Shown here: piece after piece, positions 1-64,000 of the stretch
Position numbering within the stretch: the first letter of the stretch is position 1
How the letters are laid out: each line of letters starts with the position of its first letter
Assembly (NCBI RefSeq): GCF_964204865.1
Contig: NC_135253.1
Span: 4,960,001 to 5,024,000 of the forward strand
From: Styela clava
Taxonomy: Eukaryota
Length of the DNA stretch: 64,000 nucleotides
Direction: 5' to 3'
The notes under the pieces: model-generated
The model's database searches: none
Told to the model about the DNA's origin: nothing
The model's input: the letters and a program-made list of their open reading frames with translations, nothing else
Position numbers and translations under genes: made by a program

Positions 1-766
1 GCCGTCAAAATGATCAGAGATATGGATGAGGGTAAGAACTATAAATTGCCAGTATTCTTAGTTATACCCAGTAGTGTAGATTGATTTCGTTTATCCAAAA
101 TTTTGAATTGGTATCATTTGTGACAAAACAATGTGAGGAAATCAATCAGTTGTATACGTTCTGGCCATTTATCACTTGTGGTTTTTTATCAACTCTAACC
201 CCAAGAAACACATCGTGGATGTCTATCTGTCTACGATTGCTGTTCGTCTCAAATTAGCATGTCGAAAACGTCTCTGTAAAATAGGATTCCCTCTAAAATT
301 ATTTACTATGTAACGTCACTCAAGCCATAGACGATCTTTGCTTTTGTGCTTGTAGAATGAAACAAAGAGAATACAAGAAAATTTAGATTTTGAAATACAA
401 AATTAATTCGTTTTCACGTTCTATAGCCATTTACCTAAGCACAAAATCACGAATAAAGTAAGTTTACTTTACGAGCATTGTGTGCAGAATAAAAACGCTT
501 ACTAATGCTTGATTATAATTTATATTACCAGTATTTTAATTAAACAAATTACACCTATATACTATTAGCGAGGACCCTATTGAAGTGCGCGGTCATCGCG
601 GCTGCATTTGTGCAGTCGCTTAATTAAGCCTGGCCCTGACGAAAGCTAAACTAATTAACTGAAAATTACAATCATTTAATGAGATATTTTACTATATAAT
701 TTCTTGCTCATTTCAGATGAATTCAACCATTTTAGAAATGCTCAGTCCGTGGAAGACTTCGAATAA
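1..766 (+). CDS. Styelin-like precursor, copy A, 5'-truncated by the window; join(<1..31,717..766)
   Basis: Encodes ...AVKMIRDMDE-D-EFNHFRNAQSVEDFE*, identical to copies B and C. Donor gtaaga at 32, acceptor cag at 714-716, TAA at 764-766. Confidence 0.85.
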
Positions 767-2999
767 TCTTCATGATGTTGAATGTTTACAGTGATAGTAG
801 TATAAGAAAAACGAACAAACAAGCAACTTTTTTGATTCAAAATCTTGATTCAAATCTTTGTTTGATTATTTAAGAGAAAGATATCATTCATTGATCAGTA
901 TATCTATGTTTTAATACAGAGTGAATATTTAAACTAACCAAACATATTTTTATCCTTTAATTCAACAAAATTTATGAATATTATTTGGTGTTATTCTTTC
1001 TACTATCATGTCATACATGCTGCTTTGCATCCGAGTATTTTTCGGAATAATAAAAGCTGGAACACAGTTTTGTATGATTTTTTTCATTCAGTGAATCAGA
1101 TTATTTTTCCGATAAAACAAATGCTTTAAAGTTGCGCTATTTCAGTTTATTGCGCAGCTTTGTTTGTGATATTTTGCATCGATATCGAAAGAAAGGTTGT
1201 CGTAAATCAGGGGCGATTATTCACCGTCGGGATTGGTGTCTTTAAATTTCAAGAAAGCCGGATAAGTTGTAAATTTGGAATTAAACGGAAATAAATTGCA
1301 AAAGTGTTATTGTTAATAGTAGGGTAATTTCGCACAAGTTGACTCTTTGGTGTAGTCAATGCATTTATATATTTGAAAAATTCTTTTCCTAGGCTATTTC
1401 CCAACAACAATAGCAATTTAGCAAAACAATCCTTGTTTACACATCGTGCCTTATAAACCCTATCCAAATGTAGACGATTTTATCCTGAAAACTATATTAC
1501 ACTGCGAAAAATTTAAAAACAAATAATTCGTATTGTTCTGGAACAACTCAAATGTCACGGGTGAAAACCCCGAAATCTACATTCGGTAAATTCGGTGATT
1601 CGAAGTTAAGCTTGACGTATCGTTTCGAATAAAACCTCTTGCTAGCATATATGGATCAAGATCGACATCAGGGTTCCGAGTTTAATATAAGCGGACAAAC
1701 CATTGCACAGTCGTTTATATAAATTGTCAATTCCAAACAAGGTTAAAATCTTCGAGCTTGATTTCGTAAAGTTGGAAACAAGTTCTTGCCAGGCTCTAAG
1801 TTCGAGAGATAGTGAATATTACACCCTTTGACTACATAGTGACTAGTAGAAAAAGCACCTATTATAGAGATTCCGTGATTATAGACCGTCTTTACCTGAA
1901 AATGCATTAATCCGTTCCAAGACCCTACAAATCTCGGACATAATATTTGACTGGGTTAAGCAAAGACCGTGGAGAGTGGGAGAATGGCGGCCGGAAAAGG
2001 TGAGGGAAGGCGTTAAAAGATGAAATCTTTATCTCTTTTATTTTGCAGTTTTATTCATTTTATTTTTCTTTAGTTTTAACTGTTACGCGTATCGTAATCT
2101 TCTCAACTGAAACTGAATGAGACTTATTGTACGTATCCGCGGGAAACGAACGGGCTAATGGTATGACAGGCGTGTGCCAGGGCAGGTACCCCGGACTTTA
2201 ATTTTTATATTGCTCAGGGCATCATTCGTTGATTTAAGAAAACAAATGTAATTACGTAGCATCGTCATTATCAAATGAGTGAACCTGACTCCCAAATTAC
2301 CATCTGCCAATAAAAGAGAATTAAGACCGGAAATCTTCTTCTATTTTGCGAGTCGGTGCTGATTTAAATATTTCATGTCAGCTGTTATGATTTTATTTTT
2401 GATTATAAATTAATATTGTCAACCTAAACTGCGCCTACATAATATTTAAGAGCCATTTTGTACGCTCTAAGTTGTAAGAAATGACTTTCATGCCGACTGT
2501 AATTTACTGCCGTGTCGCATACGACTGCCGTCGATTACAATAAAAAATGAAATAATTGTAAAATGTTTTCAAATTCAAACGTTGACGGCGGCGCCAGGAT
2601 ATATGTGCCATATTCGGTATTTTTACAAACACGAACAACGATACTCGAAGTTCGCGATATTCGAATAAGAAAATCGAATTTAGCATCCGTGCTTCAAGCA
2701 CTGCATTAAATTAACCTAGAATAAACAAATATCACTACACTCATTTTTTGTTTTCGTCCGTGGGAAATTTTACGTTAGTCAATATATTTTCACAAAAAGA
2801 ATTCTCGTAAGTTGGATTTTTCGCATGTAGAGCCTTTTGTAGGTAGATTTTCTACTGTAGATTCGAGCACAAAAAATTGTTTTATTTTGTTATTGATCTA
2901 ACGGCATTGTTCGGGGTCCTGGCAGAAATGTTGAGTTAAAACGCAAAATTTCTTAAAGAAAGCTATTTTAATTTATTGCCACACCGACTTTGAACGAAT

Positions 3000-3247
3000 T
3001 CAGTGAGAAGGAAACAAGCTTTTACAACATTGTGTATTTTCCAACAGGATCTTTCTAGCTGGTTTCACCGATATGGCAGTGGCACTCGGATACTGGTATA
3101 GGCTTTGTGGCGCAAGGAGATTGAAATTGCTCGCAAGTTTCAGATTAATTGAACTAAAAGCTCGTTTCGTGGGCACATCACTAAAAATTGGCACTTCTCC
3201 GCGGGCCGCACAGTTATTCTTTGCGGGCCGCAGTTTGCACACCCCTG
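3000..3247 (-). mobile_element. hAT (Charlie/Buster-like) deletion-derivative relic inside the repeat unit
   Basis: Minus strand starts CAGGGGTGTGCAAACTGCGGCCCGC, a Charlie-type terminus. It continues into a frameshifted IRV/ATAISVKPARKILLENTQC...PSH* that resembles Charlie/Buster transposase C-termini. The other end was not found. Confidence 0.55.
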
Positions 3248-4101
3248 CTATAATGGCCTAAATTTAATTTTTCGATGTTTTCGAACCAAAAAAATCAAAC
3301 GTTGAATTGGGTGGGTAATTTTCATTAGATTCATATTATTTAGCCAAAATAGATTTTTTTGCGTAGATGCCATGGAATTTATTTGCGTTGGTCAATTTTC
3401 GCGTGGGAAAAATTCCCCAAATAGGCAAACCTCACAGTAGGTCGTGCCATATGTGAGAAAAACATTAGCTAACTAATACCAGTATTCTAAGATCGTTTCA
3501 TAAGAAATTAATATTTGTGTTAATTAGATTGCTTGTTGCAAATAAGTAAAAACTTGAGCCGTGATTGATTAAATGGTATGATTTGCCTAAAGCATGAAAC
3601 TAGTTCATTTAGGCTTTACTGATTACATTCTTCACAAATCCCAAGGTTACAACTCATCTGTTTATGTAACAACTGAAGTCATTTCAATTTGGAATGAACA
3701 ATATTTTTACAGCCTAAAAATATCTCACGTCACTCACGAATGAGTTTACTCTGGTGGTGATGAGCAATCCACATTGTAATATAATAGGTTAAGCAGAATC
3801 CAACTATGCCGACAATTGTTTGTTTCTATGTATGAGATTAGTTAGTGGAAACTAATTAGGTTTAATATACAGAAATAATTATGATACATAGTTTTCACAT
3901 TATTTTAGCATCATATTTAGAATATGTAACAGAATAACTGACCACATATGTTTCCACATTTAAACGAAGCTGTCAAAAGTTTTACAAAATTCTACCCAAT
4001 TCAACGAAAAAGTAAGGCAAATTAACGCAAATTAATTCGAAACTCTATTGATTTTTTTTTTGTGATGAACTTATTACATATCAGTATGGCCTATGATTTG
4101 T

Positions 4102-4228
4102 ATTTATTGCTTACAAAAGTGCTTCCTGTTTGAAAAATAGGGCATACATATGGATTAAACGAGGATTTATTGCTTACAAAAGTGCTTCCTGTTTAAATAA
4201 TAGGGCATACATATGGATTAAACGAGGA
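4102..4228 (+). repeat. 63-bp tandem duplication just upstream of the TATA box (also 9604-9730)
   Basis: atttattgcttacaaaagtgcttcctgttt...gggcatacatatggattaaacgagg occurs at 4102 and again at 4165. Confidence 0.93.
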
Positions 4229-4276
4229 ATTCCAGATGTTTATGATGACGCCGTTTCCAGGATTGTCCAGAATCTC

Positions 4277-4361
4277 TATAAAAGAGAAGAAAATTTTAGT
4301 CGAGCACCAACCACTCTATCAGAAACTGACGAACGATCTTCTTGAGACAAGGATAAATCAG
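4277..4361 (+). promoter_or_regulatory. TATA box and predicted non-coding first exon of copy B
   Basis: TATAAAA at 4277-4283; strong donor CAG|gtgaga at 4361/4362; pyrimidine tract plus cag acceptor at 4531-4533 (alternative cag 4538-4540) just before the ATG. TSS inferred near 4305-4310. Confidence 0.65.
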
Positions 4362-4541
4362 GTGAGATTTGTAACTTTGTATTCCGTTACACACAGTGGT
4401 AAATCCATTTATACTTTATACGGACAATTCTTTGTTTTTGTCATGAATCTAAGTTGGCATAAATGGTGTAAATTGGGAAGTTTATTTGTTATTCCTCTTA
4501 ATTTTATTCCTCTTTCTCCTTTCGCCGCTGCAGAAAACAGA

Positions 4542-6267
4542 ATGATGAAATCCACAATCATTTTATTATTGGTAGCAATGTTGGTTGTCAACAGCGACGC
4601 CGGTTTTTTCGGGAAAGTTGGTAAAGCCATTAAGAAGACCGTGACCAGCCCGTAAGTCGTGATTTATTTGCGTTTTATCGATATATATTATTTTAATTAG
4701 GGATTGGTTTAAATTTATTTTAATACTTTACGTTAAGACTCATTGACGGTAACACGTTACCTTTTTTAAATGAATATCTATCTTTCGATGTTTCATTTAC
4801 ACTATATTTAAAAATCACAACAACTTCATCAATCACAAATTGGTCAAAATAATCTGTAGAAAACATCCTGATCCAGTTCGACTATGCATATTTCACTTTA
4901 TAAATAATTTGCATAGAATACAATGTGATTGCAGCAGTGACTGATATACTGTTTAACATTATAATCTAGTTAGGTAAAGTAAACTCACAAAATTCTAGAC
5001 TTTGTCCTTTATTTGATTATTTTAGGACGGGGAAAAAAGTGGCCAAAAAGCTTGCTCAGCTTACTGCTAAAGCGGCCCTTTTTGGTATTCTTGGAGATAT
5101 GCGATCTTTAAGAGAATTGGTGAGAATGCTAATTTTAGTTCAACAACCTACTTTGTTTAGCAATATTGGAGAGTGAAATGAACTGTAATTCACTATATAG
5201 CATTAAATTCATACATAACGAGTTACGTGTTTCACATCATCATATATATGCCGACAAGTGTGGAACAGACGAGAATCCAGGGTGGTCGTCGACTGTGATA
5301 TCCCTTGGAAACGAATTCTCAGCTTCTGCGAGTAGAGTTTCATTTTTTTAATATATTTTTTCAGCGTTGTTGTTGAATTTTACTGCGCGTCATATCCAGT
5401 CAAACGGTTGTTGCTTTATGATTAAGATTGCATTGAATATATTGATAAATAGTAATATTTTTTCCCCAAAGGACGATGCTGAAATGAATCAAATGATTGA
5501 GGCCGTCAAAATGATCAGAGATATGGATGAGGGTAAGTACTATAAATTGCCAGTATTCTTAGTTATACCCAGTAGTGTAGATTGATTTCGTTTATCCAAA
5601 ATTTTGAATTGGTATCATTTGTGACAAAACAATGTGAGGAAATCAATCAGTTGTATACGTTCTGGCCATTTATCACTTGTGGTTTTTTATCAACTCTAAC
5701 CCCAAGAAACACATCGTGGATGTCTATCTGTCTACGATTGCTGTTCGTCTCAAATTAGCATGTCGAAAACGTCTCTGTAAAATAGGATTCCCTCTAAAAT
5801 TATTTACTATGTAACGTCACTCAAGCCATAGACGACCTTTGCTTTTGTGCTTGTAGAATGAAACAAAGAGAATACAAGAAAATTTAGATTTTGAAATACA
5901 AAATTAATTCGTTTTCACGTTCTATAGCCATTTACCTAAGCACAAAATCACGAATAAAGTAAGTTTACTTTACGAGCATTGTGTGCAGAATAAAAACGCT
6001 TACTAATGCTTGATTATAATTTATATTACCAGTATTTTAATTAAATAAATTACACCTATATACTATTAGCGAGGACCCTATTGAAGTGCGCGGTCAACGC
6101 GGCTGCATTTGTGCAGTCGCTTAATTAAGCCTGGCCCTGACGAAAGCTAAACTAATTAACTGAAAATTACAATCATTTAATGAGATATTTTACCATATAA
6201 TTTCTTGCTCATTTCAGATGAATTCAACCATTTTAGAAATGCTCAGTCCGTGGAAGACTTCGAATAA
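4542..6267 (+). CDS. Styelin-like antimicrobial peptide precursor, copy B, 104 aa; CDS join(4542..4651,5026..5119,5472..5532,6218..6267)
   Basis: Canonical donors (gtaagt 4652, gtgaga 5120, gtaagt 5533) and acceptors (tag 5025, aag 5471, cag 6217) with compatible phases 2/0/1 give 315 nt ending in TAA. Protein: MMKSTIILLLVAMLVVNSDA-GFFGKVGKAIKKTVTSPTGKKVAKKLAQLTAKAALFGIL-G-DMRSLRELDDAEMNQMIEAVKMIRDMDEDEFNHFRNAQSVEDFE. The signal/GxFGK start, L-G-D-M junction and acidic tail match the styelin C precursor layout as I recall it. Confidence 0.9.
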
Positions 6268-6549
6268 TCTTCATGATGTTGAATGTTTACAGTGATAGTA
6301 GTATAAGAAAAACGAACAAACAAGCAACTTTTTTGATTCAAAATCTTGATTCAAATCTTTGTTTGATTATTTAAGAGAAAGATATTTTTCATTGATCAGT
6401 ATATCTATGTTTTAATACAGAGTGAATATTTAAACTAACCAAACATATTTTTATCCTTTAATTCAACAAAATTTATGAATATTATTTGGTGTTATTCTTT
6501 CTACTATCATGTCATACATGCTGCTTTGCATCCGAGTATTTTTCGGAAT

Positions 6550-6555
6550 AATAAA
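6550..6555 (+). terminator. Probable polyadenylation signal of copy B (equivalents 1049-1054 and 12052-12057)
   Basis: AATAAA ~280 nt after the stop, followed by a GT/T-rich tract (gttttgtatgattttttt). Confidence 0.6.
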
Positions 6556-8500
6556 AGCTGGAACACAGTTTTGTATGATTTTTTTCATTCAGTGAATCAG
6601 ATTATTTTTCCGATAAAACAAATGCTTTAAAGTTGCGCTATTTCAGTTTATTGCGCAGCTTTGTTTGTGATATTTTGCATCGATATCGAAAGAAAGGTTG
6701 TCGTAAATCAGGGGCGATTATTCACCGTCGGGATTGGTGTCTTTAAATTTCAAGAAAGCCGGATAAGTTGTAAATTTGGAATTAAACGGAAATAAATTGC
6801 AAAAGTGTTATTGTTAATAGTAGGGTAATTTCGCACAAGTTGACTCTTTGGTGTAGTCAATGCATTTATATATTTGAAAAATTCTTTTCCTAGGCTATTT
6901 CCCAACAACAATAGCAATTTAGCAAAACAATCCTTGTTTACACATCGTGCCTTATAAACCCTATCCAAATGTAGACGATTTTATCCTGAAAACTATATTA
7001 CACTGCGAAAAATTTAAAAAAAAAAAATTCGTATTGTTCTGGAACAACTCAAATGTCACGGGTGAAAACCCCGAAATCTACATTCGGTAAATTCGGTGAT
7101 TCGAAGTTAAGCTTGACGTATCGTTTCGAATAAAACCTCTTGCTAGCATATATGGATCAAGATCGACATCAGGGTTCCGAGTTTAATATAAGCGGACAAA
7201 CCTTTGCACAGTCGTTTATATAAATTGTCAATTCCAAACAAGGTTCAAATCTTCGAGCTTGATTTCGTAAAGTTGGAAACAAGTTCTTGCCAGGCTCTAA
7301 GTTCGAAAGATAGTGAATATTACACCCTTTGACTACATAGTGACTAGTAGAAAAAGCACCTATTATAGAGATTCCGTGATTATAGACCGTCTTTACCTGA
7401 AAATGCATTAATCCGTTCCAAGACCCTACAAACCTCGGACATAATATTTGACTGGGTTAAGCAAAGACCGTGGAGAGTGGGAGAATGGCGGCCGGAAAAG
7501 GTGAGGGAAGGCGTTAAAAGATGAAATCTTTATCTCTTTTATTTTGCAGTTTTATTCATTTTATTTTTCTTTAGTTTTAACTGTTACGCGTATCGTAATC
7601 TTCTCAACTGAAACTGAATGAGACTTATTGTACGTATCCGCGGGAAACGAACGGGCTAATGGTATGACAGGCGTGTGCCAGGGCAGGTACCCCGGACTTT
7701 AATTTTTATATTGCTCACGGCATCATTCGTTGATTTAAGAAAACAAATGTAATTACGTAGCATCGTCATTATCAAATGAGTGAACCTGACTCCCAAATTA
7801 CCATCTGCCAATAAAAGAGAATTAAGACCGGAAATCTTCTTCTATTTTGCGAGTCGGTGCTGATTTAAATATTTCATGTCAGCTGTTATGATTTTATTTT
7901 TGATTATAAATTAATATTGTCAACCCAAACTGCGCCTACATAATATTTAAGAGCCAGTTTGTACGCTCTAAGTTGTAAGAAATGACTTTCATGCCGACTG
8001 TAATTTACTGCCGTGTCGCATACGACTGCCGTCGATTACAATAAAAAATGAAATAATTGTAAAATGTTTTCAAATTCAAACGTTGACGGCGGCGCCAGGA
8101 TATATGTGCCATATTCGGTATTTTTACAAACACGAACAACGATACTCGAAGTTCGCGATATTCGAATAAGAAAATCGAATTTAGCATCCGTGCTTCAAGC
8201 ACTGCATTAAATTAACCTAGAATAAACAAATATCACTACACTCATTTTTTGTTTTCGTCCGTGGGAAATTTTACGTTAGTCAATATATTTTCACAAAAAG
8301 AATTCTCGTAAGTTGGATTTTTCGCATGTAGAGCCTTTTGTAGGTAGATTTTCTACTGTAGATTCGAGCACAAAAAATTGTTTTATTTTGTTATTGATCT
8401 AACGGCATTGTTCGGGGTCCTGGCAGAAATGTTGAGTTAAAACGCAAAATTTCTTAAAGAAAGCTATTTTAATTTATTGCCACACCGACTTTGAACGAAT

Positions 8501-8748
8501 TCAGTGAGAAGGAAACAAGCTTTTACAACATTGTGTATTTTCCAACAGGATCTTTCTAGCTGGTTTCACCGATATGGCAGTGGCACTCGGATACTGGTAT
8601 AGGCTTTGTGGCGCAAGGAGATTGAAATTGCTCGCAAGTTTCAGATTAATTGAACTAAAAGCTCGTTTCGTGGGCACATCACTAAAAATTGGCACTTCTC
8701 CGCGGGCCGCACAGTTATTCTTTGCGGGCCGCAGTTTGCACACCCCTG
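8501..8748 (-). mobile_element. Second copy of the hAT relic (in unit 2)
   Basis: Same as 3000-3247, shifted by 5501. Confidence 0.55.
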
Positions 8749-9778
8749 CTATAATGGCCTAAATTTAATTTTTCGATGTTTTCGAACCAAAAAAATCAAA
8801 CGTTGAATTGGGTGGGTAATTTTCATTAGATTCATATTATTTAGCCAAAATAGATTTTTTTTGCGTAGATGCCATGGAATTTATTTGCGTTGGTCAATTT
8901 TCGCGTGGGAAAAATTCCCCAAATAGGCAAACCTCACAGTAGGTCGTGCCATATGTGAGAAAAACATTAGCTAACTAATACCAGTATTCTAAGATCGTTT
9001 CATAAGAAATTAATATTTGTGTTAATTAGATTGCTTGTTGCAAATAAGTAAAAACTTGAGCCGTGATTGATTAAATGGTATGATTTGCCTAAAGCATGAA
9101 ACTAGTTCATTTAGGCTTTACTGAATACATTCTTCACAAATCCCAAGGTTACAACTCATCTGTTTATGTAACAACTGAAGTCATTTCAATTTGGAATGAA
9201 CAATATTTTTACAGCCTAAAAATATCTCACGTCACTCACGAATGAGTTTACTCTGGTGGTGATGTGCAATCCACATTGTAATATAATAGGTTAAGCAGAA
9301 TCCAACTATGCCGACAATTGTTTGTTTCTATGTATGAGATTAGTTAGTGGAAACTAATTAGGTTTAATATACAGAAATAATTATGATACATAGTTTTCAC
9401 ATTATTTTAGCATCATATTTAGAATATGTAACAGAATAACTGACCACATATGTTTCCACATTTAAACGAAGCTGTCAAAAGTTTTACAAAATTCTACCCA
9501 ATTCAACGAAAAAGTAAGGCAAATTAACGCAAATTAATTCGAAACTCTATTGATTTTTTTTTTGTGATGAACTTATTACATATCAGTATGGCCTATGATT
9601 TGTATTTATTGCTTACAAAAGTGCTTCCTGTTTGAAAAATAGGGCATACATATGGATTAAACGAGGATTTATTGCTTACAAAAGTGCTTCCTGTTTAAAT
9701 AATAAGGCATACATATGGATTAAACGAGGAATTCCAGATGTTTATGATGACGCCGTTTCCAGGATTGTCCAGAATCTC

Positions 9779-9863
9779 TATAAAAGAGAAGAAAATTTTA
9801 GTCGAGCACCAACCACTCTATCAGAAACTGACGAACGATCTTCTTGAGACAAGGATAAATCAG
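9779..9863 (+). promoter_or_regulatory. TATA box and predicted non-coding first exon of copy C
   Basis: Same sequence as 4277-4361, shifted by 5502. Confidence 0.65.
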
Positions 9864-10043
9864 GTGAGATTTGTAACTTTGTATTCCGTTACACACAGTG
9901 GTAAATCCATTTATACTTTATACGGACAATTCTTTGTTTTTGTCATGAATCTAAGTTGGCATAAATGGTGTAAATTGGGAAGTTTATTTGTTATTCCTCT
10001 TAATTTTATTCCTCTTTCTCCTTTCGCCGCTGCAGAAAACAGA

Positions 10044-11769
10044 ATGATGAAATCCACAATCATTTTATTATTGGTAGCAATGTTGGTTGTCAACAGCGAC
10101 GCCGGTTTTTTCGGGAAAGTTGGTAAAGCCATTAAGAAGACCGTGACCAGCCCGTAAGTCGTGATTTATTTGCGTTTTATCGATATATATTATTTTAATT
10201 AGGGATTGGTTTAAATTTATTTTAATACTTTACGTTAAGACTCATTGACGGTAACACGTTACCTTTTTTAAATGAATATCTATCTTTCGATGTTTCATTT
10301 ACACTATATTTAAAAATCACAACAACTTCATCAATCACAAATTGGTCAAAATAATCTGTAGAAAACATCCTGATCCAGTTCGACTATGCATATTTCACTT
10401 TATAAATAATTTGCATAGAATACAATGTGATTGCAGCAGTGACTGATATACTGTTTAACATTATAATCTAGTTAGGTAAATTAAACTCACAAAATTCTAG
10501 ACTTTGTCCTTTATTTGATTATTTTAGGACGGGGAAAAAAGTGGCCAAAAAGCTTGCTCAGCTTACTGCTAAAGCGGCCCTTTTTGGTATTCTTGGAGAT
10601 ATGCGATCTTTAAGAGAATTGGTGAGAATGCTAATTTTGGTTCAACAACCTACTTTGTTTAGCAATATTGGAGAGTGAAATGAACTGTAATTCACTATAT
10701 AGCATTAAATTCATACATAACGAGTTACGTGTTTCACATCATCATATATATGCCGACAAGTGTGGAACAGACGAGAATCCAGGGTGGTCGTCGACTGTGA
10801 TATCCCATGGAAACGAATTCTCAGCTTCTGCGAGTAGAGTTTCATTTTTTTAATATATTTTTTCAGCGTTGTTGTTGAATTTTACTGCGCGTCATATCCA
10901 GTCAAACGGTTGTTGCTTTATGATTAAGATTGCATTGAATATATTGATAAATAGTAATATTTTTTCCCCAAAGGACGATGCTGAAATGAATCAAATGATT
11001 GAGGCCGTCAAAATGATCAGAGATATGGATGAGGGTAAATACTATAAATTGCCAGTATTCTTAGTTATACCCAGTAGTGTAGATTGATTTCGTTTATCCA
11101 AAATTTTGAATTGGTATCATTTGTGACAAAACAATGTGAGGAAATCAATCAGTTGTATACGTTCTGGCCATTTATCACTTGTGGTTTTTTATCAACTCTA
11201 ACCCCAAGAAACACATCGTGGATGTCTATCTGTCTACGATTGCTGTTCGTCTCAAATTAGCATGTCGAAAACGTCTCTGTAAAATAGGATTCCCTCTAAA
11301 ATTATTTACTATGTAACGTCACTCAAGCCATAGACGACCTTTGCTTTTGTGCTTGTAGAATGAAACAAAGAGAATACAAGAAAATTTAGATTTTGAAATA
11401 CAAAATTAATTCGTTTTCACGTTCTATAGCCATTTACCTAAGCACAAAATCACGAATAAAGTAAGTTTACTTTACGAGCATTGTGTGCAGAATAAAAACG
11501 CTTACTAATGCTTGATTATAATTTATATTACCAGTATTTTAATTAAATAAATTACACCTATATACTATTAGCGAGGACCCTATTGAAGTGCGCGGTCAAC
11601 GCGGCTGCATTTGTGCAGTCGCTTAATTAAGCCTGGCCCTGACGAAAGCTAAACTAATTAACTGAAAATTACAATCATTTAATGAGATATTTCACCATAT
11701 AATTTCTTGCTCATTTCAGATGAATTCAACCATTTTAGAAATGCTCAGTCCGTGGAAGACTTCGAATAA
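10044..11769 (+). CDS. Styelin-like antimicrobial peptide precursor, copy C; CDS join(10044..10153,10528..10621,10974..11034,11720..11769)
   Basis: Coding exons read identical to copy B at +5502. The last donor is gtaaat (11035) rather than gtaagt. Confidence 0.88.
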
Positions 11770-13109
11770 TCTTCATGATGTTGAATGTTTACAGTGATAG
11801 TAGTATAAGAAAAACAAACAAACAAGCAACTTTTTTGATTCAAAATCTTGATTCAAATCTTTGTTTGATTATTTAAGAGAAAGATATTTTTCATTGATCA
11901 GTATATCTATGTTTTAATACAGAGTGAATATTTAAACTAACCAAACATATTTTTATCCTTTAATTCAACAAAATTTATGAATATTATTTGGTGTTATTCT
12001 TTCTACTATCATGTCATACATGCTGCTTTGCATCCGAGTATTTTTCGGAATAATAAAAGCTGGAACACAGTTTTGTATGATTTTTTTCATTCAGTGAATC
12101 AGATTATTTTTCCGATAAAACAAATGCTTTAAAGTTGCGCTATTTCAGTTTATTGCGCAGCTTTGTTTGTGATATTTTGCATCGATATCGAAAGAATGGT
12201 TGTCGTAAATCAGGGGCGATTATTCACCGTCGGGATTGGTGTCTTTAAATTTCAAGAAAGCCGGATAAGTTGTAAATTTGGAATTGAACGGAAATAAATT
12301 GCAAAAGTGTTATTGTTAATAGTAGGGTAATTTCGCACAAGTTGACTCTTTGGTGTAGTCAATGCATTTATATATTTGAAAAATTCTTTTCCTAGGCTAT
12401 TTCCCAACAACAATAGCAATTTAGCAAAACAATCCTTGTTTACACATCGTGCCTTATACACCCTATCCAAATGTAGACGATTTTATCCTGAAAACTATGT
12501 TACACTGCAAAAAATTAAAAACAAATAATTCGTATTGTTCTGGAACAACTCAAATGTCACCGGTGAAAACCCGGAAATCTACGTTATTCGGGGATTGGAA
12601 GTTAATCCGAATCAAAATCCACTTTTCAGCTTGACGTATCGTTTCGAATAAAACCTCTTGCTAGCATATAGATCAAGATCGACATCAGGGTTCCGAGTTT
12701 AATATAAGCGGACGAACCATTGCACAGTCGTTTATATAAATTCTTAATTCCAAACAAGAAGAGGTTTAAATTTTCGAGCTTGATTTCCTAAAGTTGGAAA
12801 CAAGTTCTTGCCAGGCTCCAAGGCCGAAAGATAGTGAATATTATACTCTTTGACTACATAGTGACTAGTAGAAATAGCATTTATTATAGAGATACGAAGT
12901 TTTTTTTTCATCTTCAAAATCCGAATATGCAACTTCGCTTCCCAATTTAACGAAAACTCCCGACTTTAGACCTAAATGCTAAACATTAGAATCTTGCGGT
13001 TTCCACAATACGTTAGGTGTCAGTGTAGCACAACAACGTACTTTGCAAAAATACCGGTTTTCCGTGCAATTTTCGTTTAATTTATCCGCGGCATATCGAC
13101 CCTCTACAA

Positions 13110-13285
13110 CAGGGGTAGGCAAGGTTTTAGGACCAAGGGCCGAACGAACATTTCGCCCACATACACTGGCGGGTCATGTAAGTGTGACGTAGAAAGTTAC
13201 ATTTTACGAACAATGTTTACAGTGTTACAATAGCAAAAGTGGATAACAATAAGCCTCGTGACAAAACTAAATTTCATTGCAATCC
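13110..13285 (+). mobile_element. 5' fragment of a hAT/Charlie-like MITE
   Basis: Starts caggggtaggcaa; 13178-13280 aligns by eye with 14383-14485 (gtaagtgtgacgta...gcaaaagtgga...aagcctcgtg.caaaactaaattt). Confidence 0.65.
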
Positions 13286-14318
13286 CAATCTCTTGCAGTT
13301 CTGATAATCAGTGGAAGTATATTTGCTTGATTGTATTTGCCAACTTCAATTCAAAAAAGATCAAATTTATTAAACATATTCAGTATACACTACTTGTTAT
13401 AATGCTGATTTTCGATGACGATGCCTTTCAGACCCGATTCTCGGATCTAAGATCTGATGTAATTCAACTGCCAAGTCTATTGATAAAAGAGGGTCTTCGT
13501 TCGCTTATCCATTACCACGTTTGCTCAAGAAATAATTTGAAATCGCTTGGGTGGTCCAGTATTGGTACACGGACGGTGGCCATTCATATATCACTTGATA
13601 TTAAGCAGATACAGAAGAAAAGAACTTTATTGGTTTTCATAAAGTATTTAACGTTGCCAACATTGAAGTGCCGCTAAACGGTTGAGGAACTTTGTCTAGT
13701 CATTATTCGAATAATAATCTGAGGTTCATTCAATTCCATTTGTATGTTTCCTACTGAGATCAATACTTGGTGGAGCGGATGTTTTTATTGGTCAGCTGGG
13801 AATGACGTAAAGTGGCAGCCAGTCCAGAAACGAAAACTATAATGGAGAGGGCATTGTTTGATGTGATAGTCTTTGTCTGTTTAAATCGTGTTATCTTTCC
13901 CTTCCCGGAGAAAAGCTTATTTTATCTTGCGATCGGCGAACGAACCCGAATGAACTATGTCAGCAGTGGAAAAAAGAATAGCTATTGAAAAATGAACCAT
14001 TACATATTAGGCTCGGCCAAAGATATGACCTTCGATAAACAGTGAAATTAGTCACGATTTAATAGAACGCCAGACTTGATTAGGCTAATTGTTGCGAGCT
14101 TATATGTATATTCGTAGCTATACTCTTCCAAATCCGGTCCTAACTTGGGTCTATACACGTAACGGTGTTGATTACGGTTGAAGAGCTCGGTGGACAATTT
14201 TGCGCGAGAGCTCGTGAAACGCCGTCAATAAGCAGATTAACCTGATTGCCACCATCCGCTGATGACAACAACGATATTCTCGTTCATTTACAAGTACCGG
14301 TACGTTGAGCATATATAT

Positions 14319-14608
14319 TAGGGGTGGGCTCGGTTTTTGGACATGCGGTCAAAAATTTTGCCAATCTAATCTGGTAAGCGGTGTAAGTGTGACGTAAAAG
14401 ATATATACATTTTATGAACAATATTTTAGTGTTACGAAAGCAAAAGTGGAAATCGATAAGCCTCGTGCCAAAACTAAATTTAATCGTGATCTCTACAAAT
14501 TCCTTGAGCTATATTTGGGTAAAACATTAAAATTTGGTTTTCGGCGGGCCAGATTGAATAACCCAACGGGTCGGATTTGGCCCGCGGGCCGTAGTTTGCC
14601 CATGTCCG
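14319..14608 (+). mobile_element. ~290-bp hAT/Charlie-like MITE
   Basis: Left end taggggtgggc; right end ggcccgcgggccgtagtttgcccatgtccg; flanks atatatat/gtatatat resemble an 8-bp TSD with one mismatch. Confidence 0.72.
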
Positions 14609-14948
14609 GTATATATATATATAAATGCCGTACTAAACGTTTTTATACTCTGAAATTCTAAACTTCTCCCTGACATATGAATGATTTTCTTCTTTAGACA
14701 TGTAACGACTTTAAGTCATACAGACTAAACATTTTAATCATTATACATTTAATCAAATACTTGAAAGCAAAGGTAATCAAATGTCATTTAATTTTGTTGT
14801 TTCAGTTGGACTCTTATAGAGGCAAGGTCAAAAAAAAAACTGCCCTAACACAGTATTATACATATAAAGCACTGTGGAGCATAAAGTATTTGCTCTTGGA
14901 TTTGTCAGTTGATTATAACTAAAAACAACAAAAATTTCAATGTGTGCC

Positions 14949-15610
14949 ATATCGCCGGATGAGAACAGAACAGGCCCAAGTCACAATTTTGAGTTTTGAG
15001 AAAAACGCAAAAAACAATTTGGAATTTTTTTATTTTTGAATTTCTAGATAATCACACTTAGTAAAGACCTGAGCTCTGGTTATTTTAATGTGGATTTGAA
15101 TAGCTTTGTAATCAATATTTTTTGGCACTTCAGCTTCAATTCCTTCCTGCTTTTTTACCCCCATAATGGACTTTGGCCCATTCTGTTCTCAACAACTTCT
15201 GAATTTTTTTGTATGGGATGCAAGGTAAAACAAGGTGACTTAGGCCTAAGTTGCACTGAAGAAATTTTTAGGAATGTAAGTTTCGGACATTTCATTTCTG
15301 ATGTTCATGCCCATCATATTGGAACTTGGGACTATCTTTTTTCAGTATTTTGGGGTTTTGAGCCATGCTCTACAAGGTGGTGGTCTTGAAATTCTGAATT
15401 TCATATTATTAAAAATTTTAGCTGGACTTAGGCCCATTCTGTTCTTAACTTCTACAGTCCTAAGTCCAGCTAAAATTTTTATTATTGAAAAATTAAGGAT
15501 TTCAAGACCACCACCTTGTAGAGGAGCATGGCTCAAAACCCCAAAATATTGAAAAAAGTGAATTTTGCAAAAATGTGACTTAGGCCCCTTCTGTTCTCAT
15601 CCGGCGATAT
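14949..15610. mobile_element. ~660-bp non-autonomous TIR element containing an internal ~220-bp palindrome
   Basis: atatcgccggatgagaacagaa..ggcc.aagtcaca at the left is inverted at 15575-15610. The motif gactt(a/t)ggcc(c)attctgttct recurs at ~15170 and ~15425. Inverted arms span 15336-15558. Confidence 0.85.
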
Positions 15611-18524
15611 ATAATTTTCAAGCGTGTTGTAAGCTGCGTTTCGAAAATTATACTTGATGTTTTCAATGAAATGTTTCGTAACATTCACTCAAAGAAATGC
15701 GGAGCCATCTAAAATAAAAGGCGCAGGTCTTTAAGATCTAGCCCGCAGTTACAGCGTCTACCAACTACAGTACACAAACACAAGATGTCCAGTTTTGTAT
15801 AGGTTTTCGTCCCATATTTGAATGTAGATGATGAAAGATTTTAGAACGTACAGTCGCGGTAGACTCTGTATCGTATAGTTCCTTATAGATATACTTGAGA
15901 GGCTTTTTGTACTTACATTTTTGTGAAGGAAACCAGGGCATTTTCACATAGTCCCGTTGGCGAGTCAGTGGTCATAATAAAGAAAAACGTATTCACGTGT
16001 ACAAAGGGTTAACGTGATTACAGCTGGACAATCGCGATGCGGAACGTTGACCATTACGACGCTATCACGTAACCAATTTGAATAGCTCAAGAAGCGTATG
16101 TTTACAAAAATATGACGTCATAAAACAGACACGTAATTGTTCGGTTTACGGCATAGATCAAGCAAGAAACTTAAGAGAGAAACTCGATATATCACTGGCA
16201 CCAATTTGGGAGATTGATATCAGGTTGGAAATATTATATTTTATCCTCTGGCAGACATGTACCACGCATAAACCTTGTCAAAAAAATAAAAGCAAAAACA
16301 AAGTCGAGGAAAGTTTAAACGGGTTCGTTGTCAGTCACGAAAAATCGTTGCGCCGTCAGCGTTTAATCGTATCTCGCCGGTTGATCTAAATATCTAGATT
16401 TACGACGCATAAGCGACTCGGTGCCTCTTATAGCCCTCGGTAAGTTGATCATGGTACTCATGTATGGCTATTCAATTGTGAGATTCTTTATTATTTCTGA
16501 ATATATAAAGATATACTTAAAAAAAACGAGAAATTTATTCAAAACTTGAAATGTATGTCATAGGTATAGTTATGAAAAGTTTCATTTTCTACTAGAAACT
16601 AAAAAGTATCAGTTATCGTAGTTTTATCGAATTTATTTGGGCAAATTGGAGATGGCCACGAAACATCCTATTTGAAAATGTGATAATATCAGAGACGTTC
16701 TGATTGCATATTTACACCTCTACATGAAAAATAGTATTGGGACAACAAATTTTACGCTGTTATTTTAGGCTTTGTGCTAAATTAGAGTGAATCAATTGAA
16801 GAAATTACATGCCTAATCACTGAAAGTACACGAGTCTATGCTGCTTCCTGGTGATACTGACGTCAAAAGGCAGTGTTTTGTAATTAACAGTAGATGGCGC
16901 TGTTGGATAAGAATTAGACTTTAAAATGGGACACCTAAGTGACTTCGAACACAATAGGCTTGGTTATTATTAATTGATATGACCCTTTTAATGATAACTT
17001 GAAAATAAAATCGGTTCATAACATTATGTTTGATTACATTCCTTGTGCAGAGTTAACATTTGCTATCCACCTGCTTCGTTTTACTGTGTCTCAGTCTAAT
17101 CATGTTTTGAAGTCTTAAATCTAGTTGTGCGAGACTAGAGATTATACAAAATTTGATGAATCTGGTATATTGCAATAAAACATATGAGCTCATTTCTTAC
17201 TCATGATTAATATATTCTATTTTTGAGTGAATATTTTTGAACTTTCAAACATAAAGCTATACGCCGTTACAACATTAAATTATGGCGCTTCTGCAATTAT
17301 TGCTAAAACATCGTGTGGGAGATGTTTTCGAATTGTGTGTTATACTCGCCCAAACTGTGTATGTTTGAATGCAGATTAGTGTCAACGAAGACACTAGTGA
17401 GGGAATCTCTAATCCCTGAATACCTTACACGAGCCAACTCGGGCATTAGGAGATAACTAATCCCGCGATCGCCAAAGGAATATATGAGTTTAGTTATTGT
17501 ATTTTCATATCGAGTTTTAAAACGAAACACCCAAGTAATATGGAAAATAATTAGCAAAATTATATGAAGTAATCGTCATCGTTCTCCAGTGGAAAACACT
17601 CGATTTGATAAACTGTTAATTTTGGATCTGACTGAAAACCAAAGGTGTTTGTTTTTAGACTGTGCTCAGAATTACGACATATGATTAAATTTAAACAATT
17701 TTATCCAAGCGTAAGTGTTAGAAAATTTCATTCGCTCAAATTCGATATACCTTGTATGGCCATATGTAAAATGAGTTTGATGTACACATATAACATTTGC
17801 CCATACTTGACTGTGACATAAGTGCGAAAATAACCAGCAGAGCCCGTCTATAACGATACGCAGCTGATGGTTAGTTAAATAGGTTAGAAAAACATTGGCA
17901 TGAATTCGCCTGTCGGATTTAAGATGATTTATTTGTTCGAATGCCTTCAGTGTGTTTTGGTTGAATTACTTTGTTTTTATTCGGTGCTTATTGTGAATGA
18001 CGACTTGAAAATAGAAAGAAAGAGATTTAGCGATGGCGACGCTTTAGAGAGGGGTCTCAACCGTGTTAAAAGCATAAACAGCTTTCGGACTGAAATCCCC
18101 TCAGTAATTGACACGAGACAACCGCCCCGACTCTGCATCACTACAGAAAGGATTTATATGCACCAGAGCAAAGAAACGTTTGGCTTTTAAAATGGATTTG
18201 TGTCATCCACGAGAAATCCCCTTGCACTATAAACCTGTCGAATCTTGCTTCATACGAATCCTCCAATCATTCACCTAAAGTATTAGAATTATCCCAACTC
18301 AGAGTCTAAATTAAAGAAAATGTTCGCACAAAAGAACCGCGTTCTAATTCTTTCCAAGAGAGTCGACTCATTTTCGATGTACTTCAAAACATCTACTACG
18401 ATAAAATCAGAAGATCCGAGGTTCGACTACAGCTTTATTTTTAATCAAACAGCAATAATGCAACTTGAAGTGGGTAACGATAACTAGAACTCAAAACTTT
18501 CATAAACTAACTTAAACAGCACAA

Positions 18525-18568
18525 CACAACAGACAAACATGTCTGTCACAACAGACAAACATGTCTGT
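18525..18568 (+). repeat. 22-bp tandem duplication of a quasi-palindrome
   Basis: cacaacagacaaacatgtctgt x2. Confidence 0.9.
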
Positions 18569-21500
18569 TGGATACCACAACGCAAGTCGAGTGTTCTTGT
18601 CCCAACCAAAACGTGGCAGACGAAACGTTCCTGTCTTTGCGTTCGGCGGCAATCATCATCAGAGTAATAATAAAATCACAAAAACAAACAGAAAAACAAA
18701 AGGGTAAACAACACATGGAAAAATCCTATCACAGTTGCATTTGGGCAACACGACTGTGCATCAGATATACTTTCGTTTAGAATTAATTTGCCTAATTTTA
18801 AACTCAATTTGAAATGACATGGTGAATAAAAGGTTTAGCAGGCATAACAATGTTTCAAATTAAATCATTTATTACGATCATTTAAGTCGATACTGCACGA
18901 TGAATGTTGTTGATAACGTTAGCTTAACGTATGTAACATATTCTACGCTTAGTTCATACTGTCGCCAATCCTGTTCGTATTAAATCGAATCTTTCCGCCT
19001 CTTTTTCAAATTAGAATATCCTCTGTCTGATAATTACATTTCCAACAATGGTCCATAGATAGTATAAGTAGTGATTTATCTAAGTCCCGTACGTGGCTAT
19101 GATTTTAGCAGCCTTGGCTCTGAGTCCAAATTGATCATTACGGTCAACATAGAATTAGATTTGAAATGCGATATGTCGACTACGTGACCTTTGACTGGGT
19201 GGTTTAGGTCATCGAGTGAAGACAGTCGTGCTTTAAGTCTACGTGGAACCAAATGTCAACTTTCAATAATATGTAATCAAGTTTTGGCCAAAACACGAAA
19301 GCTTTACTTCTTGGAATAAGGTAACAAATTAATGGAAAAATTGCTCCGTTTGTGACGGGCTTATTACCTGTTGTTGCGTTCCATCTCATGCGCCTAGCAC
19401 ACCAAATTACTGCTGCTACGACTACCGTCTTTCATAACCACAACAGCTTTGTTGCTTTATCATCCAACAATTGTAATGTAGCTATATTACAGCTTAGGGT
19501 AACAGCTTAAGTCTCAGGCGATCGCATTTTGGTGGGGCCTGTAACTTTCAACACTTCTAGGATTTCAAATTAGAATAAAAACATATTATGAGAACGATAG
19601 GTTATAGAGTATATATATAGACCAATACTTTTTAACATAAAAGGTGCTTCTGATTAAGGCGGGCCCAATTATTCAGATAATCTTCCTCCCTACAACTAAA
19701 TTATCGCTGTATATGCGTACATGTAATATAGTATGCAAAACAGAAATGGAAATGAAATGAAAATTAAAAATTTCTAAACAAATTTAGCTTTTATTCAATT
19801 TCCCGTCGCAGTTGATAAGCAGAAACAAAGATTAATGCACGAGTCGGTTGGGTGGCCTTGGTTATGCAAATTTCAAAACAGTTGACAGTTTTTAGGTTAC
19901 AGGAGTTCCTCTCCCGGCAGCGTCGACTTGACTTATTTCCATTCTCGTTTCATTGGTATTGATTCATCATATCACGAATGAATTTTTATATAATACTATA
20001 GTAGAGTATCAGAATACTTCCCATCTTTGATGAGGGCTCGTGAACTCACTAAAAGAAACGGGAAGAAAGTACGTTCATGACAGTTTAATCCACACAATTT
20101 CTTACACTTGGCTTATGAGGGCCTAAAGCTAGTTGGACGTGGGTTGAGCATTTTTTTTTTGTATATTGCAACAACAACTCGATATAATAGGCTACGTCGA
20201 ATTTAAAATATTTCGGGCTCTTCATATGCCAGTTGCATTTCAGTGGCGGTACAGTATCTAGTGCAATGTAGGGAGTTTAAATCAGTTTGTCGTGATGGAA
20301 ATTAAAGCATTTGCATGAATTTTTAAATTACTTTTTCCCGCGTTACTAATATAGATTTATTATTGAGATATTTCTTCTCCCTTCCAACATTTTTATTTTC
20401 AAAATGAGAAAATCACAATAACATTTCACTATCTGTAGCATTGTTCTACCAACCTTTTCATTTGAAAATAATCTATGAGGCTTAAGTTTTGCCATTATTA
20501 CCAAAATCCGACTGACCGATCACACAAATAGGCGATCCAAATCCGGAAAATTGACAAAAAACGATACCGGCATGTGCGTCACAGCGCCAAATACGCCCAG
20601 TTTAGAATGATAATTCTTTGATATGGCACCCATTCGACGTCACGACAAGAGCCGTAATCGCTCAAAGTGGTCGGAAAACGGTGTCTTTATCAATCAACAT
20701 TACTATGCCGGTGGAAAACGATATTGCACATAAAGCAAACGTGGTCCTCATGATGAAGAAATATTATCGCTTTCACCAGTATAAATATATAAATTAGAGC
20801 GTTTATAGTTTGGAGCAGCTTGTTTTGAGCAAGTATCAGCCAGAGATGGGCGAGCTTTAAATGTAAATTCATAAACTCATATACCGTTTGCATAGTCAGA
20901 AAATATTCTCCTTTTTAGAGACGCTTAAGAATTGGCCATTTGTGGCTCATGCTAGAAAATGTTAAAATTCTCGATTTAGGAATACTCTCGATTTCAACGA
21001 ATTTCATGAAAACCACAAAAATGATTAATTTTAAGATAAAAATAAACCAAAAAATTTATCTTGATGGAGTACACGATAAAGATGTTTTGATATAGCTATC
21101 ATCTAAACCGTTTCTCCTTGAATTATTTTTGACCAAACCCCGAAGAGATTGATAAAGCGATTTTCTGCAAAATTGACACAAAAACACGCATTTGCCAAAT
21201 TATACAAAAGCTAAACCGGAAAACACTTTTATTAAAAAAATATTTTTGAAATTGATGGATGACCTAAGAATCCAATTAAAACTGTTGTTTTCGTCAACGA
21301 AAATGATCGATTAAATTACTTTCCAAAGGTAAGGAGAAAAAATTTAGTTTTATGTATTTCCCTTTACTTTTCACGCGGGAATCACTTCGTTATATCGGAA
21401 GTTCACAATTTTCGACAACAAGTATATTTAAATAACACTAGTCAACCCAATACGACACATCAACGCAAACGGAAGTGCTCAACTCAAAAAATCTATTTCT

Positions 21501-21751
21501 ACGACTTTTTCGGTCCATGGTGAGCGTTTAACCTTCCCCTCACCGTCCAATCGCAGTTGAACAAACAAAAAGTGATAACAAAATAAGTTGAAAGGAAACA
21601 CTAAAGATCCTATTCCATATATAACATGATGTAAGCTATCGTTATGGCTCCCAAACCGGCAACACTGGTATATGCATACTATTAGCGTATCTAGAGGTTT
21701 GTAAGTAAGCGACACAGAATATCGTGTGCCTTGGATACGTGCTTGATTCGG

Positions 21752-21958
21752 TACTCCCGTAAACGTAGTGTGTGTACCAGGTTAGATCCTAATTTTATTC
21801 CGATTTTTCTCATTTTAGTTCTATTACGAGCTCGGGGACTGTCTGTGTTAGCCAACTGAATACACCCCCTACCCATAGGTTTAAGTCCCTTTACACAACT
21901 TGGTGTAGGCGAATAAAATTAGTCACCTCCATATTGGTACACACACTTCTGGAGCGCC
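21752..21958 (+). mobile_element. ~205-bp interspersed repeat with subterminal inverted repeats (MITE or non-autonomous Helentron-like)
   Basis: gtagtgtgtgtacca ... tggtacacacacttc; a full-length homologue lies in the opposite orientation at 58129-58336. Confidence 0.85.
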
Positions 21959-22329
21959 CTTTATTCAACATTTCAAAGAATGTTGTTCTCTAACCAATTC
22001 GAATATGAAAATAGCCAGTGATCGCAAATTAGTGCATTAGAATCTACTTGAATGTTGATATTATATGGAGTTATCACATAAAAAAGGGAGGGTATAAAGT
22101 TCATAATATTAGTCGCATTCGTTTACAAAACAAAATATCGTCGATATATTTTTTGAATGAATCGGCAACGCAATTCGTAGCAAGAATTCACTAAATAGCA
22201 CTATTATTCTTCGAAACGCGTCTCGTAGATTTTTATTTTTATTTTTTAGTGGCAACAATTAATTTCGACAAAAAATTAAAAAAAAGGACCGACTATCAAA
22301 ATTTGTTATGTATATCGGTTTTGAATAAG

Positions 22330-22346
22330 CCCCCCCCCCCCCCCCC
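22330..22346 (+). repeat. C17 homopolymer
   Basis: 17 consecutive C. Confidence 0.95.
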
Positions 22347-22352
22347 AACGGA

Positions 22353-22432
22353 TGCAAAAATGTGAGATCTGAGAAAACACCCCAGCCACGTTTTAAAATA
22401 ACAACTCAGTATTACCCAGTTAGGGCTAGGGT
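22353..22432 (+). mobile_element. Fragment of an interspersed repeat shared with 34112-34190
   Basis: tgcaaaaatgtgagat..gagaaa..cacccagccacgttttaaaa.aacaa...agtatt..ccagttaggg.tag is found at both loci. Confidence 0.75.
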
Positions 22433-24637
22433 TCTAGGATTCGAACATTTTGAAGTTAACTTCAAATTTTTGTTAAATGAATTTTGGTGCTTAATTAAGA
22501 ACTGAATCAATCCACTGTCATTTACTGACAAACTTGATTTTCACCCATTTTTTTGGTATTGTAATTCGAACAACAAAAATGAAGTTATTATATGTCTGTC
22601 AAACAGAATCTCTATGATGCGACTGAAGTGTATACTCCTCCACTCCACCCAACTTCATGAAGATTGAAGTTTTGGGTTGTCCATGTATGATAAATACATT
22701 TTGGGATCTGTTTTCTACCATTCATCGCCAAAAACAAATGGAATGGTGTGCGACTAATTTACGACGAGAGAGAATGTTCTTAATGTCGCCTGGTTGTAAT
22801 ACTATAACCAGGTTGTTGACAAAACTAGGATTTCGAGTCCTCTGTGACACGGTTCATTCCATCTGAAGGGAAATCAAGAACGTGCTATTTCCTGTTTTGT
22901 TACAATTTCTGAGATATCTCGTGGAGTAGTATTTCCACTTCAAAATTGTGCTAAGGATTTTTTTTAAATGGTTCTCGTATGAGGCAGGTTTTCAAAACAA
23001 CACACACCGAAAGCTACATATATTAATTATACTAAAACGTGAAAGTCAAAATAGATCTATCTGTATAAAATAATGAAACAAAAACTTATCATAGGATTAA
23101 TTAAACAGCGAACGAATCAGGACGGTTGCGAAGCACAGATATGAGTCAAAAATAAACCCCAAAATACTTTGTTATTTTCGCAAAAACTAAAAATTTTGAC
23201 AAATATTCAAACTTGAGACCTGCCAATTCTGAAAGAGGAATAATAATAAAAAAATCTGGAAATAAGAGAACCTGCTTTATAAGATATACTTCCATTTGAA
23301 TTCGCAGCAGCGCGTTTTACTAAGCCTTCTATTTTCCCCCTCCCTATAGGTCTGATAATATTATTTGTAAATTATGAAAAAGTATTGAATAATGTTTCAA
23401 TTTAAAAATCACAATTGTAGCAAATTAATAAAAAATGACAAAACTAGTCGTATTTGACATTGTAATAAAGTTAAGCTGTTGTTGTTTTCACTGAAGAAAA
23501 TACAATTTAATCTTGTTTTTGTTATGATGCCACGCCGACCACTCTTGACGTTTTGGAATTTAATTATCTCGGATGTTGTATAGCAGTGTATATACCATAG
23601 AACCCTTTCCTGTTTTTTCATGAAAAAACACACGATCACGCATGCTTTTCGTCACGAAACTGCCAAACCGATACGGAAAAACAGTAAGGAATGTGAAAAA
23701 AGGTTTTTGACGTTTATCCGGCGAGATTTTTTCCACACGAATGCCCTTTTTATGCTATTTTTGGTACCGATGAAGAGATTTTGTACTGAGAGAGCGCACG
23801 GGTCCGTATATTTCGACCCGTGGGTCGTATGATCATGTGGGTGTTTCCGACACGTTGGTAACCCAATACTAGAATTGAGAAAAGTCTGTCTCAAACTTTA
23901 CTACTCAGACGTTCCACGTCATTCTATTTACTACGAAACACAAAAAGGAAGAAATTGGGAATTTTCGAAACCGTTGAATGAAGGAATTAATCAACATTAT
24001 TGACGCTATGGGGCTCATAGGCGTTCCAATATTTAAGATAACGTATATTACAATTTCCTGTAGGGATTGGTGATTTTTTAAGAGAGCAGATTGCGACATA
24101 ACTAGCCTGAGCAAAAAAAAAACTGAGACTTAATAGATGGATGCAACAGCCGCCAGGGTAAAGCTATCTTATTATCTTTCACGTAACCCAAAACCATTCA
24201 CAAAGTAAAAGATGCACATTTATCGTCCTGCTAAAGGTGGCTACTTCGGCTTTTGGGGTTTCGCTAAAACGGCAAATTAACCATTTACAGTTGTTCAAGT
24301 CACAACAGCTTATTAAAAGTCAAAGCTTTTTCAGTTTGAATAATAGTTTGGGATCTTTATACAAAAACAAATATCATGTCGACAACACACTTGGAAAAAT
24401 CAATCCGCTAAAATTTCATATTTTACCAAGCATAAACTTCGCAATGGATGTATTTACTTGCATGATTTAAAACGGTAATGGTAACCTCATAACGAAGCAA
24501 ACTCAAATGTTCGACGTTGATTAACGATAAATTTACATTGTTAACTGCGTTATTTCATTACAAGATGTTGAAAATCTGGCAACAAAGTTTATTTCTACAT
24601 TACGTTCGGCGGATCCAGTGTACAAAGCTGGTGACCG

Positions 24638-24820
24638 TACATTTGAACCCACGTACATTTGAACCCATGCGTATATCCGCGGGTTCAATCTATATGCGGG
24701 TGCTGAAACCCATGGGTTAGGGTTAGTATGGGTTCAAATATTCGTGAAAAAAAAATCCATAGGTGTAATGGTATGCAGGTGCAATTGTCGTGGGTTCAAA
24801 TGTACGTGGGTTCAAATGTA
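24638..24820. mobile_element. ~185-bp MITE-like element whose inverted ends are built from a doubled 16-mer
   Basis: (tacatttgaacccacg)x2 at left, (cgtgggttcaaatgta)x2 at right, gggttagggttag in the middle. Confidence 0.85.
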
Positions 24821-25347
24821 ATATAACCTACAAAGCTATTAATGCCGGTAGCGAGCTTCTCGCGGACGGACATCTAGCCGCAACCCGCTGGTTGCCGACC
24901 ACTGGCTTAAAAGACTATTTCGACAGTATATTCACGCGCAGCGAAATGGTCTACAATCAACAAAGTTTACATATCTAGTTCAGATGTGCTTAGATCAGTT
25001 AAAAAGAAGTGCTTTCCGTTAGATTGTTACTCCATACTTTGTGTTTTGAGTCAATTACAAACGTACAAACGGCTTTGATTAACGCGGTACGTGACAATCT
25101 CTTCTCACAATAATTCTGATACAACTGCGTCATTCTTCACTGACATAATAAGTACGAGTTAGTCACATTGTTCAGAAATTTGAAAACAAGTTCGTCATAC
25201 AATCTGAGGGATTATCTAGCGTTCAATCTACGGAAATATGGATTACGGGCCAAGATCCATCTTGGCACTAGCAAACTGGCCTATCAGTCTTGTAATTAAT
25301 ATAACTCGGGGTGCCTTGAATCGATTCCAGTCCTGTCAAACGTAGTC

Positions 25348-26010
25348 AAAGAGCGCGAAACAGCGCAAAACAGAGGAAAACAGCGCGAAACAGAAGGAAA
25401 CCAGCGCAAAACAGAAGGAAACAGCGCAAAACAGGAGACGCAGTCATTACCACCTCCTGCCACGAAAGAACCACGGCGCCTCTCGCCATGGTTTTATGGC
25501 GCTATTTCCGGTATATTTACAAGGTTATGTACCGGATTATAGGTCATCATGCGAAATTTTATCTACCTTTTTGGTGCTCCAGAAGTATGTGCAGCAATAT
25601 GTCGCACAACCTGAATTCGCTACACACACACACACACATACTATTTTCAGGTTGTGCGCCACCTTGGTGCACATACTTCTGGAGGTCCCTTTTTACCTAA
25701 CCCTAAAGCCAATCATATTCATATGGAAAATGTTCTAAATTATGGTACCCAAAATGTGTCACCAGCAGGGGCATTCCTGCCATTACAGCATTACTGGCTA
25801 CATACGTTGGTTTGTGTTTTTAATTTGCTGCCGTGGTACTCCAACTCAAAACAAGGTGCCCCGAACTCATTGCAAAAAAATTTTCCGCTTCACACTGTCT
25901 CCCTCTGTTTTGCGCTCTTTCGCGCTGTTTCCCCACTGTTTTGCGCTGTTTCCCTCTGTTTTGCGCTGTTTCGCGCTATTTTGCGCTCTTTGCGGTGTTT
26001 CGCGCTGTAT
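25348..26010. mobile_element. Foldback-like element with inverted arms of ~10-bp tandem repeats
   Basis: cagcgc(g/a)aaa and caga(a/g)g(g/a)aaa units at 25348-25444 are mirrored as ttt(t/c)gcgctg and tttccctctg units at 25894-26010. Confidence 0.8.
25577..25684. mobile_element. ~110-bp hairpin element (39-bp arms, CA-repeat loop) nested in the foldback element
   Basis: ctccagaagtatgtgcagcaatatgtcgcacaacctgaa versus ttcaggttgtgcgccaccttggtgcacatacttctggag; ttttt on both sides a few bases beyond the arms. Confidence 0.85.
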
Positions 26011-28491
26011 TCAGTGAGTAGTAAGACCGATGTGTGGAAGAGGCGCGAATATCGTTTTAAAAAAACCTTCTCGTGATTTTGCCGTTCCATTAAAACTGTG
26101 AGTGACCCCTAATAAATAATCGATATGCGTGTCATTCACTGGTTTCCGAAAATATTTATGCTTCCGTGTGGCCGTAACTTGAAAGACGATGACAATTCAA
26201 ATTCGCTTCGAAATATTTTTAAATCAGCGTGTATGTGAGTAGTTCATATAATAAGTGACATGAAGAGTAAAATATAAAATATGAGTGGAGTATATTTTCG
26301 TTTGCTTTTGCTATCCTTGGTCTGAATTCATTACGAAAACTCATGATTTAGCAATATTACCTCAATTCTATTTTATGTCAAATATATATAGTAGTTCTGT
26401 TCATACATGTTCCATACCTAATGGAGCTGACGGTATAAAACTATAAGCCAATAGTGACAAAATGGTATTTTTGACGAATGAAACCGTTAATAAAAACGAA
26501 TTTGCATATATTTCATAATACTTTCGAAGTATATTTAATTTTGAGAGATTGTGGTGAATACGAAACTGGAGGATGAAAAAAGAACAGTGCGTAGCATGCT
26601 TCCGTCCAATGGAGTTACAAAGTGTATGATGATGAGGTCTAAAACATTCTAAATGCCGAGAACAATTCTAGAGACTCTAATTTGATTACAAACTGGTGGT
26701 AAATAACGAGCAGAATATCCGCCATTTTCTAATAATTGTGTGATAATATTCATATTAATAATTTAAATATGTGTGACTTATCTTCACCACATTCAGTTGT
26801 TTTTGTTTGTGAATCCTACATCATGGTATAACGATACCGAACTTGCTAGTGTACAAAAACCTTCGCCACATTTAGTGGTACTCAACCTTTTTTGATGCAC
26901 TCCTGCCTTGCCTATACTGTATTTGAAACTCTTCTTTCCCCTTTTCTATGCACAAAAACTCCGTTTCTGTTTGACGTTCAATCATGAGTCCTTAATAACT
27001 GGTGATAAGCGCAATTTGCACGCAGGTTTTGAATCGTTTATAATGTGAGAATAAACATGTATTACTTTACAATTAAAAGAATGAATAAATACAAAATAAC
27101 ATTTTCTTCACTAAAAATTTAGACTTGTATTCAACTAATTAGTAGAGATTTGAACCTAATATATATAAAATGTAGTTTTAATATTAATAGAGTGTAATGC
27201 ATTTGAAATGTCAAATTCCTTATTACTAAAAGGATTACGTGAACGGAAAGTGTGAAGCTTATATTTAAAACAACAAATTTCCCCATTATTTGTTGTTCAT
27301 TTTCCGACTTGTTGACTAACTATGAGTCCTTCGTCGTCAGTCGTTTGATGGTCAATTTGAGTGACTCGTGACACGATTTTGATTCGTTGGTCATCAATGT
27401 AACAAACATATGACGACACTTGAACGTCCACTTAATGCCATAGATTGTTATGGCGACGCAGCTTGACCCAGGATGTGACCCCTCTTGTTTCATACCGTTC
27501 GGCCTATCTGAGATCGGTTTCGTATGTGAAAATACAGTATATTTATTTCTGTGTTTTTGTAGTAAATTGTACTGGACACAAGTAACAATACAGACGTAGA
27601 TACAATTAGTTAGGGTTAGGACTAGGTTTGAAAAATATTAGAACCCATTTGTGGCATGGGGCAAAAATTTTAAGCAAATTTAATGGCCTTCAAAACATAC
27701 TTCATACTTTTTATTTCTCGTATATGTCTTACACATTGACTCCAGCTGTACTGCAATATTTTTAAATAACCTTATCTGCAACCACTACGAATTTCGAAAT
27801 ATCACACAAACCCAGGCACTTACACCATCATATGATTATTTCATGTATGATCTAACCTATTTTTCATTTTATTTTTCAGATAAAAATGATCTAATATGAT
27901 ATGGTGCATTAAAGTGTATATGACAGTTTAACGACGTTGGAGATGAGTAATGGCAATGAACTGACAACATGAAACGGTCAACATACAGGGCTGACCAGGA
28001 GATATTTTTGGTTCGTTTTGTAACTATAGATTCACTTGAAAGGTCTCATCTTATCCTATTTCTGTAAATAGCTTACCGTCCGCCTTTTCAGTCCAATTCA
28101 CTTTGAGATGTAAATGCTTCAGTTCCTATATAAACAAGAGAGTAATGCTCATACACATGGACACGATAGTCAAATGTCATATAAAATGTTCCCATATATC
28201 GTATAAAAGTGTTCACTTGAATTAAAATAAAACAACAATTTCTAGTATTTTTATCGGGTCCCATATAATCAAAGGAGAAAATAGAAGTAATAGCTTTCTA
28301 GCGGCTTCCATCTTTAAGTGTTGAAAATTAATTGGTCAAATAGTCGCAAGTGAATTATTGTCTCAACAACAACAACAATTTAGCCAAGCTTTGTGTCCAA
28401 TAACCACCCATAGGTCCAGACAGAATCATAATCAACAAAGCGACTTTATCCACTTCAAAATTCCCATAAACGGTCCTAATAGAAATGGAAA

Positions 28492-28511
28492 GTGTGTGTG
28501 TGTGTGTGTGT
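28492..28511 (+). repeat. (GT)10 microsatellite
   Basis: gtgtgtgtgtgtgtgtgtgt. Confidence 0.95.
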
Positions 28512-31500
28512 TAAGTTAGAAAACGAATACATTACACAATTTCGTATCACTCCCAGTTTTTCATAGTAAACATTAGTTTTTAATGAACAAAGAAAAAATA
28601 GTATGTACATCACCCAAGCGATAGGTTAGAAACAATAAATTAAAATACTTCAATCGAACTAATACCATATTCCGGCTATATGTAGTCACCAGTATAGCAA
28701 AAACTGCCCACGTTTCGTCTTGTAAATATTGATCGTCGGCCAAAACATGGATGAAAACGGAACATACATGTACGCCGCAGTCATTGCTGTATTCCTTCTT
28801 CTGATGTTCTCAACAGGGGTATAATATTAACTTAGGATGAATAATCGCTTTCACCAAACATGGACACGCCCGGTTTGTAAACATCGCTGAAAGGATGATT
28901 ATTAACCCTCCCGTCGTTCCAGAAGCTTTTACTTACTTCCATTGCAAAACTTGTACTCAACAAATAGTTAATCTTAGTCTGTAAATTGCGCCACACGAAG
29001 TTGTACATTCGACCATTTCGTATATTTAACTTGCCCACCGTAGTAATTGGGAACAGTGTCTTGAAATAATGTTTGAAAAGAAGGACCTGTTTGTTTCAAG
29101 AATCTGTATCACGAGTAGTCGCACAGTAAAACCTACCAAGGTACTTTCATAATGTATGTTATATCTAAATTTCCTTTTTTCCTAGGTCATTTAATTAAGC
29201 TTCAAGATGATTGGTCAAAATTGGTTGATGCCGTCACTGAACCCAGTTCGCTTCAATTATATGGAACAACAATATCTGCTGTCGAAAAAAATGCCAATTA
29301 TACTGTGGTTTGGCAGTAAAATATTAACTGCCCTTGGAATTGTACGCTTCTAAATAAATACCTTTCCGTCATAGATCGTCATATATTAGCATCACCACAG
29401 TTTAATAAACGCTGTCTATACCTGCCTATAAGACCATGTCGCTGATGATAAAACTAAAAAAATATGCAAAACGATAAAATACATACCGAAATCCGTGCAG
29501 ATGATTATGCTCACTTTTAGAATGGCTACATGGGTAGGAAACATATTGTAATGAGGTCCATCTTTGACTTGTACTACATACAATGCAATTCTAATATAGA
29601 GTTGTGGGTACTTTCTGTGTATTACTCAAATACGTCGCTAAATGGATATTATACCGTTAACATTTTGCTATTACATACCCCCAGTTGTGATTGAAATTTT
29701 GTGTTTTTCAAGTTGGGTCTTATATTCATATTTTTTCACAAAACTGTTTTCGTTCATGTAGCTTAAAGACCGATGGCAAAATAATCTGATTTGGTGTCGA
29801 TTACAAGATGCGACCACGCTGTCAATCAAAGTAATTTAAAAACGAAAGTAGGTAAGGGCGCTTATATCTATGAGCCACACTTGAAAACGAACGATTCGTC
29901 ATTTTTCATGTCGTTTATATTCAATACATTCAAAGCAAGTCTGAACGAAGCAATTTTGTTTTGACAAGCCATTCAGCCCGTGGTATAAAAGATAATCTGG
30001 TAGGTTTTCGATAGCATCGCTTGGCGGCGGTATAGTATTACAACGGTTGCGTTAATAACAGTGATTCGAAGACAATGGGGTCAATTTTAGCGCCACGACC
30101 TCGGTTTATCTCATATTAACTTGGTATTAGCGAATAAAGTTGGAATCAAGTTTCATTCAGAATGGTGATTGCAATATAACACTTGATTTCTATGTGTGAT
30201 TAGAAATTTATCCGACCTTGGATTGGATAGAAATTCAAATCGGCGATTAGGTGTCAGATAACCTGCAATACAATGTACGACAAAGAATGAAATTGAAACC
30301 ACATGGCGATGACGTTGATCGAAAGAATTATTGTGGCTGTGTTTCGTGCTATACCGCGAGATTAATTATTTATAACGCCTCATCGAGTGCAGTTTGACGA
30401 AAATCTGATTTTAAAACTATTCTAATAACAATATTTGCAAAATTGCACGCTTTGTCTGCCACAGATGATCATAAAATTATACGCAAAGATATAAAATCTG
30501 TATAGCTGTTTGCAAAATTGCACGCTTTATCTACCACATATCGCACTGAATTAATGTTTAAAACTCTCGAAGAAATATAATATTACTGAGAAGCAATTCG
30601 TTTGTGCATGCATGGAAATCAGCAACGCCTTCTTAAACTATGGAGAGTGACGTATTAGAGCGAATGCCCGCCAGGGCCTGTGAAGTTAAGAAATATCATT
30701 TCCTAGTTTCTGTTTTTATTCAGATATAATTGCCATGGTATTCAAAATCTCATAAAAGAACCGCTGAACTGTGAATGTGTCGTGTAACTCTAGGAATCAG
30801 CGAGTTAAAAAGTTGGCGTGCCGATTCAGAGATTCCCCAGGTCATCCAGGGCCACGATATTAGTTCAGTATACACTCGGCAAATTTGTCGATCCATCGAT
30901 ACCTACTCAAGCCATGTCGACAAATGGTGATCTGGCGATGTTTCCACGCCACTTGAATGAATATTTCATTTTTTCCGCCAATAAAGGCATGACCGAGCAA
31001 AACGACGATTTGTTTAGTAGGCAGCTGAATCATTAGGCGTGAACTAATGACCCGTTTCTATTCCGCCCACAAAGTTATTTCGCCCTGCGAAAACAACCAA
31101 CGACAACACCGATTAGCTATACCAATTGTTGATAAAACACAATAAAATCTTCGCTTCTAGGAAATTCTACGAAGTATTCAGTGATCCGAACAATCTTAGC
31201 TTCTTGCCCCAAAATGCAGTTTGCATTTTCAATGTACTTCTGTTGGCAACATCGCTTGTAATAGCAGAAGGTAATACACGTCAGACTAAAAATCTTTTTC
31301 GGAGGATGTCATTTTAAATAGCGTTTAGGGACATATATCTATCTCTATTCCAAACTGTTTCGGCCTATGGCCAGACTATTTAAAAAGAATATTGCATAAT
31401 GCCATTAATATTCGCCAAAAATCCATATCACATACAAGTATATATGTTGTTCTTGGGGTTTCCTATGACAATAACAAGCACGTAGTATGAGAAGAGTTGC

Positions 31501-34091
31501 CATGATTTGCGAAAAGGCCAAAAACTTCATCAATTTCCCATCTCTGGTATTTAAGATCGAGACATCATATTATATCCTATTATGTTATGGTTTCCTACAG
31601 CAATTGCAAAACGCATTTACCAATACGTCTATGCTTGTTAAAAAGACTTCTGGTTGAGGATATAAATTCCTCGAGAATTTTGTACGTGTTTTCCATATAA
31701 GTACAGGATAAGCTCGGTGTAACGCTACGAATTATCGTTCGGATATTTCTTTCAATCAAGTAGGCTGACGTAATGGCATAGAACTAACTGTAGGTCAATA
31801 AAAAAAATATTTTATTTTATCCCGAGGTACTCCACCCGATAATGTTATGTGCGCCCGAATAAATATTTTGCCGGGATTGCGAGAACAGACGAAACACGTG
31901 CTCTTCCGCCTAACCGCTAGTAACCTACATTTTTTCTCAAAAACATCACACCACCAGGAGCGAGATGCCGCGCGATGACTCGTTTTTGCAGAGCGAGGTC
32001 GGTGCTCCCGGCGGAGGTTTGTTAGCGCGCTCTTTGAATTATTTCCGTTTTATTTTACATTAAGAGTTGGTCTTAATGGAAACAAAATTTTGTGTCATTT
32101 TTTTCCTTGAAACACAATGTAAAGGTACACAACGTCATTTTTCCGCCAAAGAAACCGATCTGAAAATGCTGGCAACCTTATTTTGGTGATATTCGTATGT
32201 ACAGCCCAAAATCAAAAGCTCAAAACTTGCCCCAATATTAGTTATGTGCGTGTAAAAGACACAAACATTAACGAATCTCGAAGCAGGTAAACACTACAAG
32301 AATGGTGATGTCCAAAATAGTTGCGCTTAACTTGACTCTTGAAGGAAATATGCCTTCCAAAGTTCAAGATTTGGGAGGTGATTAGCGCTGTTATAAATCG
32401 AACCATTCCAACCATCTTCAAGTCGTTTGCTGATCACAAGGTTAGATCAGTACACAAATCGACATGACCAGATATAGAATCAGCCAACCGTAACCAAAAT
32501 GTAATTTAAAAGGTCACTCAAGTCCACCAAAAAAGCGCGAAAATGGCGCCACATATGTTTTTAACATCCTGTTTTCGTCTCGAATGTGGCTATGTAAACT
32601 ACACTTGATGCGACGGCGAAACGGAAACAAACATTTTATTCGGCGTATTAATATCGCGAATTATATTTCATTCAATCAGCATACCTCCACTCCAGAAACT
32701 CGGCTCTATTAAATGGGTCAAACATAGCTTCACTTAACCATTTAATCCTTCTTCAACTTCGTTAGTATATCGATTGGGTCCTACTGCACATGGAAATACA
32801 AAAATGTCATTTTCATTCTACTTCAAATTTTGGAAGTTTAGCTTAGAGCAAATTTCGGGTAATGTAACCGAGTTACAAACCACATACCCTGCCCTAATAA
32901 ATATGCATCTCATCAAATCCCTATGTTGAGACGGGAGTTATTTTTATAATGCATATCTATCAGTTATTTGGTGAGAAAATAGATGGAATTATGATCCTCA
33001 TCCGCTGATGGTGTGTGCGTAACTGGCATTTGAAAGCAAGTTTTAGTTTCAGATCTAGGTAAGCCACGCTTGAACTTGTCGTGATTTTAGAGGGTATTTG
33101 ACCCCGAATTGTAAACCAAATCACTCAGTTGTCCTATAAGTATTTATATACTGCAACGTTCTGCGTTAAATATGAAAATTTTGTTATTGCTAAACAAAGC
33201 ACGCGACGTATATTCCTAACTTTTTCCTCTTTAATGATTCATAAAAAATGGGAAACATCAGTATAATTGCAGGTTGCAGTACTTGTTTCGCATTGTTTAC
33301 AAACAATGGCCTGCTCGCTAAAATGTAGAAACATTCGAAACAACTTTCGAACACCATAACATACTTTACATTAAATCGTTTCCGTCTGTATTTTGGATGT
33401 TTTCATTAGCTCAGATTACTATAAAAATGCATTCGTTATGGATATTATAATTATGTTTCCAAAGTCCAAAACATCCGTACATTCGACGTCAAACAATCGC
33501 TTTTTGGCATACCTTGTCGAGGACGCAGGTTAGGAGAAAATGGTAATCTGTCGTAAAATTTTCAGCCTAGACACAAATAAATACTAATCAAACAGTCTTT
33601 GTTGTGACGTATTTTGGCTTTAATATATGATTAGGTAATGAAATACTGTGCTGGGATTGTAAACATAGGGTGAATGACATGAATCTGACGAAGGAGAAAA
33701 TGCATTGTTACAAAACAATTTAATAAAATTGGTATCTTTATCAGGTTAATGTCATTTATGGAAAAAAAATGTAGCGTAACTCATGAATAATACTGCAAAT
33801 CCTATCTCAAGTGTACAGTACAAGCTTCGGTGGTGTAGGCAGTTTTAGTTATGTAATATTTATTGTACTATTTTCACTCATGGGCACACAAATAATTATT
33901 TCAGTTTCAGAGCGGCATCATGGTTGGATGTTTGCCTTATGGTCGGTTTCAATCTTCATAAAGTGAGCATGCTTAAATCACAACCTTGTATTCATTGTAT
34001 ATTACTACAAACCAAGTCCGTTACTCCGACAAGCTGAAAATCATGCTTGCAATATTATCAATTTGAACCGATCACACCTTTGGATCTTTTG

Positions 34092-34302
34092 AACAAAGCT
34101 CCAGCCATTATTGCAAAAATGTGAGATTAGAGAAAGACACCCAGCCACGTTTTAAAACAACAAATTAGTATTTATCCAGTTAGGGTTAGAAATGATTTGA
34201 AAATTTCAATTACCTGCACAATCTGCATTCCCAACCATAACCCCATCCTTAACTGAATAATTAGTAATTTTCATATTTGGAGCGGTGGCGGGAGTGTTTG
34301 TT
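34092..34302. mobile_element. Degenerate MITE-like element with inverted ends, same family as 22353-22432
   Basis: aacaaagctccagccat versus ggtggcgggagtgtttgtt (inverted); internal ccagttagggttag versus ccttaactg. Confidence 0.55.
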
Positions 34303-37300
34303 TTTTGCTGGGGATTTCGTACGAAAGATCTACACCTCCTAAAAAAAATACATTACTAAATATGTAAGCAGACGAGAATAGCTGATTTTCCTACCCCGGC
34401 AAAATAGCTCATTTCTCTACAAGTTACAGAACATTGAAATTTTATTATAAAGGATTGAGTTCCGGAATTGTCGTGCATGTCGCGTGCAGGACCTATTGTA
34501 TTACCCGACCGGTTTTGACAAATTATATCATATCTCTGACAAATTACACTATATCTCTGAGTTTTCCCACTGATAACTGTCGCTGTGGATTTTTTTTAAA
34601 TCGAGAATTATTTATAACATGTATTTTTTGGAAGTTTATTGACGCGGTCCCAAGTGCTTTGTCAACATGATCTCATTGAAAATGCTCATTTCATATATTC
34701 TGTTTAAATATTTATCATGACCACAATGGCAGTGTTCTTCTGGAGCACGTACATGTTCTTTCATTACTCTTCAAACAACATAAACGTGAACTTCACTTAT
34801 ATTTATAGGTTGTTCAATTTAGATCAGAATTAGAAATAATCTGGACTTATTTATAGACGAATAATGTCAGAAGAGATCACGGCAATAAGTAAATTTCATA
34901 TTCAGCTTATCCAAGAAAAGTATTCTTCTTGCTGAGAATTCATGCACCCAGGGAATACATGCAATAGGCGCAATTTAATTTTTTTTAAATATTGGAACAA
35001 CAAAAACTTTTTGCGCACCCTTGACACATTGTAGTTATTGGGACAACATATTCAAAAAAAGACCTCTTAAAATTTAAATTTAGCAGCCGACTTGACAACA
35101 TAATATGGTGATTATACTTGAAAGTTTTATGTAATTCCTTGCATCCATTCTTTGCATACTTATTCTAGAATATTGAGCTCAGTCTCACGATCGGTTTTCA
35201 TTATAAGCAAGCGAATAAATTTGCTTTAGCTCCGCTTTTTGTTGTTGGTTTATTTCTATTCAAAAATTCTTATTGAATATGGTATTTTGTTGTAACAGCT
35301 GGCCGTATTATTTTAGCCGTATTTCATTGTCATTCCGATTGACGATGAAAATAGAATTCATCACAACCACAGAGGTACAGACCCTGTTAAAAAAAAATTA
35401 CAACATTCAAATGCATTATGCTTTCACATATTATCGCAGTACTCCTATATTTATACAAAGTAAATTAATACTGCGTTTTGGGGTCATACTTTACGTCACC
35501 GTAAACCTTAATTTTCACCAGAATGGTATGTTACTTAGGACTAACATATTTTGGTTGAATTTCTGATTTTCTTTACTGTATATTTCGCAATAATACTGAG
35601 TGTAATTCAGATTCAACCATCCCATAAATCAGGTATGAAGTAACACGGAAATGTATTTTAAGCAGATTGGGCCGTGGTTGACATTTTTATTTTTCAATGA
35701 TTTATGAATTCATGGGAGGCAACCATGTTTACATTCATTAGCTTGAAGTAAATTTTATTCTTTAGTACAATACTGTGAGATGATAATTGTTGTCTCATAA
35801 TATGTCTTAAATTCTCACAAATCAGCAATGCCAAAACTACCAGATTTCAGCCACATTATAATTGACAAAATTTTCGTCAAGTAGTTTGAATGCCTGAAAA
35901 TAGCTGGCATATTGAAAAAAGGGTTTGGCTGGATAGCTGTAGTTGATTTAATATTCAATACATATTTCTTACTATCATATGAAGTAGGGTGTGTTATAAC
36001 TTCGTCCTTTATATTTTACGTTATTGCCAAGATCTGAAAGCTGGCTTCTGGAATAGAGCGATAGCTTTCTCATTTTTTAATTGGGTGGCCATAAATTATA
36101 TCCCATAGTTCGCTTTTCAACTTGTTCTTCCGATGGTTATTATATATATCAATATTAAAAGATACAAAGCTGTATTAAAACATATAACTTTGGAGCTAAA
36201 GTTAGCACAGCAAACACTCCATTGCCGGAAATTTATTTTTGTTCGGCAAAAGCAATTTCGTTCCTATCGGAATTGGTTTTTGGAGTATGCACTCAAGTCG
36301 TTGTGCCATCACAAAACAACACTCGACTGCTTCGCGGTGGGTGACGCAGGTTCAAATGAGATCTGATTCCGATTTGATATATTTATATGTTAATAAAATT
36401 TCAACGAGATTCTTTTTTAGGTATAGGAGAGGAATTTCACATTTAATTCGAGGAAACAGGAAAGCTGATAAGTCAGTTCAGTCATATGGCGCGTCCCGAT
36501 ACCAGTTCATGCCGGGAATGGGGCTAGATACATGCGTTTCAAATGCATGGAAAACTAGGATTCAGATTTATAAAAAAGCAAATTTGTGAATGAAATCTTA
36601 GGACGAATTAGATCCTATTCAACGTATAAGTTGGATTTCGGATTTTTATCTGTTTTTACGAATTCGTATAGGTTCGGTGCCCTCGATAATGTAGAGTAGA
36701 TCATATTTGTAAGCGTGATAACTTTTTAGATTTGGAACCAAAAGTAAAAAGCCCGAACACGAATAATCATTTATTTGATGTAATTTAGAATTAGAAGACG
36801 AAAAGACTATTGCATTAAATAACGTTGGTCAATTTAAACGGAGTGTCTATCTGTTCCACGGTACTTTTTTTGGGAGTTTCAAACAAACTTTCACTCGGTT
36901 TGAACATGGGACGAGCAACAACGTGGTTTAACTTGGGACTCTTATGTATTGTAGACTACATTTACCTAACCGACTGTGTGATTCTCATCGCATCTAATCT
37001 GTTGTTGAAGATTACTCCTCACAGCTATACTACATTATGTGGAACATTATTCAACAAAACCTTATGTGGTTTTGCATCCGTTTCTGCGTAATAAACTCAA
37101 TGTCCATCGGCACTATGTTCAAAAATATCCTTAATTTAGATATATAATGTTTTAATGTATATCATTCAAATGAATGCGATTTCATTCTGATTTGAGAAGG
37201 AGAAAATGACACCGATGGACACCATTTCCTGTCATTGTTGGTATACCAGTATTGCGCAATTTCGGACTTGCCTTAAACGACTGCTCGCCCACGAAGACCA

Positions 37301-40300
37301 TTGTGAGCAATCAACGGATGTGAGTCCAACATCTCCAAGCAAATGAACATATATACTGATTTTGTTAGTACCAAATACAAAAACAATATGAAAACCATAT
37401 TAAACTAAATTGAAGCTTCCAGTAATTCCGAAAAATTGATGGATGGCAGATCCTGTTATAGCACGTAGGCTAGAACAATGGTTCTCAACCTTTCTACAAA
37501 ATTGTTTCAGTTGAATTTTTTTTCAATATTCTCACTGTCTAAATGATTATACGAGCGCTCTTAATGGGCAATAATTTGGAAGGTTTTCCAAGAGCCTCAA
37601 TTTACTAGAAATTCAGATTTTGATCGGAGCATATTTTCCTTCTGAAATTGAAAAAGAAAATGCCGTGAAGTGTGAAATTTAATCTTCAGATCAGCTTTCC
37701 AACTGGACCAAAAAGGGTCTTGTCTTCGGACTGTGTAATACCTATTGCTGTACAAAGTTCAAAGCCATATCAAAATCACTAATTTGGGGATAAAAACGTT
37801 TGTAATGCCCAGAGATGCGAATAAAATCATCAGAATGGAAACCTAAACGAACAATTTCATTATATTTTAAAATATCCCAGTGGAGTTTAACTGTCGTTGT
37901 AAAATGTAACGTAGAAATAAAAAAATAAAAAGTGTTACGTTATCTTGCCTCCCAGGCAAGAAAAACGTGAAACACATAGTAAGATCGATTTAAACAATAA
38001 AGAAATTAATATAATATCATGCACAATGATTATACTTTAATTAGCGAAGCGAAGGACATCGTATTTTATTGCAGATGACCCTAATCGGGGTTCAAATTCT
38101 TGAATATTTTATCAGTTATTGCGTTACCTCAATTCAATTTACTTGTTTGAATGATTCATCCGTCAAGAATAAGCGCATCATAGTTAAGAATGGGAATGGT
38201 TTAATATGCGACCAAGAATGCAAATGTCAGACGACCAGGTTTACCCCCTTCAAAATATACGCGACCTCACAGGGAGCGTAAGACCTCAAGAGAATTTATA
38301 AAGATAATGAATTCTTTGGATAAATTGTCGTGTTAGGCATGTGTAGACTAATTGGAATTTGACTTATGTAAGTTAATATATAGATTTATTCATAGATATG
38401 CCGCAATAACCTAAATACCCTCAACTATCAAGTTAAAATCATTTTGTCATGAGTCAGAGATGACATTCTCAGGAACAAGTATGTATCACACTTGATTGTA
38501 AATTCCTGTCATAAATCGCAGGCGATCAATGATCTTCCCCAAAAGGAGAAATTTCTTAATATTAACCAAAACCGCGAAAGATTGTAATTCTTTCTGTAAA
38601 ATCAAACTCAAAATACCGAATTTGTTAATGTTTTCTAAACTTGACGTGTGGTATATGAACTACATAAATAACATCAATTATCATTGTTGGCTGTCAACTA
38701 GCGTTCTATAAATACGATGAAAAATGCTGCTGCAAACTTGTGAATTATGGGATAGATTCGTTTAAAAATTAAATAAAATGAAAATATCCTGGACTGATAT
38801 CACGAGTGGGTCACAGTGGAAAGCGATGTACACATCTTGGTTTTAGACTGTAGCGAGCATAATGATAGTAGAATTCCCACCATTTTGATCAGAGGTGAAT
38901 CAGTCATATTTATATTTTTCAAACTCACTAGCTGCTAAATTATGAACAAAGTTGATTAATATTGCACGCTTCTCAATGAATCTATCTGAAAATCAAACTG
39001 AAAATTCTAGAGAAAATTTGGCACCTCAGAAAAAATAAGCGTCAGAGTAAATTATTTTTGAGTCTTTACTTGTAACACAAATTAAGTTACTGAAAGTGTT
39101 TGTCAAATCAGATAGAATTTTGATCAATAGAATTATTTAATCAATTTTAAAGGTAGTGCGGCGATTGTTCGTCTATTACAGAATAATATCTCATAAAATG
39201 AATCTGAAATAATCACTTGAGACGAATTTTGTGTCAAATTTCGACTTCTGACTATTTTTTTCCCGAGCACGAGCAAAAGATCAACATTGGTTTGTAGGCA
39301 TGTTTTATCGATGGACCATACTCGACTTAGTCAAAATGAACTAATTTCCTATCGCCTGCTATTGAAACCCTATTGGAATTTTGTTTACGCGAACGTTTTA
39401 GATTCCCAGAAATACGCCGGTACACTGACAAAACAATTCAAAAAGTTAATGTGAATTTCGCTCTAAATTCTCAAGTTTAAAAAATGACCTTCGAAGGTAT
39501 ACCCTCAATCCATGCCTAGTTATGCCAGTCTTGGTACAAGTTCAATTGTTGAATCTGGAAATACTTTGTTCTTATGAAGCATTTTTCATCACAACCGCTG
39601 TGACGTTGTGGTGCGCTAGCGAAATACTTCCTTGTGCCGCACCTATGACGGAATAGATCTAAACCGGGTATGGATATTTATGTGTACGTCATTGATTGAC
39701 GATTGTCGCGTTGTTTAGGCGCTGTAATGCGTCATCATGCCGAAATCATTTTCATTTATGATGTTACAGGCCGTGGGGATTCTATGTTCGGCGGCATGCC
39801 TCACCAGAGAAGGAATGTCCCGTTGTGACCGGCAAAGCGAGAATTTTATTTTTAATTTCAAGGTTCAACTTCCATTTTAGACGTTGAAAGCACGAAGTGA
39901 TGAAAGTATGTTACCTCGGAATTGAAAAGGTTTTCCATCACTAACCACAGATCGCATATAGATTGGGGAATTTCCTTAGTTTATGTTTTTGACTGTTATT
40001 TCTAGATTCGTTTACCATACCAATTTATTCAAGACAAGGTTACGACAACTACCCAGATACAAAGAGGCGATAAAACCATTATATTGTCGAAAAATATATG
40101 ACGAAAAATCATGAAATATCCTGAAAGGAGAAATTCGCAATAAACTATAAACAATTTGTTAAAAACGATAAAATGTTTTTAGTTTCAACAATACACTCCC
40201 ACCTGTGCGGTTGTGAAATGCAGATAAAATTATTTCCGTTTGAAATGCAAACACGAGAACATATTTTGAGTCAGGAGAATTTATGCATTCTAAAAAAACG

Positions 40301-42394
40301 TCAAAATGAATACTCTTTCGCAATAATTTTAATTTGTATCCGATGTGTGCTTATGTTGATCGACGCCATTCCAAATCCTCTTTGCAAAACGACGATCCAA
40401 TGTCATGATCCTGTCTGGCAAAGGTTTAGAACAATCACTTTTGTTATTATGCAAAAGGTCTCGTCCAGCGGAAATGTTATATTTTCTTCTTTTTTTCAGT
40501 AAATTGAATACATCCTCATTATATCGGTATCGCCGGTCTGTATGGGCGGTCGACAAAACACAGTTTTAATCAATTTTTACGTAATTGCTGCATGAAGCGA
40601 GTTATGATGAGATCGATACGGAGAAAAATTAACGTGGCTATATGACCTGTCGCTGATTTTTAGAAGTAAAATAAATATTGAATCATAATCATACACGTAT
40701 CGCAATGATGTTACGATATTTCATCCTGCAAAACTGGAATGGCGAGATTCTGATGACACCAACTTTTGTTTTTTTCTGCCTAAGTTTCGAAGTGCATTTG
40801 CACGGGATAGCCGAAATTGGTGAGTAAAAAAATTGGAAGTAAAGTAAGCAGTGAAAGGTGTGTACAATATTTTTTGTCGGTGGGCCATGTAACCAACTTC
40901 AGACATCTAACTGCGCCACACAAAAAATTTAGCGGGAAAGGCGAGAGAAAAGAATGCGGCTATCGCTTAGTCTTATAGTAATAAAAGCACAGGGAGATGC
41001 AGCGAAAGATTTATTAACGCAGCGACAAGAGCAAAAAACATTATGTAATTTGCTCCATGTGAGCGCCTTTTATAACATAAACTGTCGATTTAGGATTTTG
41101 TGATTGATGTCTGAGTGTTGATAAGTGCCACACTAAATGGCTTGGCGGGCCGGGTTGTCCGTTTATGTTAAAAGCTGTGTTAGGAGCGAACGTGACAAAT
41201 AAATAGAGTCGTAACGCCATCATGCACGGCAGTGACCTCACAATGGCAAATATTTAGCGTTATGACTGATAATTACCTTATTTGTCCACAGACAGAGACA
41301 AACATTCCTCAACAACCCTATAGGTAGCTCACAATAAAACATAATACATGTCTCCCGTGAATTTTGCGATGACGTAGATTGAAATTTTCAGTTCTACGGA
41401 GAGCGCGTAGTAAACATTGCATATTTGTCCCGTGAGATTTGATGATGACGTTACTGTCGTTAGCTGATTTTGGCAGCTCCACGTATTTGTACACCACTCA
41501 CATTTATCAAGCATATTTCATGAATGGACCGCACCTTCGATGTTGCAATTTTCCTATGAATCACGCTTGATACGGCATAGATGAGGAAAGGATAATTTCG
41601 CTACCCTTCCCACGTTAATTAACTAAGAGGTCGTAAATAATATAGTTATGAAAAATTCCTATAATTATAGTCCCTAATAAGAAAACACTTTTCATACATA
41701 CACGAACAAGTATGGAGTACTGAAAAAACGAGACGCCAAAGTCGGTTTCAACTTAAATCATCGCTGGAAAAAGGCGTTAACACGTTTCATCCAGTGTTGC
41801 CTTTATTTAACATTAAGTGACATAGGGTTAAGGTTTAAAAATTGACACGTAATTTTACTTGCATTCATGCTGCCATTCATTACTGCCATGGATAAATTTA
41901 AGAATTACAGAAATGGGGTATATTTAAACAAACTTCGAAGTTGAAGTTAATTTGGCGACTATATAGGAGAGTGAATATGTCAGGATAATATAGTAACAAC
42001 ATTTCATTAATCAACAGCTTCTATACAAATGACCTATAACCTTTGAATTCCCATAAGCATGCGTTATATTGCAGCACACATCTTCGTAATTTAGCGATTT
42101 CAAAATAGTGAAGAATATGTGGAAAGGTCTTGAAGAATATTTCAATTGTAGGGACGATATTTCTTCTTGATTGTTACATTGAAGCTACATCGCAAGCTGA
42201 AAACGAGATTTAAATCGTTTTTTTTTTTGCTTTTAGATCTATGATAAAAGCAGAAAAATCAAGTCATATACATGAAACATGGTCACAGCTATTTATATTC
42301 AAAGCTCATTTCGAATGATTACTGTATAGAATTAGAATCAACACAGCCCGATGAACAAAGAATTTCATATACGCAAGAATGTAACGTTTTTAAG

Positions 42395-42703
42395 CAGGTA
42401 GTGGAGTCGGAGTCGTCTTCCCAGATTTCCGGATTTGGGAATCGGAGTCAAAATTTTGAACTCCTGATAGTCGGTTAGAATCAAGATTGCAGACTTCTCA
42501 ATGTCGGGGCTGATCAGAATGGCAATCTCTAACTGAAAATAAAACAAAAGCTAGTAAACGCCGAAGTCTTCGTAGTGAAGGTTTGTTGTACGGGAGTCCT
42601 GGATTCGTCCCAGCCTGTAAGACAACTTTTTAAAAGTATAAGTTTCTTATTTGAAGTAAAATGGATCGAAATCGAGTAAGATTTTTACGATTGCACAACC
42701 CTG
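42395..42703 (+). mobile_element. Degenerate hAT-type MITE with GGAGTC subterminal repeats
   Basis: Left caggtagtggagtcggagtcg, right cgattgcacaaccctg; internal ggaatcggagtc and gggagtc. No clear TSD. Confidence 0.55.
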
Positions 42704-45700
42704 CTATTGCAATATGAATTGAAATTGAAAATGGTTAGATTTTTATATATTTCATCGAATATCAAGAAAATGTCAAGAAATGCTCAGCAAGGCAAAATTT
42801 GAACCTTGCGAGTTTAAGTTATCACGATTGTGTGAACATACATTTGGCAGAAATCGCATTGAAATGTTCCACAAGAATTCTTCAGGGGTTTAATCTTTCA
42901 CCACTGATGATTGTTTAAACGCGCAAAACGGCTGTGGATCGAGTTGTCTTCAACGGCTTCCGACTAGACTTCCAACACTCAAATAATCATTTGACAAAAA
43001 CACAATTGAACAATATCAAAATGATATCTTCAATCGAGTATGTCTCATTAATAAATCATGTATTAGAGTCACAAACCCTTCCCAGCCCTTGCCTGGTCTG
43101 CGATAATCTTATTCCCAAAGTCGTTTTCATAAATAGATTTAACGTCTTAATAATCAAATCTCGAAGGGAGAACAGTTCCAAAAATATCATTTCAAATGCT
43201 CCGCGATCCCAAGAGAGAATCCTATTGTACCAATGCCAAGTCCACGGACGGAGGACACGAAAACAAGAGGAGTTTAATTTCATTTGACTGAGCGCACAAA
43301 ATATTCAGTTATACCGGTAAGTGCGTCCCACGGGAGAAAAAAATTCCGAACAAACACTTATAAAAACATTCGACCGAGTTCAAGTCTATTAAAAATCACT
43401 TCGAACGAGAGAACAGAAAAGCAATGTGGTTTATGAGTGCTCGATTTAATCAAATTTTCCCGGATTCTCAACATTGGAAGAAAAACATCGGGTAAAAGAA
43501 AGACGCGGTTTTACCCCTCGACCAAAAGACTCTACCACTGTGTAAAATATTTACTGATATTCCACATAAAAAAATGAAAATTACAGGTGATTTTTGTCGT
43601 ATAGGAATTCACTGTCGAGAAGCTATAGTACTGTGCCTAAGAATCACAGAATCAACGCATTGAAAATACGCATTGATTTACAGGCCGATCCCCAAAAGCA
43701 GTATTCATAAATTTATTAATTACTTCTACAAAAATGAAGAAAATTTGATCAACATTTTTGTTTGTGTATGATGATAGCCAAAAGTTTGAGGAATCGAGGG
43801 CGGTTCCAAATCGCCTGGATGTTGGTTTCGGGGGTAACCATTATGAACAATTTGTCATTTTCTGAAATGGAGCAATCTTGTTACAACGTCATTTTTACTT
43901 GATCTCTTCAAACCTGAACAAAATCCAACTGGTGAGTGCTACCATACATGCCAGATTCTCCGTTTATGGTAAAAAATGATCTCGTAGTCTAAAATACATC
44001 AATAGAACCCAATTACAACCAAAAAAAGATTTCTTATGTCAAATAACCTGCGAAAAATTGCTGCTTTTTGTTTCACTTTTGGTGTGTGGTGAATCACCAG
44101 ATTACAAAATCGTGAGCTACTTCTCGTTATAATTACTTGCTAAGTGCAGCAAAATAGCTCTTGTAATTCGAGAATACATCACGTACACACGCTTTTTAAA
44201 TGCTTATGTAATTGAAGGGACATTCCTGGCCTCAGTTCAGTCTCACTGTAAGGTTTGAATATATCTGTGTTTTATATACGGCCCATAATAAACAGATGTT
44301 CATATATGACTCCGTTTAACAATATAACATATTGCTAAGCTTGAACAGGCCTTTTCAGCATTTATCATGGCTTTGGCTTAGAGATATGAAGTGTCCTCCA
44401 ATGGTGTTTTGAATTTGTTTTGTTAAGGAGAAACGCTCTTTAAATCGCTTATCAACAGGAGTCCGTGTACTTTCAAACGCGTTTTCTCCGAACTGACGCA
44501 TTACCACGAACGTACAATGACGTCAAATGCAATGCTGTCAGCTGTTTTAGGTTTTGTATATCCTTTTTAGATATGTAATGCTGTGAGAAGTCACGAAACC
44601 TATTTTTTGTTGTAAATAATGTACTATATACCACACTCAGATCACGTGAAATAACGAATTATCTCACACAATTAAAAAGAAACAAGCTTATTCCATTATT
44701 ACCTAGTTTGAGTTGAATCAAAAATAAAAGTGCCACTAGTGATATGCCATGAGTTATTATATTTGTGTTGAGAATAGAACTCCGTAGCCTATGTACCATA
44801 TCGCTACACCCTGGTCAATGTGATTTGCATTGGGTTCGCAATCGAATTTTTAACCCGTGATGCGAACTAGGCTAAGTCAAGGGCGGTTTTAAAATGTATA
44901 TTCTGCGGTAATTTTACAAAACATTTCAAAGAACAACGGTTTTTTGACATCTTTCAAAGATAAAAAAAACAACAACGAGATAGTCAAATTGAAAATTGTA
45001 TATGTACAAAGCACCTTACCGCACCGGGCTGACACATTATTACTTCAAGATGAGTTATCCATCGTCTTCGAATCTGGCAATAGCAATAAACAACTTATAA
45101 TGAGTAATAAACGATGCCTTAACAACATATATTATTACTTGTAATGAGAAATTGGACTTAATTAGAAAGAACGGTTATCAAATGCGTCACATTCAAAGCA
45201 ACCCATGACAACACGCACACAACACAAAGATATTAAATCAACAATTCCATCATCCCATAGCGACTTAATGGTGGTTTTGAATTGGTTACACATCTGTGCA
45301 TTTCACTGACCTGTTGGATTATAAATGATTCATTTTCTATATCATATTCATTGGAATTTATAGTTAGGTCAAATTAGTTCGTTTAGATTTAAGTTCATAC
45401 CAGTTCCTGCGTTTAAAGTGAAATTTATGTTTATGCACTTGGAATTTAATGAATTGTTCAGGTTCTCGCCCTGAAACCTATTTTTGCCATGGTATTTCGT
45501 TTGATGAAACTTTTAAATTTCAAAAAATTCATTACACTTTTAACAATCCAAAGCCCTCGTACGGAATGACGTAATTTTTTTTGTTTGTTGAGATTCTATT
45601 TACAGAGATTTCAACAATCCATCAGAATATTTTATAAAATATAATTATGGAAACATATGATTATCTCCCAATTAAAACAAATGATGTTCCTAACCGTATT

Positions 45701-48700
45701 TAATGACCCAAATTAGGACCACTTCAAATTATAATGATTCATGAAAAACCAATAAACCCGTTTAAATTACGTAGCAACTACACAAAATTGGAGCTATATT
45801 CTACACTTATTCACTACACCCGATCAGTAAATATTGTACACTTGTCCAGTAGGGAATGACGTAAAAAGCGATGAATATAAATTTTGAACCCGAAAAAGAA
45901 TCTGATTGAAATAATTAGCTAACCATATTTGAAGATGAAAAAAATGCAGACCAAAATATCCAAAATAACTTCATTTTATTAACCTGGAGATGAGAGTAAC
46001 ACTGTACTAAAAATTTTATCGGGTAGTCTTTCTAAGAAAAACACTTTAATTACTGAAGGTGATCTAGGATAATGGTACTTTATTAGGTAACAGCTAATTC
46101 AAATACACATTTTGAGTGCAATTTAAAAATTAAAAATATACTAATTGAAAACACTGCCACAAAACCACATCTTCAATTCCCATTTCTGAAAGAGCTTTTT
46201 CAAATTGATATCATGACGACACGCTGGACCCTGAAATATCCCGATGGAACAAGAATTGTTAAATGCCATGAGTGTTAACAATTAATCTCATGTTCAAGTT
46301 GAACTTGCTGAAAAACTTTATTTCTGTGAATTGAGACTGCCCATGACTTAAAATCCATTTAGATTGCCTAAAACGTTTTTGGCATTAAAAACGGCTACCA
46401 GCGCCTATTATTGGTTTGAAATATTTTCTCTAATAATACGTTAGCTGTTTATTTGCGCTTGGTAATTCGTAGGAAATCAAATTAATTTTATTCGTAACTA
46501 TAAATTACACTTGTGAAACGATCGTCATTTGCCAGAAACATAATATCATTTTCCGTAAGTCGTGACAACAGAATCGTTCATATAGGTTGAAATGAAGCGA
46601 AAGAATAACGCCTCTTACACACCTTAATCCATACTAAAAATCAAACAGGAAAAAACAATCCATTTTACAATACATAATTCGTTCATCTATTTAAGTGAAA
46701 GTTATATAGTGCTAGGGAAGATAGAAAAATTCGGAACGAAAGTTTATAAATATATACTAAATATAGAAAATACAATCTAACGCTTCCACAAACATAAAAT
46801 GGTGTTGAATGCGCCGAGATCCATGTAATTGAAATTTGTAACCAATATTAATCTGTACGAATATACAAATAAAAAATAGCTGCCCATCTACGTAATCCAA
46901 TCAGACCCGTTTTACATAATTTTCAATTTGATCAAATTATGAATTTGTTTATGGCATATTCCTCTAACAGGCTTTTTGTACTATAAACAAATATTTTTAT
47001 CACATAAAAATCCCGGATACACCAACTCAAGAAGTAAGTTGAAACGTAGCTTATGTTTATCTTACAGATTTCCGAACGTTTGTACCACTCTAAACAAACA
47101 TTAATAAAAATAACCACGCGCCGATGACGAATGACGCTGAGGGAGACCTTTGCCCGTCAATTAGCGCGTAAATCAAGGCAAAGGGCTACGTGATGAATAA
47201 CGCTCTTAATTGATGTTTGTTTGAGTTAACTGGCTATTTAAAAACCCCAATCAAACTCAACTGACTTTACTATAAAAAAGAGGAAGCAATTTAAAGAGAT
47301 TATGGGGTTATTCAAACTGCCGTATTGGACAAACGATGTTTTGGTTTTCAAATAGAACAACTTTTCACAGTAAGCTCCTATTTTTAAATGCGATTCATTA
47401 TAAATACTCCTAACTGCGAGTACATTATCTGAATTTTATTTGCAGTGCGTAGTCAACTAATGGAAAGTAATCATCATACAGTTGAAGTAAAAATAAGTTG
47501 ATGTCAAAACAAGATGGTTTTAGTATAATTAATTCCAAACCTGTCGTTTTCTTTCAACTTAGCTTGAACATCGAATGCAAAACAAATTATAGAAAAAGCC
47601 GTAGATTTTCTCCCTGTCTTGAATATCAATATATTAACTTCACTCCGTCATTGTCAACGCGGGTGGGGATGTCAAAAAAAGCCAAACCGCATTTTAGCAT
47701 TAACATAAACAACTGATTTTTGTAATAATATACTATTTCATTGTTTAGCTAAATTGGGGTCGTGGGCTCAACTTTGTGTCTAAGTTTATAGTTTTTGAAC
47801 ACTAAACACGAAGAATTATTCATTTAAAACACTAGAATAACCTATGTATGCCAGAACACATCATACATTTTCTAATCACTGTTTACATTTTTATCAGTGA
47901 GAGTGATGTATTCATAAAATTGGTTCACATTGAATTTTTGTACAAAAATCGTTATAATGTTGATTTCGAACTCAATTCCCCGCCACTCTGCGTTTGCTAT
48001 ATGCCTCCGCAGATGAAGTCCCTCACCGATTGGTTTAATCACTGACCTGGCGCAGGGCTGCCTGTTTAGGTCATTTTCCAGAAGAAACTTTCTTGTAAAA
48101 ATCACTGTATAAAATTTTTTTTAAATGTTACATAAATAAACCGGTACTGACGTATTACCGGAATAAGTTCTAACAGTTTCAACTCTTGTAGGGTCATAGG
48201 AAATGACATCGAAACTTCCGGTTTCATAAGATCAGTCAAAAATTCACCCCAAATTAAGTGATAAAATTCAAAAATGACGAATGAGGGTTTCTCCGCCCAA
48301 TTACGAGATGTTGATTCTGCGTTGAAAGTAAATTAAATTAACTTGATCATTTTGAGTATAATATTAGTTTTGTTTTACAAACCACAAAAACTACTAAACG
48401 AAAATTGATGTTTGTGGTTTCAAACGATGGGGTTTGCTTTCATCAACCAAAGCTTCCCAATATAGCCGCACATATCGCAGCTCGGGTTAAAAGGTTTAGA
48501 ATGTAAAAAAGGCGATGAAACCTCATACAAACTCATTCGTTACGATATGCAATAGTACTGACTGTCAATTTAAAAATTTCATTTTGAAAGAATGAAAATT
48601 GAGATGCAGCAAATTCTCATAAAAAAACAGCAAAATTACAGTAACTTCAGAGCACAGAATTTATTCAATAAACAGAAACAAGACGAAGTAAAATTTATTT

Positions 48701-51700
48701 TTATGACAAAAAATATTCCTTTTTTCAGTTGTGGTGAAATTTTTATATTTTTATATTATTTTTATTTTTTTTGGAGTAACACCCTTATTCTGAACTACGA
48801 ACAAGGCTCTACAAGAGCAGATCTTATTATTTTTGGATATAGTTCTTTCCTAATGAACAAATTACGTTACGAGCTTATAACCTTCTTTCGCACTGTTGAT
48901 TATATTTCGTAGACAAGGTTTGAATTTTAGAACCTGCGTGACAGAGGTCAAGATGAATCACGTTTTGGGTGGTTTAAAGGTTAATTCTTAAAAAAACGAA
49001 TACACTTTTACGTCGGTGTAAATCAATCAACATATTTCGGTAAAACATTCTTTGATCAAATCGTTCAAAATTAGTGTTCAAAACATGGTTTTTAAATTAC
49101 GGTAATTAAACCCAGATTAGCACCCACGCACAATGAACAACTTTATTAATGAAAAAAAGGTAAAATTAGTTCGTTTTTGCATCCTAGATTACTTAAACCT
49201 TTGGGAACCACGCTATACAGTAATGCCACTTAGTAGATCTACGTTTTCACTTCATATCGATGACTTCAAAGAACGACGAATCACATTAAAACATATAAAG
49301 GTAATTTGGTAAACATTTGAACAGAAAAATACAATTATAAAAGTGATGGGGAGACGTAACAAAGTAACACTCCTACTTTGTTAACTTACCGCACATGTAC
49401 ATTACCATCGCACCTCGGAATTTAAACCTCTCTTGTTTCAAAAAAATAAAACAACCGAAATTTATGAGCCATTGTGAAATATTGAGGCGTAACAAAGAAT
49501 GCGTTATTGTATAAATTTACTTTCACCACGGATTGACTATCTAAATATATTTCAATTGTAATATTTATATTAAACCGAAATTTAAGCCTCAAATTTGACG
49601 AAAGCCAAAGATTTGCACTTTCTGTTTCCCGTCCTGGGATAATGAAGTCTTTGTCTGTCGACGCCGCCTCAGCGTTGAGTATACTTTCGTCATATCAGCA
49701 AAATTCATCACATTTTTATGTAACTGGATGATCCCTTTATCAGTGATGTAACACAGACGATCGACCCAGCATGAACAAATATGAATCGTAAATATTGTTC
49801 ACATAAACGCCTCCATACACAATATTATTCGAGCCAAGAAGCATTCAAGTATGAATCAAAAATGGTCATGTTTAAGTATTTCCTGCTTTAGTGGACAAAT
49901 GTAAATTCAAATAACTATTGTTGAATTACAGTCTAATTTTAGAAGATTTCTCAATGTTTTTTCATAGTTAATTTCCAAACTTCCATTCAATTGCATTTTG
50001 TCTATCTAGTTGTTAGAAATGTCGTTTCAATGTGTTTGCAATACGTGATGCTTTCCTTATGAAGCCACGCTTTGTCGACTTGAGCACAATTAGCTCATTC
50101 ACCAAACGTCGTTTACGACATTTTCTTCGATATTATACACATGTTGAATGTTTAGATAGTGTGTCCTTGATATTTACTATCTTGAGCGAATATCCAATAT
50201 TTAACAAGTAATATTCGAAATGGAATAGATATAGAATTATACTTTTGATTTTATCAAGCCCAGACATGTGTAATTGCTTTCAAAATGAAAGGCGATGTCG
50301 ATCATACGTGGGGTATTCATAAATGGGCGATGTACCGTGTGTGACAAATTATAAGGAGCGTTTGTTTGGAAGGAAACGTTCGGCTCCAAAAACGACTTTT
50401 ATAAGCCAATGTCCTGTGAAAATAGCTGGATAGTTTGAAAACCACGGCTTTACGTTTCATTTATCTCACTTAGTTTTATAATTATCTACTCGCAAAAACT
50501 TCATTAAACTATATATCCACCAAAGTTTAATTTGAAATTTCGTAAAAAGTCTGTCGTAGACTAGAGTTTATCCAATTATTTGTGATTTCATCTATACAAA
50601 ATATAAACAGTTTTCGAGATACAAGTACAATGTTTCCTTGAGAATAAAAATTCCGATTAAATGCTGATATATTTTTGCACCATCGGTATAAATTGGGCAA
50701 ATGTAATTCCTTCGTAAAGCAAGATTTTCTTATTTGCGTTAGCACTAATAGCTGTGGCATTTTTTTTTTCGTCCGAAAGCGATCTTTCCATTACAACACA
50801 TCAGGAAAATATTTAATTTTCAATCAAGTCTCACAATCCAGTCAATTCCAACAACTGTTTCTTTGTAACTTTTCTGCGCCAAACCCATGACAAGTCGAAG
50901 AAGACGAAGGAGGGGCAATCAAACTCTGCAATTTCAGATATTTATCATAAGAACGTGTCGATAAGAATCAAATAAACGTTTTACAACCAATCCAGTGATA
51001 AAACCCGTAGTGTTTGCGCTGTACTGTTCTTTAATTAAGGATAATATGTTTTAGGGTGTGGTGGACCTACTTAACTTTATGTTATTACTGTAATATTGAA
51101 AGATACTGACAGCTGCTACTTAACGTTCATTTACATTACCGCACCCGCCATTTTTCATTTCTCTTTCCGTTCGTGTGTTAACGCAGAACCTATCTTTAGA
51201 AACGTCCTTAATATCGGCCTTGGAATATCACTGTTAAACAAAAGTGATAATATAAATATAACTTTAACTGTTATGTATCCTAGTATTAATCCAAAATTTA
51301 GAAAAATTTATCGATTTTTCAACAGTATCTTACCGTAATGGCAGGCGTTAGAAATCCACGCGACTTGAAAAGGATATAAAAAAGACTTGCCTTTTCTATA
51401 TATAAACTTTGTTTATAGAGTCAAAAATGAACCAGAATAGGATAAAATTAGAAAATGAGCTGGTCAAAACTAGCTATTAATCAAATATATGCACGAAGTC
51501 GATGTAATAATAGTACAATCTTCTGTTTTAAGACTCAATAGATTTTTTATATAGAGACCAGAAATATAGGAACATTGTGGCTTTCGAAGTAATAAGCCCA
51601 TAATGGATATAGATACCATCACTATTCTTGGTTTAGGAATTATTTGGCACACCTATACACTCAAATGAATAGTTCTCATTTCAGAAAAGCTCTGACATTT

Positions 51701-52709
51701 TGATGCAACACCAAGGTTCTGAAGCAACTTTCTGTTTAAGCCCAGATAAATATCATCTATTTAACCTAGGAAATGTGTAAATTTATCATGAAAGATCAAT
51801 GAAAACGTAGCATTGCGGTAAATGACCCGCAATTTACTTGAAAAAGTCGGCATTGGAGATGGAACAACTGAAAATAAAGGTAGATTCAGTGAAATCTATG
51901 CCTTTGACTTATGATCATCTTTAGCGGATAATGGAACCTTAGTGGTTTTATTCATATATACATGTATACAACATACCAAACTTTAACTGTGAGTTTGATA
52001 TTTCTATTAAATACAATATACGTTGTAAAACAGGAAAATTTCATCCACTCATGCTTCATGTGATGACCCCAGAAGTCACTCGGACTATAAAATATAATTA
52101 ATCCGCATGTGTATGACGCTTTTCTATTAATATACCATGGATTAGCCATCCCGACGGCAAACTAATCCTAATGCATTATCGGCACCTATGATTTGCTTTT
52201 GTTCGTTAATTTTCTACTACACAGAAGTACACAAAGGTCAATACTACAAACAATTCACGAACAGCCGTGAAGTTTTCATTTTCTCATTGAAGATGTTATA
52301 GTATATTGAACTCTTTTAAACTACGTATAAAAAAGTTGCTGTACATTTTCATATTGATTGTTTCAATACTGTTTTATGAGCAATAAGTCTTTCAGTTAGA
52401 GTTTGCCTTGTTTGGTAGGTTTTTGTTTTGATTAAATTGACTAAATAAAATCTTCAAGTCAAAATTTCATTATAATTATTCGAGGTTTACAATATAATAA
52501 ATTACCACTTAAGATGATTATTGAAATTAACCGGGTAGGTAGGTAACACAACGTATACGAATAGTTCAGCGCTTCACATTGCAGAGATATAAACTGTTGG
52601 CAAGTAAGCGAGATAAATACATGACAGGCAACACCACAAATTTTTTACCCCTAAACAGTGTTTGCTTATATATACCTTCGGTATTGCATATAGCCGATTT
52701 TTCACATTC

Positions 52710-52783
52710 TGGGCGAGGTATTGGGCATGTAATTTGAACCCGATAAATTCGATACCACAGTTCGCTCTAATCACCAGGCCCGC
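52710..52783 (-). mobile_element. tRNA-derived SINE-like head (degenerate)
   Basis: Minus strand reads gggcctggtgattagagcgaac...tcgggttcaaat, similar to 53976-54040. Confidence 0.45.
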
Positions 52784-53975
52784 GAAATATTGCTTCTAAT
52801 CTTTGAACGACAGGCATTATTGTTGCAGGGATTTATACTGTATTAGTGTAACAGTGGCTGTTTTGCAGATTTCCACATTCAATTGATGGCGGCTTTATTC
52901 GAGTAACCTTGTATAAAAATTAGTACCTAACCTCCTTTCGCGTCTCTCAACTATTTTCACACGAAGTTAAATCTCGAAATGAATAAATCAAAATTTCAGA
53001 TTATGCGCAGATTATATTGCAAGAAACGTCAATATCTATAGGGAAATCAAGTATCAAAATCAGCACGCTAGAATAGGATTTAAAGCTTAACATTCAGGTT
53101 CAAAGTGTGATGTCGTGAATCAATGAGGTAAACTTGACATATAATCCTACTAAGTTGTTGGGAATATGTTTTTGTTCGATTTTTAAATAGTAATAGTATC
53201 AAAGTTATCGGATTAGTCCACGTTCAGAATCCCAAAAGTAAAACTTGAAAGCGGGGTATGCAATTGGGAATTCATTCAAAGAAAACTTTTTCAACGATTC
53301 TATAATCGATAATAAAAAATCGATATATGTCGTGAGAAAATAGATTTAATTTTTAGATAATACTAATATAATTCATATAAAAGAGATTCTGTTATTTATA
53401 TAGAAGGCCATATATGAATGGTTGGTATTCTGAAATTTTGCCATTACTTTTAATTTAAAAAAACCTAAATGACCTCCTTTTTCGCGAAATCAAGATATAT
53501 GTCAAATAAATCATGCTTTTACTGAAGCTGACAAATTTCACAAAACGAATGAGTAATTTATAATATCTAAATTCGTAAAAAGTATATTTTCAAATAGCAT
53601 TCACCTTAAGCATTCTTTCTAAACTAGTACTTTCAGACATTTAGTTATTTGATGAAATTTTCAGGATAAGGACATGTTAATGATCTTGTACTGGAGAACA
53701 AATTACGAAATGTTGAGATGATATTTGCAAAATACGCTTGACGCGCATATTACGCACATAAAGTAGTGTCCAAATGTAAAAACAAGGGGGTAATTATCCA
53801 TTGGAACTTATAGATAATTCTTCACATTTCGACGCTACCGTTGTTAAATTCCTTTGGACAGTTAAAAAATGTGCCAAATCAGTATTTTAATAATTAAACA
53901 AATAGATCGCGGAGTCCTTAAGTTTCTATTGTAGGGGCTACGGAGGCTCCATATGATCCACTTTGAGAACCTATA

Positions 53976-54135
53976 GGGCCTAGTGGTTAGGGCGGTGAAC
54001 CAAAACTGATTATCTTTGCAGGTTAATGACCTCGGGTTCAAAGTTCAAACACCGAGCCCACCACCCGTCCAGATTTTAATGCATTAAGATTAGGGTAATG
54101 CCAAACCGAGAAGATTCCGCTACTTCCGGAACTCC
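53976..54135 (+). mobile_element. tRNA-derived SINE-like element (degenerate)
   Basis: A-box-like ggcctagtggttag and B-box-like gggttcaaa; no cloverleaf. The body taatgcatta.gattag has an inverted relative near 52150-52178. Confidence 0.55.
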
Positions 54136-57100
54136 TTATGTATCAGTGGCTGATAGTACACAGCTTTATTAGGAATGAATGTGTACAAATGCCTGTTATA
54201 AAAATTGTGGTTTTCATTTTTTTAATTAACTAACACCGATCGGTTATATGTTAGAGCTTTTGCAAAACTTGAATAATATACTTTCCACCTATTAGATAAA
54301 TTATTTTGGCCCTGTAAAGTTCGCGTTAGCACTGAAGTACAGATTTAAATAGATACTAATGGAAATGACTTCGTTTCAAATTTCATTCAGAAATTAACTA
54401 CGTTTGCAAAAGCTAAGATAATGAATGTATGGGTTGCATCAATAATAATAACAAACTTCCTATTATAGGAGTCATATTTGCCTATGATTAAACAACAGGA
54501 TGCGCAAGCAATAGAGATATTTCCTGAAATACTCGATATGAATGGGAACAATATACACGTGGTAATACCAGGATAAAACAAGCGGATCGTGACCCTCTGA
54601 GTTTGTTTACGCACTCCATGCTAATGGCCACCCACTTCCTTCGTAGACTGAATACACATAACGTATAAAATGAATGATAGGCTCGGCTTTGCGGCAAACC
54701 TTTCCCGAATTAGCTTTACGTGGATATTTATTTAACGGCTAGCCAGGAATAGAGTATTGATAAAAGACGCGATCCATCCATACCCCATGCTTGGTAAACT
54801 TTGCTATTTTTGCATGACATTTGAAACTCAAAACCATCTTCAGTCTGGTTGTTTTTATTGGTAAATCCCGAATAGTCGAAATAGGCAATTTTTCAATAAA
54901 ACTTGGCAGGTCTCTGACAATTAGTCTACTCCCTCTTTTCAGCAAAAATATAAAAATACCATTGCCGTCTTATCGCGGTTTTGTCCATTGTCACAGAGCC
55001 CTCTCGCCTGTAATCAATCGCCGGGGGGCAATTTCGATGGGAAACTGAGGTGAACCAATGCCAAACGGAGATTGAATTTTGTTTTTATGAAGCAAGCCCA
55101 CAGTAAACCCGCCTTTTTGAAACAAATAGGCCAGAATGATTTTTGATTTATTGTCAGCCGGAAAAGGAGCGGCATTCCTTTAGTCAAGAGGAGGTGAATT
55201 TGCCTATATACGTGGGAGTGATGCTATTTCAGTTCTATGAACATTTGCATATAATTTGATGAACTGTGATCACTTGACCATACATACTTGGTTAACACCT
55301 CGCAAAGGAAGTCCAATACGTAATCTATTGATGCATATTGAGCTGGCAGTTACGGCTGTTACAGAACAGGACGCCTTTTTGTTTCACCGTCGCCAAAATT
55401 TGATTCCGACATTTTCAATGGGAAATATTATGCTTCTATCAATGGCCTATATTATATTTTATTCACCGAGGAAAGCGATGAAAACACACGACCATCCATG
55501 CACTTGATATGTCGGATATTGGCTAAATTGCTGAATGGATATTCGACAATCAAAACAATGGAAACTGGCAATTCGAAAATACAAATTTCCTTATTGTCCC
55601 ACTTCCCAGTCTTGTTTTTGCACAGTAGCAATTATTATACAAGGATGTTGTAATAGAATGTATTTGACATGATACTTTTTATAAGAGGATGAAAAAGTAA
55701 AAAGCTTACATAGCAATCAAAACAATGATACAAATCATAGAAATCGAGAAGTTGAATTCGGCATGACATCGAACACGCTAAGTCGGCTTTCAACCTTCTA
55801 AAATCTAGAGAGAAATTGGGTTATTCTAGTCATTATCTTGTGAATTACTTTTTTTTAGCTAAATTACGGCGCGCAAAAAACAACAAATAATTGTGCAATT
55901 TGACAGAAATGTCTTTCTTGATTGTAAGCAATGCTGGATTAATTTTCTCAAGCATTAAAATATCTGAGTAATGCACAGTTGTGTCGACACAAAAGTTATC
56001 TCGATAGGTCTGTCACAAATACGTTAAAGACGTCGTATATTCTAATATCGTAGAACTTCCCTTGCAAATCATTTTCTACTTCGAATATTCAGAATTAGCA
56101 CCTGTATAGACAGACTCAAATTTAAATGAGAATTCAAGAATTCGACCATTTGAGTGGTACAAATGATTTCACATTGTTCTTACTTCAAACGACTTTTTCA
56201 CGCCATGAGTCATTAGGGCATTTTTTCAACCTTTTTTGTGGAGCGTAATTCCAATGAAATATTCCAGATGCTCGAGGAAACTGTGTGCAATCGTTTGATC
56301 ATACGTATGCTTGTTGTCGTAAATCAGTACGAATCGAAAACATGTGAAACAACAATTTAACGCGGAAACCTGACTTCTGCGGAACACTGTAAAACATACT
56401 TAATATATGGAATAATATACCCTTGTATTTAATTATATTTTAACAATACACATTTAAAAATATAGATTTGAATAGAGTTTTTCGGATTTGAATTAGGAAT
56501 TGTGGAACATCTGTACCGTACTGACTGAATCCTGGTTAAAAACGACTGCATTAAAGGCTTTCAAAGAAGCTATACAACTGTTGGAATTTGCAAATGGCAT
56601 AAAGAAAAGAATAAAGTTTGAGAACTCATGTACTACTAGCATATTAAAAGCGTAGAGATTCGTGTTTTATCGCGTAACAATGTTGTTTCTTATGCTTCTT
56701 ATGTGGCCGAGTGGCCGATGGATAACCTAAAATTGCTTTTTGCAGCGAAAAACTTTTTGTAGCATATCATGAGAATTATAAATAAAAAGTACAAAATTGA
56801 AAAAAAAAGTCTTGACTACGCAGTCTGCATGATTGCCACAAGCTTCGTTTTCGTTCGTCATTGCTCAATAAGCATTAATATATAAGATATAATAGAAAAT
56901 GAAAACGCGAAACTATATGGATTAAAAAATGTTTTGTATTCAAGACGTAATTTGGCGCTACGCAAGTTTCGATGTCGTCAATTTTATCGAGTCACGACTG
57001 CGCGTTGACAAATCAATTCTGAATTATCGAATAACAAAAAAATACAGTTTTGATATGTCTAACACAGGTAACACGCAATCTATTTTTACAGTATTTAAAA

Positions 57101-58128
57101 TAGATTTTTCATTCCTAATCTAAATATCGCACTGCTAATTATAGGCTGTTCTAAAATTAACCAAAAGTCGCGACAACGTATCTCGACTTCTGTAAGTTTT
57201 GAAGATATTTATCAATCTAAATATAGAATTTGCGTCAGTTGTTAATTAAAACCTGAAGAGAAAGAACATTTGAAAAAATCGAAATTTTTGAAATTTTACT
57301 AATATTAGTACGAATTTAACGGTAAATATATCGAGTGACTCTGTCGTTATTGTCGGCATTCCGTCATTTACTAGAAATCGTCGACAATTAAACTGGATTT
57401 TTATAACTTGAGTCAAAAAAATGAGAGCGATATCAAAAAGTCTGTTGTAAACAAATACAGTAAAATAACTATCATTTCGTGGAATTTCAATTTGTTATTA
57501 AGATATTCATCGAGGGCGAATCGTTTTAACAAAGCTTTATACGGGAGGAAATAGGTATCAAGAAGAAAATTGTACACTCGAAAAAGGTTTTCATACATAA
57601 GAAATCAGTTCGTTTATGTCTTCTCCAACGATTTCATTCACACCATTTGTTGAATTTAACACCAACTTACAAGTCAATTTAACGAAATTTTAAACAGTGA
57701 TAAAGCACGCTATGTTGTATGATTGAAAAGTGGATAAAATTCTTACAATACAAAGAATTATCCTATATATATCTACCTCGTATTTTCAAAATATCTTTGC
57801 GGTCCGTATTAGGGCTACGACCTATTGTTATTTTGAGAATACATTGACCTGTTTTATATTTAAATCTTACGTATAGTTCGAAACGATAATAAAAAATAAA
57901 ATAAACGTAAGTAATTCACGGTCAATTCAAGTATAAATAGCATTTCATTAAAATACACGCTAACAAAAGAATTCATTTGAATTCATGAACATTTGAAACT
58001 ACTCGGAGAGTTAATTTGTTTATACGAGTAATTTCGAAAGTAAGTTGCATTGAGATGACGCAATGTATGATGCCGGTCATGTGTTAAATGTAGATTTATA
58101 AGTTTTACATTAATTAACGGGACGAAAC

Positions 58129-58336
58129 GGCGCTCCAGTAGTGTGTGTACCAATATGGAGATAACTGATTTTGTTGGCCTACTTTACATCAAGTTGTGTA
58201 AAGAGACGGAAGCCTATTTGCAGGGGGTATATTCACTTGGCTAATACAGACAGTCTCCAAACTCGTAATAGAAAATAGGGAAAATCGAAATAAAATTATG
58301 GCCTAACCCTAATCTGGTACACACACTACGGGAGTA
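58129..58336 (-). mobile_element. Second copy of the 21752-21958 family
   Basis: Reverse complement aligns end to end by eye; contains cctaaccctaa next to one inverted repeat. Confidence 0.85.
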
Positions 58337-61300
58337 ACACCAAAACACCGACAAATAGTGAAAAAATAATGAAACTAAATCAAATTTAAAATACTGCGAA
58401 TTTAGTTTCACCATGCCTGGTTGGCAAGCTTAGATTAGCCGGATCCACCGGAATATTGATCGTACTCCGAATACGTGCTAAAATGCAAAATATGGAAGTT
58501 CCGTTACAAAAATCACTGGAGAATGCAAGTACATGCCTACAAAATTTTCAAACATTTTTTTTCAATACAAATTTAAATGGTGATGGTTTATATGGGTTTA
58601 TGAATTACGATTGTTGTCCTAAGAATAATGAAATCCCAGACTTACCGTCTACAGAAAGGATTAAAGAATCAAAACTAGGTTGAAAAATTGGCTTTTGTGC
58701 TTGACGTTTTCTGTACAATTTCGTTGTAAAGGGGATAATTTGGTGAACGATTTATTTAAGATCGCATTGTAAAAGCTTCCTATTGTGTAGAAATCAGATT
58801 ACGTAAATATTGAGTGATAAAAGTATAATGCCTAGTACAAAAATTAAAATTTCAATTTTTTTTTAAGGAAAAGGAAATAATAGCACAAAAAAAGTAATAA
58901 AATTATTGATATCTTACAAATAAAATTGATAAATTAAGTCTCGAATTTTTGATGGTTTCAAGAGATTGGTCAATGAACTATAAATACATGTAATTTAAAC
59001 CCAAAGGTGTATTTTCAAATTCTGACCCCAGCTCAAAAATTGGAAGTTTTAAGTAAACTTGAGAGAACCCAGAAAGTTTTTCCGAAGTCAATATTTGAAA
59101 TGAAACGATCTTTTTGAAGGCCTGCGTAATCCTTGGCGGGTTATGGCACTCTATTCTCACGACCAAGATGGTGACTATGAGGAAGTACTATCTAAATCTG
59201 AAAGTAAGCCCGCCTTGATAGGACCAACTAGACTTGGAACATTAGAAAGTGGTTGCCAACAAATGGAAAATAGTTTAGATATAACTTATGATGAATGTGA
59301 CAACGCCGGCTATCTACGTTGTGTATCATGATATATTCTGGCAACGGGGATTATGTAAAGTACAATTCTGTATTAAGTGCATTCTTCCAGGAGTGAAAAT
59401 AGACTTGACGTGTAATGGCCCTAAGATAATCAAACTGAAGTTTGTTTATCATTTTGGAAATTCGATTTCATTTTCAACAAAAAACACAAGTGTGGTTGGA
59501 TTAATAGCACAAGCAAATACGTTACTAAAAGCTTTTGTTTAGAATGGTTCGTGTGTGTATTTATTATTCCTGAATCTATTTTAATGATTGGATATACCTT
59601 GCCCCACATCTGTTACCTTTACCTCTTTGCCATCCTCGCCGCAGTTTTTATTTATCCCACATTTGCCCAATTGTCTCACAGTTGTTTCCCTTGTCGCACT
59701 TGCCCGCACGTGCTTGTCTCATTGTTTTAGGATAGATATGCATTATGGGGAAATGATTTAAGTACGCATATGGATGAATTCATGATATTCTCTGGAGTAT
59801 GATAGATATTATGCTTTGGCAGTGGGTTAGAGTATTCATATAAAGTGAGATTATTGGACGAAATCATAAATATAAATATGTGGGCCGGACGTCATTTTGC
59901 CAACTGCAGTATCTATCATGCTCATCTATCATGAGAATGAGAAATCGTTCTGTTTCCGTTGCGAGTAGATCTGCCTCTGTATTTTTTCATGAAAGATTTT
60001 GAATTCATTTTTTCAGAATTTCGTACATTAAGCCATATAAATCGATAACGTTGGAAAAATTCCTTTGTCCAGATTGTCCCAGTCAGGTTTGTCTATTGGT
60101 GCTGTGATTCCATAAAATTTTCTACTGTTCTTGAAAGATTTGAAAACTACTACATATCAATTAATTTAATTTGTCTGCTATAGCTTATGACAAAAAATTC
60201 CGAAAGACGGTTTTACCACTTACTTGGCGAGGTGAAAAACATTACGCAGGCCTGGTTAAATATTCTCATTATCTTCAACGAGGTACGACGAAAAACCAAA
60301 GTAAACTTGACGAATATGCAACGTATGCTGTCGAGGAAATCAAATTTGCGGTTTTCTTTGACGTAAACCATTGTACTTCGCGTATCTAAGATGTCACTAT
60401 GGCAACATTGTAGTAAATACGATGGCAACGCCCCTTATCCACCCACCGACAAGGGAATTGCAGAACACGGAAATTGATTTTTTGAGAAACAGCTTTGTAC
60501 AGTAACAGAGATATTTCGTTTCTATGGCGATATGTACCATATATGTATGGTTTTAGATACATTACGTTAGTTACGTCACCTCACCTTGTTATAAAATCTG
60601 TTTATGAAATTATATGTTATGTTTCTTATGACCCCGCTATTTGAATCGTTTTCCTCTGAAAAGCGATGTAGGGCTGAAATATAGACAACGGGCAATAAAC
60701 AATTAGGTTGTGGGTGTGTGGCTTGATGGGTTTCGCCAGAAGTATTATTATCCTGCTTCTTAGAAGTCTAGACTCTAGTAAAGTCTAGTTGATTACATTC
60801 TCCCAGTGGGATAGGAGTTGGAATTATCTTCAGATTGATAATATCCCGAATACATCATTTTCTAATGTACAGCAGTAAACTGTACTGTGTTACGTCATGT
60901 TATATGATCAAAATATTGTTTTTTAACATTTTATTTTGTGGAATTTTTCACCAATCATTCGTAGAACATGTAATGACAGAATTGGAAAAAAAAGATTTTG
61001 GAATAAATCGTGACGAGTAAAACAAAGGTCAAATTTAATGACATTTTCATGTCCAAATATTCACTATCCATACTCGGAGTAAACATAAATTTCAAATAGG
61101 TTATACACAAACCGTGCTTGTATGACATAATTGATTCTATTCATTGCAGAGAGGAACATGTATAGTACAAAGATAATCAGCAGAATACATGTTTCGATGT
61201 ATGTAACAAGCTTGATACTCTCATCATCCGATATATCCACTTTAGAACATTTTGACAGTTTTGTAGAACAGAGACATTGGCACTGAAATTGTCTATACAC

Positions 61301-61722
61301 AGTCCTAAAGTAGCCGGTAACGAAATATTACGTAGACTATAATGAAAAAAAGAATAAACAAACACACACAATTGCGTAAGTATAGTTTATAAATGAATTC
61401 CGCAAAAACGTAAACTTTACGTAGAACTATACTGACGCAACAATGGATAGCCCCATACGGAGAAACGAACGTCATAATGCGTAACGGTGGCGTTGTCACC
61501 TGACGTAAAATTAAAACATAAAAATAAATCGGTGTCATATTTCATTTATATTCAATTCATGAGATTGAGAATATGAATATCAAATGAGCGTTATTTCTTA
61601 TAGTATATGTAAATTATACATAGTGGTCTCAATTTCTAAACACTGCGTACATATAAATATTACATTGAAATAAATTTAACTCGTTTTATTCGAATTTCAC
61701 GTATTTGATGCTATTTCATTTC

Positions 61723-61772
61723 TAATTTGCATACATGCACAGATAATTTGCATACATGCACAGATAATTTGC
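61723..61772 (+). repeat. 21-bp tandem repeat (2.4 copies) containing the octamer ATTTGCAT
   Basis: taatttgcatacatgcacaga x2 plus taatttgc. Confidence 0.9.
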
Positions 61773-62445
61773 CAGAATTGTCGCTTTAAAAAACTTTAGC
61801 ATTCCCCTTGTGCCTGATAGACCGGTCTCCAGTATTGACCTTTCATGTTTTATGCTTATTTATTAATAATATATACATATTATTATGGTATATTATACAA
61901 TAATCGTACTATTATATGAAACGATTGATGGATCTATATTTGTCCTAGACAGAATTTGATCAGCGTGATTGAATTTAAGACAGTCGCTATCAAGATTATA
62001 ATATTCTGCACAGTGGTGCTGGAAACCGAATCGTACAGTATGTCCGATAATAGACTTTGATGAAAAATGGTGGTCTATAAATTCAGTTAAATTTCCCAAT
62101 ATTCCAACATAGGAAAAATATTATGAGTTCTCTTGTGCGTGGGGATGTCAAAAAATTTTATATAACGGAACTCCAAAATAATTCCATTTGAAAAGAAGAT
62201 ATTTCAATAAATCTTCGCCTAATTATTTTTTATTATTATTTTTGATGGGGGGAATGGTGGATTTATCTTTTTTGTGATGGAATGAATATACGACAACTTT
62301 TATGAACGAAATTTGTAATATGTCTTGATTTTACTGCAAATGTACATAGGTTATGCAATATTATACATATGGATGCTTCATTGAAAACCTTTGTTAGAAT
62401 GTTGATAATTGCCACATATAGGCAAATCTAACATAATGCAGAAGA

Positions 62446-62713
62446 AAAGTCTAACGTGATATACTATAGCACTTCGTAAAATGTCAAAATATGGAACAGA
62501 CATATTCCCATCAGCGTTACCAGTTTGGCTTTTTAACGCCACATTTAGGAATTCCGGCTTTTCAAAAACACGTTTGTGTGATTGAATAAAAACATTAGTT
62601 AGATTGTTGATGAATGCCACATAAAGTTCAAAGGCAAGTCTAACATAGTGCCAGCCGTAAAAGTCTAACGTGATATACTCTAGCCCTAGCACTTCGTTAA
62701 ATGTCAAAAAATG
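62446..62713 (+). repeat. ~50-bp direct repeat pair about 215 bp apart
   Basis: aaaagtctaacgtgatatact..tagcacttcgt.aaatgtcaaaa.atg at ~62446 and ~62659. Confidence 0.85.
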
Positions 62714-63805
62714 ACACATGCACACATTTCTATTCTGCATTCAAAAATACCTTCGTCGTTATTTATTACCAACGTACTTAATGGCAGGTCAGCGTTTCTA
62801 GGCCGCTGGTCATGATAAAACATCATAGTTAAATACAGAAAAGAAGTCATCTCATTGCATCCGTATATGTAAAATATGGTTTTTATTACATCATAACAAA
62901 TCCTAACGTATCCCATGCCCACCACATCATTCAGGGCGTAATAAATCGTATAAAACTAAAGAACAATTTGCTTCAGTCAAAAATGACGCGTAAGTCATCA
63001 CGGCATTTTTAATGTTTTGGTGGCATTTGCATCTCTTCTGTCATATGTAATAGGTTTGTTGCAAGAATAGAGTTCGCGACTTTGCTTTGATAAACACTCA
63101 CTTCAACGTAGTTTTGAGGTTTCTGGATTGCAATTTATTTTTCATATCGGATTCAGTTTCAAGCAGTGAACAAAATGCCACGACTGTGATTGCATCAATA
63201 TTGTAACTGCGGAAGCTGGTAAAATAATGCACCAAAGAAGGCGGATATACCAACATTATTCTAATTTGATGTTTCAAATTTAACACAGTCAATCTTGTAC
63301 TTCTGAACTCGTTCAAATAAAAAAAAAATTCTGAAGTGGGATAAACATAAAGTACTTTAGAAGTAGATATGATTCGAAGCCACGGACACGTGCTATGAAA
63401 TTGAAACCTCGTTCCAATATAAACCTTTATTTTCTAAAGCAAATATAAACCCCTCAACAGATAAGAATATTGTAACAGACTAGGGTTAGCAAAAATCAGA
63501 AAATTATCGATATGGAGGTCATTCAGGAACAGCTATTCATCATTTTTTGTTTTGCCAAATTTGTTCGGTGGTTAGTTCACATTTTAATTAAAGACCAAGA
63601 CTTTTACAGGGAAAATTCTTAGGAATCTGAGAATTTACATTTCTGAATTGAATACCTTTAAAATGTTTTTGATTTTACAGTATTTTTAATAGTATTCGTG
63701 CTCTAGCCGCACAAATATTTGCATGTCACTCGATCGTACAAAAACATAAAGTAAGTATTATCGACAACCGTAAACACCCACGTTAAAGTGATTTCCAAGT
63801 GTTCT

Positions 63806-63900
63806 TTACGTCACTTTGGACCGGTACTTGGGATCGCACTTTTGCTTTTTACGTCATGACATACACCAAAGAGAATCAAAACAGTTTTTCTATATAAAAG
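63806..63900 (+). promoter_or_regulatory. Candidate TATA promoter with two proximal CRE/ATF-like sites, for a gene beyond the window
   Basis: TTACGTCA at 63806 and 63849; TATATAAAAG at 63891-63900. Confidence 0.45.
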
Positions 63901-64000
63901 GCGCGTGTATTCGGGTGTGAAGAATGACGGTCGTTACTTATTGTATCATGCCATCGATAACGGTCAATTTATCACCATTTTCAATTCTCTCTTCCTATAA

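Follow-up and report, generated by a model that had tools for sequence, protein, structure and literature searches.

A peptide gene at the left end of the analysed window, a 64,000-nucleotide stretch of Styela clava DNA without any N, is present as a tandem array of at least three near-identical head-to-tail copies, which is open at the left window edge. We favour, at somewhat better than even confidence, a reading in which this is a real array of the whole gene for a secreted cationic peptide, seeded by mispairing on an older repeat, with a precursor that would be processed to an amphipathic antimicrobial peptide.

Self-BLAST of the window gave only two long direct matches, 1-7372 against 5502-12893 (98.8%) and 1-1871 against 11004-12893 (96.2%), and the other 9 of the 11 rows were shorter than 215 bp. 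The repeat period is 5501-5502 bp, which bears out the initial annotation of at least three copies in 5.5-kb head-to-tail units. Its statement that the complete copies carry their own promoter region also holds, since units B and C each comprise about 2.4 kb of sequence ahead of the TATA box, followed by one non-coding and four coding exons (Table 1). The array is therefore one of whole genes, with head-to-tail units and a complete gene and promoter in each full unit. The unit bodies are 99.1-99.7% identical and the whole unit 98.6%, above the 95% that we took as the lower limit for near-identical units. The array has a sharp right end, which lies at 12893 and not at 12892 as given initially. 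No unit match was found right of this position within the window, either with blastn at word size 7 or with nhmmer using the tail as query, and local tblastn and blastn revealed no diverged paralogue elsewhere in the window.

Table 1 Features of the array (positions in the window; unit B coordinates for the gene, with those of copy C in brackets)
Feature	Position	Strand	Remarks
Unit A, partial	1..1871	+	Truncated at the left window edge; holds the end of coding exon 4 (1-31), the last exon (coding part 717-766), the 3' flank and an inner-type tail
Unit B, complete	1872..7372	+	5501 bp
Unit C, complete and terminal	7373..12893	+	5521 bp; homology stops at 12893
Two-copy 63-bp tandem repeat	4102..4228 (9604-9730)	+	Just upstream of the TATA box
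TATA box and predicted non-coding exon 1	4277..4361 (9779-9863)	+	TATA box 4277-4284; exon ends at a GT donor; putative transcription start
Exon 2	4534..4651 (10036-10153)	+	ATG at 4542; encodes the 20-aa signal peptide and the first part of the cationic peptide
Exon 3	5026..5119 (10528-10621)	+	Encodes the remaining cationic peptide, the Gly-Asp junction and the first part of the acidic piece
Exon 4	5472..5532 (10974-11034)	+	Acidic piece
Exon-4 splice donor	5533..5538	+	Different per copy: GTAAGA (A, 32-37), GTAAGT (B), GTAAAT (C, 11035-11040)
Exon 5	6218..6555 (11720-12057)	+	Carries the final 50 coding bases, with the stop ending at 6267, and the 3' UTR as far as the first AATAAA (6550)
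Two 3' UTR marker sites, 72 bp apart	6314..6387	+	6314 and 6386/6387; jointly separate A, B and C in one RNA read
Tail of unit A, inner type	1489..1871	.	5 substitutions from the B tail; 22 substitutions and 5 indels from the C tail
Tail of unit B, inner type	6990..7372	.	Step at 6925-6995 (change-point scan)
Tail of unit C, terminal type	12492..12893	.	6.3% and 5 indels from the inner type

The gene model comprises five exons with GT-AG introns and an open coding sequence of 315 nt, and the two highest period-3 peaks in the window correspond to exon 2 of copies C and B. The 63-bp repeat is found in both full units, which indicates that it predates their duplication. The coding sequence is identical in B and C, and so are the 81 coding bases that fall within A, in agreement with the earlier claim that all differences are non-coding; the exon-4 splice donor, however, is different in all three copies. 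Intron 4 differs between copies at both ends, at donor positions +5 and +6 (5537-5538 in B) and, on the acceptor side, 24-27 nt ahead of the splice site (6191-6194 in B). The identity of the coding exons had also been taken as informative, which it is not: at the background rate, 315 nt should carry 1.05 differences, and the probability of observing none is 0.35 (about 0.28 with copy A). Since identical coding exons are no surprise at 0.3% divergence, they show no selection, and we set them aside as evidence of purifying selection because the comparison (0 observed against 1.05 expected, P = 0.35) has no power. The initial preference for dosage over diversification is hence conjectural. The array contains no strict kB site, and kB-like sites in the window are not above chance (43 one-mismatch matches, 35 expected).

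The predicted precursor has 104 residues and comprises a 20-aa signal peptide, as judged from the sequence itself, a 39-aa cationic peptide (net charge +9), Gly60 and a 45-aa acidic piece (net charge -9). It has no Cys, Tyr or Trp, the peptide has no His, and the first acidic residue past the signal is residue 61. The hydrophobic moments of residues 21-33 and 39-51 are reached by 3.5% and 4.0%, respectively, of 5000 shuffles. The order of a signal, a Cys-free cationic amphipathic segment and an anionic C-terminal segment is that of a linear cationic helical antimicrobial peptide precursor. In addition, a Gly amide donor is followed by an acidic pro-piece (Gly60-Asp61), a feature of styelins and botryllin, with the processing itself predicted. 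The KHK motif and the Phe/His-rich peptide of 31-37 aa of that group are absent (no KHK, no His, 39 aa), as are the disulphide cysteines of defensins (no Cys). With a signal, a cationic helix, a Gly and an acidic tail, the precursor is built like those of ascidian antimicrobial peptides, and it is on this design that the ascidian-like label for the peptide would rest. As judged from sequence, the product is probably a secreted antimicrobial peptide.

Homologues were searched with single exons (queries of 37-41 aa), which is a weak approach for short peptides. None was found among the 5 candidates at E ≤ 10 for the exon-2 frame or among the 11 for the exon-3 frame (proteins of 73-2000 aa in both cases). 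The sole HMMER match of exon 2 among 1.84 billion representatives, a 1257-aa protein that we label ankyrin-repeat NTPase-like from its sequence, was matched via repeats and discarded as spurious. A single-exon query gave no match in the PDB. In Pfam, the three exons taken singly retrieved one sub-threshold family, cupiennin (PF17563; 10.5 bits against a cut-off of 27, E = 0.73), and gave no score above the curated cut-off for cecropin (PF00272). An Atlas search returned cecropin clusters at 0.81, a level reached by a third of shuffled proteins and thus a lead only, and a literature search with the peptide motifs gave no match. Right of the array, a Pfam scan of 290 of the 399 open frames of 45 or more aa gave matches for 0 of 144 and then 3 of 146 frames, all three below the cut-off. 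A strict exon scan produced six rows, none convincing, and no Rfam family or tRNA was detected.

The bodies of the units are 0.31% (B/C), 0.47% (A/B) and 0.87% (A/C) apart, as expected for the recent amplification or homogenisation proposed initially. Between B and C there are 16 substitutions and one homopolymer indel in the 5118 bp of the body, compared with 24 substitutions and 5 indels in the 383 bp of the tail (6.3% plus the 5 indels), a ratio of 20 (binomial p = 3.5e-18). The step is sharp and maps to 6925-6995 in a change-point scan. The terminal tail is about 94% identical to the inner-junction tail over about 400 bp, and the longest exact match between the C and B tails is 43 bp. The inner-type tail is present twice, in A and B, with the same flank upstream and a gapless join. 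Such a hybrid junction, with an identity step inside older homology, is what repeat-mediated non-allelic recombination is expected to leave. Amplification and homogenisation had been given equal standing; the sharp step from 0.3% to 6% close to the right edge speaks for recent expansion on older homology rather than for steady homogenisation. Neither the roughly 20-fold higher divergence of the terminal 383 bp nor the copy-specific exon-4 donor is in the initial annotation.

No further copy of the tail was detected in the 64-kb window with blastn or nhmmer. Each of the three tails begins with a CACTG word, reminiscent of CACTA-type transposon ends, that is not found elsewhere. Neither convincing terminal repeats nor a matching far end was found for the tail, and a reading of it as a transposon was not adopted.

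We propose that an older second copy of the tail segment lay upstream of the gene, as a dispersed repeat or as the end of an older duplicate; it would fall left of the window. The two old tail copies would have mispaired and crossed over, which would create the hybrid junction and duplicate all that lies between, promoter included. Further unequal exchange among near-identical units would then have produced the extra copies. Every full copy would encode the same precursor, from which the signal would be removed, while the acidic piece would mask the cationic peptide until the precursor is cut before Asp61, and Gly60 would donate the amide. The amphipathic peptide may then attack microbial membranes. 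The outcome would be more of one peptide, and probably a copy number that varies between chromosomes.

A single crossover in an old tandem pair, or a deeply diverged allele, could also give the same divergence step. An old tandem duplication, about 20 times the age of the last exchange and with a non-homologous junction at 1871|1872, could have been homogenised by repeated unequal crossover or conversion, with only the terminal edge escaping. We consider this unlikely: DEFA1A3, as described in PMC4117965, does combine edge divergence with a homogeneous interior and has flanking partial repeats partly replaced by conversion, and the A and B tails are 1.3% apart against 0.47% in the body (p = 0.08), but steady exchange should give a staircase of ages, and one flat level with one step is seen. 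In a toy model in which an old duplicate undergoes steady uniform crossover, a single step of this kind arose in 0.3-3.5% of runs over five rates, with thresholds set post hoc. It is rather improbable that a fresh duplication with a non-homologous junction received its terminal tail from a deeply diverged allele, via an ordinary crossover or a template switch between homologues. Ascidian genomes are polymorphic, with a reported heterozygosity of about 1.72% in Styela clava (PMC7540406), and an 8-bp word stands on both sides of the junction (1861-1868 and 1878-1885), as a template switch can leave behind; this word, however, is AT-rich, and 6% divergence plus 5 indels between alleles would be required, with a breakpoint in the last 7-8% of the unit.

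The copy-specific variants bear on an assembly artefact, in which two haplotypes of a single-copy gene would be stacked in tandem, with B as a column-wise mixture. The divergence of 0.3-0.9% falls in the allelic range, and in the 1,488 bp shared by A, B and C, which differ pairwise at 7, 6 and 13 sites, B has none of the 13 variants to itself (P about 0.015-0.023 for any copy, post hoc). In two cases an A-only and a C-only site are no more than 3 bp apart (post hoc P of about 0.012), as column-wise polishing could give. The lack of private variants in B may fit a recombinant origin, consensus polishing or a collapsed copy number; an ordering test of B as an A/C recombinant was not significant (p = 0.09). 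Nevertheless, an artefact is improbable, as the shared segment occurs in three distinct versions, which argues against two stacked haplotypes, B has tail variants of its own (7021, 7025 and 7203), the inner junction is a distinct sequence joined without gaps in both its occurrences, and at most 43 exact bases are common to the two tail types, too few to mislead a long-read assembler. It is likewise improbable that the array is real but the peptide not immune, for example a venom or skin cytolytic or signalling peptide of another animal group. The single-exon searches gave no sequence homologue, only the cupiennin and cecropin leads, and kB-like sites occur at chance frequency; against this, an acidic piece follows the peptide and the predicted cleavage before Asp has no dibasic site, as in ascidian peptides, and Ciona KH.S908.1 has the same Leu-Gly-Asp junction by eye (PMC7387483, its Table 1). 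An extension of our preferred reading is equally improbable, namely that this would be a new tunicate-type antimicrobial peptide family at a multi-allelic copy-number locus that was opened when two flanking repeats recombined, with the output per copy or the acidic pro-piece tuned by intron-4 splicing. If so, it would offer an invertebrate-chordate model of DEFA1A3 with a 5.5-kb unit that fits in a single read.

If the copy number does vary, the small size of the locus would allow its copies to be counted in a single long read. The 3' UTR difference initially suggested as a marker is real (885/886 versus 6386/6387) but separates only A from B and C; together, the two sites in Table 1 label the transcript of each copy, and gene dosage is thus directly testable. 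The peptide is a putative new antimicrobial candidate, and neither a dosage locus nor a candidate peptide overturns current thinking. A literature search, with most subscription papers outside its scope, found no title or abstract on a resolved array of an ascidian-type helical peptide.

The styelins of Styela clava and botryllin share the signal, cationic peptide, Gly and C-terminal pro-piece (PMC8659048, PMC9966394), with cleavage before Asp (PMC7387483) and a Gly amidation signal followed by the C-terminal pro-piece (PMC8659048) described for styelins. The present precursor differs from both in its segment lengths (20/39/45 aa against 22/31-32/26 aa) and in having no KHK, no His in the peptide and no Tyr or Trp (PMC8659048, PMC9966394). 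For botryllin, three similar transcripts are reported, and it could not be decided whether they come from paralogues or are isoforms (PMC9966394). In Ciona, the signal-cationic-anionic order is listed for 17 of 22 candidates, and Ci-MAM, Ci-PAP, Ci-META4 and KH.S908.1 combine it with a lack of Cys (PMC7387483). For Ci-META4, one and the same cationic helix is listed under the two gene models KH.C14.152 and KH.C14.235, which sets a precedent for near-identical duplicates (PMC7387483). By eye, the signal found here matches neither of the two consensus signals given there for Ciona, and its 104-aa precursor is just above the 50-100 aa filter of that survey (PMC7387483).

The defensin analogy of the initial annotation applies to the architecture and not to the peptide, which has no cysteine. 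As in the human alpha-defensin array DEFA1A3, a whole antimicrobial peptide gene lies in full head-to-tail repeats with an edge that differs from the inner ones, and there the copy number is described as changing via non-allelic recombination and conversion (PMC4117965). In contrast, the Styela unit is 5.5 kb long, its peptide is Cys-free and predicted to be helical, and the array is known from one sequence. The Nv1 toxin cluster of Nematostella is likewise a tandem array of an invertebrate gene for a secreted peptide, its copies being near-identical (14 of 18 at 99%), where the choice between recent duplication and concerted evolution is described as equally open (PMC9842752). Nv1 is a toxin of sodium channels, for which copy-number variation and its correlation with expression have been measured (PMC9842752), whereas the Styela array is described from DNA alone. 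The array architecture is thus familiar from DEFA1A3 and Nv1, and by analogy the peptide gene described here is a further case.

Self-BLAST of the 64-kb window returned two long direct matches (1-7372 against 5502-12893, and 1-1871 against 11004-12893), while the remaining 9 of 11 rows were short local repeats. The matches define three head-to-tail units, A, B and C, measuring 5.5 kb where complete, in sequence without N bases. The tandem array is real and of an already known kind, which bears out the tandem copies described in the initial annotation. Its homology ends sharply at 12893, and no part of any unit recurs from there to the window end. An 8-bp word is found to the left and again to the right of the unit junction (1861-1885 and 7362-7386), possibly microhomology or a templated insertion. 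The array adjoins a gene-poor stretch of about 51 kb (12894-64000), in which 290 of 399 open frames were scanned without a recognisable protein-coding gene, the Pfam scan of these frames giving only three scores, all sub-threshold.

Coordinates of array and gene features by unit (window positions)
Feature	Unit A	Unit B	Unit C	Remark
Unit	1-1871	1872-7372	7373-12893	boundaries set at junction; A truncated by window edge
TATA box		4277
Predicted non-coding exon		ends 4361
Coding exons		4542-4651, 5026-5119, 5472-5532, 6218-6267
Exon-4 donor	32-37	5533-5538	11035-11040
Stretch before exon-5 acceptor	690-693	6191-6194	11693-11696
Bodies compared for private variants	1-1488	5502-6989	11004-12491

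The predicted peptide gene of unit B has GT-AG introns throughout, its layout is repeated in unit C at +5502, and unit A holds the final 81 coding bases. Both of the top two period-3 peaks of the window come from exon 2, in its C and B copies. The 104-residue precursor, which contains no Cys, consists of a 20-residue signal (called by reading the sequence), a 39-residue segment of net charge +9 and a 45-residue segment of net charge -9 starting with Gly-Asp. Residues 21-33 and 39-51 are amphipathic, the observed moment being reached by 3.5% and 4.0% of 5000 shuffles, respectively; a Pro separates the two helices, and residues 49-59 are hydrophobic without a moment. Upstream of the TATA box lie a 63-bp tandem duplication at ~50 bp (4102-4228, 9604-9730), containing one B/C difference (4203/9705), and a near-palindromic kB-like site at ~870 bp (3405-3420, 8907-8922), of a kind found in the window no more often than by chance.

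In the first 5118 bp of the unit, 16 substitutions and one indel (0.31%) separate B from C. In the 1,488 bp common to all three units outside the tail (the last ~400 bp of a unit), 7 sites differ between A and B, 6 between B and C, and 13 between A and C. The 315-nt CDS is the same in B and C, as is the portion present in A, so that the identity of coding exons noted initially stands. However, 1.05 CDS differences are expected at the rate of the unit bodies, and finding none has P=0.35 by chance alone (about 0.28 with copy A); the identical exons therefore say nothing on selection. The differences are indeed all outside the CDS, but non-coding does not mean neutral. The exon-4 donor varies in all three copies: GTAAGA in A, GTAAGT in B and GTAAAT in C, with 6, 7 and 6 of 9 consensus matches. 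The sequence 24-27 nt upstream of the exon-5 acceptor is also distinct in each. At either end of intron 4, separate A and C changes lie <=3 bp apart, with B carrying the shared base at both positions. An unspliced exon-4 donor is predicted to be read through for 17 codons to a stop, altering only the acidic piece; the mature peptide would therefore stay the same.

The tail behaves differently from the body. Against B, the final 383 bp of C carry 24 substitutions as well as 5 indels (6.3%), a density 20 times that of the body (p 3.5e-18). The change point lies within 6925-6995, with no intermediate level. A and B share one tail type, so the sequence now at the end of the array was not the template for the inner junctions. 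The most economical explanation is a hybrid inner junction: two older, ~94% identical segments flanking the gene would have mispaired, and a crossover between them would have duplicated all sequence in between. An old duplicate kept alike by steady homogenisation could also explain the step, but a toy model of this process, with thresholds set post hoc, yielded a single step of this kind in 0.3-3.5% of its runs across five rates. A third reading takes the terminal tail as a deeply diverged allele; heterozygosity in S. clava is about 1.72% (PMC7540406). A search within the window did not demonstrate that the tail is a transposon. The edge of the array is informative.

We consider it improbable that the array is wholly an assembly artefact. 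Two stacked haplotypes would yield two versions, whereas three are present, and nearly all differences among them are substitutions. The inner junction has a sequence of its own, without gaps, that occurs twice; exact matches between its tail and the terminal one are no longer than 43 bases, and B has private variants in its tail. On the other side, B has none among the 13 variable sites of the shared 1,488 bp (P about 0.015-0.023, post hoc), and two pairs of A-only and C-only sites lie <=3 bp apart (P about 0.012, post hoc). Both observations are compatible with B having arisen by recombination or as a consensus polished from several copies. The array is more likely to be miscounted than to be wholly false. 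The middle copy is mostly C-like on the left and A-like on the right (ordering test p=0.09). At 7014-7027, changes at 7021 and 7025, absent in A and C, turn a short A-rich stretch of B into a run of 11+ A, by slippage or consensus error.

Other repeats were observed in the window. A weak reverse-transcriptase score on the minus strand at 23908-24129 (RVT_1, E=0.0056, under the cut-off) may mark a decayed retroelement, and an inverted pair of arrays of 10-bp period, ~500 bp apart (25348-25434 and 25905-26008), is reminiscent of the termini of a small foldback or miniature element. Dispersed short pairs at 75-80% identity occur at 13111-13277/14320-14484 and 21764-21962/58125-58330. A further short pair (3200-3250 and 14570-14610) has GC-rich ends, which we take to resemble those of hAT-type miniature elements.

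The layout of the precursor matches that of ascidian linear cationic peptides, and by this analogy of design the peptide may be called ascidian-like. An anionic C-terminal helix is reported in 17 of 22 Ciona candidates, and styelins are cleaved before Asp (PMC7387483); styelins also have Gly as a signal for amidation, with a pro-piece at the C-terminus (PMC8659048). Membership of the styelins was rejected because the peptide lacks both His and the KHK motif common to styelins and botryllin (PMC9966394). Single-exon queries gave no homologue among 5 and 11 candidates, the lone match of one search, an ankyrin protein, being spurious; they had no match in the PDB, a sub-threshold cupiennin score, and matches to cecropin clusters at lead level only. 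A literature text search did not find the peptide motifs. On these single-exon searches the peptide is previously unmatched.

Titles and abstract openings yielded no ascidian-type peptide gene with a resolved array. The same cationic helix is given for two Ci-META4 gene models in Ciona (PMC7387483). Nv1 combines near-identical tandem copies with copy-number variation; there, as in the present array, recent duplication and concerted evolution are hard to tell apart (PMC9842752). In DEFA1A3, full repeats are flanked by sequence-divergent partial repeats that have been partly replaced by conversion (PMC4117965).

Follow-up and report, generated by a model that had tools for sequence, protein, structure and literature searches.

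The window, by which we mean the whole 64,000-nucleotide stretch of Styela clava DNA under study (contig 4, NC_135253.1, positions 4,960,001 to 5,024,000 of the forward strand), begins inside a tandem array of three units, each of which carries one copy of a small gene with four coding exons. We refer to these copies as F0, F1 and F2; F1 is the middle gene of the array and the main subject of this analysis. The features of the array and of F1 are listed below, with positions counted along the window unless they are preceded by C4, which denotes contig 4 coordinates.

1 to 12893, plus strand: window part of the tandem array, made of three 5.5-kb units that are 98.7-99.0% identical; the whole array occupies C4:4956366-4972893
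C4:4959041-4959618, plus strand: exons 1-2 of copy F0, just upstream of the window
1 to 766, plus strand: 3′ part of copy F0, with the end of exon 3 at 1-31 and exon 4 at 717-766
4277 to 4284, plus strand: TATA box TATAAAAG of F1; the identical motif is found at the same aligned position upstream of all nine intact paralogs
4307 to 4361, plus strand: putative non-coding 5′UTR exon, with an approximate start about 30 nt past the TATA box, ending at the donor ATCAG/GTGAGA
4362 to 4533, plus strand: putative 5′UTR intron (GT...AG), with a strong polypyrimidine tract and then CAG, 8 nt before the ATG
4542 to 4651, plus strand: coding exon 1, signal peptide (20 amino acids) and the opening 16 2/3 codons for the mature peptide; homologous exons occur in 11 other contig 4 loci
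5026 to 5119, plus strand: coding exon 2, remainder of the mature peptide, putative Gly amide donor and start of the propiece (D-M-R-S-L-R-E-L)
5472 to 5532, plus strand: coding exon 3, acidic propiece; no other exon of the family is as well conserved, with 75-100% identity across 11 contig 4 copies
6218 to 6267, plus strand: coding exon 4, last residues of the acidic propiece, then the TAA stop codon
6550 to 6555, plus strand: polyadenylation signal AATAAA, 283 nt past the F1 stop codon
10044 to 11769, plus strand: copy F2, exons at 10044-10153, 10528-10621, 10974-11034 and 11720-11769, with a coding sequence identical to that of F1

Mechanical splicing of the F1 coding model (window 4542-6267, plus strand) removes three introns, all of them GT...AG, in phases 2, 0 and 1 and each with a good polypyrimidine tract before its acceptor, and leaves a coding sequence of 315 nt that contains no internal stop codon and specifies a precursor of 104 amino acids. 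This confirmed the central claim of an earlier, sequence-only reading of the locus, namely that four exons join in phase to encode a signal peptide, a peptide of 39 amino acids with nine lysines and no acidic residue, a glycine and an acidic propiece. The exon model of that reading also holds, with one boundary corrected: exon 1 ends at 4651, since intron 1 splits a proline codon (CC/G), and not after the whole codon. The precursor consists, in order, of a signal peptide of 20 amino acids whose predicted cleavage site is a small-x-small motif (S-D-A/G), the 39-amino-acid peptide, the glycine, and an acidic propiece of 44 amino acids with a net charge of -9. The 39-amino-acid peptide has nine Lys, no Asp or Glu and no Cys, and carries a net charge of +9; it starts with G-F-F-G-K, and an L-G-D-M junction is found at its C-terminal side. 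It is rich in Lys, Ala and Gly, contains no Trp, Tyr or His, and is hinged at its center by Ser-Pro-Thr-Gly.

Eight other intact paralogs yield the same four-exon model with identical splice sites, which places the F1 model beyond chance. Two other ways of reading the coding region were set aside. An open reading frame of 139 amino acids (4236-4655) crosses the 5′UTR exon and intron, and the matching frame in the paralogs is only 43-57 amino acids long. An in-frame acceptor at 4999, 27 nt upstream of exon 2 (window 4999-5025), would add nine residues to the mature peptide, is supported by none of the paralogs, and is weaker than the acceptor at 5025. We consider F1 very probably to be a real, spliced and selected S. 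clava gene that encodes a predicted secreted, Lys-rich cationic peptide.

In addition to the TATA box, the splice donor of the 5′UTR exon (4362 in F1), about 80 nt past that box, is conserved in 9 of 9 intact paralogs, and a polyadenylation signal lies 255-283 nt past the stop codon in all nine. The conserved TATA box and donor, together with the F1 acceptor, make a non-coding first exon probable; this acceptor, at 4533, could alternatively serve for trans-splicing, i.e., as a spliced-leader acceptor. A sigma-70 promoter scan of the locus was set aside as irrelevant to a eukaryote. Just upstream of the TATA box, a segment of 63-64 bp is tandemly duplicated with 97% identity (window 4102-4228), and it takes in part of a promoter-proximal block that is conserved across all paralogs. 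This duplication is present in the F copies only, the other two examples being at window 9604-9730 and C4:4958601-4958727.

Using tblastn with the four F1 exon peptides over 194 kb of contig 4, followed by exon-by-exon modeling, we identified a cluster of twelve four-exon loci between 4,844,732 and 4,971,769. Nine of these loci are intact (A1, A2, A3, B2, C1, D1, F0, F1 and F2), and three are degenerate, with B1 lacking its ATG, A4 lacking exon 3 and X1 lacking exon 2. Across the paralogs, conservation of the signal peptide and acidic tail contrasts with a cationic core that is hypervariable both in sequence and in length (22-39 residues), a pattern of conserved signal and propiece around a hypervariable mature region by which multigene families of antimicrobial peptides are recognized. 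The F-type exon 2 peptide occurs three times in the genome, each time inside the F array, and the F0 and F1 proteins differ at three residues, every one of them within the mature peptide.

Individual members of the cluster show further variations. The type A and type C paralogs contain one Cys only, which is residue 10 of the mature peptide (G-W-L-G-K-T-V-K-I-C-K-K), and these single-Cys loci are found at L017:4732-5880, C4:4853415-4854563, C4:4882349-4883496 and C4:4897606-4898738; by analogy with halocidin and dicynthaurin of tunicates, the lone Cys could allow disulfide-linked dimers. The type B paralog (C4:4870709-4871823) encodes a shorter peptide of 22 residues with a charge of +4 and a Gly donor, comparable in size to a clavanin, and in its twin B1 (C4:4862080) the start codon ATG has become AGG. 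Of the decayed members A4 and X1, located at C4:4904003-4905070 and 4909680-4913870, the first has acidic substitutions within the peptide and the second retains exons 1, 3 and 4, with exon 2 not found.

The distribution of changes along the precursor is uneven. Across the paralogs, dN/dS is 0.15-0.3 for the signal peptide and propiece and 0.5-1.7 for the mature part. Between F1 and D1, 32% of the mature-coding bases differ, compared to 15% in the introns (Fisher P=1.3e-5), and the signal peptide and propiece, at 6.9%, have diverged more slowly than the introns (P=9e-4); by exon, nucleotide identity is 98% for exon 3 and 92% for exon 4, compared to 84% for the introns. The pair A1-C1 shows mature-coding divergence of 11.4% against 3.5% in the introns (P=1e-3), with the same excess for A3-C1. 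The recent duplicates show four coding differences among them, each a non-synonymous change within the mature peptide. Gene conversion that homogenizes the flanks, instead of positive selection, could account for part of the contrast between them and the fast core. Taken on its sequence, the contig 4 cluster is very probably a separate, fast-evolving and undescribed gene family related to the styelins.

Styelins are C-amidated, salt-tolerant antimicrobial peptides of hemocytes (PMC10608444), with the modified residues bromo-Trp, DOPA and hydroxy-Lys/Arg (PMC10608444, PMC9966394). The sequence-only reading had given GWFGK or GWLRK as their start and L-G-D-M as their junction, and we found this to be so for styelin D and E (O18495, O18496) and for a styelin C-like gene in the genome. 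It had also taken F1 for a divergent, longer member of the styelin family, which our comparison bears out in part. Like styelins C, D and E (PF17562; O18495, O18496), F1 comes from the same species and shows the same order of signal, cationic peptide, Gly and acidic propiece, four coding exons, a signal peptide 41% identical to theirs, a G-[WF]-[FL]-x-K motif right after the signal cleavage site, in which F1 has Phe for Trp at position 2 (G-[WF]-[FL]-G-K as shared with the genomic styelin genes), and the L-G-D-M junction. In contrast, the mature styelins are 31-32 amino acids long, rich in Phe, Tyr and Trp, and contain a K-H-K motif (PMC10608444, PMC9966394), whereas the F1 peptide has 39 amino acids and no His-Lys-His; the styelin propiece is 27 amino acids long compared to 44 in F1; and the F1 genes form part of a 12-locus tandem cluster on a different chromosome. 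Since the F1 peptide has no Trp, Tyr or His, it offers no sites for the bromo-Trp and DOPA modifications of styelins.

Gene structure gives a similarly mixed picture. The genome contains three true styelin genes at C10:16312499-16341875 (16.31-16.34 Mb of contig 10, i.e., another chromosome than F1), one of them styelin C-like, one a variant, and the third found by means of the Pfam model. The gene at C10:16333887, on the minus strand, has a mature start of G-W-F-S-K-V-A-S-S, unlike the styelin D, E and D-like entries that the database search returned. The coding region of the styelin genes is divided into four exons by a phase-2 intron that splits mature codon 16, a phase-0 intron right after G-D-M, and a phase-0 third intron before the last five codons. 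Intron 1 of F1, at residue 17, is of the same phase and within one residue of the same place; intron 2 is likewise of phase 0, but lies six codons past G-D-M; and intron 3 is of phase 1, compared to phase 0 in the styelins, and is preceded by an extra conserved acidic exon.

Similarity between F1 and the styelins is significant over the whole precursor (local alignment z=10.7 against shuffles) and falls to 4.4 when the signal peptide is removed. By part, it is clear for the signal peptide (z 6.9) and marginal for the mature peptide (21-26% identity, z 0.8-2.4) and the tail (z 1.5-2.0). Against a styelin HMM that we built, F1 reaches 21 bits, most of them contributed by the signal peptide, and in the same alignment the R-D-M-D-E-D-E-F at the exon 3/4 boundary of F1 echoes the styelin G-D-M-T-D-E-E-F. 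The Pfam Styelin model (PF17562), with a membership cut-off of 27 bits, scores styelin D-like and styelin E at 134-139 bits but does not match full-length D1 or F1 exons 1 and 2 at E<=10, and in a six-frame search of the whole genome it matches only the three contig 10 genes and none on contig 4. As PF17562 matches only these styelin genes, we class the contig 4 family as styelin-related, and not as styelin. Its layout, four exons, phase-2 intron and terminal motifs make it kin to the styelins in design, and probably also in descent.

Relatives were also found elsewhere. A second cluster with the same exon plan, a related propiece and at least five loci lies on contig 10 at 8.84-8.95 Mb (regions C10:8840001-8860000, 8905001-8915000 and 8947001-8957000). 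Its signal peptides start with M-K-T-A-I-I-L and its peptides with G-G-W-G-S-F or G-W-G-F-G-R-K; the junction is G-D-V-R-A-I-R-E-M, and exon 3 is 50-60% identical to that of the contig 4 family. Botryllin of Botryllus schlosseri is likewise a sequence-mined, cationic peptide of 37 amino acids with a styelin-like precursor from a styelid ascidian, but it differs, by its description, in a precursor of 158 amino acids, a G-W-Y-N-K-H-K start and the retention of the styelin K-H-K motif (PMC9966394). Synthetic botryllin kills bacteria and yeast (PMC9966394), which demonstrates that the route from a predicted sequence to an active peptide works. The “Cla-H” of a 2026 Styela paper is described as a His-tagged version of “Cla”, a peptide chosen from earlier work.

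Cecropins and pleurocidin-type peptides (PF00272, PF08107) resemble F1 in being Cys-free, Lys-rich and often amidated, with the helix-hinge-helix form that is predicted in F1, and pleurocidin precursors also have an acidic propiece; there is no match at the sequence level, making this a likeness of design and not of demonstrable descent. A Pfam search with F1 exons 1-2 and with D1 returned no match to Cecropin PF00272, Pleurocidin PF08107 or any other antimicrobial family. A language-model (Atlas) search placed D1 nearest to a pleurocidin-like cluster with a score of 0.76, which we treat as a lead only, and the same search with F1 exon 2 gave no match. The hydrophobic moment of the F1 peptide is 0.51 over residues 1-16, and its 18-residue maximum of 0.48 is reached by 8-10% of shuffled sequences; the styelin C-like peptide has a moment of 0.57. 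A single-sequence AlphaFold2 model of D1 had a pLDDT of 44.5 and was unusable.

The paralog D1 (C4:4919788-4921699) links the cluster to existing annotation. Our spliced D1 model, of 100 amino acids, is identical to the RefSeq protein XP_077967921.1 (“uncharacterized protein LOC144422059”), so that the NCBI pipeline independently predicts the same four-exon plan. D1 shares the cluster and this plan with F1, and its signal peptide and propiece are 70% and 91% identical to those of F1, but its mature peptide is only 38% identical, begins with G-Q-F-K, and lacks the Gly amide donor ahead of D-M. This RefSeq-derived protein is the only product of the nine intact contig 4 genes that we found among proteins: an F-type protein was not found in the collection of 5.8 billion proteins that includes D1. 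The queries were the open frame 4236-4652 (residues 100-139 scored), the D1 protein, and the open frame 4970-5173 (residues 11-50 scored), and the propiece shared by the D1 query would have caught any full-length family member in the collection. The absence of an F-type protein where D1 is present means that NCBI may have had no transcript support for F. When gene copies are identical, reads map to several of them, a known cause of missing automatic gene models.

Database searches were run exon by exon or by open frame, with the joined precursor used for counting, alignment and the local HMM. A PDB sequence search with F1 exon 1 and exon 2 gave no match, and strings of 8-9 residues from the F, A and C peptides were not found in 8 million papers. 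A profile search with exon 1 over 1.84 billion representatives recovered only the styelin D/E cluster, D1, one styelin-like fragment of 44 amino acids, and long repetitive proteins that we take as noise. That fragment is an open frame on a 530-bp ENA contig with a styelin-like signal peptide and a G-W-F-R-G start, which could make it a relative of the styelins, whether of another tunicate or in an environmental sample. Within the proteins, PDB entries and papers searched, the F1 mature sequence is unreported, in agreement with the earlier description of it as unfamiliar.

We consider it probable that F0, F1 and F2 are tandem copies of a functional gene for a secreted prepropeptide, the source of a membrane-active, styelin-related peptide whose relatives are the contig 4 family and its sister cluster on contig 10. 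For F1, transcription, processing sites, amidation, helical structure, membrane activity and tissue are all predicted, and the steps would be as follows. F1 would be transcribed from its TATA promoter, and the message would be spliced from five exons, one 5′UTR and four coding. Signal peptidase would cut after Ala20 of the precursor, and the propiece of net charge -9 would balance the +9 peptide and keep it harmless while the charge-neutral propeptide is stored. The bond between Gly and Asp of L-G-D-M would next be cut, as in styelins, leaving the Gly to become a C-terminal amide on Leu39, and the resulting 39-residue helix-hinge-helix, bent at Ser-Pro-Thr-Gly, would bind and permeabilize anionic microbial membranes, as cecropins and styelins do. 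The calculated monoisotopic mass of this amidated product is 4014.46 Da for F1 and F2 and 3984.42 Da for F0. By this analogy an antimicrobial role is a plausible candidate function for the F1 product.

It is rather unlikely, in our estimate, that the peptide is expressed and secreted but has a main role other than killing microbes, either as a hormone-like amidated signal or as a cytolytic or cytotoxic effector that serves allorecognition, inflammation or antifouling. Neuropeptides, too, typically have a Gly amide donor, the amphipathicity of F1 is only moderate, and styelins themselves are hemolytic and cytotoxic toward eukaryotic cells (PMC10608444). Against such a role, the layout and gene structure are common to proven antimicrobial peptides and no dibasic processing sites flank the F1 peptide, and many copies with a hypervariable core between conserved flanks are usual for defense peptides and toxins but unusual for hormones.

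We regard as improbable the view that the F copies are silent or nearly silent young duplicates, or partly an assembly artifact, with only other paralogs such as D1 in use. The F precursor is indeed missing from the protein collection that contains the RefSeq D1 of the same cluster, the cluster has decayed members (B1, A4 and X1), and among units that are 99% identical intactness says little about age. Yet the introns of F have diverged by 15% from those of D1, and the reading frame, the splice sites, the TATA box, the polyadenylation signal and exons 3 and 4 have all been retained, which argues that the F lineage has long been under purifying selection.

Finally, that F1 is a divergent true styelin, i.e., a further member beside styelins A-E, is highly improbable: the precursor order, the G-F-F-G-K start, the L-G-D-M junction, the phase and place of intron 1, and the significant full-length similarity would fit, but PF17562 matches contig 10 genes only and none in the contig 4 family, the genes lie on another chromosome, the propiece of 44 amino acids is drawn from two and a half exons compared to 27 amino acids in styelins, the phase of intron 3 differs, Trp, Tyr and His are absent, and mature identity is 21-26%.

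Automatic annotation misses most small genes of the contig 4 cluster, as illustrated by the one in nine intact genes that is represented in the protein collection. Few animal antimicrobial peptides remain active in high salt as the styelins do, and natural styelin D depends on unusual modified residues. We put forward tentatively, as a possibility that falls somewhat short of probable, that the contig 4 cluster is a chordate host-defense locus in which mature codons outpace introns and the signal peptide and propiece stay constant, that it may supply structurally new, Lys-rich and amidated peptides without Trp or Tyr (types A, B, C, D and F) that are active at sea-water salinity without the modifications of styelin D, and that F may have been tripled recently for dosage. 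If this is true, styelin relatives made of ordinary residues and an amide would be easy to synthesize and assay, in a family that ranges from 22 to 39 amino acids and includes single-Cys members. Frog skin peptides and cone-snail toxins show accelerated divergence of the mature peptide, and the contig 4 locus is a clean natural example of such divergence confined to mature-peptide codons, now in the sister group of the vertebrates.
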